A DNA stretch of 64,000 nt from Calcarisporiella thermophila CBS 279.70 (lineage: Eukaryota > Fungi > Calcarisporiellomycota), in assembly GCF_041956535.1 (NCBI RefSeq), contig NW_027192221.1:1-64000 (forward strand), given 5' to 3'. Positions 1-64,000 of this stretch are shown here, in pieces. Under the pieces are notes generated by a model that saw nothing but the letters and a program-made list of their open reading frames with translations, ran no database searches and was not told the DNA's origin. Numbering within the stretch: position 1 is the first letter of the stretch; each line of letters begins with the position of its first letter. The translations under genes and the position numbers were made by a program.

Positions 1-79
1 GGTAAAAACCAATCTCTTATTTTTCTCCGTACATCTCTCCACAAGTCTCCAACCGCCCGTAACATTCCAAGCACAAATT

Positions 80-164
80 CCGGCTATAGCTCAGCTGGTA
101 GAGCGGAAGACTGTAGTGTTTCATAGCAATCTTTAGGTCCCTGGTTCGAATCCGGGTGGCCGGA
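80..164 (+). tRNA. tRNA-Tyr(GTA) with 12-nt intron (117-128)
   Basis: Acceptor stem CCGGCTA/TGGCCGG + discriminator A; D-arm TAGCTCAGCTGGTAGAGC; anticodon stem GAAGA/TCTTT with CT-GTA-G; intron at canonical 37/38 position; T-loop GGTTCGAATCC; T-run Pol III terminator at ~170-180. Confidence 0.95.
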
Positions 165-470
165 ATATATTTTATTTTTTGGGGAAAGAGCTAAATTACC
201 GAGTATACAATTGAGTTTGGCCACATTTACTGTTTTGCCCAGCAGCCTGCCCTTTGGAATAAATTTATCCTTTTTCAATTGGAAGAAAATAATTTGGGGC
301 CAGCCGGGAATATCACTCTCTTATCCAAGGTTGGAGTCAGCGTTCTTGGATGGGCTAGCTCTTCGGATTTGTGGAAAAAATGAACCTTGCTACCACTGCC
401 ATACCTTTTTTTACACGTATTTGTATAGAAATCAGTTTATTGGAGTCAACCATGTTTCCGGAGAGGATGG

Positions 471-1947
471 TTAGGGGATTTTGGAGGCAATCTCCTGTGT
501 CTCCGTGTATACATCGTAGCGCCTTTGCATTGTCACAGGAATCTCCATGCGGCATTTCTCGATCAGCTCTGGGTCTAGGAATATATGAAAAAGGTGGATA
601 GAAAAAAAAAAGCAGTTGAAAGATGAGAAGGAGAAATGGCAGGTCTCCAAAACTAAAAGGTATCAATACCAATATCGCCGTAGATAATATCGGGCTTCTC
701 CAACGTGGTGGCAATGACCTCTCCCCTATACCCGTTTCCATTAGACACTGGGAATACAGATCAAAAAAACAAAGCTTCAGATTTTACTTGGGATTGACAA
801 TGGTGGAGTGGCCCCAGGCTTGGTAGGTTGCATCCTCGCTCCGCGCGGGAGAGCATGCGGCGACAAAGAACTGGTTATCAACAGCACTTTACACAGGAAT
901 AAAATGGGGATTGGGTTAGTGAGAAGAAGGGGGGAGAAGGGGGAGAGGGCCGATATCTCCTTCCGGACAGACTCACCGGGCTCTCTGCAAAAGCTCCCAA
1001 TGCATTGGTCCGGTAGTTGTGTTGAAAGCCCCGGGATAGATCATGGCGATGCATCCCTTGCGAGCCGCAATGGAGGCCATCTCGGAAAATCGGATATCAT
1101 AGCAAATCCCAATGCCAATTTTTCCATATACTTTGCATCAATACAGAAGTGGGGTGAGACACTCGAGGGTCATGGCCGACCTTAGTTCGACCCAAATGGG
1201 CACACCTACCCGTAGAGAAATGCGTCAGGTTATTTCCAGCGCTGAGGGTTTCGCTCTCCTGGAAGCGTATCTTTCCCGGGATATCGATGTCAAAGAGATG
1301 GATTTTGCGATGCTTGGCAACCAGCTCTCCTTTGGGATCGAATATGGTACACGTGTTGTACAGATTGCCGGTGGTCTCCTCTCGCTCTGGGATGGAGCCG
1401 CCGATCAAGTACACGTTGGCATCCTCGAGAGAAAATACATGGTTAAAACATCCGTAGGTGAGCACAGTTGAAGAAACGGGAGCCCCTCAAGGCCACTCGT
1501 CTACCTTTGCCATTTGGGAAAGAGCTTGTACAGTGGGACCAGATGGAATGGGCTCTGCATATTCCGGAAAATACGAGGTTCCATAGGGTGAATTGAAGCA
1601 TTCCTGCATAGGGATGGGGACACTATAGGTGAGCATTCCGCTTTGTGATACCGCGCAAGCTTCAAGGGAAAAGAAGGCTAGGAAGAAATAATAAAAAGCA
1701 GGGGACATACCGGCAAACACACAACATTGGCACCTCTCTCGGCGGCTTCCAGCACCTTTGCTCGAGCGTTTCTTACGTTCACGTTCTTATCGCTCCCGAC
1801 GGCTAGTTGGATCAAGGCCAGCTTAAAAGATTGATTCGGCATGGAGGTGAAGAGGCGATATTGGCGAGTGATGGGATGGGGGAGTGGCGCGACACAGCGT
1901 AGCAAAGATCTCGAGGGGTAGATGCAAGAGACCGAAAAGAGAACCAT
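471..1947 (-). CDS. NIT3: Omega-amidase / carbon-nitrogen hydrolase (NIT2/yeast Nit3 family), multi-exon
   Basis: Spliced motifs [18 protein letters not shown] (catalytic E), [33 protein letters not shown] (catalytic K), [10 protein letters not shown] (catalytic C), [14 protein letters not shown]; last exon ends ...[18 protein letters not shown] at 471. Confidence 0.92.
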
Positions 1948-2377
1948 GGGCGAACAGAGCTGAGTTTTATTCTCTCTCGAGTCCGTGATATAGAACGAGT
2001 CAGAGTGGGGAAAAAGGAGGCGAGAGGCGCAGATAATTTTAAAGGCTGGGTGCTATTGAAGGAAGGAATGAGAAGAGGAAAAAAGGTTTCACTTCGAGGT
2101 GGAGAATGCGGACACAACAAGGGTGGTGAGAGAATCATACCAAACATTATAGGAGTTTGCTATTGAGTAGATGTTTCATCTTTTCAGATATATATATGTA
2201 TAAGATAGTGGGTGTTAAAACATACAACACAAAGGTATGTGAGGAGTGCATGGAGGAGAAAAGGAAAAAAAAAAAAAAAGAGAACGAACAGGGATGGGAG
2301 ACGAAAATCCAAAAGACACACAAAAAACAACTAGAATTAAAAATAAAATAAAATTTTTCTAATGCATAAGAGGGAGA

Positions 2378-4783
2378 TTACGCCTTGGTTGCCCTCCAGA
2401 ACGAGGCGTACATGTTCACCCTATCCAGGCTGATGTCGCTGCCTTGCTCGCGGATCCCCATCGGCTCGACGGTGAAGCCGTTCTTCTCGAAGATGCGGTT
2501 ATACCAGGGGTAACGGGCGGCGGAGCGCCAGTACACGGCGCCGCCCGGCTTAATGGTGCGGGCGACGCTTGCGATTTCGGCCTCGGCGGCGGGCTCGTCG
2601 AACCAGTCCATGTGGTCCATCAGCACGGCCTTGGTCACAGACTCCGCGGCCAGGTTGTTGAGCACGTTGTTGATGCTGTCGGTGTGCAGACGGAACGCGT
2701 CGAGCGCACCGCTCGTCTTCAGCTCGTGGAAGCCCTTCTCGGTGAGGTAGGAGGGGCACGACTGGCGGGAGTACTTCTGCTGCAGGCAGAGGTAGTAGAA
2801 GTACTGGTCGTTGCGGAACAGGGAGCGGCCGATGATGGGGTCGAGAGTGTCCTCGATGTACTGCTGGGCGGAGCCCTCGCTCAGGAACATATTCATCTGG
2901 TTGACGGGAACGCCGAGCGCGTTCCAGAAGAAGACGGGGTTGCTCAGCATCCCCACGAACCACTTGGCCAAGAGGGTGGGGCGGATGCGGGTCCTCCAGA
3001 TGCGCTTCTGCTCCTCGACGGTGGCGGCGTGGCAGAGGGCGTCGCAGTCCTTGCGCAGCCCCATCACTCGCACGATGGTGTCGACGATGCGCAACGCGAG
3101 GCCGGAGTAGCCGGAGAGGTAGAATTTGGAGCGGAAGGAGGAGGCGTTGTGCGACCAGAACTGGTACGCGTGGGAGCTCATGCTGGGGCTGAGCTGGGAG
3201 TCCAGGAGCGCCTTGAAGCCGGGGTGCTTGCCGTCGCCGAACATCTTCCAGAAGTCCTCGTACTCGAGGTTCTTGAGGCCGGAGAGCTTGAGCTCCATCA
3301 GATGGCCCTGGCACGGGTTGATGTCCACGCAGTGGATGCGCTTGGGGCGGCCCTTGAGGGCGTACTCGAGCGCGTTATCGCCGGCACTGGTGATCACGAA
3401 CATGACGTCGTCGGGCTTGAGGTCCAGCACCTCGAGATCCACGCGGGGGTCCTCCCACGTGAACGCGTAGATGTACGAGCGGAACTGGGTGTGGCAGGGG
3501 AGCGAGGGGTCGTACGGCAGGCGCCACGAGTTGGCCTGGTAGTGGAAGCTGGAGGGGGGGAGCGCGGGGGCGCTCGCGACCAAGGCGGCCGACTCCTCCC
3601 TGTCGGCGATCTCGTTGACGACCCTGCGTTCGCGCTGGCACCCGATCCACACGTAGTAGGGGATGCGCACAAGGCCGGGGATGACGAAGTGGTTGCGGGC
3701 GTTGAGGCTCTTGAGCGTCCCGAACTTGTACTCGAGGTAGTCGCGGCGGCCGGGGGCGAGGTTGATGTGGTCGAAGTCGAACCAGATTTGCCAGAAGAAG
3801 CGGTTGAACCAGCCCACGCGACGGTTCTGCGAGCCCGACATCTTCTCGGCCGGGGAGGCCGCGTTGCCGGAGACATAGAAGTCGGCCACGCCCACCACGC
3901 CCTGTGGGTGGAGCAGGGAGGCGATGCGGTCGACGACAGGGAAGAACGTGTCGATCATGGAGAGAGAGTAGGACAGGGTGACCAGCCCGATGTTGCCGTC
4001 GGGGGCGTCGAGGTCCGGCAGGTGGAAGGAGGCGGCGTCGTCGCACAGGACTACGACATTCTTCCAGCCTTTCTTCTCGAATCGCTCGCGCGCAACCTTG
4101 CAGAGCGAAGGGCATAGGTCGACCAGGTAGACGCGATGGAATTTCTCGATTGAAAAGTATTCGTTCATGCGCTCAATATTCCATCCTAACCAGGAGATGA
4201 AAAAAAAAAAGTCAGTGGCTAGCTCGAATGTCCACATTGCAGATGAGGCGACTGACCGGTTCCGCCGCCGATATCGATCCAGATGAGCTTTTCAGGGGCG
4301 ATGCCCTCCTCAATCTGATGCTTCAGCTGAGCAGCGCAGAGCCTGAGCATCGTCTTGCGACCCCGTAGGAGGCCACCGCGGGTGGCATCGTAGACTAGAG
4401 AGAGTGAAGGAAGGGGGGGGGATGGGTGAGATGAGGCATGATGAATTCGACGGTGAATGCCACTTACCTTCAGCCTGGTCCTGGTAGAACGATTCCAGCC
4501 GGGTTTGCTGGTTGACGCCGTGGTTGCCCAGCGGCTTCAGGAAGCATGAGTAGATGAATTTGAGGGGCGCCTTGAGCTGGTCCTTGGCGACGATGTAGGC
4601 GACGAGGGATGCGGCGAGGGACAGCAAGAATGCAAGCCCGTACTTGCTGGATGGGAGCCATCCCTCTAGTAATGTGGAGCGCAGAGCCAAGATGCTCAGC
4701 ACCACTGAGACGGGCACAAGCCAGGCGCGGAAGTTGAGTTCCTGGAAAGCCTCAGCGTACGATTGTCCGTGACCAAGACCCAT
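2378..4783 (-). CDS. BTA1: Betaine lipid (DGTS) synthase, BtaB methyltransferase + BtaA/DUF3419 fusion, 3 exons
   Basis: N-terminal TM segments; LESFYQDQA, WIDIGGGTGWNIE (SAM motif across intron), VYLVDLCPSL, YIYAFTWEDPRVD, ITSAGDNAL, VDINPCQGHL, MDHMDWF, WRSAA, terminal DRVNMYASFW. Confidence 0.92.
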
Positions 4784-4986
4784 GTTGAAGGGTTAGCGGG
4801 GAGTAGTTAGATGGCGAGGGGGAGGGGGATGGGATGGGCTCGGTCGAGCGAGGGAAGCGGGAGATGGCAAGGGGAGGGGAAGGGGAGAAAAGAAGTCAAG
4901 GGAGAGGCGGCCTTAAATGGGACTGTTTAAAAAAGGTAGGACGCGTGCGGAACAAATACGCGATGCGGTGAATGCGTTGGCCGATT

Positions 4987-5000
4987 CCCACACGTGTGGG
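4987..5000. promoter_or_regulatory. Perfect 14-bp palindrome CCCACACGTGTGGG containing an E-box (Pho4/NUC-1-type CACGTG)
   Basis: Seen directly about 205 bp upstream of the BTA1 ATG; function inferred. Confidence 0.5.
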
Positions 5001-5951
5001 CATCTGGGCAAGGCTGGCCCGGAGAGGGGACAGAGATTTGGTTGTTTTAGATTCGGTTGGGGTGTGGGTGCAGTCCCTGGCCTGCGGCCAATTGCTCATC
5101 ACACATGCGGTTGGCTTGGAGTTTAACAGGCCGGATCCAATTGATAAAGAGATATCCCTGCTCGTTGGGGGCGAGGCCGGCCGTGTGTGCCTCTCCCCCC
5201 CCTGTCGCCGATTGCCAAGTAGCTGCTGACATGTGAAAACCTGCCCTCGCCCCGCTTTGGCCGCTCTGCTCGCCCAGCTCCGCCGCCCCCTCCTAGCGCC
5301 CCTCGTTGGCTCAGCTCCTGGCTCGCCCCCTCGCCCGAAATCCCAGGTGTGGCTTGCGCGCGGGCGGTCCTTGCTCCCGCGAGCCTCGCCAGGCTGCTCG
5401 CGGCCGAATCGCCGTGGGGAGCGCAAGGGGGATCCAGCAGGGTTGGCGCCTGCCCATATCGAGGAGCGCGGCCAAATCAAGGTTAAGGATGATACCACAC
5501 CTCCTCATGCACATGGCAGGAGCTTGCGGGTGCCGGCTGCAGAGGCCTCGAGGGGAAAAGTCGAGAATTCCTTCGTAGTGTGACGTTGCACGCACAATAC
5601 TTGCAAGCCGTAGGAGTCTTGCTGGATTTGGCGTGGTGCGCATTCGGGGGTGGAGGCCGCGCGTCAGCGTCGCACATAGCTATTTCGCTGTAGTTTAATT
5701 TTTCGTTTGTTTTAGTCGGGCAGGCCCAATATTCGGGAGGAGATTTTCGCTGGATCCATTTTCCCCGTGGAGGAGATAAGCATTCGCCTCTCGGATAATC
5801 CAAGCCCAAGCCACCCAAGGTCCCCATTGACAGCGTCAGACGCCTAAGGAGCCCGCCTCCGAGTCATCCTGCTTCGAACCCAGAAGAGGCATCGAACGAT
5901 CTGCCAAGGGCTGATTCCTGGACCCAAAAACAAAATTCCCCCCTTTTCCAA

Positions 5952-7062
5952 ATGGCGCTTCGGGTATGTATTGGACATTCGAGTGGGCTGCTTGTCCATT
6001 GATTTCTCACGCTGACTCCCTCCATGTCGAACCCGGGTGGCAAACTGCAGTACTTGACCCAGAAACTCTCGCAGGAAATCGACAAAGAGCTCATGTCCCC
6101 GCAAGGGGGCTTCTGTGTTGAGCAGCTCATGGAGCTGGGTACGCGCTAGCATTCGGATGCGATGGCGGTTCTCCTTGAGCTAATGCCACTCTATTTGCTT
6201 AGCCGGTTTGTCGGTTGCTCAAGCGGTCACGCGAGTCTATTCCAAGGACCAGTACTCCCGAGTCCTCGTTTGCGTGGGCCCCGGAAACAATGGTGGCGAT
6301 GGTAATTGGTCCACTTGATCTTTTATGTTTTCTGCTGACATCTAAGCCTTGCCCCCCCTCCCCCTGCCTTTGCTTCCCTCTTTTTTCTCTTCAAGGGCTT
6401 GTGGCCGCCAGGCACTTGCTCCATTTCGGCTACAAGCCAAAGATATACTTGCCGAAGGAGCCCAGCAAGGATCTCTACAAGGGGCTGGTGACCCAATGCA
6501 AGAACCTCCATATCCCGTTCACCAAAGACATTGCTTCTCAAATAGGCGACAGTGATCTCGTACTGGATGCCATCTTTGGTAGGCTTGCCCCTTGGCGCAC
6601 TCTCCCCTCTTACCTCTTCTTTTACTAGGCTAATGGCCGATGCTTGGATAGGCTTTGGCTTCTCGGGTGATGTCCGTGCTCCCTACGACGAGGCCGTCAA
6701 GTGTCTCAAACAAAACAGCCTTCCCATCGTGAGCATCGATTGCCCGTCGGGCTGGGACGTGGAGCACGGGAACGCGGAGGAGAAGAGCTTCGAGCCGGAA
6801 ATGCTCATCTCGCTCACCGCGCCGAAGCTGTGCGCTAAACACTTCCGAGGGCGCTACCACTTCCTCGGCGGCCGATTTGTCCCCCCGTAGTTATCTGATT
6901 TAGGGGTGACTCTTCCCCCAAAAACCAAGGGGCTTGGCGAAATTAACCGTCTTTTTTTTCCTTGTCTCGCTCGATTCTAGGGAGTTCGAGAAAAAATATG
7001 AATTGAATCTGCCACAGTACCCCGGCACGGATCAATGCGTCGATATCTCCTCGCGGCTGTAA
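5952..7062 (+). CDS. NNR1: NAD(P)H-hydrate epimerase (YjeF_N), multi-exon, C-terminal SRL
   Basis: Spliced MALR|[81 protein letters not shown]; ends [17 protein letters not shown]. Confidence 0.92.
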
Positions 7063-7430
7063 TTTCAGACGAGTGGAGGCGAACGTGTTCCGCCGTCGTC
7101 GACCTGGCCTCGTAAGGCCCTCTCCCCCCTCCGTTAGGTATGGAGAATTTCCAAGCAAACAAAGTGTCAATAAAATTCGCTCGCTCTCTCGACGTCATGC
7201 TCATTCTTAGTCAAAATCGCTTATTATTAATCAAGTGGGTATTAAAAATCTGGAATGCCTAGTTTGGAAGGGAATTCGCACCTCCAAGCACGCACCAATC
7301 GCATGCATGTGATATTTAGAGTCGACTTCCCGAGGAAATTTTTTCCTCTCTCAACTCAAATACAGAATAGAAGAGGAAAGAAAAGCCAGGTTAAAAAAAT
7401 AATAAAATAGACCCAAAGCCCATTCTCCCT

Positions 7431-8511
7431 ATGACCATAGCCCAAGAATCCGTTCTCGACCGTCTCCCCTCCACCTCCACCTCCGCCGCCACCCCCCCCT
7501 CTTCCTCCTCTGAATCCCATTCTCCCGAGGAATCGGAAGATTTTTTCCCCCCCATCGTATGTCGCAAGGGTTGTCGCTATCATCGATCCCACATCCTCTC
7601 CCCGATGGATTTACTCCCGCCCTCTCCCCTCACCTACACTCCCCCTGCATCGCCCCCACCCAGCTCTTCACATCTCATTGAAAAGTCGCACAATGGTCAT
7701 CTAAGAACATCGATTCGGGTTGAGAGCCAAGCCCGGGCTCGCATCCCAACCGCCGAGTTCGGCGAATTCAGTCTCTATCTCTACCACAATACGCTGGATG
7801 ACAAGGAGCATCTCGCGATCGTGTATGGCGATATCCGGAGTAGGAGCCTGGAGGCACCTAGGCCCGGTGAAACCGAGAGGGATCGCATCGTTCGGGGGGC
7901 TAGCCCCCAGCCCATCGAGCCGCTGACCAGCCCCGAAGCTCCGCTGGTCAGGATCCATTCCGAGTGTTTCACGGGCGAAACCGTCCATTCCGCACGCTGT
8001 GACTGCGGCGAGCAGCTGGATGAGGCGATGCGAGTGATGGCCAAGGAGGGAAAGGGAGTGGTGGTGTATCTGCGCCAGGAAGGAAGGGGCATCGGATTGC
8101 TAGAAAAACTAAAGTAAGGCTGCTCTTCTTGGATGGGTTGACAAGACGGAGTCCCTCTAACGCTTGTTCTCTCCACCCCCTTCCTCTAGGGCCTATAATA
8201 TCCAGGACCTCGGCTACGACACGCTCAGCGCCAATCTTCTCCTCAACCACCCCGCCGATGCGCGCAGCTACGAGATGGCCACCGCCATCCTCGACGACCT
8301 CGGCATCCACGCCGTTCGCCTGCTTACCAACAACCCGGACAAAATCGCCCAGGTGGAGGCGGATGGCCTGCGCGTCGTCGAGCGAGTTCCCATGGTGCCC
8401 AAGGTCTGGGAGAAGAAGGGAGCCGGCGTATTGCGCGAACTAGACAAGTATTTGAAGGTCAAGGTAGAAAGGATGGGCCATATCCTAGACTTGCCGTCCA
8501 ACTTGAATTGA
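7431..8511 (+). CDS. RIB1: GTP cyclohydrolase II (riboflavin biosynthesis), one intron ~8114-8189
   Basis: [42 protein letters not shown]|[24 protein letters not shown]. Confidence 0.95.
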
Positions 8512-8928
8512 TTTAGAAGTGCTTCTTTGTTACATTCTTCATTTGTTTTTTATTTGTTCCTGGAACTCTTTGACGCTTTTTATTTCGTTATTTTTTTTTT
8601 CTTTGTCGCCTTCCCCATTGTGATTCGCTTGAACATATCTTGTATTAAAGTCTCTAACTCGTGAAACCGTAAACCATAAAAGGTGGAAAACAAAAAAAAC
8701 AATGTATTATTTTTATTCACACTTCCATTCCCATTAGCATTAAAGTGGAATGGAAAAAGAAATGAAAAAAAACTCTAAGCTCGCTTGAACCATTTGATAT
8801 CCATAAAGAACAAGAAAGAGTAAAAAAAAATTATAAGAAGACAAGAGGTTTTGCGGGGAGGAAGAGGAGAAAAAAAAGGGGGAAACAAATAGAATAAAGC
8901 ACACGCGAATGAAAGAGAGCGAAGGGGA

Positions 8929-9847
8929 TCATGGCCTGCGGGGCGGCGGCGGAGGGGACATCAACGAGGGTAAGGTTTCCCCGTAGAGAGGGCCGGATCT
9001 CTGTTGCAGCGGAGACATGCCCATATTGAGGTTCCGGGACCGACCCTCGGGGAGGCCTGGTTCTGTGGCACTCCGCACTCTTGAACTTCTCCAGCCAGCA
9101 TCCAGGGTGTGGGGGGATAACCGGTAGCCCAGGAGCCCCTCATCCCCTCCCCTGGATGCTGGCGGTGCTGTGCCCGGCACCTGGGGCTGGCGTCCGAGAG
9201 GGATAGGCGAGCAAAGGGTGAGCATGATCTCGGCCGCATCCTCCTCGATCGTCGAGGAGGCGCGCCCGGGCGGCGAAGGGGTACGAGGGGATCTGAGCTC
9301 GGACAGCTTGGGGGATCGGAACGACTCGGTGCTTCTGCCGGTACTCAGCCCGCCTCGCCCGTTGCCCATGCCTCCCCCCACCGCCTTTGCTCGCGGTCTA
9401 TTTTCCCGGTGACGAAGCGGTTCGAGTGGACTCCGTGGGGCATGTCGCAGGGCCCGATACGCGTGATATCTTCGGACTGGCGGTGCACTGTAGGCCTGGC
9501 GCAACATGGGGGGAGGTTGTGATGGGGGATGGGAGAACACGCGGTCCTCGAGCGCTTCAAGATTGAGCTGCTCCCAACCGCGTTGGGCCTTGTATTTGGC
9601 AAATGACAGACGCGTTCTTAGGCGCTGGAGAGTCTTTTGATAGGATGGAAATGGTTAACGGGGGTACACACGGAGGAAGCGACGCGACAATGAATTGATT
9701 AAGCTCCCCTCTCTTTTTGAGAAGGAGGGAGGGGGGAGGGATACTTACTTCAGAGACATCCGATGATTGCGGTGATTTGATCTCGGCTGACGACGCGGAT
9801 GCAGGCGGTTTATCTGGCCGAGAATTGTGTGATGTGCCTTCCTCCAT
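8929..9847 (-). CDS. Whi5/Nrm1-domain G1/S transcriptional repressor-like protein, intron 9634-9748
   Basis: After splicing (GAA|gtaagt...aaag|ACT) reads LQRLRTRLSFAKYKAQRGWEQLNLEALE, matching the Whi5 domain; the rest is disordered with many SP/TP CDK-type sites. Confidence 0.75.
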
Positions 9848-10164
9848 CTCAACTGATTCATAGAAGAGCGTGTTTGGAAAGCGATTAGAAAAAAATAACT
9901 CCAGTCAGTATCGCAATCCCCAGCAAACAGGCGCGTCAGGAATAATCAACAAGAGATAGCCTACTATATAGGTAGAATTTGCTAGCAGCTAAGCCAACAC
10001 AATACACATCTAATGCCGAGTGAAGAATGAGAAGGGCAGATCGGAATTCTGGAATGCAAGCCTAGCCAAGTTTAATTAACTGCCAATGGTACAGGATAGA
10101 AAAAAGACAGAGAAGGCGTATGGAAGCAAGAGTTGAGAGCTAGTGGGAGGGAGAAGGGAAAAGG

Positions 10165-10246
10165 CGCGTCACTCACCCGTTGCAAAATTATTTCTTACGC
10201 GAACCCCCGCCTAAATTTTCACAGTCGCGCTCTCTGAGAAACGCGT
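10165..10246. promoter_or_regulatory. Cluster of CGCG-core MCB/SCB-like elements upstream of the Whi5/Nrm1-like gene
   Basis: CGCGT 10165, ACGCGAA 10197, CGCG 10226, ACGCGT 10241, next to a putative 5'UTR intron (10176 to 9853). Confidence 0.4.
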
Positions 10247-11498
10247 AAAAACGAAAAATAAGCCAACGCCATGATCCTGTTATCAGCTTGGTTTTTTTTT
10301 TTTTCAGGGAGGGGGATGGGAGGAGTTTTATTCCTCGAGAGCGGCGATGGATTGTTTATTTTTTCTCCTCTTCTTCCTTCTCTCTCTCTATCTGGATGCC
10401 AATCCAGAAAAGAATCCCTTGCTATCCCTACTGTGGATATCCATGCAAAGCTGATGTGGTAGACGTGCTCAAGGGGGGACATAGCCATCCACGACTCTCC
10501 TAGGTCGCCCTCCCCCTCCTTTTCCTCGCGATCTTTCATCCGCTCGCCTCCCTTCACGGACGCATGACTCACTAGAGAACGGAATATTTCCAATCATCAT
10601 CCATTTCCCAAGTCTATCTGATTTAGAGTTTGATTGGTCGAAGTGAGCATACAAATTAAACGGATAGATCACGATCAATTACTTCAAACACGGCCAATTT
10701 CAAGCACCTTGATGATTCTCATCTAGGTTTGTTTATTATCTATAGCTTTTTTTCCCGCTTCTCTCTCACACTTGACACAGAAAGAACACTAGAACAGGGC
10801 AATTCGAGATCGATTATATAACCGGTAGATCGCACCTCTCTATCACCCCCTTCCAAGACTACGGTGCTTGAAACACAAGTCTTGCTCTTGTTCTTAATGA
10901 AATCCCCTCACTGTGGGAGGAACTCGGGCGGCCGCCTCTACATCGGGGCTTCGAACCGGATTCCACCGGGTCAATTTTTGCCCGCCAGTTTCTCAACCAA
11001 GCTTCATTTTTCAGAGCAAAGTGGAAACCCTCATCATTTGCGGCCCCCTTTCATCTGCCAGATTCAATAGAGCGCTCGATTTTGTTGACGAACCCACCCC
11101 ATTTCCAATGGGTTTGCCATACTTGTCTAAACACAGCGTCTTGGCCTCGTGCAGCCCCCCTCCGTCCCCCCTCTTACACAGTGACAAATTGAGCTATTAT
11201 TACTTTGCACACCTTCTCCTCTCTTTCCGACTTTCTCTTTTCCTTTCCTTCTTTCTCCTCCACGGTAGGCCATTTCAAGGGACTAGAAACTGAGCCTGAT
11301 GGGCTCCTACTTAGTAATACGCATTTCTTTCTAGAAACTTATCACCGGAATTCACCAAATTGGATGCGGGCCAAGCCGCATTTTTATTTTCCTTTTCATC
11401 CTTAGAGTTTTCGTGGACTTTTCTCATAAGAAACCTCAGTTCGTTGGTATCTTTTCCCAATTATCCCAGCTCTTTTTCATTGTTCTCCTTCGAAACGA

Positions 11499-12642
11499 AT
11501 GCGCATAGTCGACCATCACCCATCTGATCATAATAGGGGCGCAAGATGGAGATTTTCTCCGCGCTTTTCGGTCACCACCTTATTCTTGGTATTCCTTCTC
11601 GCCATTCTTCCCAATTGCATGATTTTAGCAGAAGCTAGATGCACGGCAAGTAAGTACACATCTGTCGTTTTGCTCGGCATCGGGGTACTAAAATTGTGGG
11701 GTATATATAGGTTGTTACTCGGATTCTAACAATCGGGCTTGTCTTAGCGGAGTCTGTCGAGAATTTCCTCCCAACCAGCCCCCATTCGACGAGTGCGGCA
11801 CTAACCGATGTCCTCCAGGATCATATTGTTATACTCGTGGCTCGTTCAAAAGCTGCGTGGAGTTCTCCTTGAGAAACGAATTTTGCTTTTCCAATTTATC
11901 CGTACAGACTTGCCTCAGTCCGTACCAGTGTCGCGGATCCATTTGCGACTCCAGTGAAGTTTTTAATAACTCAGGCCCAAGTCCTCTTAGAAGCCCGCTG
12001 CTCTTCTTGTTTCTTCTCGCCATTTTGGTGCTCTTTATTGGAATTGCAGTGAGAGTATTTATTAAGAGGCGCGCCGCCGCTTTGGCGGCCCAAAATCCGG
12101 GCGCCTATGGGCCGCAAACGGCAGGGTTTTCGGGGCCCTGGCCTAATCAGCAGCAGCCCATGTACGGTAATATGCCACCTCCTCAGGGCCAGCAGCAGCC
12201 TTCGAGAATCTACGATCCAGAGAACCCCACTGGAGAGCCCTTACCCGTCTACCAAAGCGACGCACCCCCCAAATACGACGACATCATGATGCAAAACATG
12301 AATTCGGCTAATCAGGCCAATGGTAGCAATGCGAATGGTCAAGCCCCGGCCGGGAACCTGCAGCCGGCCAATGCAACCTATCCGCCGCCGACCTCGCCGC
12401 CCCCTCAGCAGCCCCCTGCGGCCTCCAATCTGTACCCGCCCCCTACTACTTACCCGCCCCCTACTACTTACCCGCCCCCCAGCTCGCCTCCTCCAGCGAA
12501 TCCTCCCCCTCCATCAGACAGCCTCCCCTATCCCAACCTGACTACCCATCCGACCTATGCCCCCCCTCCCCATCCCCCTCCGGCCCCACTATCGATGCCT
12601 GAGCCGACCCATGCCCCTAATCGCCCCCCACCTCCCCAATAA
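11499..12642 (+). CDS. Type I membrane protein: signal peptide, 12-Cys ectodomain, TM helix, Pro-rich tail with PY motifs
   Basis: Intron 11650-11710 joins the signal-peptide exon in frame to SCYSDSNNRACLSGVC...; TM LLFLFLLAILVLFIGIAV followed by KRR; tail has LPVY and PPKY. Confidence 0.75.
12435..12480 (+). repeat. Coding tandem 18-nt repeat (YPPPTT units)
   Basis: cccgccccctactactta repeated about 2.5 times. Confidence 0.7.
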
Positions 12643-13360
12643 CGCGACACGCTTATACTATAACTTATCGTATATATATTATGGCTGTAAATACACACAA
12701 GTGTATTATTTCTATACTCCCTTCAGCGTGGTTTTTCTCTTTCTTTCTCTCCTCTCTTAATCCCAATCCTCTCTCCCTCCCTCCCCCTCTCCACGCTTCT
12801 TCATCGCTGCTGGAACTGACAATATATACCCTCTTTTCCTTCCGGATTATTGTGTACTTGGATTTTCTCTCTTTTTTTGCATATTACTTCTAGATAACAT
12901 ATATTTATTTTGCTTATTTTTACTATTTACTTCTCAATATTTTGTTTGGAAACATAAATTTTGCTATTCTTTTATACAGATCAAGAGGAGTCGCAGCTTT
13001 CCTTTATAATAGGAATGAAAACAATAGTTGCGGAGGATGGTGGAAAAAATGGGTCCTATATTGAATGGCTCGTGGGTTTTAGACAATTGAATACTTTATT
13101 TATATTGAGCACTGGATTGGCAGTTAACAATGGCTGAATTTCATTTAGCCTACTACTACGAGTGTGTGGATACTCTTTGTTCGCAACGACATGCATTATG
13201 TCGCACCTGAAAAAGATTTTTCAACAAACAGCACGTATTTGACTCCGAGGCATTTCCAATATGCAACACACATCAAGAAAACGCGGCTAGACAAAATGGA
13301 CTTCTATTATATCGATAATTCATTCGCGAGTTTAGGTTCAATTATGCTCATGATAATGCT

Positions 13361-14110
13361 TCAGGTCGACCCGTATGCGCTCACGTTGCTAAACGGATCG
13401 TTATTTGGGTCATGCTGCCACTCGTACTCTACAAGTTTGGCGGCGAGTTCAGCCAACGTGCAATTACGGGACATGTGCTCGATGACATGAAGCGCTGCGT
13501 CCGTCCCAGCAGCCACCTCTGACGACGTGGCGAACTTGCCATCGTCAACCCAGAGTGTCTGACGCACTCACTCTGGGTTTTTACCGTTGGTGGCCACCTT
13601 GTCAGCCACCCATTTGTTGGTGGTGGCTCTGCGCCCATCAAGCAACCCGGTTTTGGCATGAAGAGCGGTAGTCCGAGCACCCGCTCAGACTGCTCTGCTC
13701 TAGTACTTGCGTGCAAACGACACGAACTGGAGGTCCGCACTTGAGGTAAACGCATCTGGCCCGCCTGGAATTACATAAAGGTCTACCAGCGGAGCATTGT
13801 TGCACCCAAACTCGCTGATCACCGGGACGTTGTCCAGAGCATTATAGCGGGCGTGGGGCTGCGGTCCGTTATAGACTATCCTATCGTACACGCAGCTTCT
13901 GGGGGGACGAGTTCCGTGGGGCAGGTACAGCGGAAGAGCCATGAGCATCTGAACTGGACCGGTCACATCGAGGATAGCGAAGTTGTCTAAAAGCAGCTCT
14001 CCTACGGACCGAGAGCGTGCAGAGCCTGAGGCTGTTGCACCGACTAACGCCATCCACCCCACCGCCAGCACGCGCAGGAGGGTTCCTTTGATCGTTTGTA
14101 TGCGAGTCAT
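13361..14110 (-). pseudogene. Intronless DJ-1/PfpI (ThiJ/InhA-like) gene with signal peptide, inactivated
   Basis: LLDNFAILDVTGP, DLYVIPGG, AKTGLLDGRRATTNK, WVDDGKFATSS.VAAGTDAAL lie in one frame but are interrupted by TAG 13700, TGA 13685 and TGA 13568; the catalytic SVCTG motif is missing. Confidence 0.8.
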
Positions 14111-15312
14111 GATGCAACATATGCCTTACGGAATAAACAAAGCGATGGGAGAGAAGAGTGGAGTGAATAAGGCGCTGGTCCAATGGTGGCAGAGGGTTCG
14201 ATGCGCCTTCAAGTCACCGCTCCAAGAGAAAGCCTTCCAACAGCATGCCTCTGCTTCTCTTTCTCGGACCATTTATTTCTGATTCTCCTTAATTAACTCT
14301 TGGTATTGAAGGTCGATAGACTTCATGTACGTTTTTGGACGATCGTTTGGAGCTGCAAAAAGGCAAGGGCCCTTAGCCAGCTTTTTCAACCATGCTTAGC
14401 ATGACATTCCAAACAGCTATTGGAGCTGAGTGGCATGATTATCGGTTGGGGTCCGCTGCTACTCTCCATTATGCCAACTGTCAATGTCAAATAGAGTAAG
14501 CATATCTTCCCTTAACTCGGTCGATGCCGGTTTCCCTAGGTCAAGACTGCGCACCTTGCCAAAAACAAATCTTTCCAAATCCACTTATTATTGCCGTCTC
14601 CTGCCGCCCTAATGGAGCAAACGATCAAGCTTGGGATGGAAGTATTTCAAGAGCCCTTTGCCATCTACTATAAGGTTGTACACCGATCAAAGAATAAGCG
14701 GCTAAAGGTCCGGGACTCACCCTTATTCTTAGGCACCCCTTAAGACTCGTCTAGGTGTTCATAGTGCTGTGTTGATATCGTGGGATGCAATGAAATCATT
14801 TCAAGCTGGTTCACGCGCACATATCGATTGGAGGCGAAGGTATGGCCCCGCCCCCTTTTTTATCTGGACGGGGATGGAATCGGGCTGGCCTCTTTAATCG
14901 AATCTAGGGTTGGAGCTTAAACCATGGGCCCTGAGAAGACGGCGCACCATATTCTGTTTTGATCGAGATGAAATAGAGCCAGGATCTTATCGCATCTATG
15001 AAACCTTTTTTTTCTTCTCTGGTCGCGAGCCCCAAATTTTGTAAAGCGGTGGAATAAGCAGTTCCATCGTTGGGCATACCGCAATTCGGTTGGTCATAAG
15101 CCCCCTCGTACCATTTTATCAGTTGATTTTTCTTCCGGAATTCGATCCCCCTCTCCCCCCAAAATAAAACCTTGTGGGACTGCTCTTCCTCTACAAAAAT
15201 TCGCAATTCCGACTCATTTTCTTTCCCTCCTTATCAAAGCTTCTCCCATCATCCCCACTCCTCCCCCCTCCCCGCCCTCGCCTCATCTAATTTATACATA
15301 TTTGTTTGCACC

Positions 15313-16722
15313 ATGGTCGCGGTTCAAGCCTCGGAAGCTGTCATTGCGCCAAAGGACGGCCAGTCCGTTGCTCTCAAGAAGAAGCCCGTTTCATGGATGA
15401 ACCTTGCCATCGGCGCAGGCATGAATCTCTTTGAAGTGACCACTCTCGGTAGGAATGCATCCTAGTGTTTCCCACAGAACCCGCATACTTACCTGTCATC
15501 GTCTCGCTAATGTTTTTTCTAAGGCCAACCTTTCGAGGTACTTAAAACCCAGCTTGCTTCTCATCGCAATGACACAATGGCCCAAGCTATCGTCAAAATC
15601 TATCAGAGAGGTGGTCTTGGTGGGTTCTTTCAGGGACTGATTCCGGTATGAGATCTACTCTGCAATGCTATCTTGAAATAACTCCATCTAGACTCTCGAA
15701 TGCAATGTTTCACAGTGGGCATGGATTGAGGCTAGCACCAAGGGAGCCGTTCTGCTTTTTGCGGCCAGTGAGCTCGAATATCACGCGCGTGCAAATCTGC
15801 ACGTCTCACCCTTCGTGGCCGGATTGATCGGTGGCATGGGTGGTGGCCTTGCTCAAGGTAAAAATCACCTGCTGACTCTTTGTGTGCTTCACAGAACCTC
15901 ATGCCATCACTCCCTCCCTCCTCCTCCTTCTCCCCCTTCCCCTGGATAGCATACACGACAATGGGTTTCTGCACTTTCATGAAGACGGTGGAGGTGACGC
16001 GCCACAAAGCACCTGATGCCGCTAAAGTATCTACCTGGAAGATCGCCTCCGATATCTTCAAACGCGAAGGTAATCCCCGTTTTAAGCCCGTCTTCTATTG
16101 GCTGCGGTACTTCGTGTTGGTTAACCCATACCTATCTAGGCATTCGTGGTATTAATAAGGGTGTGAACGCGGTGGCGGTTCGCCAGATGACCAATTGGGG
16201 ATCGCGCATCGGGCTGTCACGTTTGGCAGAAACGACAATTCGCAGGGTATATAATGTCGATGAGAAGGAGAAGCTTTCTAATATGCAGCGCATTGCCGCA
16301 TCCGCCATTGGTGGTGGGCTAAGTATTTGGAATCAGCCTATCGAGGTCATTCGAGTTGAGGTAGAGTCACTTTTATTGAGCAAGCATCTCTTAACCCTTT
16401 GTTTAACGGGCTCTTTTGCGTGGTTTTGTCGCTAGATGCAAAGCCAGGTCAAGGCCCCCGGCCGTCCCGAAAATATGACCATCGCAAGCTGCGCCAAGTA
16501 CATTTGGCAGAATAACGGTTTGCGTGGTTTCTACCGTGGCGCCACACCGCGCTTTGGCCTTGGGTATGTAGTTTGGCGTGTGAAGATGCTTTTCGATTTG
16601 AAATTTCTCACCCTCTCTCTTGCAACAGTATGTGGCAAACCATTTGCATGGTCTATGGTGGTGATTCCGTGAAGGCCTGGGCGGCCGATTACCAGAAGCG
16701 AAAGGCACTGTCCGCGATCTAA
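15313..16722 (+). CDS. YHM2: Mitochondrial citrate/2-oxoglutarate carrier, multi-exon
   Basis: [108 protein letters not shown]. Confidence 0.92.
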
Positions 16723-17774
16723 TTGCCGCATAGAGTTTATATATAATATAGATCTGGTTCTCACTTGAGAATAGAGCTATGATGCTGTTCTTTTAGACTA
16801 TACAGCCAATCTTCTATTTACATATATAAAAGGAAAAAAAGGGGAGAGCAATGTAAAGCCGGTGAATGCGTGTTCATCTCTTCCTATTCTTAACTATTTT
16901 ATTCTGCATCCTTGTTTGGTCTTTTTTTTTTTTTGTTTTTCTTCTTCCTTCCCGCATTTTGGAATAGATAGGAGGTATGTTCCTTGATTTTCTTTAAAAC
17001 TAAATCAATGGAATTGAGAGTTCAAATTTAGACAGCATAATTTTTGTGACGTTTTCTATTGATCACATAACTCTGCCTTTAGAATTCCAAGTGCTCCCAA
17101 CGAACCACTCACCCTTTGAAGCGAAGCTTGATTCCCTATTAACCTAAATAGAGGGATATAATAAGGGCGCAACGGGTGCCTCCTGCCTCTATTGTACTCC
17201 ACATCGTATTACTCCGGCGCCATCAGCGATAATCCCGATCACAAACACCCAACTGTGGTAGTCGGTGATTTGTGTGCGTGACTCTGTCATCTGAGCTATT
17301 TTTTTTTCTGCGCGAATTGGTATTGTTGCTCCAGGAGGGATTTCCATGTCATTCCCACCCCCATGAGACTACCAGGTAAATCCCCTTTCCTCTCCTCCAT
17401 GTGGGCAAAAGGGCTCAGAGGAGATAAATTAATCAATTAATCGATTATCAATTCCACCTAAGACGGTCATTACTTCAATTGTAGATCTATCGCAAACATC
17501 TATCGTCGATTGCTTCCGAACTTTGAAGATTTCTCCCCATCGTTATTTTGTTTAACTTTTCGTATTTTGTTTTATCTCCTCATCTTTGGCTGGCCGTGAC
17601 ATTTTTTTTTGCATTATCTTTCCATTGGGTTGATTGTATTTGAGCTAGCGCTAACCTTGCTCCTGCGACTTTGGGCTACGCCTCCCATTCTTTTTTTACG
17701 CTCCCACCGCCTCCCTTCTATTCCTCTACCCCACGTGGTCTATTTATTCTTTATTTAAAGGTTCGGGGTCAATA

Positions 17775-20700
17775 ATGGACCGACTTATGTCATTAAAATT
17801 CAAAGCGGGTCATTCGTCACAAGGGATAGTCGATACCACCTCGCAGACAACCACTACCTCCAGTCGACGTTTTCCCTTCATCAAATCTTCAAGTCGCTCC
17901 CATACTATCTCCCGCCGCCGCTCTACATCGTCTGCCCACACATCGCCAAAGCGCCACATCTATGTGAATACAGAGCTGCCTTCGGAAGAGCTGGATGAGC
18001 TTGGCCAGCCAAAACACACCTATTCCCGTAATAAGGTGCGTGGCCGCCAAACTTCTCTGGCTTCGCTGCCTGAGATTTCTAACGTGATAGATATTTATTG
18101 TATCCCCCCTAGATCCGAACGTCCAAATACACTCTGGCCACCTTTTTGCCCAAGAATCTCTTCGAGCAATTCCGGGGGGTAGCGAATCTGTACTTTTTAT
18201 TCTTGGCAGTACTCCAGCTCTTCCCTGTGTTTGCCGGCCCGAACGCTTTTCTCGCCCCTCTGCCGCTGCTGGCGATTCTCACTATTACGGCCATCAAGGA
18301 TGCGTTTGAGGATTGGAAGCGACACAAGAGCGACAACGCCGTGAATAATTCGCGCACCCGAACCCTTGCAAACTGGCACAATGTGAACGCGCGGTTTCAG
18401 GGGGGGAAGCTGCAGAGGCGGGTTTGGGCCTTTGTGAAATGGTGCTCTCTGTGGTTGATCTTGTATCCATTGTGGGCGAAAAAAAGGAGAGCAGACGGAG
18501 ATGAGCTGCCGATGGACGAGGATTATGTCAATGTGGAGCGCACGTCGCAGGGGGGGTTTCGGCTGGAGACGCTGCGCTATCCGCAGGTTCTTGGCGGCTC
18601 TAAGCGCCACCCCTACCGGCCGGGTCTGCTGCCCCACTCCGTCCTCAAGACTCGGCCTCCGCCCCAGTTCGACGAGAAGCACCCGCCCCCTCAGATCAAG
18701 GGGCGAGCCGAGTGGCAGGACACCCTGTGGAAAAATGTGAGAGTGGGCGATTTTGTGAGGCTGGAGAGCGAGGACCCGGTCCCTGCCGACATGATCATTC
18801 TGTCGACCAGCGAGCCCGGCGGGGTGTGCTATGTGGAGACCAAAAATCTCGACGGGGAGACCAACCTCAAGCCGCGGCACTCGCTGCGTGCCACCTCGGA
18901 TATCACCAAGGCGGCCGACTGTCAACGCGCCTCCTTCACCGTGGAGTCCGAGGGCCCGCACCCTAACCTCTACAGCTATAGTGGCGTGATGGAGTGGAAG
19001 GTCTCTGGGGGCGCGGATATGGGCGGCGTGTTGCACTCGAAGACCGAACCCATCACCATCAGCCACATGCTGCTGAGAGGGAGTGTGTTGAAGAACACGG
19101 AGTGGGTGATTGGGCTGGTGGTGTTCACCGGCAGCGACACAAAGGTGATGTTGAATTCATCCAATACCCCCAGCAAGCGTAGCCGCGTGGAGAAGCAAAC
19201 CAACCCGCATGTAGGCATCCCAAGTTGGATCACCCAGTTGAGCCATGACGAGAACTAATCTGAAAGCGGGGCCTTTCTTCTCCTCCCCTCCTCCTCTTTT
19301 CTCCCTCTTCTCTAGGTGGTTGCCAATTTCGTGATTCTCTTTGCCCTTTGTCTAGGATGCTCTGTCGTGAATGGCATATTGTTTGACCGTGGGTCCTCGT
19401 CCTGGTATTTCGAGCCTGGAGGGGATGCATCGAATGGTGGGATGAGCGGGTTTTTAACGTTTTGGTATGGGTTTACGTGCTAGAATCATTCCGAAAGCCA
19501 TGACTGAACCTTCCCCCAATTCCATTCATGAATAGGTTGTGCCTGATTCTATACCAGAGCATAGTTCCCATTTCTTTATATGTTTCGGTGGAGATTGTAA
19601 AAACACTCTCGGTAGGTCATCTTCAAAATTACCGTCTAGCTTTTTTTTTCAATTGTTTATAATGCGATATATCCAAGTCCATATCTTATCTCTCCCAACA
19701 CTAACCCCTCTCCCATCTCTACTTAGGCCTATTTTATCCATGCTGATGTGGATATGTACTACGAACCGTTGGATCAGCCGTGTATACCCAAGACGTGGAA
19801 CATTTCGGATGATCTTGGGCAGATAGAGTATATATTTAGGTAGGTTTTGGGTGTCGCCTAAAAAGTGGTTTTCTGAGGATGGATATTCATATAATTTTAC
19901 TCGCAACCCTTCTATCTTCCAGTGATAAAACAGGCACGCTCACCCAGAATGTCATGGAGTTCCGAAAGTGTACCATAGACGGCATCAAATATGGATGCGG
20001 GCAGACGGAAGCGATGCGAGGGGCTAAGAAGCGCGAGGCCCTCCAGGGCTACCCCGCCAAATCAGGAGGTGTGCCGAATAAGCTCTCGCTGGATGAGGAC
20101 GAGAATCTCGAAGCCGCAAAAAAACAGATGCTCGAAGAGATGGCGGCCGTGTTCGACAACAAGTACCTATCCGAGAAGATCAACTTTGTTGCGCCGGGTC
20201 TGTTCAAACATCTGGCGCAAGAGGGCTCTCACCGCGATGCCATCCGGGGGTTCTTCTCGGCCCTCTCACTCTGCCATACCGTGCTCTGCAACTACCCCGA
20301 GGAGGAGAACAAGCACCATATCGTGTACAAGGCTCAGAGCCCCGACGAGGCCGCTCTGGTGCAGACCGCAAAGGACTGCGGGTTTGCCTTTTTGTCGAAG
20401 GATCAAGAGCGGGTGGTGGTGGATGTGTTGGGGGAGAAGAGGGAGTACAACCTGTTGCATGTCCTCGAGTTCAACTCGACACGGAAGCGCATGAGCGTGA
20501 TATTGGAGGTGCCCGAAGAGGGCGAGTGGAGCCGTGCCGGGGCGAGAGGAGGTAAGCTGCTTATTTGCAAGGGAGCAGACTCGGTCATCTACGAGCGCTT
20601 GTGGAGGCTCCCTGGAGAGGCGAAAGATGAGGGCGACACCGTCGACCAGGAGGTGAGCGAGCCGGAGGTGCAGGGCGATTCAAGGGGTCCAATGGAGGAC

Positions 20701-22620
20701 GCACTAGCACAGCACCAAGCAAGGGTGCGGCAGACGACGCTACAGCACTTGGAGGAGTACGCCGACGAGGGACTGCGCACCCTGTGTATTGCCTATCGCT
20801 ACATTCCCGATGACGAATATGCCAGGTGGGAGGAGCGGTTCCGGGTGGCGTCCTCGAGTCTTGTCAACCGAGAGGAGCAGATCGAGGCGGTGTCGGAGGA
20901 GATTGAGCAGGATCTGCTCTTGATGGGGGGGACTGCGATCGAGGATCGCCTCCAGGAGGGAGTGCCGGAGACCATCGAACACCTGAGCCAGGCGGGGATC
21001 AAGATATGGGTACTTACGGGGGACAAGATGGAGACGGCCATCAACATCGGCTTCGCCTGCAACTTGCTGCGGAAGGATATGCGCCTCGTGGTCATCAGCG
21101 GCTACAAGAGTTTGGAGGCGGTGAGACAGAAGTTGATCGATACCCTGTCGGAGATCTGGGGGGTGGAGGTGAACGAGGACGGCGAGGGGGACGATGCAAA
21201 CTCGAGCGAGAAGCGGCGGTTTTCGGCCGGCACCACCACGGTCCACCGGCCGGAGAAGGATGCCGAGCTCCAGCACGCGCTCATCATTGACGGCGAGACG
21301 CTCAAGTGTTCGCTGGAGCGGAGCGCGCGCGACCTTCTTCTCGAGGTTGCGCGGCGCTGCGACAGCGTGATCTGCTGCCGCGTGTCGCCGCTGCAAAAGG
21401 CCAAAATGGTGAACCTCGTCAAGAAGGGCCTCCACGCGATGACGCTCGCGATTGGCGACGGCGCCAACGACGTGTCCATGATTCAAGAGGCGAATGTCGG
21501 GGTTGGCATGTGCGGGGAGGAAGGGCGCCAGGCCGTGATGGCGTCCGACTACGCGATCGGCCAGTTTCGATTCTTGGCGAAGCTGTTGCTTGTGCACGGA
21601 AGGTGGAGCTACATCCGAACCAGCTCGATGATTTTGGTCTTCTTCTACAAGAACGTGGTGTGGACCTTTGCTCTGTTTTGGTATCAATTCTATTCGGCGT
21701 AAGTCCCATCTGTTCCGTAGCTGTGTGGGCGGGAGGAATGGTTTAGACTAATGGAGATGCTCCCCCTCTGATTTTGCTGTAGTTTCTCCGGTGACATGTT
21801 CATAGAGTACTCGTTGGTCATGCTCTACAACTTGATTTTTACCTCGTTGCCGTGCATTTTCCTTGGTATGCTCGCCTCCTGTGGCGTGGTTAAGAGGATC
21901 GGCTTCATCGTTGACGATTTTTTTTTTTCTGTTGTAGGTGTGTTTGACCAGGATCTGAGCGCCTACATCTCGCTCGCGGTTCCACAGCTCTACAAACGCG
22001 GGATCCAGCAGCTCTACTTCACCACCTGGCAGTTCTGGTTGCACATCCTGGATGCCTTCTACCAGTCGATTGTTGTATTTTATATCCCATTCCTTCTCCT
22101 GACCCGAGGCCCGAATGTCGCGAGCGGCCATGACACCAATGGTATGTACGATTTCGGGACTGTGGTGGGCGCATGTGTGACCGTGGTTGCGAACCTGTAT
22201 GTGTTCACGTTCATGTACAATTTTACGGTGATGATGACGGGCGTGATCTTGGCCTCGATATTCTCGTTCTTCTTGTGGGTGGAGATCTACAGTTGGTTTG
22301 ATACCATCTACATGTATCGAGAGGACGCCGTTGTGTTCGGACAGTTCAATTTCTGGCTCGTGCTTCTGATTGTAGTGGTGGCCGCCTTGCTTCCTCGAGT
22401 GGTGGTCAAATATGTGATGCACATGAGCCAGCCCACCGACGCGGACATCATCCGCGAGGAGGTCATGATTGCCAGACAGGAGAGGAAGCGGCGGGGATCG
22501 AATTCGTCCGATTGGCGGATTGAAGCGGTGCTGATGAATCATCGGAGAACGCGCAATGAAAGCATCCCGTCGGATGCCCCCTCCACCATAACTTCATCGG
22601 GATCAAAAACGTTCAGTTAG
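17775..22620 (+). CDS. P4-ATPase phospholipid flippase, Dnf1/Dnf2-like
   Basis: NKIRTSKYT, PKNLFEQF, YVETKNLDGETNLK, YQSIVPISLYVS, DDLGQIEYIFSDKTGTLTQN, YKAQSPDEAAL, EFNSTRKRMSV, EDRLQ, WVLTGDK, CCRVSPLQK, AIGDGANDVSMIQ. Confidence 0.95.
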
Positions 22621-23900
22621 CACTTGGGATTCCTTCTGTTTTGTGGTGACATTTTTTTGCTGCCTGTTTTTATCCTTCCTCCGATCGCTTTTTCGAGCAT
22701 GTACGTTTTTTGGGACAATTTTTCTTTACTCTCATTCTCCCGCCTCCTTCCTCGTTAATCCCATTTCCCGTGGTTTATCTCTCTGTTCTGCATATTTGAT
22801 TTGATAGAAGAGGCGATTTTGATCTATCTATATTACCCTTTAGTCTATGTTTGTTTTCGTCCCTTTTTTCCCCTCCACTCTGGAGCTATGGCACCTGTCC
22901 TCGTCGCAACTTTATCTTGGAAGTAGTGATGAGTTCAAGATATATATAGTTGATATAGAATTTTTTTCCCCTCTTCTCCGTTTCCTGTATAATATATTCC
23001 CTTTTTTTAACCTTTGATAATCACACACCTTATCTCTTGATGGATGCAATGACGCTCTTGGATGATTTGGAGACAAGCGAGATTCTACACTAGACTCGAT
23101 ATCTACCTTTTTTGCTAGCGTATGCCTAGGTTTTCCTCAAAACCACCAAAACGGCAACGAAATGTTGAGTTCCAAGTTTGCTTAATTCAAGTATGCAATT
23201 CCCCTTTGCGGGGCAGAGGCAAAGACGCATTTTCCAGATCATTCTTTAATTTATTTCATATATAGCTAGAACGTGTTTTGTCTTTTCAAGCGACTTACGC
23301 GAAATAGATGCGTTGCTGGGTATCAGCAAAGCAAAGGTGGAGAACGCGTGGTTCTCATAAGATCTGGCTGAGCTATGAAAGGATGCTCACTGGTACAGTA
23401 TGGGAACCCAAAGAGGAGAGAAAAAACATCGATTCTTGTAAGTACGTTCTCGTCGGTGCACAAACAAGAGAAGAAGGGCATTGTGTCGGGCGTTGAAATG
23501 TGTCTTGGCGCGGCGAACGTTAAAAGACTATCGCCTTGGTGATAGCGAGCTATCCGGATGTGATCCCGTCAGTGGAGGGCTCATTGGCCGGTGGAGCCAT
23601 TTAGGGCTGCTAATGGGGGCTGCAACCCGTTCTCAGTCATACATTTTTTAATAAAAGTGAAAGGTCATTTGTTTTTGTCTGATGTTAGACTTATAGTTTT
23701 GTTGCATGATGCCGATGACGGGCATATCAAGGGGAGAACAAGATTTTGAAACCTAAAATGAAGCTCTAATATTCAAACACCGGACGCTCTCTTAAGATTC
23801 ATGTTTTGGTATGCAACCGGTCCTTTCTTTTTGTATACGATTTTGACGAACAAATCTCGCCTTTCCTTGTCTCTCCGGCTGTTTAAAAGACAAGCTCAGC

Positions 23901-24862
23901 ATGTCGCGACACGAGTCATTCGTTCATCCGGACAAGGCCGACGGCGGCGCTCCCCTCTCGGGCTCTTCGCAGCCCAGCGCGCAGAAAAGCGGCCATCCCA
24001 AGAAGAAGCTCACAAGAAAACATCCCCTTCCTCCACGACTTACCATAAGCCCCGACATGGCGTATGGCGAATTTTCAGAGCCAAGTGTGTTTGGTGTTTT
24101 CCTTGAAGGCCTTTGTTGATTATTGACCATCTCTGACTTCTTTGTAGCCTTTGGAACCAAGCGAGCCAGGCGAGAGAGGCGACGGGCCATGATTATGTTC
24201 ATAATCTCCTCTATAATACTGATGCTTTTGGTGATCGATGTTGCGGCCTTTCTCTTCTTCTATGTAAGGTTTTACTGTATCACAAATGCCAGCCCAAAAT
24301 TGAACCTGCTCGGATGGTTTTGATAGAGGCTCGAAAAACATTGCTCGGATATGGGAGCCCTTGGATCAAAGAGCAACCAGGCCGATGCGTTCCCTATGCC
24401 CTTCTACACTGACCATTTCTGCAAAGAATATCGCCTTCAGCTTGATGCCGAGGAGGATCCTCTGAATTTGCCGGGGGAATATGAAGAGGTTATGCCATTC
24501 AAGAGTGCGATTCCGAGCTCCGAATTCGTGCAGAAGACCCAGAGTGAGTCTACTTCCGGTAGATACATAGTGCTGCGAAGAAAAACCCGTGCGCACTGGT
24601 TACAGACGCTCCTCTTGGTGATCCATTGCTTCTTCCTCTCGTTTTTATACATGTTATACCTCTTCTTTTGATGGGCGCTTATATTTTTTATTGGCTTTTA
24701 ATATTTCGATCATTTCAACTTTATACAATTTCTGCCCTATCCGGGCTCTTCAACTTCATATTTTCGGGTGCCTTAATGGCTATCGCCTCGTTTTACTTTG
24801 CTCTCTTTGCCATGCTCTGTATATATCCCCAGCTTCTATTTCTCTCCCTCTATAATATGTAA
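23901..24862 (+). CDS. Uncharacterised multi-pass membrane protein, about 4 exons
   Basis: GT-AG introns link ORF pieces 23901, 24123, 24351 and 24626 in frame; one TM after RARRERRR, a loop, then about 3 C-terminal hydrophobic helices. Confidence 0.55.
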
Positions 24863-25053
24863 TGTTTAGGTTTCTCCTGTAAGATGAACCAGGGCGAGTC
24901 CTACTTGCTAAATTTTTAATCGATGGTAAATAAGGCGCAGCTCCGAATTTTTCTTCAACATTTTAAAGGGGAGAGTGTATTGAATAAAGGCTTTATTAAG
25001 TAGAGAGTTTGTACGATCGCTGATCCCCCAGATCCATTGCCAATTTCGAGAGA

Positions 25054-28000
25054 ATGGACAATTTTGTAGATACAGTCTCAACACAAGAAGAGGACTTCAG
25101 CTATCTCGAAGTTGGCGGCGACACTCAGAACTCTCAATTTGATTACAATGAGTTTTTGAACTCGCAGGCATCGCAGGAGTCAGAAAGGACTGCGACAGGG
25201 GATGATGTGGACGAAGTTTCACAAATGCTCTCTAATTTTGCGCTCTCATCACAGGCCAACACGCAGGATGAAGCCGCCTCGAGCTTTGACCAGCTTGCGT
25301 TCGATGAGTTGGACGGCATCATTGATGATGAAGACATCGAAAAGAAGCTGCCTCCCCATTCATGCCGGTAAGTGGAGGAGCCGATCTCCTGATTTGTCCC
25401 GATGATCAGCGCATGATTTTTTATTGATTTTCCTTGATCACTTAGATACTGCGGAATCCACAACCCATCTTCAGTCGTCAAGTGTGTTACGTGTCAGAAA
25501 TGGTTCTGCAATTCACGAGGAAACACCTCCGGTTCGCACATCATAACGCATCTGGTGCGTGCAAAACATAAGGAGGTGATGTTGCACCCCGATTCCCCGC
25601 TCGGAGAAACGACGCTCGAGTGCTACAACTGCGGATGTAAAAATGTCTTGGTATTGGGTTTTATTCCCGCCAAAAGCGACAGCGTGGTTGTTCTCCTTTG
25701 CAGGTATTTAGTGCAAGAGATTTAGATCTGTTTTTAGAAAGTTTGACGGCTAAATGGTTGCGTTTTTTTTTTTTTTGCAGACAACCTTGCGCGGCTGTTC
25801 CCAGCTCTAAAGATATGAACTGGGACACTTCCCAGTGGATGCCGCTGATCGATGACCGGTGCTTCCTATCCTGGCTCGTCAAAATCCCTACAGAGCAGGA
25901 GCAGCTCCGTGCGCGCCAGATCACGGCGCAACAGATTGCAAAACTAGAGGATCTGTGGAAAGAGAACAGTGAAGCAAAACTAGAAGACTTAGAAAAACCG
26001 GGTATAGACGATGAGCCACATCCTGTTCTCCTCAGGTAAAATGGATGCTTTTGGATTTTTCTATTTCTCGAAATTAAAACTTATCCTCTTCTCCTCAACT
26101 ATAGATATGAGGACGCATATCAATATCAGAATATTTTTGGGCCACTGGTCAAGATGGAGGCAGATTATGACAAGAAGCTAAAAGAGTCTCAAACCCAGGA
26201 TGATGTGGTTGTGAGGTGGGATATTGGTTTGAACATGAAACGAATCGCCTATTTCCTTTTACCCAAACTAGAGCAAGGAGGCAAGTCCTGCCCAATTCCA
26301 CCCGTGCAATTAGTGATTGCTGGGATGCTAATGTTTCCCCGTTACTTTCTATGATTAGAGGTGAGATTGGCTATTGGTGATGAGCTACGTCTCCGATATC
26401 GCGGTGAGCTTCGCGGAACCTGGGAATGCATCGGCCATGTTATTAAAATCCCGAATAGTGCGTAGAATCATAGTTCTAATTTGATTTGTATATGCCGGTA
26501 CTAATGTGAGGGCAACCCTATTAGATATCAGCGATGAGGTGGGAATAGAGTTGAAGAGGAACGACAACACCCCTGTCGAATGCACGCATAACTTTTCCGT
26601 CGATTTCGTCTGGAAGTCTACGAGCTTCGACAGGTATTTCTTGTTATGCTCAACCTATTTTTGGTAGCTCTTCGCACAGGAGTTGACTTCGTTTTGACAC
26701 TAGAATGCAAAATGCCATGAAAACATTTGCCGTGGACGAAACGTCCGTAAGCGGCTATATTTACCACCGGCTGCTCGGACACGAGGTGGAGCCGCAGGTA
26801 CTCAAGACTCAAATGCCAAAACGTTTTTCGGCGCCAAACCTGCCAGAGCTCAACCACTCGCAGGTGTATGCTGTGAAGAGCGTTCTACAGCGGCCGCTCA
26901 GCTTAATTCAGGTATGGCTTTAGTCCCAACTGTTGCCCCGGTCCAGACCCAACGTGTTAACCGTCTCATGTTTGAATAGGGTCCGCCTGGTACGGGAAAA
27001 ACGGTTACATCCGCCACGATTGTATACCATCTTGCAAAAATGAATCCTGGGCAGGTTCTGGTGTGCGCACCTTCCAACGTTGCAGTGGACCAGCTGACGG
27101 AGAAAATCCACGCCACTGGACTGAAGGTGGTGCGTATGACGGCAAAGTCGCGCGAGGGATTGGACTCGCCGGTATCCTTCCTAACGCTGCACGAGCAAGT
27201 GGCCAACAACGATACCAACATCGAGTTGCAAAAGCTGATCCAACTCAAGAACGAGCAAGGTGAACTGAGCGTGTCGGACGAACGCAAGTACAAGTCATTA
27301 AAGCGCCAGTGTGAGAATGAGATCCTCCAGAATGCCGATGTAATTTGCTGCACATGCGTTGGCGCTGCTGACCCTCGTCTCTCCAAATTCCGCTTCCGCA
27401 CCGTCCTTATCGACGAGGCGACTCAGTCCGCAGAGCCAGAGTGTATGATCCCCTTGGTGATGGGCTGCAAACAAGCCGTGCTCGTGGGCGACCACCAGCA
27501 GCTTGGCCCGGTCATCATGAACAAGAAGGCGGCCCGCGCTGGACTCTGCCAATCTCTGTTTGAACGCCTGGTCATCCTTGGAATGCGCCCCATTCGCCTC
27601 CAGGTCCAGTACCGTATGCATCCTTGCTTATCCGAGTTTCCCAGCAACATGTTTTACGAGGGCACGCTGCAGAATGGCGTCACGGCCCAGGAGCGCCTGC
27701 GCAAACACGTCGACTTCCCGTGGCCGGTTCCCGAGACGCCCATGTTCTTCTACCTTAATCTGGGGCAGGAGGAAATCTCCACCAGCGGCACCTCTTACCT
27801 AAATCGCACGGAGGCAGTCAACTGCGAGAAAGTGGTCACCAAATTCCTGAAGTCGGGTATCCTGCCCTCCCAGATCGGCATCATCACCCCCTACGAGGGC
27901 CAACGCTCGTACATCGTATCCTACATGCAGTTCAATGGATCCATGCGCAAGGACCTGTACAAAGAAATCGAGGTGGCGAGCGTGGACGCCTTCCAGGGCC

Positions 28001-28931
28001 GAGAAAAGGACTATATCATCGTGTCCTGTGTGCGCAGCAATGACCACCAAGGAATCGGTTTCTTGAACGACCCGCGGCGCCTAAATGTCGCACTGACACG
28101 TGCACGATACGGGGTGGTGCTCCTAGGGAATCCTAAAGTATTGAGTAAGGTTGGTATCACGAGAAGCCATTGAAGCTGGTTAGATGCTTTGTTGTCTAAT
28201 CCTCTCTGCGCACTTTTTTTTTTGGGCTGTAGCACCCGCTTTGGCATCACCTTCTAGTTCACTACAAGGAGAAGGCCTGTCTAGTGGAGGGTCCCTTAAA
28301 CAACCTCAAAGTCAGCATGATACAATTCAGTCGACCACGCCGCGCCTACAACAAAGACGACAAGTTCCGCAACAACTATGCGCACCAAGTGGATGCTCGG
28401 GAGGCCTTCGCGAAGCCCATGCCACCGAACGACACCCGTCGTGGTGGCAAGGGCTATCACGATGACTTCCTCAAGACCCATGATCCTGTTGGGTACATCC
28501 CTTCGGACTTGAGTGCGTTTGCCGCCGGCTCATCGCTCAGCATCCCTCTCATCCCCACGCCCTCTGGTCCCTTCACGCAAGATCTCTCGCAGAGTAGTGT
28601 TGGGGGACGCAAGAACGCGCGCCTCCAGCACGCCAATGAAACGCAGAACGACGGCAGCTCGGACCTCTCCTTCAGCAACAACCGGGGTACGTTTTCGACC
28701 TCGCAGCAGCCGCTTACGCAGAACTTGTTTAACTCGCAGTCCACCCTTGGCCTGGCCTTCTCTCAGTCTGATCGACTTCGCATGATGGCATCCGGGTTGC
28801 TTAGCCAGGACAGCATGACGTATCTGGACGACTACAAGTCGCAGGCGGACGATGGCGCTTCTTTGCTAAGCCAGGATTTCGATCTTCGTTCCGCGACGTC
28901 GCAGCTTGGCAGTGGATATACTCAATTCTAA
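25054..28931 (+). CDS. UPF1: Regulator of nonsense transcripts 1 (SF1 helicase, NMD)
   Basis: CH domain ([34 protein letters not shown]), [56 protein letters not shown]-rich C-terminus. Confidence 0.98.
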
Positions 28932-29599
28932 GCGTCCCGTTTTATGGTTGTTATGGTTATTGTGACGTTGGAAAACAACCCATCCCCCATTTGAAGGAGG
29001 AGATGAGGAGCGGCGCGTGTCCATTATAGAGGAAAGAAAGCTGATTGAACTTAATTTTATTCACGTTGTTTTCTTTCATTTTCACTTTCGGTACTATTCG
29101 TGTTTATTGAGAGAGAAAAGACATGTGCACGCATTGTTCCTCTCCTTCCGAGAGGAGAGGATGGCCTCTTCTCCTTCCTCAGTCTTTATTAACAAAAGTT
29201 GTCTATCAAGATAATGACTTAAGTTCATAGGTGGTAAATTTTCTTATAAAATAAAACATCTCTTATACATCAATAAAAACACACCGTTAGAGGAGTGAGA
29301 AGCTGCGATAAAATTCCCCAAGTTAACTGGTTAGGCGTCGACGCTATTAGTAGAGGTTCATTTGGAGGATCAATTCTCACTCGATCACACTGCAATGCTT
29401 ACATTTTATTAAGATAATCAATCTATTAATCAATATAATACAAATTTCCCCCGAATGAACCGGTTGAGACGAGCTCACAAACGAACAGAGTCGACATTAG
29501 ATAATCGTGCGAAAAGAGCATAGATATATAGATATATAAATATATATCTTTGAAAAGATAGATAGAGATAGTGCTAATAGCGATGGGCGAATACATAAT

Positions 29600-30427
29600 T
29601 TAGCCGTACATGAAGTCTTGATTCTCAAACTCCTCTAACTCCTTCTTCTCATCCTCCACACTGGGTAGTACGTATCTACAACTGGGGCAGGTATTATGCT
29701 ATGGAAACGTAGGAGAAAAAACAGTCATTGAGTCCATTAAATCTGTATGAAACCACAAGAGAGTTTGGGCCTTACCAATTCAAGCCAAGGGACGATACAG
29801 TCCCGATCAAACCGATGCTCACAGGGTAAACGAGTGACCCGAGTCCCTTTGTTCGCGTGGAAGTTCTCAGTGCAAATGGCACAGGATGCTTCGCGGTCAA
29901 CTTTGTCCATGGGCACGGTCGGGAGTTGGCGAATAAAAGATTTTGAGGTTGGGGGAGGGCCTTTAGATCTACCGAAACATCAAACTCAAGTATGAGCTAA
30001 CAAAGGACAGGGGTTGAACAAATGACTACGTACGTTGCTGTTGATTCCTCTAGCAGTTGCGTAATAAGGTCGTCTAGGAACTGCTGCTGGTTTTCATCTT
30101 GGAGCTGTTGGCGAAATGAAGAAAACATGCTGAAGTCGATATTAGGATTACCGTGACCTGCATGTGTATAATAAAAAGATAAAAACGCTCACTTGGCAAC
30201 CGAGAGAAATCGTCTTCCTTCCTCATCTAGCGATCCACTTGCAAAAGCATTACTGCTTCCAAAACTCATAAACTCAGATAGGTCCGGATTTAGAGTGGAT
30301 GCCGGGGAGTTTTTTTTCTTGGTTTGCTGCTTGATATTGAAATCGTCTGTAAACAGAGAGGCAGTGAGAGGAAACAGAGAGAAGAGAATAGAAATTAAAC
30401 AGAGAAGTTACCAAAATAAGAGGCCAT
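29600..30427 (-). CDS. RNF181-like RING E3 ubiquitin ligase, 5 exons (absent from the ORF track)
   Basis: Spliced MASYFD|DFNIK...FLSVAN|MFSSF...FLDDLITQLLEES..|SKGPPPTSKSFIRQLP..CAICTENF..LPCEHRFDRDCIVPWLEL|HNTCPSCRYVLP..DFMYG*; all junctions GT-AG and in phase. Confidence 0.9.
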
Positions 30428-31678
30428 GATCGTTCTACTACTAATGTAGGCTTGAAAAGCAGGTGAACTACAAAGAGAGGTTGAATAAATTCGCTCGCAT
30501 GAAAATATACGCAATTGCAGCTTGCGCATTCATTTTCTGGACATTAAAGCCACAGCAGTCACAGTGGCGACAGAGTCTCTGGTATTAATTTTAGACATGT
30601 CACCTGACGGAAACTGTCGGTGGCATGCGGTTTCTCATTGATACGAACGCTCACCCTGAAATTTTTATTATCTAAGGCTCAAATTTGGCATTTCTAAGGA
30701 TTCAAAGATTGGATTGAAACGACGAAGACCAAGTATGAAATGAACCCACTCTATGATTAAAGGGGGTAAAGAGCTGGCACCATTAATTCATGAGCTGAAG
30801 AAGAGAGAAAAAAAAAGTTGGCCAAATTCGCTCGAAATTTCTGGCCAAACCTTCAAATGCTCACGATACCACTCCTATAGGCACTATGAGTCAGAAAACG
30901 ATTCGCACTTGAAAGAACTAGAACATAAAACCCCCATGAGGGTTTTCCATAAGAAAAATCTCCCAGGGCAATTCCGATTGAAATACTCAGCTCACCACAA
31001 AGTCACCAATTTCCCATTCAAGGTTTTCATACCATTTCTAGAATGGTAAAATATGTCGAAGTCCTGTCAGGCAGCTAGGTATTCTACGGGAATCTCCGGT
31101 CGGTACAGTATCCCGATCGAATACTATAAGGGGAGTCCCAGATTCTAGAATAGCATAATACGGTCCTCCGAACTCAAATAATCAGGAGGTCCCCCATACT
31201 CCAAGAAATTGGATCATGGATGACCAATCATTCGGCGGGACTTCTCTTTCTTGTGTCCAATTAGTTTAGCGGAGAGAGAGTTAACAATAAGACGCTAGAA
31301 GAACGAGGAGACCTTTGGTTGTCCTACCAGCATTAGCCCCCTTCTCTCAAAATTCTATTAACCTTACAACTTTGGAAGTGCCCTAATCGGAATGCCTAAC
31401 TTTTTCCTTTTAATCTGACTTACAGGTCGCCGTCCCACCCTAAGCATTCTAAGCGTCACAGAAATTATCGAGCTTGTAAGGTGTATCGCGAAGAAGAATT
31501 GGCATATGATCCTTTGTCATCATTCTTCCCCTGTAACATTCGAGGGCATGCCTTAGTGAGCCATGGTTTCAAAAACATATAAATGGAGGCTTTTTCTTTC
31601 CCTTTTTTCCCCAACATCTAGACCTGCAAACACAATCAATTCTTAGAGTTTTACTATCACACTATTGGACTGACAACC

Positions 31679-32977
31679 ATGAAGCTAATTTACACGCTTC
31701 TCTTCGCGTCGCTGGTTACGTTCGCGAGGGCACAATCCTGCGAAGTGAATATACTGGACGTGGACGGAAAGCCACTGGAGTATAATAAAGAGTACTACAT
31801 TATTAGCGATGGTGATGAAAACCGAGGGATGACTTTCGAGAACTTTTATGATGTGCGAAGCGCCAGCAAGTGGGACTACCTGCTGGCAACCAATGATGCA
31901 AATCGAAATGGTACGGCTAACGTGTTCACCGTCACTGGGAGGAGTGCGTCGCCGTATGTTCGGGCGTGCGATCAGAGCATCATCTACATGGCCCAATCCA
32001 ACTATAAGGAGTACAACTACTGGAAAATAGACAAGCGTGGGGACAACAGCAACTCAGAACTCATCAACTCGATCTATCTTGACAAATATCCAGGCTCGTT
32101 GTTCCGAGTTGAGCCGGTCGAAAACTCGCGGAAGAACCGCCTCTACTTCAAATCCGGGGACAGCAACGTTTACCTGGCGCTGCGCAGGAGTCACCAGAGC
32201 AAATTGTGGGCCTACTTTGTCGCCAAGAGCGCCTCCGAAGCCACCACGTTCAGCTTCCGGCCTCTCACCCGCGAAACTGAGGAGGACGCGAAATCGCATG
32301 CCTTCTCGGTGGACGTCAAGGAGGTGGAGGAGAAACAGCTATGCAACTTTAACTCGTACAGCAATCCTAGCAAGTTAGGCTATGCGGTCATGGAATTCGC
32401 AAAGGGTAAGACTGAAGTGGGGGCAATGTGCGTGGACAGCGGTACCACCTACTTTGTATCTGTGTCGGACAAGGCAACCACTCAGTATTTCGTCACTCCC
32501 ATGGATCACGATTATTGCAAGAGCAAGTTGGGCAGCACCCAGAGCGTCAACCAGGACAGCTCTGTGATCCTGGTGAACGGCTGTCTGAAGGGCATGTCCT
32601 ACTTCTACAAGGACAGCAACAACAAGACGTACTTCGCCAATATGAAATTCGGCAGAAGCTTTTTCAACCCCCCGACCCTGTCTCGGCCCAAGAAGGATGG
32701 AGGTCTCGTCGAGCAGGGCACCCACTCGGGGCTCACTCCCACAGCCTGGTCCTATCAAAAAGATCAGCAGTGCTGGCGGGCCAAAGCCACGGTCTCCGTT
32801 CGAATGGACTGTATCATCAGCAACCACCTCAGCAATGACGCCGATGAAGCCCAGATGAAGCAATGTATGGATGCCAAGTTCTACCCCGCCACGCACACTG
32901 AATCGATTGATAATTCGTTCAGGAGGTTCGGCGCAAACGAGCTCCCAAGCTGTCTGAAGAATCTGTTTAAGAATTAA
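31679..32977 (+). CDS. Intronless 432-aa secreted orphan; N-terminal Kunitz-STI/beta-trefoil-like signature, Cys-rich C-terminal half
   Basis: Signal peptide MKLIYTLLFASLVTFARA|QSC; upstream TATAAA ~31579; ACAACCATG start context; uninterrupted ORF. Confidence 0.85.
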   Translation: MKLIYTLLFASLVTFARAQSCEVNILDVDGKPLEYNKEYYIISDGDENRGMTFENFYDVRSASKWDYLLATNDANRNGTANVFTVTGRSASPYVRACDQSIIYMAQSNYKEYNYWKIDKRGDNSNSELINSIYLDKYPGSLFRVEPVENSRKNRLYFKSGDSNVYLALRRSHQSKLWAYFVAKSASEATTFSFRPLTRETEEDAKSHAFSVDVKEVEEKQLCNFNSYSNPSKLGYAVMEFAKGKTEVGAMCVDSGTTYFVSVSDKATTQYFVTPMDHDYCKSKLGSTQSVNQDSSVILVNGCLKGMSYFYKDSNNKTYFANMKFGRSFFNPPTLSRPKKDGGLVEQGTHSGLTPTAWSYQKDQQCWRAKATVSVRMDCIISNHLSNDADEAQMKQCMDAKFYPATHTESIDNSFRRFGANELPSCLKNLFKN

Positions 32978-33669
32978 TGAAATATGATTTCCCTTTTGTG
33001 AATTTTTAATTCCAGATCTGGAGCAGTTGGTTTAATGTATTAGATATTCGACTGTATTAATGACGCTGCAGAAGACGATATAAATAAATCTGAACATAAA
33101 ATAAGCAGCACCAATCATTCTAGATTGGCCAAGAGTGAATGCAAAGGCTTTGATGATACAGAGCAAGCTTGGAAAGCAAAATAAAAAAGCAGTGGATTTT
33201 TTTATTGATGCCTTGTATTTTCAAATCAATATTAACTAATATTGATTAAAAAATCTGGAATTGTGTGACTGTGGCTAACCAAGTGCCACCATATTATGGT
33301 TGGACTAATATTATTAGTGTTCCCATTCGCGAGGACCTGGAAGACCGAAAATTCTTGACGGGCTTTGCACGCACATTATCGATCTAGAACTGGAGAAAAT
33401 ACATGTTGGATGAAAGTTGAACGCTAAAGCTGAGCAGTATGTGCGGGAGCATTTCTCTCACGGCAAAATCAGCAAATTATCTTTGTTAATATTTTGATAA
33501 AGAGAAAATAAAAAGAGAAAAAAAGTTCAGGACATGGTGTAAAGTAATTTTATATGCAAAACCAAGCAAGACCAAAGAATGGAAAGAGATGACATCGCTT
33601 CAAGTAACATAAAATCCCATCATAAGAGCCCATTAATATTATTATAAAATAGAAATATAGGGGTCTAGT

Positions 33670-36600
33670 TTATCGCATGATCTTTTTTAACTGCTCATCC
33701 ACCCTGATACAAAGTGTGGCACCATTGACCTTCTCTTCATTGGACCCGGCCGCGTCCCCAGATTCACCGTTCTTCTCTATCATTTCAAACCATTCGTCTC
33801 CCTGTGTCCGCCCATATTCACACAGCGCACGGTAATCCATCAACCAGTTGATGTATTCTGATTCGAGCAGCCGCTCCTCAACTCGGTTCAACAGTCGAAA
33901 GAGCAGCAAGAGATCGTGTCTGAGTATTCCCACGCGTTCGCGAGTAAACGCAAAATCTTCCGCCAGTGTTTCATGTCTCAAGCGGAACCACGGGTAAGCA
34001 TGGGATTGGAGGGAGGAGTCAGCACTCGCCGACGCATCACCTTTTGGTGTGTAGGAGAGGGAGGTGGTGTTCCACGATTTGCGCGATAACAAAAACACGC
34101 GGAAGCACCCCTTATCCCACGCCATGTCGGGCTTACCTTGGTGATAAATAATATTTTCCTCCAAGTCGCGGAGATACACAGCCTTGGCCACCACCCCCTC
34201 GCTTTGTCGCACAGTTAAGGGCGGCGGAGATGGGACAGTCTGTTCCAGGTGCTCCACTGTACCAGTTCGCCAAAAGACTACCCACGTGAGCATGATTGAC
34301 ATGCTCACCAGCACAATGATAAGAATATAAGGGGTTGTGGTCTGGAGAAGCTCGCTCCATATTCTCAGAATGGTGTCCAATGCCCCCCTATCACCCACAT
34401 CCTCGCTTGCTCCGAACATCCTCTTTTTGTTTTCTGCATCTGCGGCCAGGCGCTTGTCTTCGGGCATTTCGGATACATCTCCTTCTCTACTTCTCACTAC
34501 TTGCCGTTTCCCTATACTATTCCCACCTGCACTGGATTTTCGAGTGTGCTTTCGGGACGTACGCCTGGGCCTATTTTGCCTAACAGATTCTTCCACGACG
34601 CCCATCACAGCTACCACAGTTTCCCCTAGCCCCTTCATCGTTAGGCGCTGAATCATGGCCTTTACCATAGGATTCTTGTACCACTTGATGCCTACGTAAA
34701 AGGAGAGTTTGCAACTTTTCGAGGTGGAGAAGGTAATGCAGTATTTTATCATAGGAAGAAAAGAATCCGCATACGGCAGTTGTGCCGTCTTCGCCGACGT
34801 GAACACCACATAGCAGAGGTATTCCTCGCGTTTTTCTACTGTCTGCGTCTCTACGCACTCTGTCTCTTTCACCTTTGCCATGGGGTTATTGAAAGGCATG
34901 ATCGACCGAATTTCACGCGTGCTTTCACCGCGTTCGTTCGAAGACCATGGTGACACACTAATGCTGTGATTTCCTTTGTTTGAGAAGACGCGTTCCCACA
35001 AAGAGGAGCTCGCATCACCAAACATTAGTTCAAAGAGTGCACGTGCGGAAATGGGTAGATTTAACTCGGCCTCTTTTTTCTGCAAATGGTCGGTGCACCC
35101 ACAGTTGATGGGTTTAGTTGGCACAGGAAGGTCTGCTGGCCACGTATCTGCAGGAGTTTGAGACTCTGTCGTTGTTGACTGGTTGTCGTGTTCCTCGTTA
35201 CTAAAATAGCATAACATGACCGTTACAAAAAGTTAGATGGACAAGCAGCTCCTTAAAACTACTCACCTATGTCCCTGTGAAGCATCTGCAAGTAAAGGCC
35301 GCTCAGGATATACCGGTTCTGGGACTAATGAATCCACAATGCTTGTCGGTATTGGGTATTTCTCCATAAACTTAACAGAGTCAGCGCTCGCTCGTGTTGG
35401 CACTTCCCCTTGTTCGCTCACCGATGCGATCTTTGAGAACATTTCCACCTGACTCATGGTTGCCTCTTCCTTCTTGATCGATAGTGCCACTTTTATCCGG
35501 GTTAGGAGCTGCAAAGGTGAATGCACCAGCGTCTTCATAACGTACGACTGTTCTTCGATTTCTATGGAAAACACATTGCTCTTTCGCTCTTGATGGAGAT
35601 TTTTTATGTTCTGAAGCGGGATCCGCAGACTCACAACAAATCCGACAACGCAGGAATAAAAATAGATACATTCAGGTGTGAGAAAGATTCGTCCAGTGCG
35701 CCAGACTCCTGTGCCTTCTTCGGTTTGGAGGAGCGCACAGGGTTTGGTATCGAGCATGATTTCCAACGGGTGAACCTCTGAGAAGAGTACACGAAGCTGT
35801 TGTTCACGAAGCGCAAGCTCACTGGTGTAGGTGCGTAACTTACGCACGGGACTGAGAGGAGATAACACGGGTAAGCTCTAGGAAGTCCATCTCAACCAGC
35901 AGGGGCATGCAACTTACTTCATTACAATCGGAGGGAAATTTGCGGCATTTAAAATTTCACTCTCCCCATTCTCAAACGCACCCGCCGTCTCCTCTGGTTC
36001 ACCATTGGCAATCTCCGGCAGAGTCTGTTCTGATCCCGTCGCACCCAGCGAAGAAGGTAGCATGCTACCTAGCAATACATTCATACCGGGAACAAGGCTA
36101 GACGAAAGGGCAGAGAGCGTTGAAGGGTTGCCCTTCTCGCCCACTACAGGACGTCGCTTTGCAACATTCAACATGATCATGTTGGTGAGAGCGGAGGGAG
36201 TTTGTGGGATAAAAGGTTTTTCACTTGAGCTCGAAGGAAGGCTTGCGGGGCGAGCAGTATCCGATTGTACTGTAGAGAGGGTGGAGCTTAACTGACCTAA
36301 CGAAGTTTCACTTTCCGCTGAAGCTGGTTCAAAAGACGATTGTGTTTGCTGTAGGTTGCGTGATGGCGAGGCTGGCATGGATTTAGAAGCACTCCTAATC
36401 CGAGCGGGGATTTCAGGGGTATCTGCAATGGCTGTTTGTTTTGCTTTCTCGAACGTCTTCAACCAGTCTTGCAGTTCTTCTTCTGTTTCTGCCTGTAGCA
36501 TGTATGTCTTTTCATTGGCACAAACTACCTCAAAGCAGAACCGCCTGTCGTTCTGTTGATCCATGCGAACCTCGCACAGCAATACGTCTATCCATTCTTT

Positions 36601-38114
36601 CATGACGACCGCCCCCCTGAGCTCGCCCACGTCGCTCACGATACAATAGCCAAAGTGTGCTTGGTGGATGAAAAACCATTTGCGGGTCCACTGGTAACGT
36701 TTTCCGGAGGAAGTCCGATGAAAGAGATATCCTTGCTTAATGGGAAGCACGTTTGTAGAGCTGCGCGAAAAAGCAGGCGAGCTAGAAGAAGCTGGTAGCG
36801 AAATAGTACTTGCATTTGCATATGCCAATAGGGAGCGGTTTGGGCGGGCTCTAAAAATAGCATCCTAGCAGAAGAAGGTGAGGTTATAAAAAAAATGAGA
36901 AAATGCCTTAAAATGTAAAATGTAATTAGGCTAACCTCCTCGAGTTTTCCCTTCATGTTCCTTATTTTGCTCAAATACAAGTCACATACAGGTCGACTCT
37001 GAATTTGGAAAGTAAGATAGGGGTTATGGCTAGAGTTGCATTTTGGGCCATATTTGAATCTTACCTCTTGAAGCCATTTTCTATAGCTTTCGCGTTGTTC
37101 GCTTAGGCGTTTGTAGACCTCGAATGAGTTTTCGTGATATTCGTATTGCGCACCAAGTGCCTTAAGAAACTATGGGTGCAATAAGAGAGTGACAACAATT
37201 AAAATCGAGCGGGAGACATCAATTAAACATGACAAACATACCTGCTCTACAAGCATATAGTCCAATGAAGACCTAATACCAGATTTGATTAGTGCCAAAA
37301 GATATAACTCAGCAGAAATTTCGAAAATGAAAGTTATTCACTTGAACCGCGAAATTTTATAAGCATAGTCCGAACTTTGACGGATGTAGCTTTTGCGTAT
37401 TTCGAAAAGCTGGAATGCGTCCTCTCTTAGTGCGCTAGCCTCCTTGGTCTTTCCCTGTGCAAAATATCGATTCAATGCCAATTCATACTTTTCTGTCAGC
37501 TTTTCAAAGTTTTTTCTAAATTCTTTGAGCTCTTTTATATCGTGTTTAAGAAGATGTTGCAGGGGATTGATTAGGTATTCTTCTAGATCACTCGCCTATA
37601 ATTACGAATAAAGATCTTACGTGAGGATCATCTATAGAAATTAATCCGCAGAAGAATATACGTACCAATTTGACTCGAAAGCTGACTGCAGTTTGTAAAG
37701 TTTCAGAGAAAATCCTAACAAGATCTGCGCTGAAATCAGGATCTATTACAAACAGTAATGGATTAGGAACGTCTTGTGACGCGGAAAGAATAAAAATGCT
37801 AACTTATAACGGCCTCGTCCACATCGGAAGGAATAGTTAATCTTCCAAGTTGCATAGAAAAACTATTCAATTCTACTCGTAAATGGTGAGGAGAAATGTC
37901 GCTTAATTTCATCTACTGATTCCAACTTACTCAAAAGCTCATCGACGGCACTACGAAGCGTTTTGCAATAATTGTCTAACCACTTCTCCAGTTTGTCCAG
38001 CTCATCCTCAAAATGGTGAGCATTAGCTCGGAAAGATGGCGAGTCAAGCACAGCATCTTCTATTGTGATGATGTTCGCGGTAGGCGCGGTTGGCTCCGCG
38101 AGTGAGAGAGACAT
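33670..38114 (-). CDS. Sip3/Lam1-like BAR-PH-GRAM-StARkin(VASt)-TM lipid transfer protein
   Basis: AVLDSPSFRAN (BAR start), IKQGYLF..WTRKWFF..DRRFCFEV..LQAETEEELQDW (PH), GRIFLT..YFYS (GRAM-like), SARALFELMFGD..LPYADSF (VASt), C-terminal TM. Confidence 0.85.
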
Positions 38115-38701
38115 GCTATATTAAGGGAAAAAGAACTTGTTCTTTCCCTCCACTTATTAATCAAAAAAATAAAAAAAAAACTAGTACTATTGAAATAGAG
38201 AATGACAAAAGCCCAAGGTTTAAGACCTGTCACTCCACGTTCGCCCAACTGCCGGGTTCAGATTTAAAATCTACAGCTGACCAAATTTCCCTTTTACTCA
38301 ATGACACCGACTTATTAATTTCATTAATATTATTTCGATCCCAATAGTCATATTATTCCATGATTGAATAAGGGAAACGACTTTTTTCTTTCGGCCTACC
38401 TTCCTTGTAGCCACCAAATATATTCTTGGAGACCGCGAGTTATTGATTTATAGATGGCCTAATATTCATTTGATACTGAATAACCCATTGCTCCCTTCAT
38501 ATTCCGAAAGATGGCGTAGTAATTTAGGTAAAAATTGAGTAAAAATTTAAAGTACAATAAATCTGCCCTCAATTGAAATTTTCAACCTTAGAAATTTTCA
38601 AAAAAAAAAATTACATAGCTCTTTTGAGAGGTTCCCAATCGATCTTGCGCTTCTTCCCTCTTCCTGATTGAACAGGAAGATCGCCTCTCACTATATATTA
38701 A

Positions 38702-41700
38702 ATGACAACGACATCGCCCATCCTAACTCACATCTCAGCTGCTCGACAGCTTCTCTCTCAGCTCCGGCAAAGCGTCGAGCACACACTAGAATCATTAATT
38801 TCTCCAAACGATATCAATCAGCTTAGCGAGAAACGAGAAGAACTGACACGATTGTCAGATGCAATATCACAGGAGTTAACGTGTATCGAAGAGAATGGGC
38901 AGCTTAGTAAGGAAAACGGTGAGTCTGATGGGGGCGATCAGGCAGGGAACATGCTTGAGAAGCAGGAACGATCATCGAATGTACGTATTTTGATTAGCTA
39001 TGTTGAACATTGAGTTAGTCTCACGAGTTTTTTCTACAATCACCAGGATTCACCCGAAAAATCTGCCATAATTATGGGTATCATGGAGAAGGATAATGCC
39101 TCGAACTGGCAATTGACTTCGATTAATCATAAGACTCTTCGATTATACATGTACGACTACTGCACCAAATGCAAGCTGACCTCCACAGCAAATACACTTA
39201 AAGCAGAAGCAAATATACCCACCGATCACGAGGTACCCATAGAAGCACCCGAAGGTTTTCTCTTCGAGTGGTGGACAGTTTTTTGGGATTTGTTCTCAGT
39301 ACGGAACACAAAAGCAGGGAGCAGAGATGCTCAGACTTATTTTGAGGTAATTGGACTCATCGCTTTTTATTTATTTTTGGAAGTATACTAAACCGCTCTA
39401 TTTTTTTAATAGGCGAGTCAACTTCGTGCGCAACGTGAACGAGTTCAACAACAGACGATGCAGCAAAATATGCATCGACTCTTCCTTCAAGCGCAGCAGC
39501 AAATATTACAGCAGCAGCAGCAGCAACAGCAACAGCAGCAACAGCAACAAACTCAACAACAACAGCACCAGGCTCAACAAGAGCAACAGCACCAACAACA
39601 GCCGCCACATCAGCAAGCACAGACACAACCTCGCCAACCGCAGCAGGCTCAGCAGCCGTTAACTCCTCAGATGCAGCAAATACCTCAACCACCACAGCGA
39701 TCCGACAGCGTCTCATCCCAGGGAAGCGCACAGGTTGCCTCCACCCTTCCTGCTCAGGGAAACCCGAATGCATCTCCTGCCTTTTCTCCTCCGTCCATGA
39801 TGTCACGGCCAAACGAACAAGGTACGACGCAGGCTGCTAACGGTGATATAATGCCACACACGATGACAACACCACAAATACCTCAGCAAAATGGCTATAT
39901 GATTAACCCTCAGCTTGCCCAAGCCTTACAGGCCGCCGGATTAGGTGGCCGTGACCCATCAACTCTAACCCCAGAAGAGAATGTAAGTCCTTGGCAAAAG
40001 TGCTAATATTTGGAGTCAAACTTGACAACTTTTTCATATATTAGCAAGCACTCATGAAAAAAATAAATCAACAAAACATGCAGAATATGCAGAATATGCA
40101 AATCCGGCCTGGGTAAGTTCCCTTCGCTAGAATAATATTTATTGTCTAGACTTGACATTTTTTGAAACAATACAGGAGCATGAATCCTCAGCAGTATCAG
40201 CGGTTTATGCAGCAGCAGGCAGCTATACAACGGGCGCAGGCGCAGGCGCTAGCGCAAGCACAATCCCAAACGTCTCCTCATGTTCAAGCTGCTCAGAATT
40301 CCATGTCGCCCAATATTCCAGTAAATAATAACACAAACCACTTGTACCTTCCACACTTAGTTTTAATGTGATCTACTATTTTTAGAAACGCCGTGCCGAC
40401 CTCGTAGCTTCAGATGCAACCGTCTCTCCTCCCGAAGCAAAACGGCAACGCAACAATTCGGGCGGATATTCTGTTGCAATGCCGGGTACCAATAGCCCTG
40501 CCCCAATTCCGCCTAACGGACCCTCAACTCCTGGTGTTCCGATGAGCCCAGGCGTTCCTGGAACTCCTGGCACACCAGGCATGCCACCAAATGCTATGCA
40601 GGCATTCATGGGAGATCGTAAGTATCTTTTTTTTTTACAAGCTCGAGGTCATTTTAATGCCAATATTTAAATTTGCTTCTATTTTATTTTAGCTAATATG
40701 ATGAATGCTTCAAATCAACACATGCTCTCCAAGGGATTCCCTCCGAATATTGCACAACAGGTAATTATCATTATTCTCTGTCTATGGTAATGGATTTGTC
40801 TAACAATTTCCGCAGCAACAATACTTGATGCAACAACAGCTTCACATGAGACGAATGATGATGGCAAACCAACAACGAATGAGCCCGCAGATACAACAAG
40901 CCGCCGGAATAGTTCCAACTAATGCACCGGGCATTCCGGTTATGCCGAATCAGGTTAATGCACAAGCTATTGCTGATTACCAGGCCATGCTTCAACGTCA
41001 TCAGCAACAGCAGCGGCTTCAGCAACAGCAGCACCTCGTTAATATGCAAAGCCCTACAGGAATGCTACCACCTCAACAACAGCAGCATTTACTAATGATG
41101 CAGCAACAAGCCTTGGCATCACAGCAAGGCACAATGGACGGAGGTGGAAATCCACAGTCACCACAGGCAATGCGCGATCGCCAAGGCTCAAATCCTGTTG
41201 TCACGCCCAACGCAAGAATTAATGATGGCAATCAAACTCCAGGTGGTAATGGGATACCCCCTAACTCGGCCGCCCCAAATGAACGGTTAGCTCAAATGGC
41301 TAAGCAGCAAATGATGGCAAGACAACAGCAAGCGCAGCAGTTGATGCAGCAGCAACAGCAACAAATTCTACAGCAGCAACAGCAGATGTTCCAACAGCAG
41401 CAGATGCAACAGATGCAGCATATGCAGCAACAGCAACAGCAACAGCAGCATCAACAGGCTCAGAGACAAGGGCAACAGACAACACGGCAACAAAAGAGTC
41501 CTCCAACGCCACAACAAGGGCACCGAAACTCAATTACTTCCACCCAGAATAGTAGCGGTCAACCTCCGAAAGGCGACCAAATGGATGTGCATCAAGGTGC
41601 AATGGAGAATGGTCCATCTGCTACCTCCACAGCTCAGCAACCTAAGCCTTCCCCTCAAGGAAATGTTAACGCACCCAGGGCACCACATGGGGATGAAAGT

Positions 41701-42978
41701 AATCAGTCAACCGGGGGAGCTGCGATGGCGGCGGCCGGAATGCAAGCTCAAAACAACAATCCTGCACTGCGGCTCTCAACTATCGATGACCTGGATCGGT
41801 TGATGGGCGAAGGCGATTTCTCGGACATGTTTGCAAGTGGAGATGATACCAATGGACTCGGAGACGGTTTAGATTTATTTGGCGGCGGGGGAGGATTTTT
41901 GTCCAATATGACAGGACTGGGTGGCAATGATTTACAGCTGAATACCAGCGGGAGTGAATTGCCACTTCAACTGCACTCTGATCTCTCCGGCCATTCCAAC
42001 AAGGTTAGCGCCTGCGCATTTTCGTATGATGGTCAGTGGCTTGCAAGTGCCGGACTAGACAAAAAAGTTTTGATCTGGTCGGTACAGGAAAAGTCGGTTC
42101 GCTTTACTCTTGAAGGCCACCATTCGCAACAAATTACGGCGGTACGGTTTTCCCCTGATGAACGCTATCTCCTAATTACCGCCTCGCACGATCGAACTAT
42201 TCGTGTTTGGGATCTAGGCGCAGCTATTCGTTCTGGCTCCACAACCGTCAATTGCCTGGCAGTATGCACTGGTAATGCCGAGATCAAGGCTGTGGACTTT
42301 TGCCCAGTAGTGGGCAACGATACTTATTTGTCACTGGACTCGGAAGGTGAGCTCAAGGTTTGGAATGTGAACGCTACCGATTGTGTCAAGACGATCCGCA
42401 TGTCCTCCGTAACGAAGTCCGGATTCCCCGCCAATCCTCTGCGCTTTCATCCACGGTCCAACTCTATTGTTGCGGGGGCATTTGCCACCAATCTTTCGAT
42501 CCTTGACATTAATGCTTGTAAGGATGGAACTATTGCCTCGGACAATCCGAGTACACGCACACTGCCCTCACCCCATCAAAAGAATATTTCGTCGATTGAT
42601 TGGTCCTCGGATGGTGCATTCCTTGTCACGTCCTCAGATGACGTGGTGTGCGTGTGGGAGACAACCCACTACAAGATAGTAAACCAGCATCACCCGCAAG
42701 GGAAGATCAGTAGCTGCGCATTTCTCTCCTCACGACCTGGGGAAGGGCGGGTAGCTTTTGGTGACTATGAAGTAATCTATGTGTGGCAATTTGGTGTGCC
42801 CAATGGTACGGGAGGGGCACAAAATGTTGGAGGGCAGCCTATTCCTGTGCAGCAGGCACAGACGGGTGTAGTAGCAGCACTGGCTTGCGGACCAGCACCT
42901 GGAGAGGAAGGGAGCCTATTGCTGGCAAGCGGGAGCATGGCTAAAACGAATAATATGAAGATTTGGCGGGTCATCTAA
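38702..42978 (+). CDS. LEUNIG-like transcriptional coregulator: LisH/LUFS + Q-rich + WD40, 8 exons
   Basis: LRLYMYDYC..TANTLKAEA..PIEAPEGFLFEWWTVFWDLF (LUFS); polyQ; SPPEAKRQR NLS; WD40 KVSACAFSYDGQWLASAGLDKKVLIW..ITAVRFSP..TASHDRTIRVWD; all seven introns checked in phase. Confidence 0.88.
39490..39600 (+). repeat. CAG/CAA polyglutamine tract in the LUFS-WD40 gene (further tracts ~41320-41460)
   Basis: Mixed CAG/CAA run seen directly. Confidence 0.85.
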
Positions 42979-43567
42979 AGCTTGCTCCCCCATCACTAAG
43001 TTAATCATTATTGCTCATTTGGGTATTTTGTGAGCAGAGAGTGCTAATAGAGCAAAATTTAAAATGTTGTCTTTTTTCTTATATTTTACATAGTTATACT
43101 TTTCTTCTCCTTACTTATCATGAATTTATAATCAATATCTTTATCGTATATATGTTTCTATTTTGATCTCTTCAGGGTGTGTATGAGCCTTTATTATTTT
43201 ATTTTAATTTTTTGTTTTACTATTTCAGCTCTGATTTTTCTCTTTTTTTTGAATTTTTTTCCTTTGAATTTTCTCTTTTATAATATTTTTCTTCTTCGTT
43301 TTAGTTTGTTAGTCTAAAGGGTTTGCAAAAGGTTTATTTTCTTCTCTTTTCTTCCTCTTAATTATTGTTTGTGTGAATAAAATTCATTTTTGTAGATCTC
43401 TCTTTCGATCATAGCTTAAACGTTCTTATAAATTCTCGATCACACCCGCAAAGATAAATTTTATTTTTATAAATTTACAGGTCATAGCTCTCCGTACCTG
43501 CACTATTTCCTGGATTTAGAGATTTTATTTATTTGTATATCTTACAGTTGACCATCACGGACCTAGA

Positions 43568-46500
43568 ATGTCCAAAAGGAGAGCGCAGGAAGATCCTCTC
43601 CCAAACCTCTCAACTACAATATCGGCATTATTTCAATCCATTCAGGAAACGCATGGTTCCTCACATCGTAAATATGCGATCCGATTACGGAAAATACAGG
43701 ATCAGTGTCTTGCTCTCCATGGACATGAGGGTGAGCAAAGATTCCATGAGGAATTAATGCGTTGTATAAACAGGCTATTGGCTGTTCGGAAGGGAGCAAG
43801 TATTGGTGAAAAAGGAATGCGGTTTCTAGGTGGATTTTTGGCATATGGACGAGATAAAGGTATACTTCAATATTGGATATAGAAGTATATATCTAACCGT
43901 TCTAAGTTCTACAGATAGGCAGTGTGCAGAAAAAAATAAGGAAGATGGTGAGGGCGCCGATGATATGCCTTCCGCTCGCACTGTGGAATACATATTACGA
44001 CATCTGCTCAAAGGAGTTCGCGCCAAGGATAAGAATGTGCGCTTTAGAGTGTGTCAACTCATGGCGTTGAGCGTCAATCTGATTGGTGCGATTGAGTAAG
44101 TACATGTTTGCCTATCTTCCCTTAAAATGGATTTGATGTGATGCATTTGTCCATAGCGAGCAACTCTTCCAGGAACTGCAAGCGGCAATAATCGAGAGAA
44201 CACGAGATAAAGAGACATCTATTCGGGTACAATCCGTAATTGCATTATCACGTTTGCAAGAACCAACCGAGAATGCCCTTCAAAATCCTAACAATCCCGC
44301 CTCCCGGTTGATCGACATGCTGCGACACGATCCTAGCGCGGAAGTTCGCCGCACTATTCTTTCACATATAGACGTAATACCCTCCACCATCAGCCACATC
44401 ATTGAACGAACCCAAGACGTAGATCCTTTAACACGCCGTGCTGTCTTCACAAACTCGTTGAGCGAGCTGAGTGATTTCCGCGCTTTAACCATTGGAGAGC
44501 GAGAAAAAGTTTTACGCAATGGATTAATGGATAGAAATGATGGAGTGAAGGAGGCATGTAGGAAATTGGTTGCACATTGGGTGGACCAGACAAATGGGGA
44601 TATTTTAAAAGTATGGATCCTATAATTGTACGCTTTCATAGATATTATTGAAATATTTTTGTCCATTTTTTCAGCTATTGAGCCGGCTAGACGTTACTCA
44701 TAGCGAATCGGCGGAAGGCGTTTTAGTAGCTTTTCTGGATATGAGAGCAGACTATATTGAGGAACTTGAGCTGAACTGTGAGTCTCTGACTAGATGGCGT
44801 AATTTTAGAATCTCATTCGTATTTTTTTTCATACAGCTCACTTCTGGAGTAATCTGACAACTGAAAATGCTTTTTACGTGCGGGTGTTATTTCAATATTT
44901 GAAAGACAAAGGGGTACTGTCTAATTTACGATGCGGTCTATATCGTTGAATGACCTCATTAACATATTTTACATATCAGATGGATGAGAAATTGGATCAG
45001 CTAATGCCAGAAATAACGCGGCTTGCATTTTATATCCAGAAATACAACGACATTGTGCAAAATATTGCCGACAAGGGTGGTGATACTACAGACTCTGAAT
45101 ATGTAATGGGCCAACTCCTATTATTGGCAAAACAGCTCGACTTTTCGGATGAAGTTGGCAGACGAAAAATGTTTTCACTACTTCGTAAAATTCTGCCGTC
45201 ATACCTGGGGTTTAGTGGGCTTTATTTACATTTTGTGTACTTATATATAGGAGAAATCCTCACCCTTCCAACCACAGCCGATGATCATGTTGAGAGTATT
45301 CTAGATATAATGAGACAAATCTCGCTGGACGAAAAGGATTTTACTAGGTAAAATAGAGTTGTTATAATTTGGAAAATTGAAAGTAATAGTGCTTTTTTTT
45401 TACTTTATTTCTCTTGTTTAGACTCATGGTGGAAATCATCTCTGAGATAAATGACACTATAGAAGTTGAACCACCTATGGAGAAAATGGATTGTGCCAAT
45501 CCTAATAAACGCAAAGCGTCCACAGAATTGCAAAGAGGTGATGAATCAGATGATGGTGCGAAATCTGCTCCAGAGGAACTGAAAATCGCCTTGACACAAC
45601 ACAGGTGCCTACTTATTACGCGATATGTATTCGAAAGGAGTGAAGAGGTAAAATAGAGAAAACTGCTTGTAGAAGTGCTTCAATTACTAATGCTGAGGTC
45701 TAGGGTCTAAATGAGAATTCGACCCTCTATGGACTGTTAAATCAACTGGTGATTCCTGCGGTACGCAGCTTTAATCCGGTGATGAGAGAAGAAGGCTTGC
45801 ACTGCTTAGGCTTGTGTTGCTTTCTGGATGAGGCAAGTGAATTTTTTTTTCTGTATCCGTTGTAAATCATCTGATATTTACTGTGGCGTTTGCTAGTCGC
45901 TTGCATTTCAAAATATACAACTCTTTGTATATTGTATTAAAAATGGGCATTTTGAGGTGCAGCTCAAGTGTCTGAAGGTGATACTGCTCTTGACTTTACT
46001 ATTTTTTGGTAATGCAACAACGACCTATTTTCATAATAGATTGTGTTTGACTTAGTTATGGCATATGGCTATAGCACCATGTCAGATAAACTTGAAAATG
46101 TAAAAGTGTATTTAAAGTATAATTTTGATCCGTCTACTTATAGTTTATCCGCATCTAGCCTAATGATATCCGGGATCTTTTTGCCCAAGCTCTCGATCAC
46201 ACGCACCCCTCCATACAATCGTTGACCGTGGAAGGTCTTTCAAAACTTATGCTACTGAAAATGCTGCGAGATGAGGTGCTCCTAGAGAGAATGGTTGTCC
46301 TCTTTTACGACCCCGCAACCATATCCAATCTACAGCTCCGGCAATGCTTATCCTATTTCCTGCCAGTGTACTGCTATTCGGCAGCAGAAAACCAAGCATG
46401 CCTTGCCCAAGTGTTCGTACCAGCTTTCCTCAAAATACTTAAGCAGTGCAAACAGCAAAAGGATGCCACGATAGGAACGCTTCAGATTGCTTCTCAGATG

Positions 46501-47269
46501 GTGGAGTGGACCGACCCCCAAAGGCTGATCAACCTGAACGGAACTAAAGAGGAGATGAACGTGGGATTGCAAGCAGACATCGCCATTGAGATCGTTAAGG
46601 CCATCTTTGTTGAGAAAGGGGGTAAATGTTTTTTTTTTCTCATTGTGTTGGCTCTCGTCGTTCAACCTGCTTACCCAACAAACTATAACTTTGTAGCGCT
46701 CACGAGAAAACTACTCTGCCAAGTATTGAACAGACTCAAGATCGAGGGTGCGGGGACACTGCGCTTGCAAAAACTTATTCTTCTACTACCCCTTAAGCGG
46801 GTAAGGGCGCCCATCTCTTTTAATCGTTTATCCGCGCTACTTACCATGGCTGTTTCTTTAACCATCCCTACTCTTATCTTGTTAGAAAAAACCTGTTGCA
46901 GATTCTGTTGCGCGTAGTGCGTACACCAAGTTTGAGAACCATGTACACAGGCTCTTTACCTCCCAGTATCAGCAGCTACCGAATACCCAGCTGGACGACG
47001 AGTTTGCCGAAAGCGCTGAATTAGAGAGCATTAGGGAATTCGTGTGCTCAGTCTCTTACGAGGATGAAATAGAAGAAGTAGAGGAGACACAGAAGCCAAG
47101 AAGTAGTATATCACGGGATGCAAAACGGAAAGCAAGCGGGAATATGAAGAGGCTCTTTGTAAATCGCACCGTCGAGAGCGATATTGAAACAGACGAAGAA
47201 GAGGAGAGTGAAAGCGAGGCGGAAAGCAATGTAACAAGTGAAACCGGCACCGATACTGAATCCGATTAG
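43568..47269 (+). CDS. YCG1: Condensin non-SMC HEAT subunit (Ycg1/Cnd3/CAP-G), many introns
   Basis: HLLKGVRAKDKNVRFRVCQL, RDKETSIRVQSVIALSRLQ, HDPSAEVRR, LDFSDEVGRRKM, LGLCCFLD, VEGLSKLML, LRQCLSYFLPVYC. Confidence 0.92.
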
Positions 47270-47496
47270 AAACACTACATCTCCATTTTAGAACGTTAGA
47301 CTACGCTTAGTTGTACCTTGCGTGTATTTTTTTTTTTTTCATAACTGTATATTAATGTACCCTCCAGCAATAAATACCATCTTTATCTTTCATAACTCTA
47401 ATTAGAGCTAATTTAGCGGTCACGGAGTCGTGGGAAATTCTCCAGATAATATTTAAGCTGCTATACTCGCGTATCCCCATCTAGTCCAATAAAGCA

Positions 47497-49259
47497 ATGG
47501 CGCTCAGTATCCTTTCTCGTTTCTCCAAGAATCTCGCTCCCTCCATCACTGTGCAAAGTCGTCGTGCATTACTCCTTGGGCAGACGCGTCAATTTACCTC
47601 CCCGATTGATGGTAAGTTCATCCGAATTCATATAATGTTTAGCGGAAAAACTTTATCTCGTGCTATCATTCTTCTCTAGCTTCGATCGGATTAACCGGTA
47701 AGGACTAGGTGTATAATATTTCGATGTAGACTGCTACAAGCATTGTCTTTCACATTAGAGGAGCAAAAGGAGTACCAAAATATAGCACGCTCGTTCGCCG
47801 ACAAAGAATTGGCACCGAGGATGCAAGAGGTTTGATAATGCCCATCCTAATAGTTTGGTCTCAGGTTCTGATGCGTTTTCACTATTCACAGTGGGATGAA
47901 AAGGAGGATATGCCTGTTGATGTCCTTAAGAAGGGGGCAGAGTTAGGCTTCGGCGGAGTCTATTGCAAAGAGGACTTTGGAGGAACGAACCTCTCACGTC
48001 TTGAGACATCCATTATTTTCGAAGCTTTGTCGACAGGCTGTGTATCAACAACTGCATATATCTCCATTCACAAGTAAAATCACAATGCTCTCTAAGCTAT
48101 TATACACGGTTTTTTTTTTAGAATTCCTATATAACCCTAGTTTTTTTTTAGTATGGCCGCATGGATGATCGATACCTTTGGTAACGAGGAACAGCGCGCC
48201 AAATACCTTCCCGATCTTATTGCAATGAATGTAGGTCCTTTTTTATCCTTCCAAAAGCATTAGTTATACCATTCGCTATTTATCCTCAGACCCTAGCTTC
48301 CTACTGTTTGACCGAGCCTGGGGCTGGTAGTGACGCTGCCTCACTCGCAACCACTGCGAAGAAAGTGGGCAAACACTACATTCTTAATGGCTCTAAAGCG
48401 TTTATCTCTGGAGGTGGATTGTCAAATGTGTATTTAGTAATGGCACGTACGGGGCAGGAAGGCCCAAAGGGAATTTCTTGCTTCATTGTTGAGAAGGGTT
48501 TCCCGGGGCTGAGCTTTGGGGCAAAAGAGAAAAAGGTATGAATCTTTGTTTTCTCAAGTGAATTTGTTTTGAAGGCTGATATACTATCTCATCTCGAAAT
48601 AGCTTGGATGGAACTCTCAGCCTACTCGAGGTAAGTTGGCCACCCCAAACAAATGAACGAGCCACATTAATGAAACTTGAACCTAGCTGTAATTATGGAG
48701 GACTGCCAGGTTCCTGAGGAGAATCTGTTAGGAGGAGAAGGCCGAGGCTTCAATATTGCAATGCGAGGATTAAATGGCGGCCGAATCAATATCGGTAGGC
48801 GCAAAATATCTTTCCAACAGCGTCATGTAGATTAAATTATTATTGTGTATAGCTTCATGTTCTCTTGGCGGTGCCCAGGCTTCAATGGAACAAGTACTTG
48901 AGCACGTGCAAGTGCGTAAGCAGTTTGCCAAAACCTTAGCCACTTTCCAGCACACGCAGTTCAAGCTTGCTGACATGGCAACCTCGCTGAATGCATCTCG
49001 ACTAATGGTGCGACAGGCCGCTAGTCTTCTTGACCAAGACTCATCCCTTGCTCCCACTTATTGCGCAATGGCGAAGCTAAAGGCAACCGAGGACTGCTTC
49101 AAAATCTGTGATGATGCGCTGCAATTGTTTGGCGGGTATGGATACTTGAAGGACTTTAAAGTGCAGCAGTATTTGCGCGATAGCCGTGTGCATCGCATTC
49201 TGGAGGGAACAAATGAAGTGATGAGGATCATCACGTCGCGGGCGCTCTTGGCACAGTAA
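47497..49259 (+). CDS. ACAD8: Isobutyryl-CoA dehydrogenase (ACAD8-like), mitochondrial presequence
   Basis: [40 protein letters not shown]-like segment, [75 protein letters not shown]. Confidence 0.92.
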
Positions 49260-49522
49260 TTGCCCAGGGAAACTGCGAGGTTCTTGTATAGAAAATGACT
49301 CCTCTATTTTGAAATAAAGTTTTTCGTCCTGCATGCTCGTTATGGTTTTATGAATTAATTAGAAACCAACACGCTGCTTTTGGGCCGTTTTTTTTTTTTG
49401 GGACTTAACAGCCTTTTAATTGCCTTCACTCGCGCTTTCCGCTTCATACTTTCATTGCCGCTCTTCCATCTCTCTTTCCATTCTAATATTCGCTCTTTCT
49501 ATTTTCCATCCCGTCTTGCAAT

Positions 49523-51513
49523 ATGCCCTTGGTAAGTATATTTCTTTTCTGGATGGCTAGATGGGCTGCTCTGCTAGTGTCTAATCTCGATACAATTCTG
49601 TAGGAATACGCGCTACAGCATAGGTAAGATTCCTCATCCGGAATTTCAGGAGAGAAAATATTTGGAAAATTCGGGAAAAATGAAAGGATGCTATCGCATG
49701 TGTAAGAGCCTACCACATGCAGATATTGCCATATATCAAGATGATTGCTTAGCATGATTAATCTCTTACCCCAATTGTTCTAAAACCACTGGAGAATAAT
49801 AATGGTCTTGCTGACTTGAACTTTCTATGCAATTTGCCTCTATATCTTTCTAAAGAGGTCTGTTTCCCGATCCTGGGCCCTGGAAAGTTCCTCGCGCTAA
49901 ACCCGTTGCCTTGACAAAACCTCTCGGGGTTGAAGCATTACCAAAGCAGCGGTATTACAAGAGTAAACGGACCCCATATGTTCTGAACGTTATGGTTGTC
50001 GGAGAGACCGGCCTTGGCAAAACAACCTTCATGAACACGCTGTTCAATACGGATTTAACCGAGAGTATTTCATCCGAAAATCCTAAGGACACAAAGACTG
50101 TGACCATTCGACCAACATATTATGGTAGGAGCCGATTCCATTTTTTTTTTTCCGCAGTATATAACTGCTAATTGCCAAATAGTAACTCTCCTTCAATGCT
50201 GTTTGAATAGAGCTTCAAGAAGATGATGTTACCCTGAATCTCTGTGTGATTGATACGCCTGGGTTCGGGGACCAACTTAACCGCGAAAATGAGTAATTGA
50301 TGTTTCAATACATTGGCATGGAGCGAATGGAATTATCTTAATAACCTTTATTTAGTCTTGCCCCTATTATCGAATACATTGACGATCAATTCAATGCATT
50401 TCTCAATGCAGAGCGAAGTCCAGATTTCCGCAGAGCCATCCCTGATACTCGAGTGCATGCTGGTCAGTACCAACTCCTCCCTAAATCCATTGTTCTATTC
50501 TTATGCTTATACCCATCTCATTACCCTTAACAGTCCTGTATTTCATCCCTCCGACCGGCCACACGTAACCTAACCGACTTTTTACCTATCATCCGGCTGT
50601 TCCCTAATCTTTTGTTCCCTTTTAGCCTCAAAGACCTTGATATTCTAGCGCTTAAAACTCTTTCCAACAAGTGCAATGTTATCCCGGTTATTGCCAAAGC
50701 GGATACCCTTACCCCCGAAGAAAGAATGACCTTTAAACAGGCGGTAACTTCTTGCTGAATCGATCACATTTTGCACTTAAGCTTTACATTACCATACTTT
50801 TTCTATAGATATTACGCGATGTGGATAAAAATGGTATCAAAATATACCCAACCTCTTACGAAGGAGATCGCGAGACCGTACCGGATCTCGAGAAGCATAT
50901 TCCTTTCACAGTAATTGGAAGTGATTCCCTAATTGAAGTGGATGGCCGTCTGGTTCGTGGGCGACGTTACAGATGGGGTGTAGTCGAGGTTGAGAATCCT
51001 GCCCACTGCGACTTTACTTATCTTCGCGACTTAATTATGACAGCTTGTCTCCATGATCTTATCGAGATGACGCACACTATCCATTACCACGCCTATCGTG
51101 CTGGGGTTTTACGTCCAGCAGGACGCCCGCCCTCCATCCTTAAGTGCGATGAGGAATATGAGACGAGAATTGAAACTGCAATGCTTGCAATGACGACAGA
51201 GATGCAACAGCGCGAAGAGGAAATACGCCAAAAATTCGTACAGAAAGTGCGGGAAAAAGAGGCGAGCTTGCGAGCCCGCGAAGAGGAGTTGCTGCGTAAA
51301 CGACATGCCATGATGCAAGAGCTTGAAGAACAGAAGCGACAATTGGAAGCAGAGGAAAGGGAAATCAATGAGTTGTATCTTGCAAGCCGCAACTCTGTGT
51401 AAGTTGACTAATTAATAATTTGGTCTTTGGTTTTTGGTTTTGTTTGCCTGACTGAAATAATCCGCTTCGATAGGCCGTCTAAAGGAGCAAAAATTTTTGG
51501 CAAAAGTAAGTAG
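49523..51513 (+). CDS. Septin with C-terminal coiled coil; 9-nt and 20-nt leading micro-exons
   Basis: [21 protein letters not shown] (G1), IDTPGFGD (G3), DTRVHA, PVIAKAD (G4), [20 protein letters not shown] (SUE). Confidence 0.93.
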
Positions 51514-52157
51514 GCGACTCTGCGGTAATTGCTGTTCGCTTGGCAATTGAGCCGAATAAGAAGAAAAAAAAAGAAAGCACGATTTTATAACCTTTATACA
51601 GGAATTAATGCTATGAATAATTTTTTAGTTTTTTTTGATGTTGATACTCCTTTTACTACTATTCTAATATAATTCTCGGAGTCATTCCCATTGCTGTGAA
51701 GATGAGTGATTGAAATAGTTTTCCTAAGCCACAATTCACATCCCATCTTAGTCTTTGACGCATATGGTGTTTCTCATTAACTATACGAAAAGGCAGAAAA
51801 CCCGATCACGAGTTGATGCCATCCTTTTGGAATAACTTTTGTTCTTTCATTTATATTCTTTAGTTTCTTGCCCAATTAATTCCCTTATGTCCAACTAAGT
51901 GAGCGTAAATAGAGACGCCAGTGTAAAAATATTATTGTGAACAATCGAAAAAAAAATAATCCATCTTTCCCTCTATAACAATCACATTATTTTTCAACTT
52001 TTCTTCGCAACCTCTCCCTTTCCTATTCTAAAGGCCATTTTCTCTCTGTCCTGAATCGCTTTTCCCGAGCGCCAATTATCGATCAAGTCCAACTCTTCCA
52101 CGATCCCCACATTTTTGTCTCCTTTTTTTCCTACTTATTAATTTGGCGTTATTAACC

Positions 52158-55100
52158 ATGCACGGCGGCGGGATGGTGCCGCTAAACAGCAGTAATAATG
52201 CGTCGATGCGACATCGCGTGTCGAAAACAAAGCTTCAAAACCAAGTGGTTCCCGCATCTTCGTCTTCGACGGGTGGTAAAGTGGCATGGTTACAAGATGA
52301 AGACATAACTTTGGATGCGAAAGGTCACCAAGGAAGATCGAATGCCCAGACCGGAGTCAATGGACAAGTAGTATCGAAATTTCATAATTCTCTAAAAATA
52401 AGGGTTTTAAGCTTCTTCTTTTTTTTAGGATACTCAGGCTCAGCTTAGTAAACCATCGGCATCGGTGAGAAGGTCGAATACGCGAGAAGGTTTTATCTTT
52501 TTTTTTTCATGCTAAAGGTTTCGGCTACGAACAACTAATTCTTTCGAGAATAGATATTTTAAAACGACATCAGAGCAGCCCCGCATCACTAGTACTTCAT
52601 ATGTATCCAACGCATTTCAAATTTGAAAATCAGGTATGGCTCAGAATGATTGTGGATGTGATATGTTTTCTTGCTCCTAACCACGTATTATGGTTGCAGG
52701 ATGGCGTGTTTCTTTATAATAGCCCGATGAAGGTACAAAAAATTATAAAAAAAGACCAATTGGGGCTTTACAATTCTCACTGCTATGCTCTGTGATATAG
52801 ATGTTCTTGAAGTGCATCAAAGAGGAAAAACTGCCTCCTGATTTAATGGATGTATTTGATACAGCGAAAATACCATTCTATGAGGGTAATTTTACAATGA
52901 AATATTTATTCACACGAGTTATACTTCATGTGCTTTGTTTTCTCAATCAGGCTGCCTCATTGTTGAAATCAGGGATCATCGTGCCAAGGCACGTATGACT
53001 CAGAATAAAACTGGCGGGGAAAACAGGATTATTCAGGATGGAGCGGCTGTAAAACGTGTTCTTTTGCGGCCAAGTGCTGAAACCCTTTGGACAGATTTGA
53101 GTCTGCTAAATGACGGAGGATGGACAGAGGAATTGGCACAAGAAATAGAAGCAAAGATTCTGGTGAAGACTTTTGTATTCATCTAAAGAGAGCCAATCTG
53201 CTTTTCTAACCTATATTTTTCATTATCCAATTATTCCAGCTGACCACCGAAACCATCTGTCTTGATCCATCACCCCAAATTACGCGAATTAGTAACGCTG
53301 TGTGCTATATCAATTCAAAGCACCGCGCAAAACGTAAGCGTAAATGGAATTCCACAGAGCGGGAAGAAGAGCTTGCCCGTCGAGCCGAAAATGATAAATT
53401 GATGATGATGATGGATGACAGACGAGGTCACGATTTCCAACCCAGGTATTTTTGCCGCTTTTTTACTGTCTGCTAGTATGGGGGTATAGACTAACATTTT
53501 CTGCTTGAATAGCTTTGACCAAATTGCTTTTGTGCATGAGTGGAGAAGGAAAAAGGTTAAGACGGATGCTGAGCCCCTGCCCTCTGTCGACTCACGTCAA
53601 AAGATCAAAGGTATTTGCTACTGCTATATAATTGATTCTTACCGAGCTATTAACCATAATTGATCTATTTAGGTCGTCGTCCGTTAACATTAGCAGAGCT
53701 GCCCCAGCTTGAAGATGGTAGGAGATGTGTGCGTACACTTCGATTTGAAAGAGAACTTGCTGGAGGTATATTAGCATTTCTTGAAACGGACGAGTTTGTT
53801 TTGATACTAATGCTTGACGCTGATTCAAGGCAAAACATACACCACACTCAATATTTATGTTGCAAACGAGACTTATTCTGGTGTGCTCAGATGGGGCTCT
53901 ACTGCTGACACCTGTATCGATGGTGATACCGTTAGGTAAATTGAGATTGATTCATTTTCTTTTGATTTGAATTAATCTGTCTATTTTCTCTCCTAACGAA
54001 TAGCTTTAAAATCGGATCTGCAGCGATGGTGGATGTGTATGTGAAGTGGTTTGCTGATTTTTACTTGAAGGAGGATACTCGAACAAAACTCATTCACGAC
54101 GTTGACTTCCTCTCCTCTACGCTCAATCGCTCGCCATCGATAAACTCACGGCTACAACTTGCCCAGCAGCAGGCTCAACTCGCACAATCCCAACTTGCGC
54201 AGTCCCAACTCGCGCAACCCCATCTTGCTCAGCCTCATCTTACACAGACTCAAAATGCAATTGTGCAGCATGCGCTAGCAGCGGTTGCTGCTCAACAGAG
54301 ACGCCAAGCTCAGGCACAGCAGTCAACGCCACCCAACAAATCAGTTACCCCCAACATACGTCCACCCTCTCAGGCGCAGGAACAACCACATGCTGCTCAA
54401 CAGCACTCTTCCCCTGTTGCACCACCACCACAGCAGCCTCAACCTCCGCCGCAACAACCACAACAGCCGCCACAACAATCGCAGTCACAACCGCAACAGC
54501 AAAAACAACAGGCACCTCAGCTCCATCTACCGCAAATCCAACAACCATCTGCGGCAAGCCAGGTGCCTCAACTCAATTTTGCTGCGTTGCAGTCCAACAT
54601 CGGCTCACCCGCTATGCCCGCCTCCGTCGTTCAGCCAGGGGCAGGAAGAGTGCCAACCAATGCTGGACCCACTGCGACCGGAGTTTCCGCCCCGAATGCA
54701 ACCGCTGGAATTCTCAATGGGATATTTGGCAGTGGCAATGTTAATCCCGCGTGGACTCTACAGCAAATGATTCAGAGCGGTCAGTTGCCCCCTAATGTGG
54801 TCAGCCAATTATTGCTTGCGGCACAAGCTAAACAGCAACAGCAACAACAACAACAACAACAACAACAGCAGCAGCAGCAGCAGCAGCAGCAACAGCAACA
54901 GCAGCAACCACAACAACAATTGCCACGCTCTCCACTTGCTCAAAACGTAAGGGTACGTATTATTGAAATATTTCAAAGAAAGACGAATATTTCTTAAGGT
55001 TTTTATATTTTTTAAATTCAGCCACCAGCACAGGGGGCGCCTTCGAATATGGCTAACACTGGGACCATCAACCCACAAGCCCTGTTCGCAAATCTCGCTG

Positions 55101-55888
55101 CTCAACAGCAGCGACAATTACAGCAGCAGCAACACCAACAACAACATCAACAACAACAACCTCCACAAATACCCGTTATCCCGCCTCAGCTTCAACAGCA
55201 GCAACAGCAACAGCAGCAACAACAGCAACATCAAGCTGTTAATCCTCAGCAGGCTCAGCAGCCGGGCCAGCAGCATCTCTCGCTTAATCATGCACAGATG
55301 CTGCAGCAACAAAAGATCATTGCGATGCAACGCCTGCTCCTTCAGCAACAGCTCCAGCAACAGCAAGCTCAACAACAACAAGCACAAACACAATCCGAGG
55401 CTGCAGTATCACCCCGACTACTACAGACCGCCTCTCCTCTTTTCCAACAAGGTCAATCTCCTGCTCTCCAACAACAACCGCAGCAAACCCAACAACCACA
55501 GCAGTCCCAGCTTCCCTCTGCGAATTTGACAAATCATCCTCGGCCTCCGGCCAATCCGCAAGGTCCCCAGCAGCCTGGCATGCAACCAGGAGCTGGCGGG
55601 GTTCCCCTTAATATGCTAAACCAGCGTCGCCTCCAAATGCTTCAGCTACTCGCCGCGCGCGGCGGGCTAGCGGCCTTGGCGCAGAGAGGGGCTCAGGGTG
55701 GAGGCTTGAACGCTCAACAGATTGCAGCTTTGGCATCAGCAGGAATCCCAAATGCAAACTTGGCTGCGCTCAGAAATATTGTTCCGGCTGCATCCGCAGC
55801 TGCACAAGCACAAACTCAAGCACAAGGCGGAATGCAAGGGGATAGCGGAGGTTTTCCGTCAGGGGGAGGAGTGGGTAGGACTCAATAG
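52158..55888 (+). CDS. SPT20: SAGA subunit Spt20-domain protein with long Q-rich C-terminus
   Basis: PASLVLHMYPTHFKFENQDGVFLYNSPMK, IPFYEGCLIVEIRDHR, LLRPSAETLWTDL, IEAKIL..T.TICLDPSP. Confidence 0.88.
54833..54907 (+). repeat. 25-codon CAG/CAA polyQ microsatellite in SPT20
   Basis: Counted from the sequence between AAA (54830) and CCA (54908). Confidence 0.9.
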
Positions 55889-56726
55889 TTGGGGCGCATT
55901 AAATTGAAAAGTCTAGTTTAACCGTCTTATTTTTAATTATTGTTTTTATCACACTGGTGCGTGTCCTATCTTTCTTTTTCTTTCTGTTCTTTTGTAAATA
56001 CTATTTTTTTTTTTTGTAATAATATCTTTATTTTATTTTTTTTTTCTCTATCTACCATCTCCAGCGTAACACTCGTACTGCTAGAATATTAACAAATTGA
56101 ACCAACATTGAATATTGCACTAGACTCCGTCATCAAATAGTGCTGGGGTTTTCTATCCACATGGTATTTTTTTTCGCCACTCAGTGTTAGTTTTACGGAT
56201 ATTCAAGTACTAAAGGCATGATAGACAGGCTGATCCTCCAAATATTATTGCACTGTATTATATTCTGTACTTTGAACCCTCGGGTGACTAGGACACAGAA
56301 ATGCCTTTCAAATCTAAATGTTGTACGTAAGAGAAAACCTTGATAAATTGACATAAATTCACATAATTTCTTTCAAAATAGAAAGAGAAGAAGAGGGAAA
56401 TAGGTAAGAGTGGAGGGGAGGGGGTTAATAATATAGGATGGATTGGAGACCATAGTCTGCACGGGCACCCAGAGTGCCTCTTCAAATGACTTTCTTGACA
56501 GCTTTCAGAGTATACTTTAAGGTTCTAATGATAAACGATAAAGTGACTGCTTTGTGCCATATATAATATCATATTCTGAGTCATAAATAAATTTGAAATA
56601 AAAGGTCAGGCAAGTAGAGGTGTCCCAATATAAAACTTCACCTCTGACAACCATTTTTCCTTCTCTCTACTTCTCCCACCTCCTCATTCTTCTGAATCCA
56701 ATTATAACCCCTTGAATAACACTGAA

Positions 56727-57912
56727 ATGACACAAAACACAGAGCCTGCTGCTCACATTGATTGGAACAACCTCGGCTTCAAGTATATCGACACCAATGG
56801 TCATATCCGGCACGTCTGGCGTGATGGGAAATGGAATGAAGGAGAGTTGGTTCCCGAAGCGTATATCCGTACGCACATTTGCTCTCCAGCTCTAAACTAT
56901 GCTCAAGAGGTGAGTAGCTTTTTTTTTTTTCATTATACTCCCTCATCTTTATTCATCCCAGCGTCATCGTCTAGTGCTTCGAAGGACTGAAAGCGTTCCG
57001 GTGCAAAGATGGCAAAGTCCGCATTTTCCGCCCCGATGCCAATGCCAAGCGCCTCCAACAGTCTGCCGAGGCCGTCATGCTTCCTCATGTTCCTGAGGAT
57101 CTGTTCATATCTGCCGTTAAGCGGGCTGTCGCAGCCAATATCGAGTATGTTCCTCCTTATGGTTCGGGCGGCTCTCTCTACATCCGCCCACTACTCATCG
57201 GGACAGGCCCTCAGATTTCGCTGGAACCCTCGGACGAAGCGATGCTTTTGGTGTTTGTAATGCCCGTAGCACCCTACTACCGTGGGGGAATTACGCCCGT
57301 CGACGCAGAGATTATCGAGAACTTTGACCGAAGTAAGCAATGGCCCATTTTATTTTCCGTTAGCTTGGAAGCTAATTTCTATCTGCCTGTTATATAGCTG
57401 CTCCTCATGGTACAGGATGCTACAAACTTGGCGGCAATTATGCCCCTGTATTCCGCCACTGCCTAGATGCCAAAAAACGCGGCTTCCCTATCACTCTTCA
57501 CCTCGACTCGAAAACACGCTCTTTCATAGACGAATTCTCGACCTCAAACTTCATCGGTCTTGAGAAAACCCCCTCTGGAGATGTGATCTTTTCCACTCCC
57601 GATGCACCCACCATTCTGCGATCGATAACCCGTGAATCGCTCTGCCAGCTTGCGGAGAGTTTCGGATGGCAGGTGAAGAAACGCTCCATTCCTTTGGAGG
57701 AGCTGAGAGAAGGAAGATTCATAGAGGTGGCTGCATGCGGAACGGCCGCCATTATCACCCCCGTACGCAAGTTTGTCCGCGGCCAAGAGGAAATTCTTGT
57801 GAATGGAGGGGCAAAAGAATGTGGGCCGCTGCTGCGGAAGCTTTATGACCGCTTCCGGGCGATCCAAAACGGTGAAGAGGAGGATAAATTTGGATGGCTG
57901 GTGCAGGTGTAA
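56727..57912 (+). CDS. Branched-chain amino acid aminotransferase (fold IV; IlvE/TOXF-like subtype), 2 introns
   Basis: IDWNNLGF, LNYAQECFEGLKAFR, IFRPDANAKRL, PPYGSGGSLYIRP, GTGCYKLGGNYAP (PLP lysine), IDEFSTSNF, ILRSITR, ACGTAAIITP. Confidence 0.93.
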
Positions 57913-58113
57913 TTCTAACCCACTCGGCGACTAGAGGTTGGAATAAATCAACAGAGCCAAGGAGCACAGCGCCAATAGCCACTTATTTCCCCCCCCCCCC
58001 CTCCATACAACCACCCAAAATGAACTATTTAGCCTTGACTTTCCAGCATAAAATAAAGGAACAATGACTGCAAAAGAAATACTATTTGGAATAGAACTAA
58101 CTATACATGAATA

Positions 58114-59297
58114 TTATTCTGAAGCGCACGCTTTCACAAGATCCTCCACCATCTGTTTTATCTTGCTCTTATGCAACAAGAAAACACTCCGAACCGGCAA
58201 AATGCCGAACTCTTGGAAGGTACGCTTTGAATCAGAAACGGCTGGGTCCTTAGTAAGCTTAAAATGGTGCTTAAAGTCGGAGTGCTACCGAGACCCAGAT
58301 AAAAATAAAGAACAAGTTCGCATCATTAGATGAGGAATAGCAATAAGAGAAAAGAAAATGCAATTACCCCTGCGATGATCTCTTCTTCAGGGTGGAAGTA
58401 GAAAATGACCGGCTCGGACTGTTGGAGCAATAGTTAGAGATCCACGGGAGGAGAGCGAGTAATTAGAGACCTACCACTTTGCTCTTTTTCGACTTCTTCG
58501 CGCCTTCCTCAGCATCCTGCTCCTCGTCCAGCTTCGACTCGATCTCACGGTAAGTCGGCGCCACAAGCACATACCACTCGAACTCGTATGGTTCTTTGTC
58601 CTCCACGGCCCACTCAACCTCCTCGAGAAGCATCTTATACATGGGGGGCACGATTTGCACAGGCATGTTGACAAGACGCTCGCTCACAATCCAGCCCACA
58701 TCATGGCGGGAGCCGTCCGCAAAGAGTTCTGCCAATTTGACATGAATGGGTTGCTTTTTTGTCTTGTCGAGGAGGTATTTTTTGAACTCTTGGATCGATT
58801 GCTTTTCCTGGAGAAAGAATATCGGTTAAATACTTTGGAAGCGAGGGATCGTAACGACCATTAACCCGAAACATTACTTTATGATGGTTGAGATTGAGAA
58901 CGGTGAGTAATGAATATGGATCGGATTCTGGACCATCAACCTTCACGGTCGAACCAACTAGCGGCTGACCGATAATTAATTCGGCTAGTTCAGACAAATT
59001 AAAGAGTTCTGCATCAGCAGAGAAGAGCTGCGTCAATAGCCGTTTAATGGCGTGGAAGTCGATGGGTTTGGGGTCGAAAAACTCAAAGTCCACATCGACT
59101 ATTTCCTGAGCACGTAAAGCAAAGGTTACGTCGAGAAGAAATGGTGGTTTAGAAGAGCGCTTGCTATGAGAAAGCCATAAATTGCAGTATTGACTTACCT
59201 CCATGGCATCATCCTCACCTCCATCGGCCTCATCACGCATAGCTATGTCCTCAGCCTTCTCTGTCACTTGTGGTTCAGCCGCTTTTCTCTTGCTCAT
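58114..59297 (-). CDS. BCP1: Bcp1/BCCIP (Rpl23 chaperone, Mss4 export)
   Basis: IVDVDFEFFDPKPIDFHAIKRLLTQLF, VGSTVKVDG, VGWIVSERLVNMPVQIVPPMYKML, YFHPEEE. Confidence 0.92.
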
Positions 59298-59481
59298 GGT
59301 CGGTTTGTCTTCCAATTCAAAACTAACGCTTCTGAAAACTCGAGTGCCCAAGAATGAATAAAGCAAACACTTGTCACAAAAATAGTCACACTTGCTAACC
59401 TAACCAAAAAAAAAAATCATTCTTCTTCTATTAACTCTAAATTGCTTGCGTTTCATTATCATTGCTGTGAAATCAAATGGG

Positions 59482-61306
59482 ATGCCATTGACTCGCAAAA
59501 GGGCCACTCTGAAACGCGCTATATCTGACCAGACGTGTGGCGCCAAAGATGGGTCTGATGAAAGCCGTGCGGCCGCGCCTACCGCTAACTCCCAGCCGGA
59601 GGTAGGCGCGGTCGTGGCGAATAAAAAGCAGAAAACGAACCAGCATATTTCACTTTTGCCCGATCTGGTGTGGGTTTGGATTAAACCGAATGAAAAAACA
59701 AAAGGGCGGTGGTGGCCCGCTAAGGTATGAATGTTTCAATCGTCTCCTTCGAATACTGTTTAATATTGGGAGCCGCAAAGAAAAGAGTAATCAAAGCTAG
59801 AATTGACGCGTTCGTTTGTGTTGTTTTTTTTTTCAAAATTGATGACATAGATCCTCAGCAAGTGTAGGGAAGATCGTCCTTTACTCATTAGGCGATTTGG
59901 CGGTTCTGGGAAAGAGTAGGTATAATATGGAGACATACGATACTTCTTTTAGAGAATTATGAAACAATAGAAGAAAGTGAAAATTTGTTCCAGACCCAAA
60001 GCTCATTAATTTGCATTTTGATCAGTGAAATGGAAATCGAGAATCCCTCAGCGAGAAATCTCCGAAGCTTTCGTGATCTGGCTTTCCGGAAAACCGTCCT
60101 CCAGTCATCCGAACGGGATAATCATAAGGAATTTATGAAAGCCTATGAAGAAGCGCTGGAAGCGGAGGAAGAAGAGGACGATGGTCTACCCGGGATTGAG
60201 CTTGCGTTGGAGCGAGCAACTACTTTCCAGAGAATACCCAATAAGTCTAAGAGTTCTCGTGCGTCGGCGAGCCATTTTATTTTTCAGCGTCCCAAGTAAT
60301 AATTTAACGCGTCGTGATACTATGTTTGTAGGCAAGCCACCCAAGTTTGAAAAGAGCTTGTCTATGTCATGCGTCCCGGATGAGTCGTTTTTTCCCACTA
60401 TACCCCAAGCTAACACCAAGGAGATTTCTGAGCTGCTCGGCGATATTCCCTCCATAGAGAGTGTTTACAAGTAAAATGGGGAACCCTTGGGGGAGGAAGT
60501 TCAACATTGATTTCATCTTATTTTTTGCCATTTAATAGCGGATGTGATGTCAAAGTGCCTGGCGAGCTCGTCCTGGCCATCTGGGACAGCGACAAGCGCT
60601 TTTACCCTGCTATTGTTGAAGAGCGCACTACGAGTGGAAAGTACCGGATCCGGTTCTATTCAAACCATAAGCGGACGCTTGCACGCGAAAAATTCTACAC
60701 TATGTTTGAGGAAGGGTTTCAAACCTGCCAGGTAGCTAGCTGATATTGTGAATTTTAGTTTCCTTCTTCACCGGGTGCTAATCTGTCATCATATGGGTCC
60801 CTAAATAGCTGGGCGATATAGACGATCTTGAAACCGACGGCAGCGAAATCGAGAATGCTGAGCTGGAGGCCTCGATCAATGACATTCTACCCGAGCTGCG
60901 CTCCATTCTTGCAGGAAAGATGCCATCATGGCGCTTAGAGGAGTTTCGGCAAGGCGGCAAGAAGGCTTGGTCCCGCCTTGCCCAGAGCGTGAGCCAAGGC
61001 CAATTCAGTAATCAGGAGTATGCGTTAGTTCGCCGCATGCTACAATATGATCTGATATCGTCTGTGCCGGATCAACTCTCGGAGGTAAGGCAGCCAGTGG
61101 AGAGAGCACAGCTCATAGACGCTGTGCTTGTGCCTGAAGCCATCATACGTCTCCTGATGCGTGAGCATGACATCGACTACACGGAAGCAGAGGAACGTAT
61201 GCTGAGTGAGAGCGGAGACTCACGGTGGGCAGAAAGAATTCTTGCAGCGCGGAATGCGTTTTTAATGGGGAACGAGCGCATTTCCGAGAGAAACGGCAAC
61301 AAATGA
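59482..61306 (+). CDS. PWWP + Tudor-like chromatin protein with PWWP3/MUM1-like C-terminus
   Basis: LVWVW..RWWPAK (PWWP); PGELVLA..FYPAIV..YRIRFY (Tudor-like); LRSILAGKMPSWRL and VLVPEAIIRLL..DIDYTEAEE. Confidence 0.75.
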
Positions 61307-62037
61307 CCTGGACAGAATGAAACAGAATAGGGGTATTGGGTTGGGTTCGAAAACAATGGTTGTCAATATATTTAAAGCTATATCGGACCCACATCGCTAG
61401 CCTTCGTTTTCACGTTTGCTCCATTTGACACTCCTCCTCTAACCGATCCTGTCTGACAAATTTTGCGGTGTGTTGTGTGAATACTTTTTAAAAACCCTCT
61501 TTTCTTTACTTACTGTTAAATACTCTATGACCCTGTTGATTTTTTTTTCCTGCTATTTTATTTCGCGTACCTACCAATGCCTTTTTTTTTGCTTCAATTT
61601 AATAGGAGCGCTCTTCTGCATATATAAACTCTTTGAACAATCCGAATGGACTGACTGATCTTCTCACTATTCCAGTTTTACTGAGCTTTTCCTAGCTCTT
61701 GTTACGTCACTCTTCCCTTGACCCAATTTTCAAATGCTAGCTGTTCTCATTGACTGTCTCTGCAGAGCTTTTAGGAGGCGCCTAAGACGATACCGACATC
61801 GACCCAATTCCATTGTTTCGTATCACCTCAGATAGCTTTTAAAATTTAATAGAAAGGCGGAGTGCAAGTAGGAAAAGTCCCAAAATAATAAGACAATACA
61901 AGGCCAAAAAAAAAAATGATAAATGGGAGAAGAGAGGTGTAAAGGAAAAGAAGAATGGCAGAACAAGAACTGAGAAGGAAAGATAATAAGAAATAAATAC
62001 AGAATGAACATTGCATAACATTTGGCTCTCGTTTGTT

Positions 62038-63805
62038 TTAAATCTTAGCACTCTTCAAACCCGCGCCAATCTCCTCCTCGTCGCGTACTCCATGTCGCTC
62101 TAAAAATTTGGCTACTTCTGCAGGGCCAGGAGAGCCATAGGCATAGGGTAACGGGACAACGCCACCCTTCTCCAGGGCGTGTAGCATGGGAGTGAAGATG
62201 CGCCAAGCGGCGTCCAGCTCGTCGTCGCGAACAAAGTGACTTTGATCGCCCCGGAGTACGTCGAGGATCAGGGCCTCGTAGGCGTCAGGGATGCGATAAG
62301 AGGCGCCCTGGAATCGGTCTTTGTAGGTCAGATCAAGCGTGGTGGGGGTGGAGCGAATACTGAATCCAGGCACTTTGTTCGTCACTCGCAGCTGGACCGC
62401 TTCGTTGGGCTGGACGCGCACAATCAACTCGTTGCGGGCCGCGTCCGGGTACACCTGCCCATTCGCCACATTCCTGAACAGCACTCGCACCTCGACCTTT
62501 TGTTCATGCAAGGCCTTGCCCGCCTTTAGGATGAAGGGGACCCCTTGCCACCGGTCGTTGTTGATCCACAAGACATTGGCAGCGAAGGTGGGGCAGTTGC
62601 TGTTGGGCGGCACCGTCTTGTCGTCTTTATAGGCGGGTTTGGATCCATCAGCGGAAGCGGTGTACTGGCCAACGATGGTTTCCGAGGGTTTGATGGGAGG
62701 GATGCAGCGTAAGACTTTGACCTTCTCATCGCGAATGTCCTGAGAGCTCAGGGAGACGGGGGGCTCCATCGCAACGATGCTGAGGATCTGGAGAAGATCT
62801 ATGTACAAGAAGTAAAGGGGGTAGGGCGTCCTATCAATACACGGCTCTGCACCAGCGACCAGGGACTACAGGAGGATGGATGACTTACGGTTCTGCATCA
62901 CGTCACGGATAATCCCGAACTCGTCAAAATAGCCGCCTCGACCCTCCGTGCCAAACGGCTCACGCAGCGTGATCTGCACGTTCTCAATGTACTGGCGATT
63001 CCATACAGCGCCAAAAATGACGTTGGCAAAGCGGAGGGTGAGCAAGTTTTTCACCATCTCTTTCCCGAGATAGTGATCGATTCTATACACCTGGGGGGAG
63101 GAGGTTGGTAACGAAATTAGCATCGTAACGAAAAGATAAGAATTTCCTCAAGCAGCATAAGCACGCATGAAAGGTTTCAAGACGTGGTACACACCTCTTC
63201 CTCTGTGAATAGCTCGCCAAACTCTCGCTGTAAGTCACGGAAGCTCTCTAGATCGTGTCCAAATGGCTTCTCGACCACTACTCGGAAGCCATTCTTCCAC
63301 CGAGGATGCACATGTTTCTTCAGCATCCTGGCAACAGCGGTGAACACGCTTGGTGGAAGTGCCAAGTAGGCGACCAGTTTTATTTTCGCACCCATTTCCT
63401 TTTCGGCTTTTTCAATTTCCCCCACTAACTTCTCGAAGGATGCATCCTCGTCGTATTGTCCACTCACATATGACGTGAGGTTAAGGAAAGCGTCGACTTC
63501 CCCTGGCTCTGGATTCTTGATGGAGGAAGTGATACGCCTATTGTACTCAGCGGCATCCATAGGCGTCCGAGCATAGCCAATTATTTTGGTGTTGGATGGG
63601 AAAAATTTATGTTTGTGAAGACTAAAGAGGGCAGGATAAGTTTTCTTGCGGGCGAGATCGCCCGAAGCCCCAAAAACTGAAATAGAAAGGTGGAAAAAAA
63701 TGGTTAGTAATTCGGACGGGAATGCTGTTCTGGATTTCCTCAGGGGTTACCTATGATGACTAAATTATCATTCTGAGCGATTTCGTTCTGATTTGGGCCA
63801 GTCAT
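62038..63805 (-). CDS. ZWF1: Glucose-6-phosphate 1-dehydrogenase, ends in PTS1-like AKI
   Basis: [95 protein letters not shown]. Confidence 0.97.
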
Positions 63806-64000
63806 TTCGGATGTGAATGCAGAGCAAGGTTATAAATTATCGAGATTATAAAGAAGTGGAGCTATAAGACCCTTGGAGGTTTATACCCGTCGTGAAATTT
63901 CTCGAGCGCTCCAACTTACGTGATTGTGTGACTGCCTTGTGTGGGAAAATGTAAGATTGGGATGCATCCTCCGCTGACAGTTTTTTGATTTCTAATACTT

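Follow-up and report, generated by a model that had tools for sequence, protein, structure and literature searches.

The window analyzed in the present study, i.e. the whole stretch of the first 64,000 nucleotides of contig NW_027192221.1 from the fungus Calcarisporiella thermophila CBS 279.70, harbors a gene whose coding region is interrupted by seven introns (Table 1). Scripted splicing and translation resulted in a single open reading frame of 3,825 nt for a protein of 1,274 amino acids, among them 202 glutamines, in which a LUFS domain, a Q-rich linker, and a WD40 propeller are joined as had been claimed in the original prediction. All seven introns are of the GT-AG type with 55-75 nt, and the translation of each retained intron runs into a stop within 17 codons. 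The previously named donors are indeed all GT and pair with AG acceptors, however, they do not all lie in phase, because introns 4 and 6 split codons while the joined frame stays open. The quoted sequence strings were also located, namely PEGFLFEWWTVFWDLF at residues 161-176, SPPEAKRQR at residues 468-476, and the WD repeats from residue 949 onwards. The program-made list of reading frames already contained a 717-aa ORF (40825-42978) carrying Q-rich linker and propeller. Moreover, the protein is 55% identical over 1,141 aligned residues to the paralog P0001, which is encoded on contig C4, and this alignment spans the splice junctions.

Table 1. Features of the LUFS-Q-WD40 gene; positions refer to the window.
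Feature	Position	Strand	Remarks
Whole coding region	38702..42978	+	8 exons, 7 introns, 1,274 aa plus stop; scripted splicing and translation
Exon 1	38702..38980	+	helical N-terminal module, aa 1-93
Intron 1	38981..39046	+	66 nt, GTACGT...CAG, phase 0; read-through gives a stop after 10 codons
Exon 2	39047..39346	+	tail of N-terminal module (to ~39127), then LUFS with LisH (~39128-39346, aa 121-193)
Intron 2	39347..39412	+	66 nt, phase 0; homology to P0001, P0139 and P0135 spans the junction
Exon 3	39413..39982	+	poly-Q / Q-P-rich linker
Linker motif GLGGRDPSTLTPEE	39938..39979	+	aa 369-382; conserved in fungi
Intron 3	39983..40044	+	62 nt, phase 0
Exon 4	40045..40112	+	Q/N/M-rich
Intron 4	40113..40175	+	63 nt, codon-splitting, phase 2
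Exon 5	40176..40320	+	Q/A-rich
Intron 5	40321..40385	+	65 nt, phase 0
Exon 6	40386..40617	+	basic segment and P-rich linker
SPPEAKRQR	40425..40451	+	putative nuclear localization signal, aa 468-476
Intron 6	40618..40692	+	75 nt, codon-splitting, phase 1; FM[GA]DPNM motif kept across the junction with P0001
Exon 7	40693..40760	+	from splicing and translation
Intron 7	40761..40815	+	55 nt, phase 0
Exon 8, first part	40816..41937	+	long Q-rich low-complexity linker, same uninterrupted ORF as the propeller
Pre-propeller acidic/aromatic motif DDLDRLMGEGDFSDMF	41785..41832	+	aa 878-893
WD40 propeller	41938..42975	+	seven-bladed, C-terminal, aa 929-1274; Pfam WD40 E 3e-29

The residues 1 to approximately 118 form an additional N-terminal module that neither LEUNIG nor the C4 paralog possesses, and exon 1 matches no Pfam family. 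It is, however, 53% identical (E 1e-15) to a small stand-alone gene at C31:72637-72873(-), with which it shares the Met start as well as the position and the length of the intron. By this comparison, the module is a duplicate of the small gene and is predicted to be joined to the LUFS exon; the duplication and subsequent in-frame fusion ahead of the LUFS domain would have occurred in this copy only.

It might be argued that the model is an artefact merging two or three genes, such that the small N-terminal module, a Flo8-like LUFS-Q part, and the WD40 part would each belong to a gene of their own. The same genome indeed possesses a LUFS-Q gene without WD40 part, and the annotation of Linnemannia divides the corresponding region into three models, but here Q-rich linker and entire propeller share one exon that is free of stops for 720 codons, the junctions 2-7 are spanned by homology to full-length annotated proteins (the paralog and those of Pilobolus, Bifiguratus, and Synchytrium), and a promoter or terminator would not fit between the parts. 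At the N-terminal end, exon 1 resembles a gene standing alone elsewhere, its unspliced reading stops after 103 codons, and an in-frame ATG at 39074 could serve as start of a shorter protein. Nevertheless, the intron following exon 1 agrees in place and length with that of the stand-alone paralog and the start of exon 2 still resembles its second exon, hence an in-frame fusion fits better than a neighboring gene. We regard an artefact as very unlikely and the region as probably representing one intron-containing gene for a nuclear transcriptional co-regulator of the LEUNIG/LEUNIG_HOMOLOG (LUH) type.

The assignment of the LUFS domain is based on its 46% identity over 70 aa to the LUFS domain of plant LUH and its matches to the solved LUFS domains of SSBP2/SSDP (6TYD, 8HIB, 6IWV, and 6S9R; E ~1e-7, best figure 7e-8). 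The features characteristic for the LEUNIG/LUH family, LisH plus the FLFEWW.VFWD extension, are present, with the Pfam LisH profile matching only below threshold (E 0.001-0.014), and the domain is 56% identical to that of P0001. The linker of roughly 730 residues is rich in Q and P and includes several poly-Q tracts and the basic motif KRQR. Of the eight other fungal/chytrid LUFS-WD40 proteins, five contain the strict pattern of GLGGRDPSTLTPEE and three a looser one; the motif also occurs in a propeller-less LUFS paralog on contig C25 and in 3 of 56 LUFS proteins without WD40, while none was detected in 12 plant proteins, 109 other WD40 proteins, or any reversed control. The putative nuclear localization signal belongs to a segment S-P-P-x-[AS]-K-R-x-R that is common to P0001, the C25 paralog, P0297, and P0298, with variants in P0003, P0005, and P0142. 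Finally, DDLDRLMGEGDFSDMF is conserved in P0001, P0003, P0005, P0002, P0139, and the C25 paralog.

The propeller was modelled by AlphaFold2 with a mean pLDDT of 92.9, a pTM of 0.91, and about 28 strands; its nearest neighbors in the PDB are generic WDR5-like seven-blade folds (TM 0.72-0.88, ~23% identity). Blades 1 and 2 are canonical, whereas blades 3-7 are degenerate in a family-specific manner. Identity to plant propellers amounts to 26-32% only, but the propeller can be aligned collinearly with plant LUH over its entire length, starting at blade 1 and reaching the final residue (28% over 326 aa, E 2e-28). A profile of the fungal blades 3-7 recognized plant LEUNIG (LUG)/LUH proteins as a single domain with 75-99 bits, compared with at most 25 bits for other WD40 proteins of the same genome and at most 35 bits for bacterial ones, except for one probable fungal fragment (66 bits). 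The reverse profile from plant blades 3-7 was not discriminating, because fungal proteins scored 50-87 bits and consensus-like bacterial WD40 repeats up to 93, and it gave a modest margin within the fungal genome (61 versus at most 52 bits). Over the whole propeller only the C4 paralog was matched in the own genome, other WD40 genes being aligned with blades 1-2 at 42 bits or less; conversely, plant LUH as query retrieved the present gene as best match followed by the C4 paralog.

These relations are mirrored in the phylogeny of the WD40 part that had been called for. In the maximum-likelihood tree, the LUFS-linked propellers of plants and fungi form one clade (100/100) on a stem of 0.86, inside which plants (100/98) and fungi (100/100) are each monophyletic; the outgroups consisted exclusively of 12 WD40 genes of C. 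thermophila and 5 bacterial propellers. Hence, among the proteins sampled, the closest relatives of the propeller are those of plant LUG/LUH. The separate LUFS phylogeny (76 columns) placed the fungal LUFS-WD40 domains on the plant side of its sole supported split (99/90) and the Basidiomycota Flo8-type domains in a separate clade (99/90), the former appearing as a polytomy. Both conserved domains are specifically LEUNIG/LUH-like according to LUFS identity and, for the propeller, profile, alignment, and tree.

The architecture is real, and the design is not unique to this gene. It is shared by the C4 paralog and by orthologs in Pilobolus, Bifiguratus, and the four chytrids Gonapodya, Synchytrium, Irineochytrium, and Quaeritorhiza; in Linnemannia a LUFS domain is situated 3.4 kb upstream of a propeller on the same strand, collinear with the LUFS-Q-WD40 design. 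Overall, the family spans Chytridiomycota, Mortierellomycetes, Mucorales, Bifiguratus, and Basidiobolus, and its internal branching roughly follows the species tree. Among the best 150 LUFS clusters, the full architecture was restricted to green plants/algae and fungi, whereas animals and Dikarya had LUFS domains without propeller, which agrees with the earlier statement on Dikarya for the sample examined. In an atlas feature search with the Pilobolus ortholog, all ten nearest clusters were plant LEUNIG/LUH, which is to be taken as a lead only. The refuting condition named in the original prediction, an architecture already documented as common in fungi, applies by half: sequence databases contain many such proteins from early-diverging fungi, entered as hypothetical and without a name, but no paper describing the architecture in fungi was found in the literature searched. 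Because paralog, Mucoromycota, and Chytridiomycota show the same architecture, the gene is, judged from these comparisons, a fungal member of the LEUNIG/LUH family that has been inherited vertically within fungi from at least their common ancestor.

Regarding its deeper origin, the proposed ancestral retention is shown as far as the last common ancestor of the fungi sampled, whereas an older plant-fungus ancestor lies beyond the sampled groups; it is plausible that the LEUNIG/LUH family predates the plant-fungus split. The further claim that Flo8 and SSDP are truncated descendants found no backing in the LUFS tree, which lacks the resolution, nor in a resemblance of C-terminal motifs, which failed its control. 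Such a truncation is nonetheless plausible, because a WD40-less paralog exists in the same genome and the fungal linker motif is shared. We give some, though not predominant, credit to a scenario in which the LEUNIG-SEUSS module, i.e. a LUFS-Q-WD40 protein plus a LIM_bind adaptor, was present in the plant-opisthokont ancestor, SSDP and Flo8/Som1/Mss11 are derivatives by propeller loss, and Calcarisporiella-like fungi keep both states, a single WD40-less paralog next to a pair of full-length genes.

Horizontal transfer of a LEUNIG gene from the green lineage into fungi, either recently from land plants to Mucoromycota or very anciently from one stem lineage to the other, prior to the separation of chytrids from terrestrial fungi, would predict just the patchy two-kingdom distribution that was observed among the LUFS clusters. 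However, the fungal propellers are not nested in plants but reciprocally monophyletic with them, and the AU test rejected trees uniting fungi with embryophytes to the exclusion of a prasinophyte (p-AU 0.02) or with angiosperms (p-AU 1.3e-5). The breadth of the family from Chytridiomycota to Basidiobolus with its species-tree-like branching, the fungal-sized introns, and the linker motifs shared with fungal WD40-less LUFS proteins but missing from plants also speak against it. A plant-to-fungus transfer from within the sampled green lineage, one of the two options of the original prediction, is hence disfavored; only a transfer older than both crown groups would fit these data as well as vertical descent does. 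Altogether we consider transfer improbable. LisH-plus-WD40 architectures arose repeatedly, as exemplified by TBL1/Sif2, LIS1, TOPLESS, and SMU1, and the low propeller identity and the LUFS polytomy could likewise be quoted for a separate fusion of LUFS and WD40 in plants and fungi, the likeness to LEUNIG then being architectural only. Such convergence is hardly credible given that the LUFS-linked propellers of both kingdoms are mutually closest on a long stem excluding all other sampled WD40s, their degenerate blades are mutually specific in profiles, their alignment is collinear throughout, and the C. thermophila genome showed no propeller of this subfamily standing alone.

Concerning function, the search for LIM_bind (SEUSS/Mfg1-type) partners suggested earlier revealed three loci above the Pfam cut-off in the C. 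thermophila genome, one of them with an LCCD-like helix. The complex prediction for a LUFS dimer with the LCCD-like exon of the C20 gene scored 0.15 versus a mark of 0.34. In plants, binding of LUFS to SEU/SLK and, for LUH, histone deacetylase-dependent repression requiring the Q-rich and WD parts have been described (PMC4015341), while the pairs SomA-PtaB and Flo8-Mfg1 are documented in fungi (PMC4631450). By analogy, we infer an adaptor-recruited co-regulator acting with a LIM_bind partner: the LUFS domain would dimerize and dock onto one of the three encoded Ldb/SEUSS/Mfg1/PtaB-type adaptors, which would bridge it to DNA-bound transcription factors, whereas Q-rich region and propeller might recruit chromatin and Mediator machinery, the plant counterpart mediating histone deacetylase-dependent repression and in some contexts activation.

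Instead of a Gro/Tup1-like corepressor, the protein might be an activator of the Flo8/Som1 kind that works downstream of cAMP-PKA on morphogenesis genes, with the propeller as an added interaction platform. The characterized fungal LUFS proteins Flo8, SomA, and MoSom1 activate together with Mfg1/PtaB (PMC4631450; see also PMC3228794), some Basidiomycota proteins of the Flo8 type also carry the GLGGRDPSTLTPEE-type motif, and plant LUH, too, is reported as coactivator in the title of a study cited as reference 39 by PMC9564828. Conversely, the plant Q-rich and WD parts confer repression (PMC4015341) and both are kept in the fungal protein. We consider the activator reading the less likely one. 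Since the relatives include repressors (LUG/LUH) and activators (Flo8/SomA), regulation may proceed in either direction.

In the literature searched, LEUNIG/LUH are treated as plant Gro/Tup1-type corepressors; a 2026 study, which did not consider groups beyond the green lineage, assigned them an age of ~800 million years there, and the only fungal LUFS proteins described are the Flo8/Som1 regulators, which lack a propeller and control adhesion, morphogenesis, and virulence. The LEUNIG-type genes from chytrids to Mucorales would connect these two research fields and make the "plant" family far older and wider than stated there, placing the origin of the architecture no later than the root of the sampled fungi and perhaps as early as the plant-opisthokont ancestor. 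Furthermore, they provide a concrete, testable scenario for the rise of Flo8 and SSDP by propeller loss, for which C. thermophila offers full-length and truncated LUFS forms side by side in one genome, and supply tractable Mucorales with a candidate global co-regulator so far unstudied.

Among known systems, Tup1/Groucho/TLE proteins have an oligomerizing N-terminus and a C-terminal seven-blade WD40 domain with a Q-rich or disordered region in between, are recruited by DNA-binding factors, and act via HDACs. The fungal protein follows this general logic, but its N-terminal domain is different and its propeller has no specific relation; membership was rejected, because the Pfam search of all exons gave no match at E 0.1 or better to the N-terminal tetramerization module, Tup_N or the Groucho Q-domain. 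TBL1/TBLR1/Sif2/HOS15, which are subunits of HDAC corepressors, likewise have LisH in the N-terminal part and a propeller at the C-terminal end, however, an F-box-like segment takes the place of the LUFS extension (FLFEWW..FWD) behind their LisH, and the N-terminus of the fungal protein is clearly of LUFS type. SSDP/SSBP2-4 of the LDB1/Chip complex have a recognizably homologous LUFS domain, less similar than that of plants, but lack the propeller and carry a Pro-rich instead of Q-rich tail; we take the matched structures to represent a LUFS dimer holding the LCCD helix of LDB1, a docking mode that is proposed for the fungal protein as well. With Flo8/Som1/SomA/Mss11 it shares LUFS, a Q-rich low-complexity body, a LIM_bind partner (Mfg1/PtaB), the fungal lineage, and, for some Basidiomycota members, the GL.G[RK]D linker motif, yet the definition of that family (LUFS, low-complexity body, no WD40) is not compatible with a complete propeller and is fitted instead by the C25 paralog, the closer architectural match. 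Compared with LEUNIG/LUH, the fungal linker is two to three times longer and contains the motifs GL.GRD..TL..EE and DLDRLM.EGDFSDMF that plant proteins lack, blades 3-7 are more degenerate, and the extra ~118-aa N-terminal module is added in the present copy. Nevertheless, it is LEUNIG/LUH with which it shares the order of parts, an N-terminal LUFS with LisH, a Q-rich linker, and a seven-blade WD40 propeller reaching the C-terminus, together with the presence of LIM_bind/SEUSS-type partner genes in the fungal genome.

Our scripted splicing of positions 38702 to 42978 yielded a gene of eight exons with seven intervening introns, all of the GT-AG type and 55-75 nt long, and all seven donor positions named in the original prediction were reproduced exactly. 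The donors read GTAAGT, GTAATT or GTACGT, a pyrimidine-rich stretch lies ahead of the AG acceptor, and the GC content of the introns is 24-35% compared with 50% in the coding sequence. The spliced product is a single open frame of 3,825 nt encoding 1,274 aa with 202 glutamines, and retention of any intron leads to a stop within 17 codons. The introns had been described as in phase, which holds for the joined frame only, because introns 4 and 6 split codons. Database, fold and complex analyses were done exon by exon, and the joined sequence was used in local translation, tblastn against the fetched loci and MAFFT alignments. In Pfam, the last exon gives a strong WD40 match (E 3e-29) and exon 2 a LisH match below threshold only; the Q-rich linker and the entire propeller are located in a single 720-codon exon. 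When the full-length annotated proteins of the paralog on contig C4 (P0001), Pilobolus (P0003), Bifiguratus (P0139) and Synchytrium (P0135) were used, junctions 2, 3, 6 and 7 were spanned by protein homology and junctions 4 and 5 partly. Splice rebuild and junction homology thus confirm, for a predicted gene, the LUFS-polyQ-WD40 architecture that had been recognized from the sequence. A strongly conserved S-P-P-x-[AS]-K-R-x-R stretch recurs at matching positions in P0001, the C25 gene (L012) and the database proteins P0297 and P0298; this basic NLS-like motif with an SP site directly before it might mediate phospho-regulated nuclear import. Upstream of the gene, a divergent neighbour begins its first exon 588 bp from the proposed ATG, hence, a short AT-rich promoter region would be common to both genes.

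Coordinates of the LUFS-Q-WD40 gene, its relatives and candidate partners (G000, C. thermophila assembly; C31, contig of the window; other C numbers, further contigs of G000; L numbers, extracted stretches)
Feature	Location	Strand	Remark
Window gene, exons	38702-38980, 39047-39346, 39413-39982, 40045-40112, 40176-40320, 40386-40617, 40693-40760, 40816-42978	+	scripted splice
NLS-like motif	window 40425-40451		
Divergent neighbour, first exon	window 37863-38114	-	
C4 paralog (P0001)	G000:C4:1059500-1068500 (L011)	-	LUFS-Q-WD40 layout as window gene
Third LUFS gene	G000:C25 (L012:3051-5290)	+	WD40-less
Small stand-alone gene	C31:72.4-72.9 kb (L035:about 2913-3383)	-	two exons, ~133 aa, just outside the window
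LIM_bind (Ldb/SEUSS/Mfg1-type) genes	G000:C6:606626-607378 (L001), C9:537705-538412 (L002), C20:355223-355955 (L003/L004)		Pfam
Linnemannia elongata models	L034 (KV442016.1): 5669-7871, 7935-9896, 10001-11869	same strand	64- and 105-bp gaps; LUFS at 7048-7287

The N-terminal end of the protein appears to have a history of its own. Exon 1 has a 53%-identical copy about 30 kb off on the same contig (E 1e-15), where it is exon 1 of a small gene standing on its own. Both share the identical Met start position and an intron of ~66 nt at the matching position, and the second exon of the small gene resembles the first ~27 residues of exon 2. These sequences are most simply explained by duplication of the small gene and in-frame fusion of one copy with the LUFS domain, which would make the small gene the apparent source of the N-terminal module. 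The shared position and length support intron 1 of the predicted fusion transcript, and the protein may begin at the in-frame ATG at 39074 instead of exon 1. Regarding the family of the module, Pfam returned nothing at E 0.1 or better, Med27 included, and the Atlas search was uninformative (best score 0.76).

By BLASTP, the alignment of the C-terminal propeller with a plant propeller begins at blade 1 and extends to the final residue (28% over 326 aa, E 2e-28). AlphaFold2 with a plant-plus-fungal alignment gave a confident seven-blade propeller (pLDDT 92.9, pTM 0.91), the solved structural neighbours of which are only generic (WDR5-like, TM 0.72-0.88). Being canonical WD repeats, blades 1-2 match every blade of multi-WD40 proteins, generic and bacterial ones alike, and thereby dominate the ranking; hence, whole-propeller or summed HMMER scores are not discriminating, and affinity was scored with blades 3-7 on single domains instead. 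A profile of these blades built from nine fungal proteins scored, over one domain, 75-99 bits with plant LUG/LUH and 76-125 bits with chytrids, compared to at most 25 bits with 16 other WD40 ORFs of C. thermophila and at most 35 bits with bacterial WD40 proteins; one probable fungal fragment reached 66 bits. The reverse profile from plant blades 3-7 was not discriminating, since consensus-like bacterial repeats scored up to 93 bits; within the C. thermophila genome it placed the window gene on top (61 versus at most 52 bits). With the combined plant-plus-fungal propeller profile, alignments to other WD40 proteins extended over about 165 positions at most. In the maximum likelihood tree (LG+C20+F+G4, 40 rows, 310 columns), every LUFS-linked propeller falls into a single clade (100/100) on a long stem, which places the window propeller with plant LUG/LUH, as had been suspected, and apart from the other sampled WD40 proteins. 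Plants (100/98) and fungi (100/100) are reciprocally monophyletic therein; the plants branch in the order prasinophyte, liverwort, angiosperms, and chytrids, Mortierellomycetes and Mucorales represent three supported fungal clades, while the grouping of Mucoromycotina is weaker (90/89).

The LUFS domain encoded by exon 2 shares 46% identity across 70 residues with that of a plant LUG/LUH-type protein from Orobanche (P0121), and among solved structures it hits the LUFS domains of SSBP2 and of SSDP from Drosophila with E values of about 1e-7. In the separate LUFS phylogeny, with its 76 columns too few for further resolution, only two clades were supported, a plant clade containing no fungal sequences (99/96) and a Basidiomycota clade of Flo8-type proteins (99/90). 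Three of the top LUFS matches, the plant-like P0122, P0123 and P0126, carry two tandem LUFS domains, P0123 also a propeller, which might represent either a local duplication or an assembly/annotation artefact.

The architecture is not unique to the window gene. With a profile of fungal LUFS domains, exhaustive HMMER searching recovered 1,148 clusters (E 1e-3 or below), and among the best 150 of them 17 pair LUFS with a window-like propeller; 12 of these 17 are green-lineage LUG/LUH proteins, from angiosperms to the prasinophyte Cymbomonas, and five are fungal, from Bifiguratus adelaidae and the chytrids Gonapodya, Synchytrium, Irineochytrium and Quaeritorhiza. All three parts are likewise combined in Pilobolus umbonatus. 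In Linnemannia elongata, a LUFS domain is located 3.4 kb upstream of a propeller on the same strand, and three models carry in turn LUFS, a Pfam-less middle and a LUG-type propeller; they are probably one LUFS-Q-WD40 gene split by annotation. The models of Basidiobolus and Rhizopus are N-terminally incomplete, the Basidiobolus gene being cut by the contig end. The Bifiguratus protein P0139 (1,632 aa), named alpha-galactosidase in UniRef, has a LUG-type propeller that stops at residue 1142 with ~490 residues beyond and probably results from the merging of gene models. Long LUFS proteins lacking a propeller, about 60 in number, were found mainly in Basidiomycota, one of them named 'Transcriptional activator flo8', and propeller-less forms also came from Mixia, Eremothecium, Dimargaris and the holozoan Pigoraptor. 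A word-index search with the LUFS region of P0001 provided 14 candidates with two matches, and blades 3-7 five matches; Dikarya were absent from these matches, which is a weak negative only with such an insensitive search.

Retention of an ancestral LEUNIG-SEUSS-type module and transfer from plants had been considered as alternative origins. Constraining the fungal propellers to group with embryophytes without the prasinophyte was rejected (ΔlnL 11.5, p-AU 0.02), as was grouping them with angiosperms (ΔlnL 33.4, p-AU 1.3e-5). The linker motif GL.G[RK]D..L[TS]..E occurs, in strict or loose form, in all eight other fungal LUFS-WD40 proteins, in the C25 paralog and in three Basidiomycota Flo8-type proteins; it was found in none of 12 plant proteins, none of 109 other WD40 proteins and in no reversed control. 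Collectively, the constraint tests, the spread from chytrids to Mucorales, the fungal-type introns and this motif exclude a recent plant-to-fungus transfer. A transfer predating both crown groups is, with present sampling, indistinguishable from vertical descent. The two domains might also have been fused independently in plants and fungi; however, this is unlikely, because the plant and fungal propellers are themselves sister groups.

Among database proteins, P0001 (1,211 aa), deposited as 'uncharacterized protein VTP21DRAFT_8712 [Calcarisporiella thermophila]', is the closest to the propeller; it maps with 99-100% identity to contig C4 of the assembly containing the window and is hence a paralog and not an ortholog. 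Identity with the window protein amounts to 55% across 1,141 aligned residues and to 72% within the propeller; the P0001 gene differs in intron positions and is without the extra N-terminal module. Both genes are sisters in the propeller tree (100/100), indicating a lineage-specific duplication. The third LUFS gene, on C25, keeps the LUFS domain, the GL.GRD and KRQR motifs, Q-rich tracts and the DDLDRLM.EGDFSDMF motif, and terminates exactly where the propeller would start. No propeller remnant was detected 3' of it (best tblastn E-value 0.75), where the DNA is AT-rich and non-coding. Judged from its predicted product, it is a Flo8-like WD40-less form coexisting with full-length forms in one genome. 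Together with the shared linker motif, this paralog lends circumstantial support to the proposal that Flo8 and SSDP are truncated descendants of the full-length form. A likeness between the C-terminus of Basidiomycota Flo8-type proteins (..NFERDFGQWFN..) and the pre-propeller DLDRLM.EGDFSDMF failed the reversed-sequence control; the pre-propeller linker profile scored these proteins with at most 1.3 bits, no better than reversed sequences, so that the likeness is compositional and was dropped as evidence.

The animal LUFS proteins SSBP2 and SSDP are partners of LDB1 and Chip. The LUFS domain of Arabidopsis LUG/LUH suffices to bind the Ldb-like adaptors SEU/SLK and alone does not repress, hence, the Q-rich and WD parts appear to be required; a histone deacetylase is involved in repression (PMC4015341). 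For the LUFS proteins SomA from Aspergillus and Flo8 from yeasts, the LIM-domain-binding partners are PtaB and Mfg1, respectively (PMC4631450). C. thermophila has candidates for such a partner: three LIM_bind proteins, encoded on C6, C9 and C20, exceed the Pfam cut-off. In the 28-Mb genome, LIM_bind genes are equal in number to the three LUFS genes. Of the LIM_bind genes, that on C20 encodes an LCCD-like helix; the complex prediction of a LUFS dimer with the exon encoding it scored 0.15 against a mark of 0.34, which counts neither way. Based on the plant, fungal and animal LUFS-adaptor pairs and the three LIM_bind genes, we propose an adaptor-docking model, in which the window protein would dock via a LUFS dimer onto one of the three adaptors, the transcription-factor partners of which would bring it to promoters, where it might modulate transcription, by repression or activation, through the Q-rich linker and the propeller.

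Hence, the original interpretation is supported in part: the LEUNIG-like character of LUFS domain and propeller is upheld, the LIM_bind genes that it proposed to look for are present, and of its two alternative origins a transfer from plants is excluded as a recent event. The literature searched on LEUNIG in Mucoromycota, chytrids and other early-diverging fungi, and on LUFS with Flo8 and WD40, contained no description of such fungal proteins, a 2026 MBE study of LUG/SEU evolution sampled streptophyte algae and land plants only, and database entries name the fungal LUFS-WD40 proteins 'hypothetical' or 'LisH domain-containing'. The window gene is therefore a new extension of a known family: it does not represent a new kind of system, but a real and moderately surprising extension of the 'plant' LUG/LUH family into fungi.
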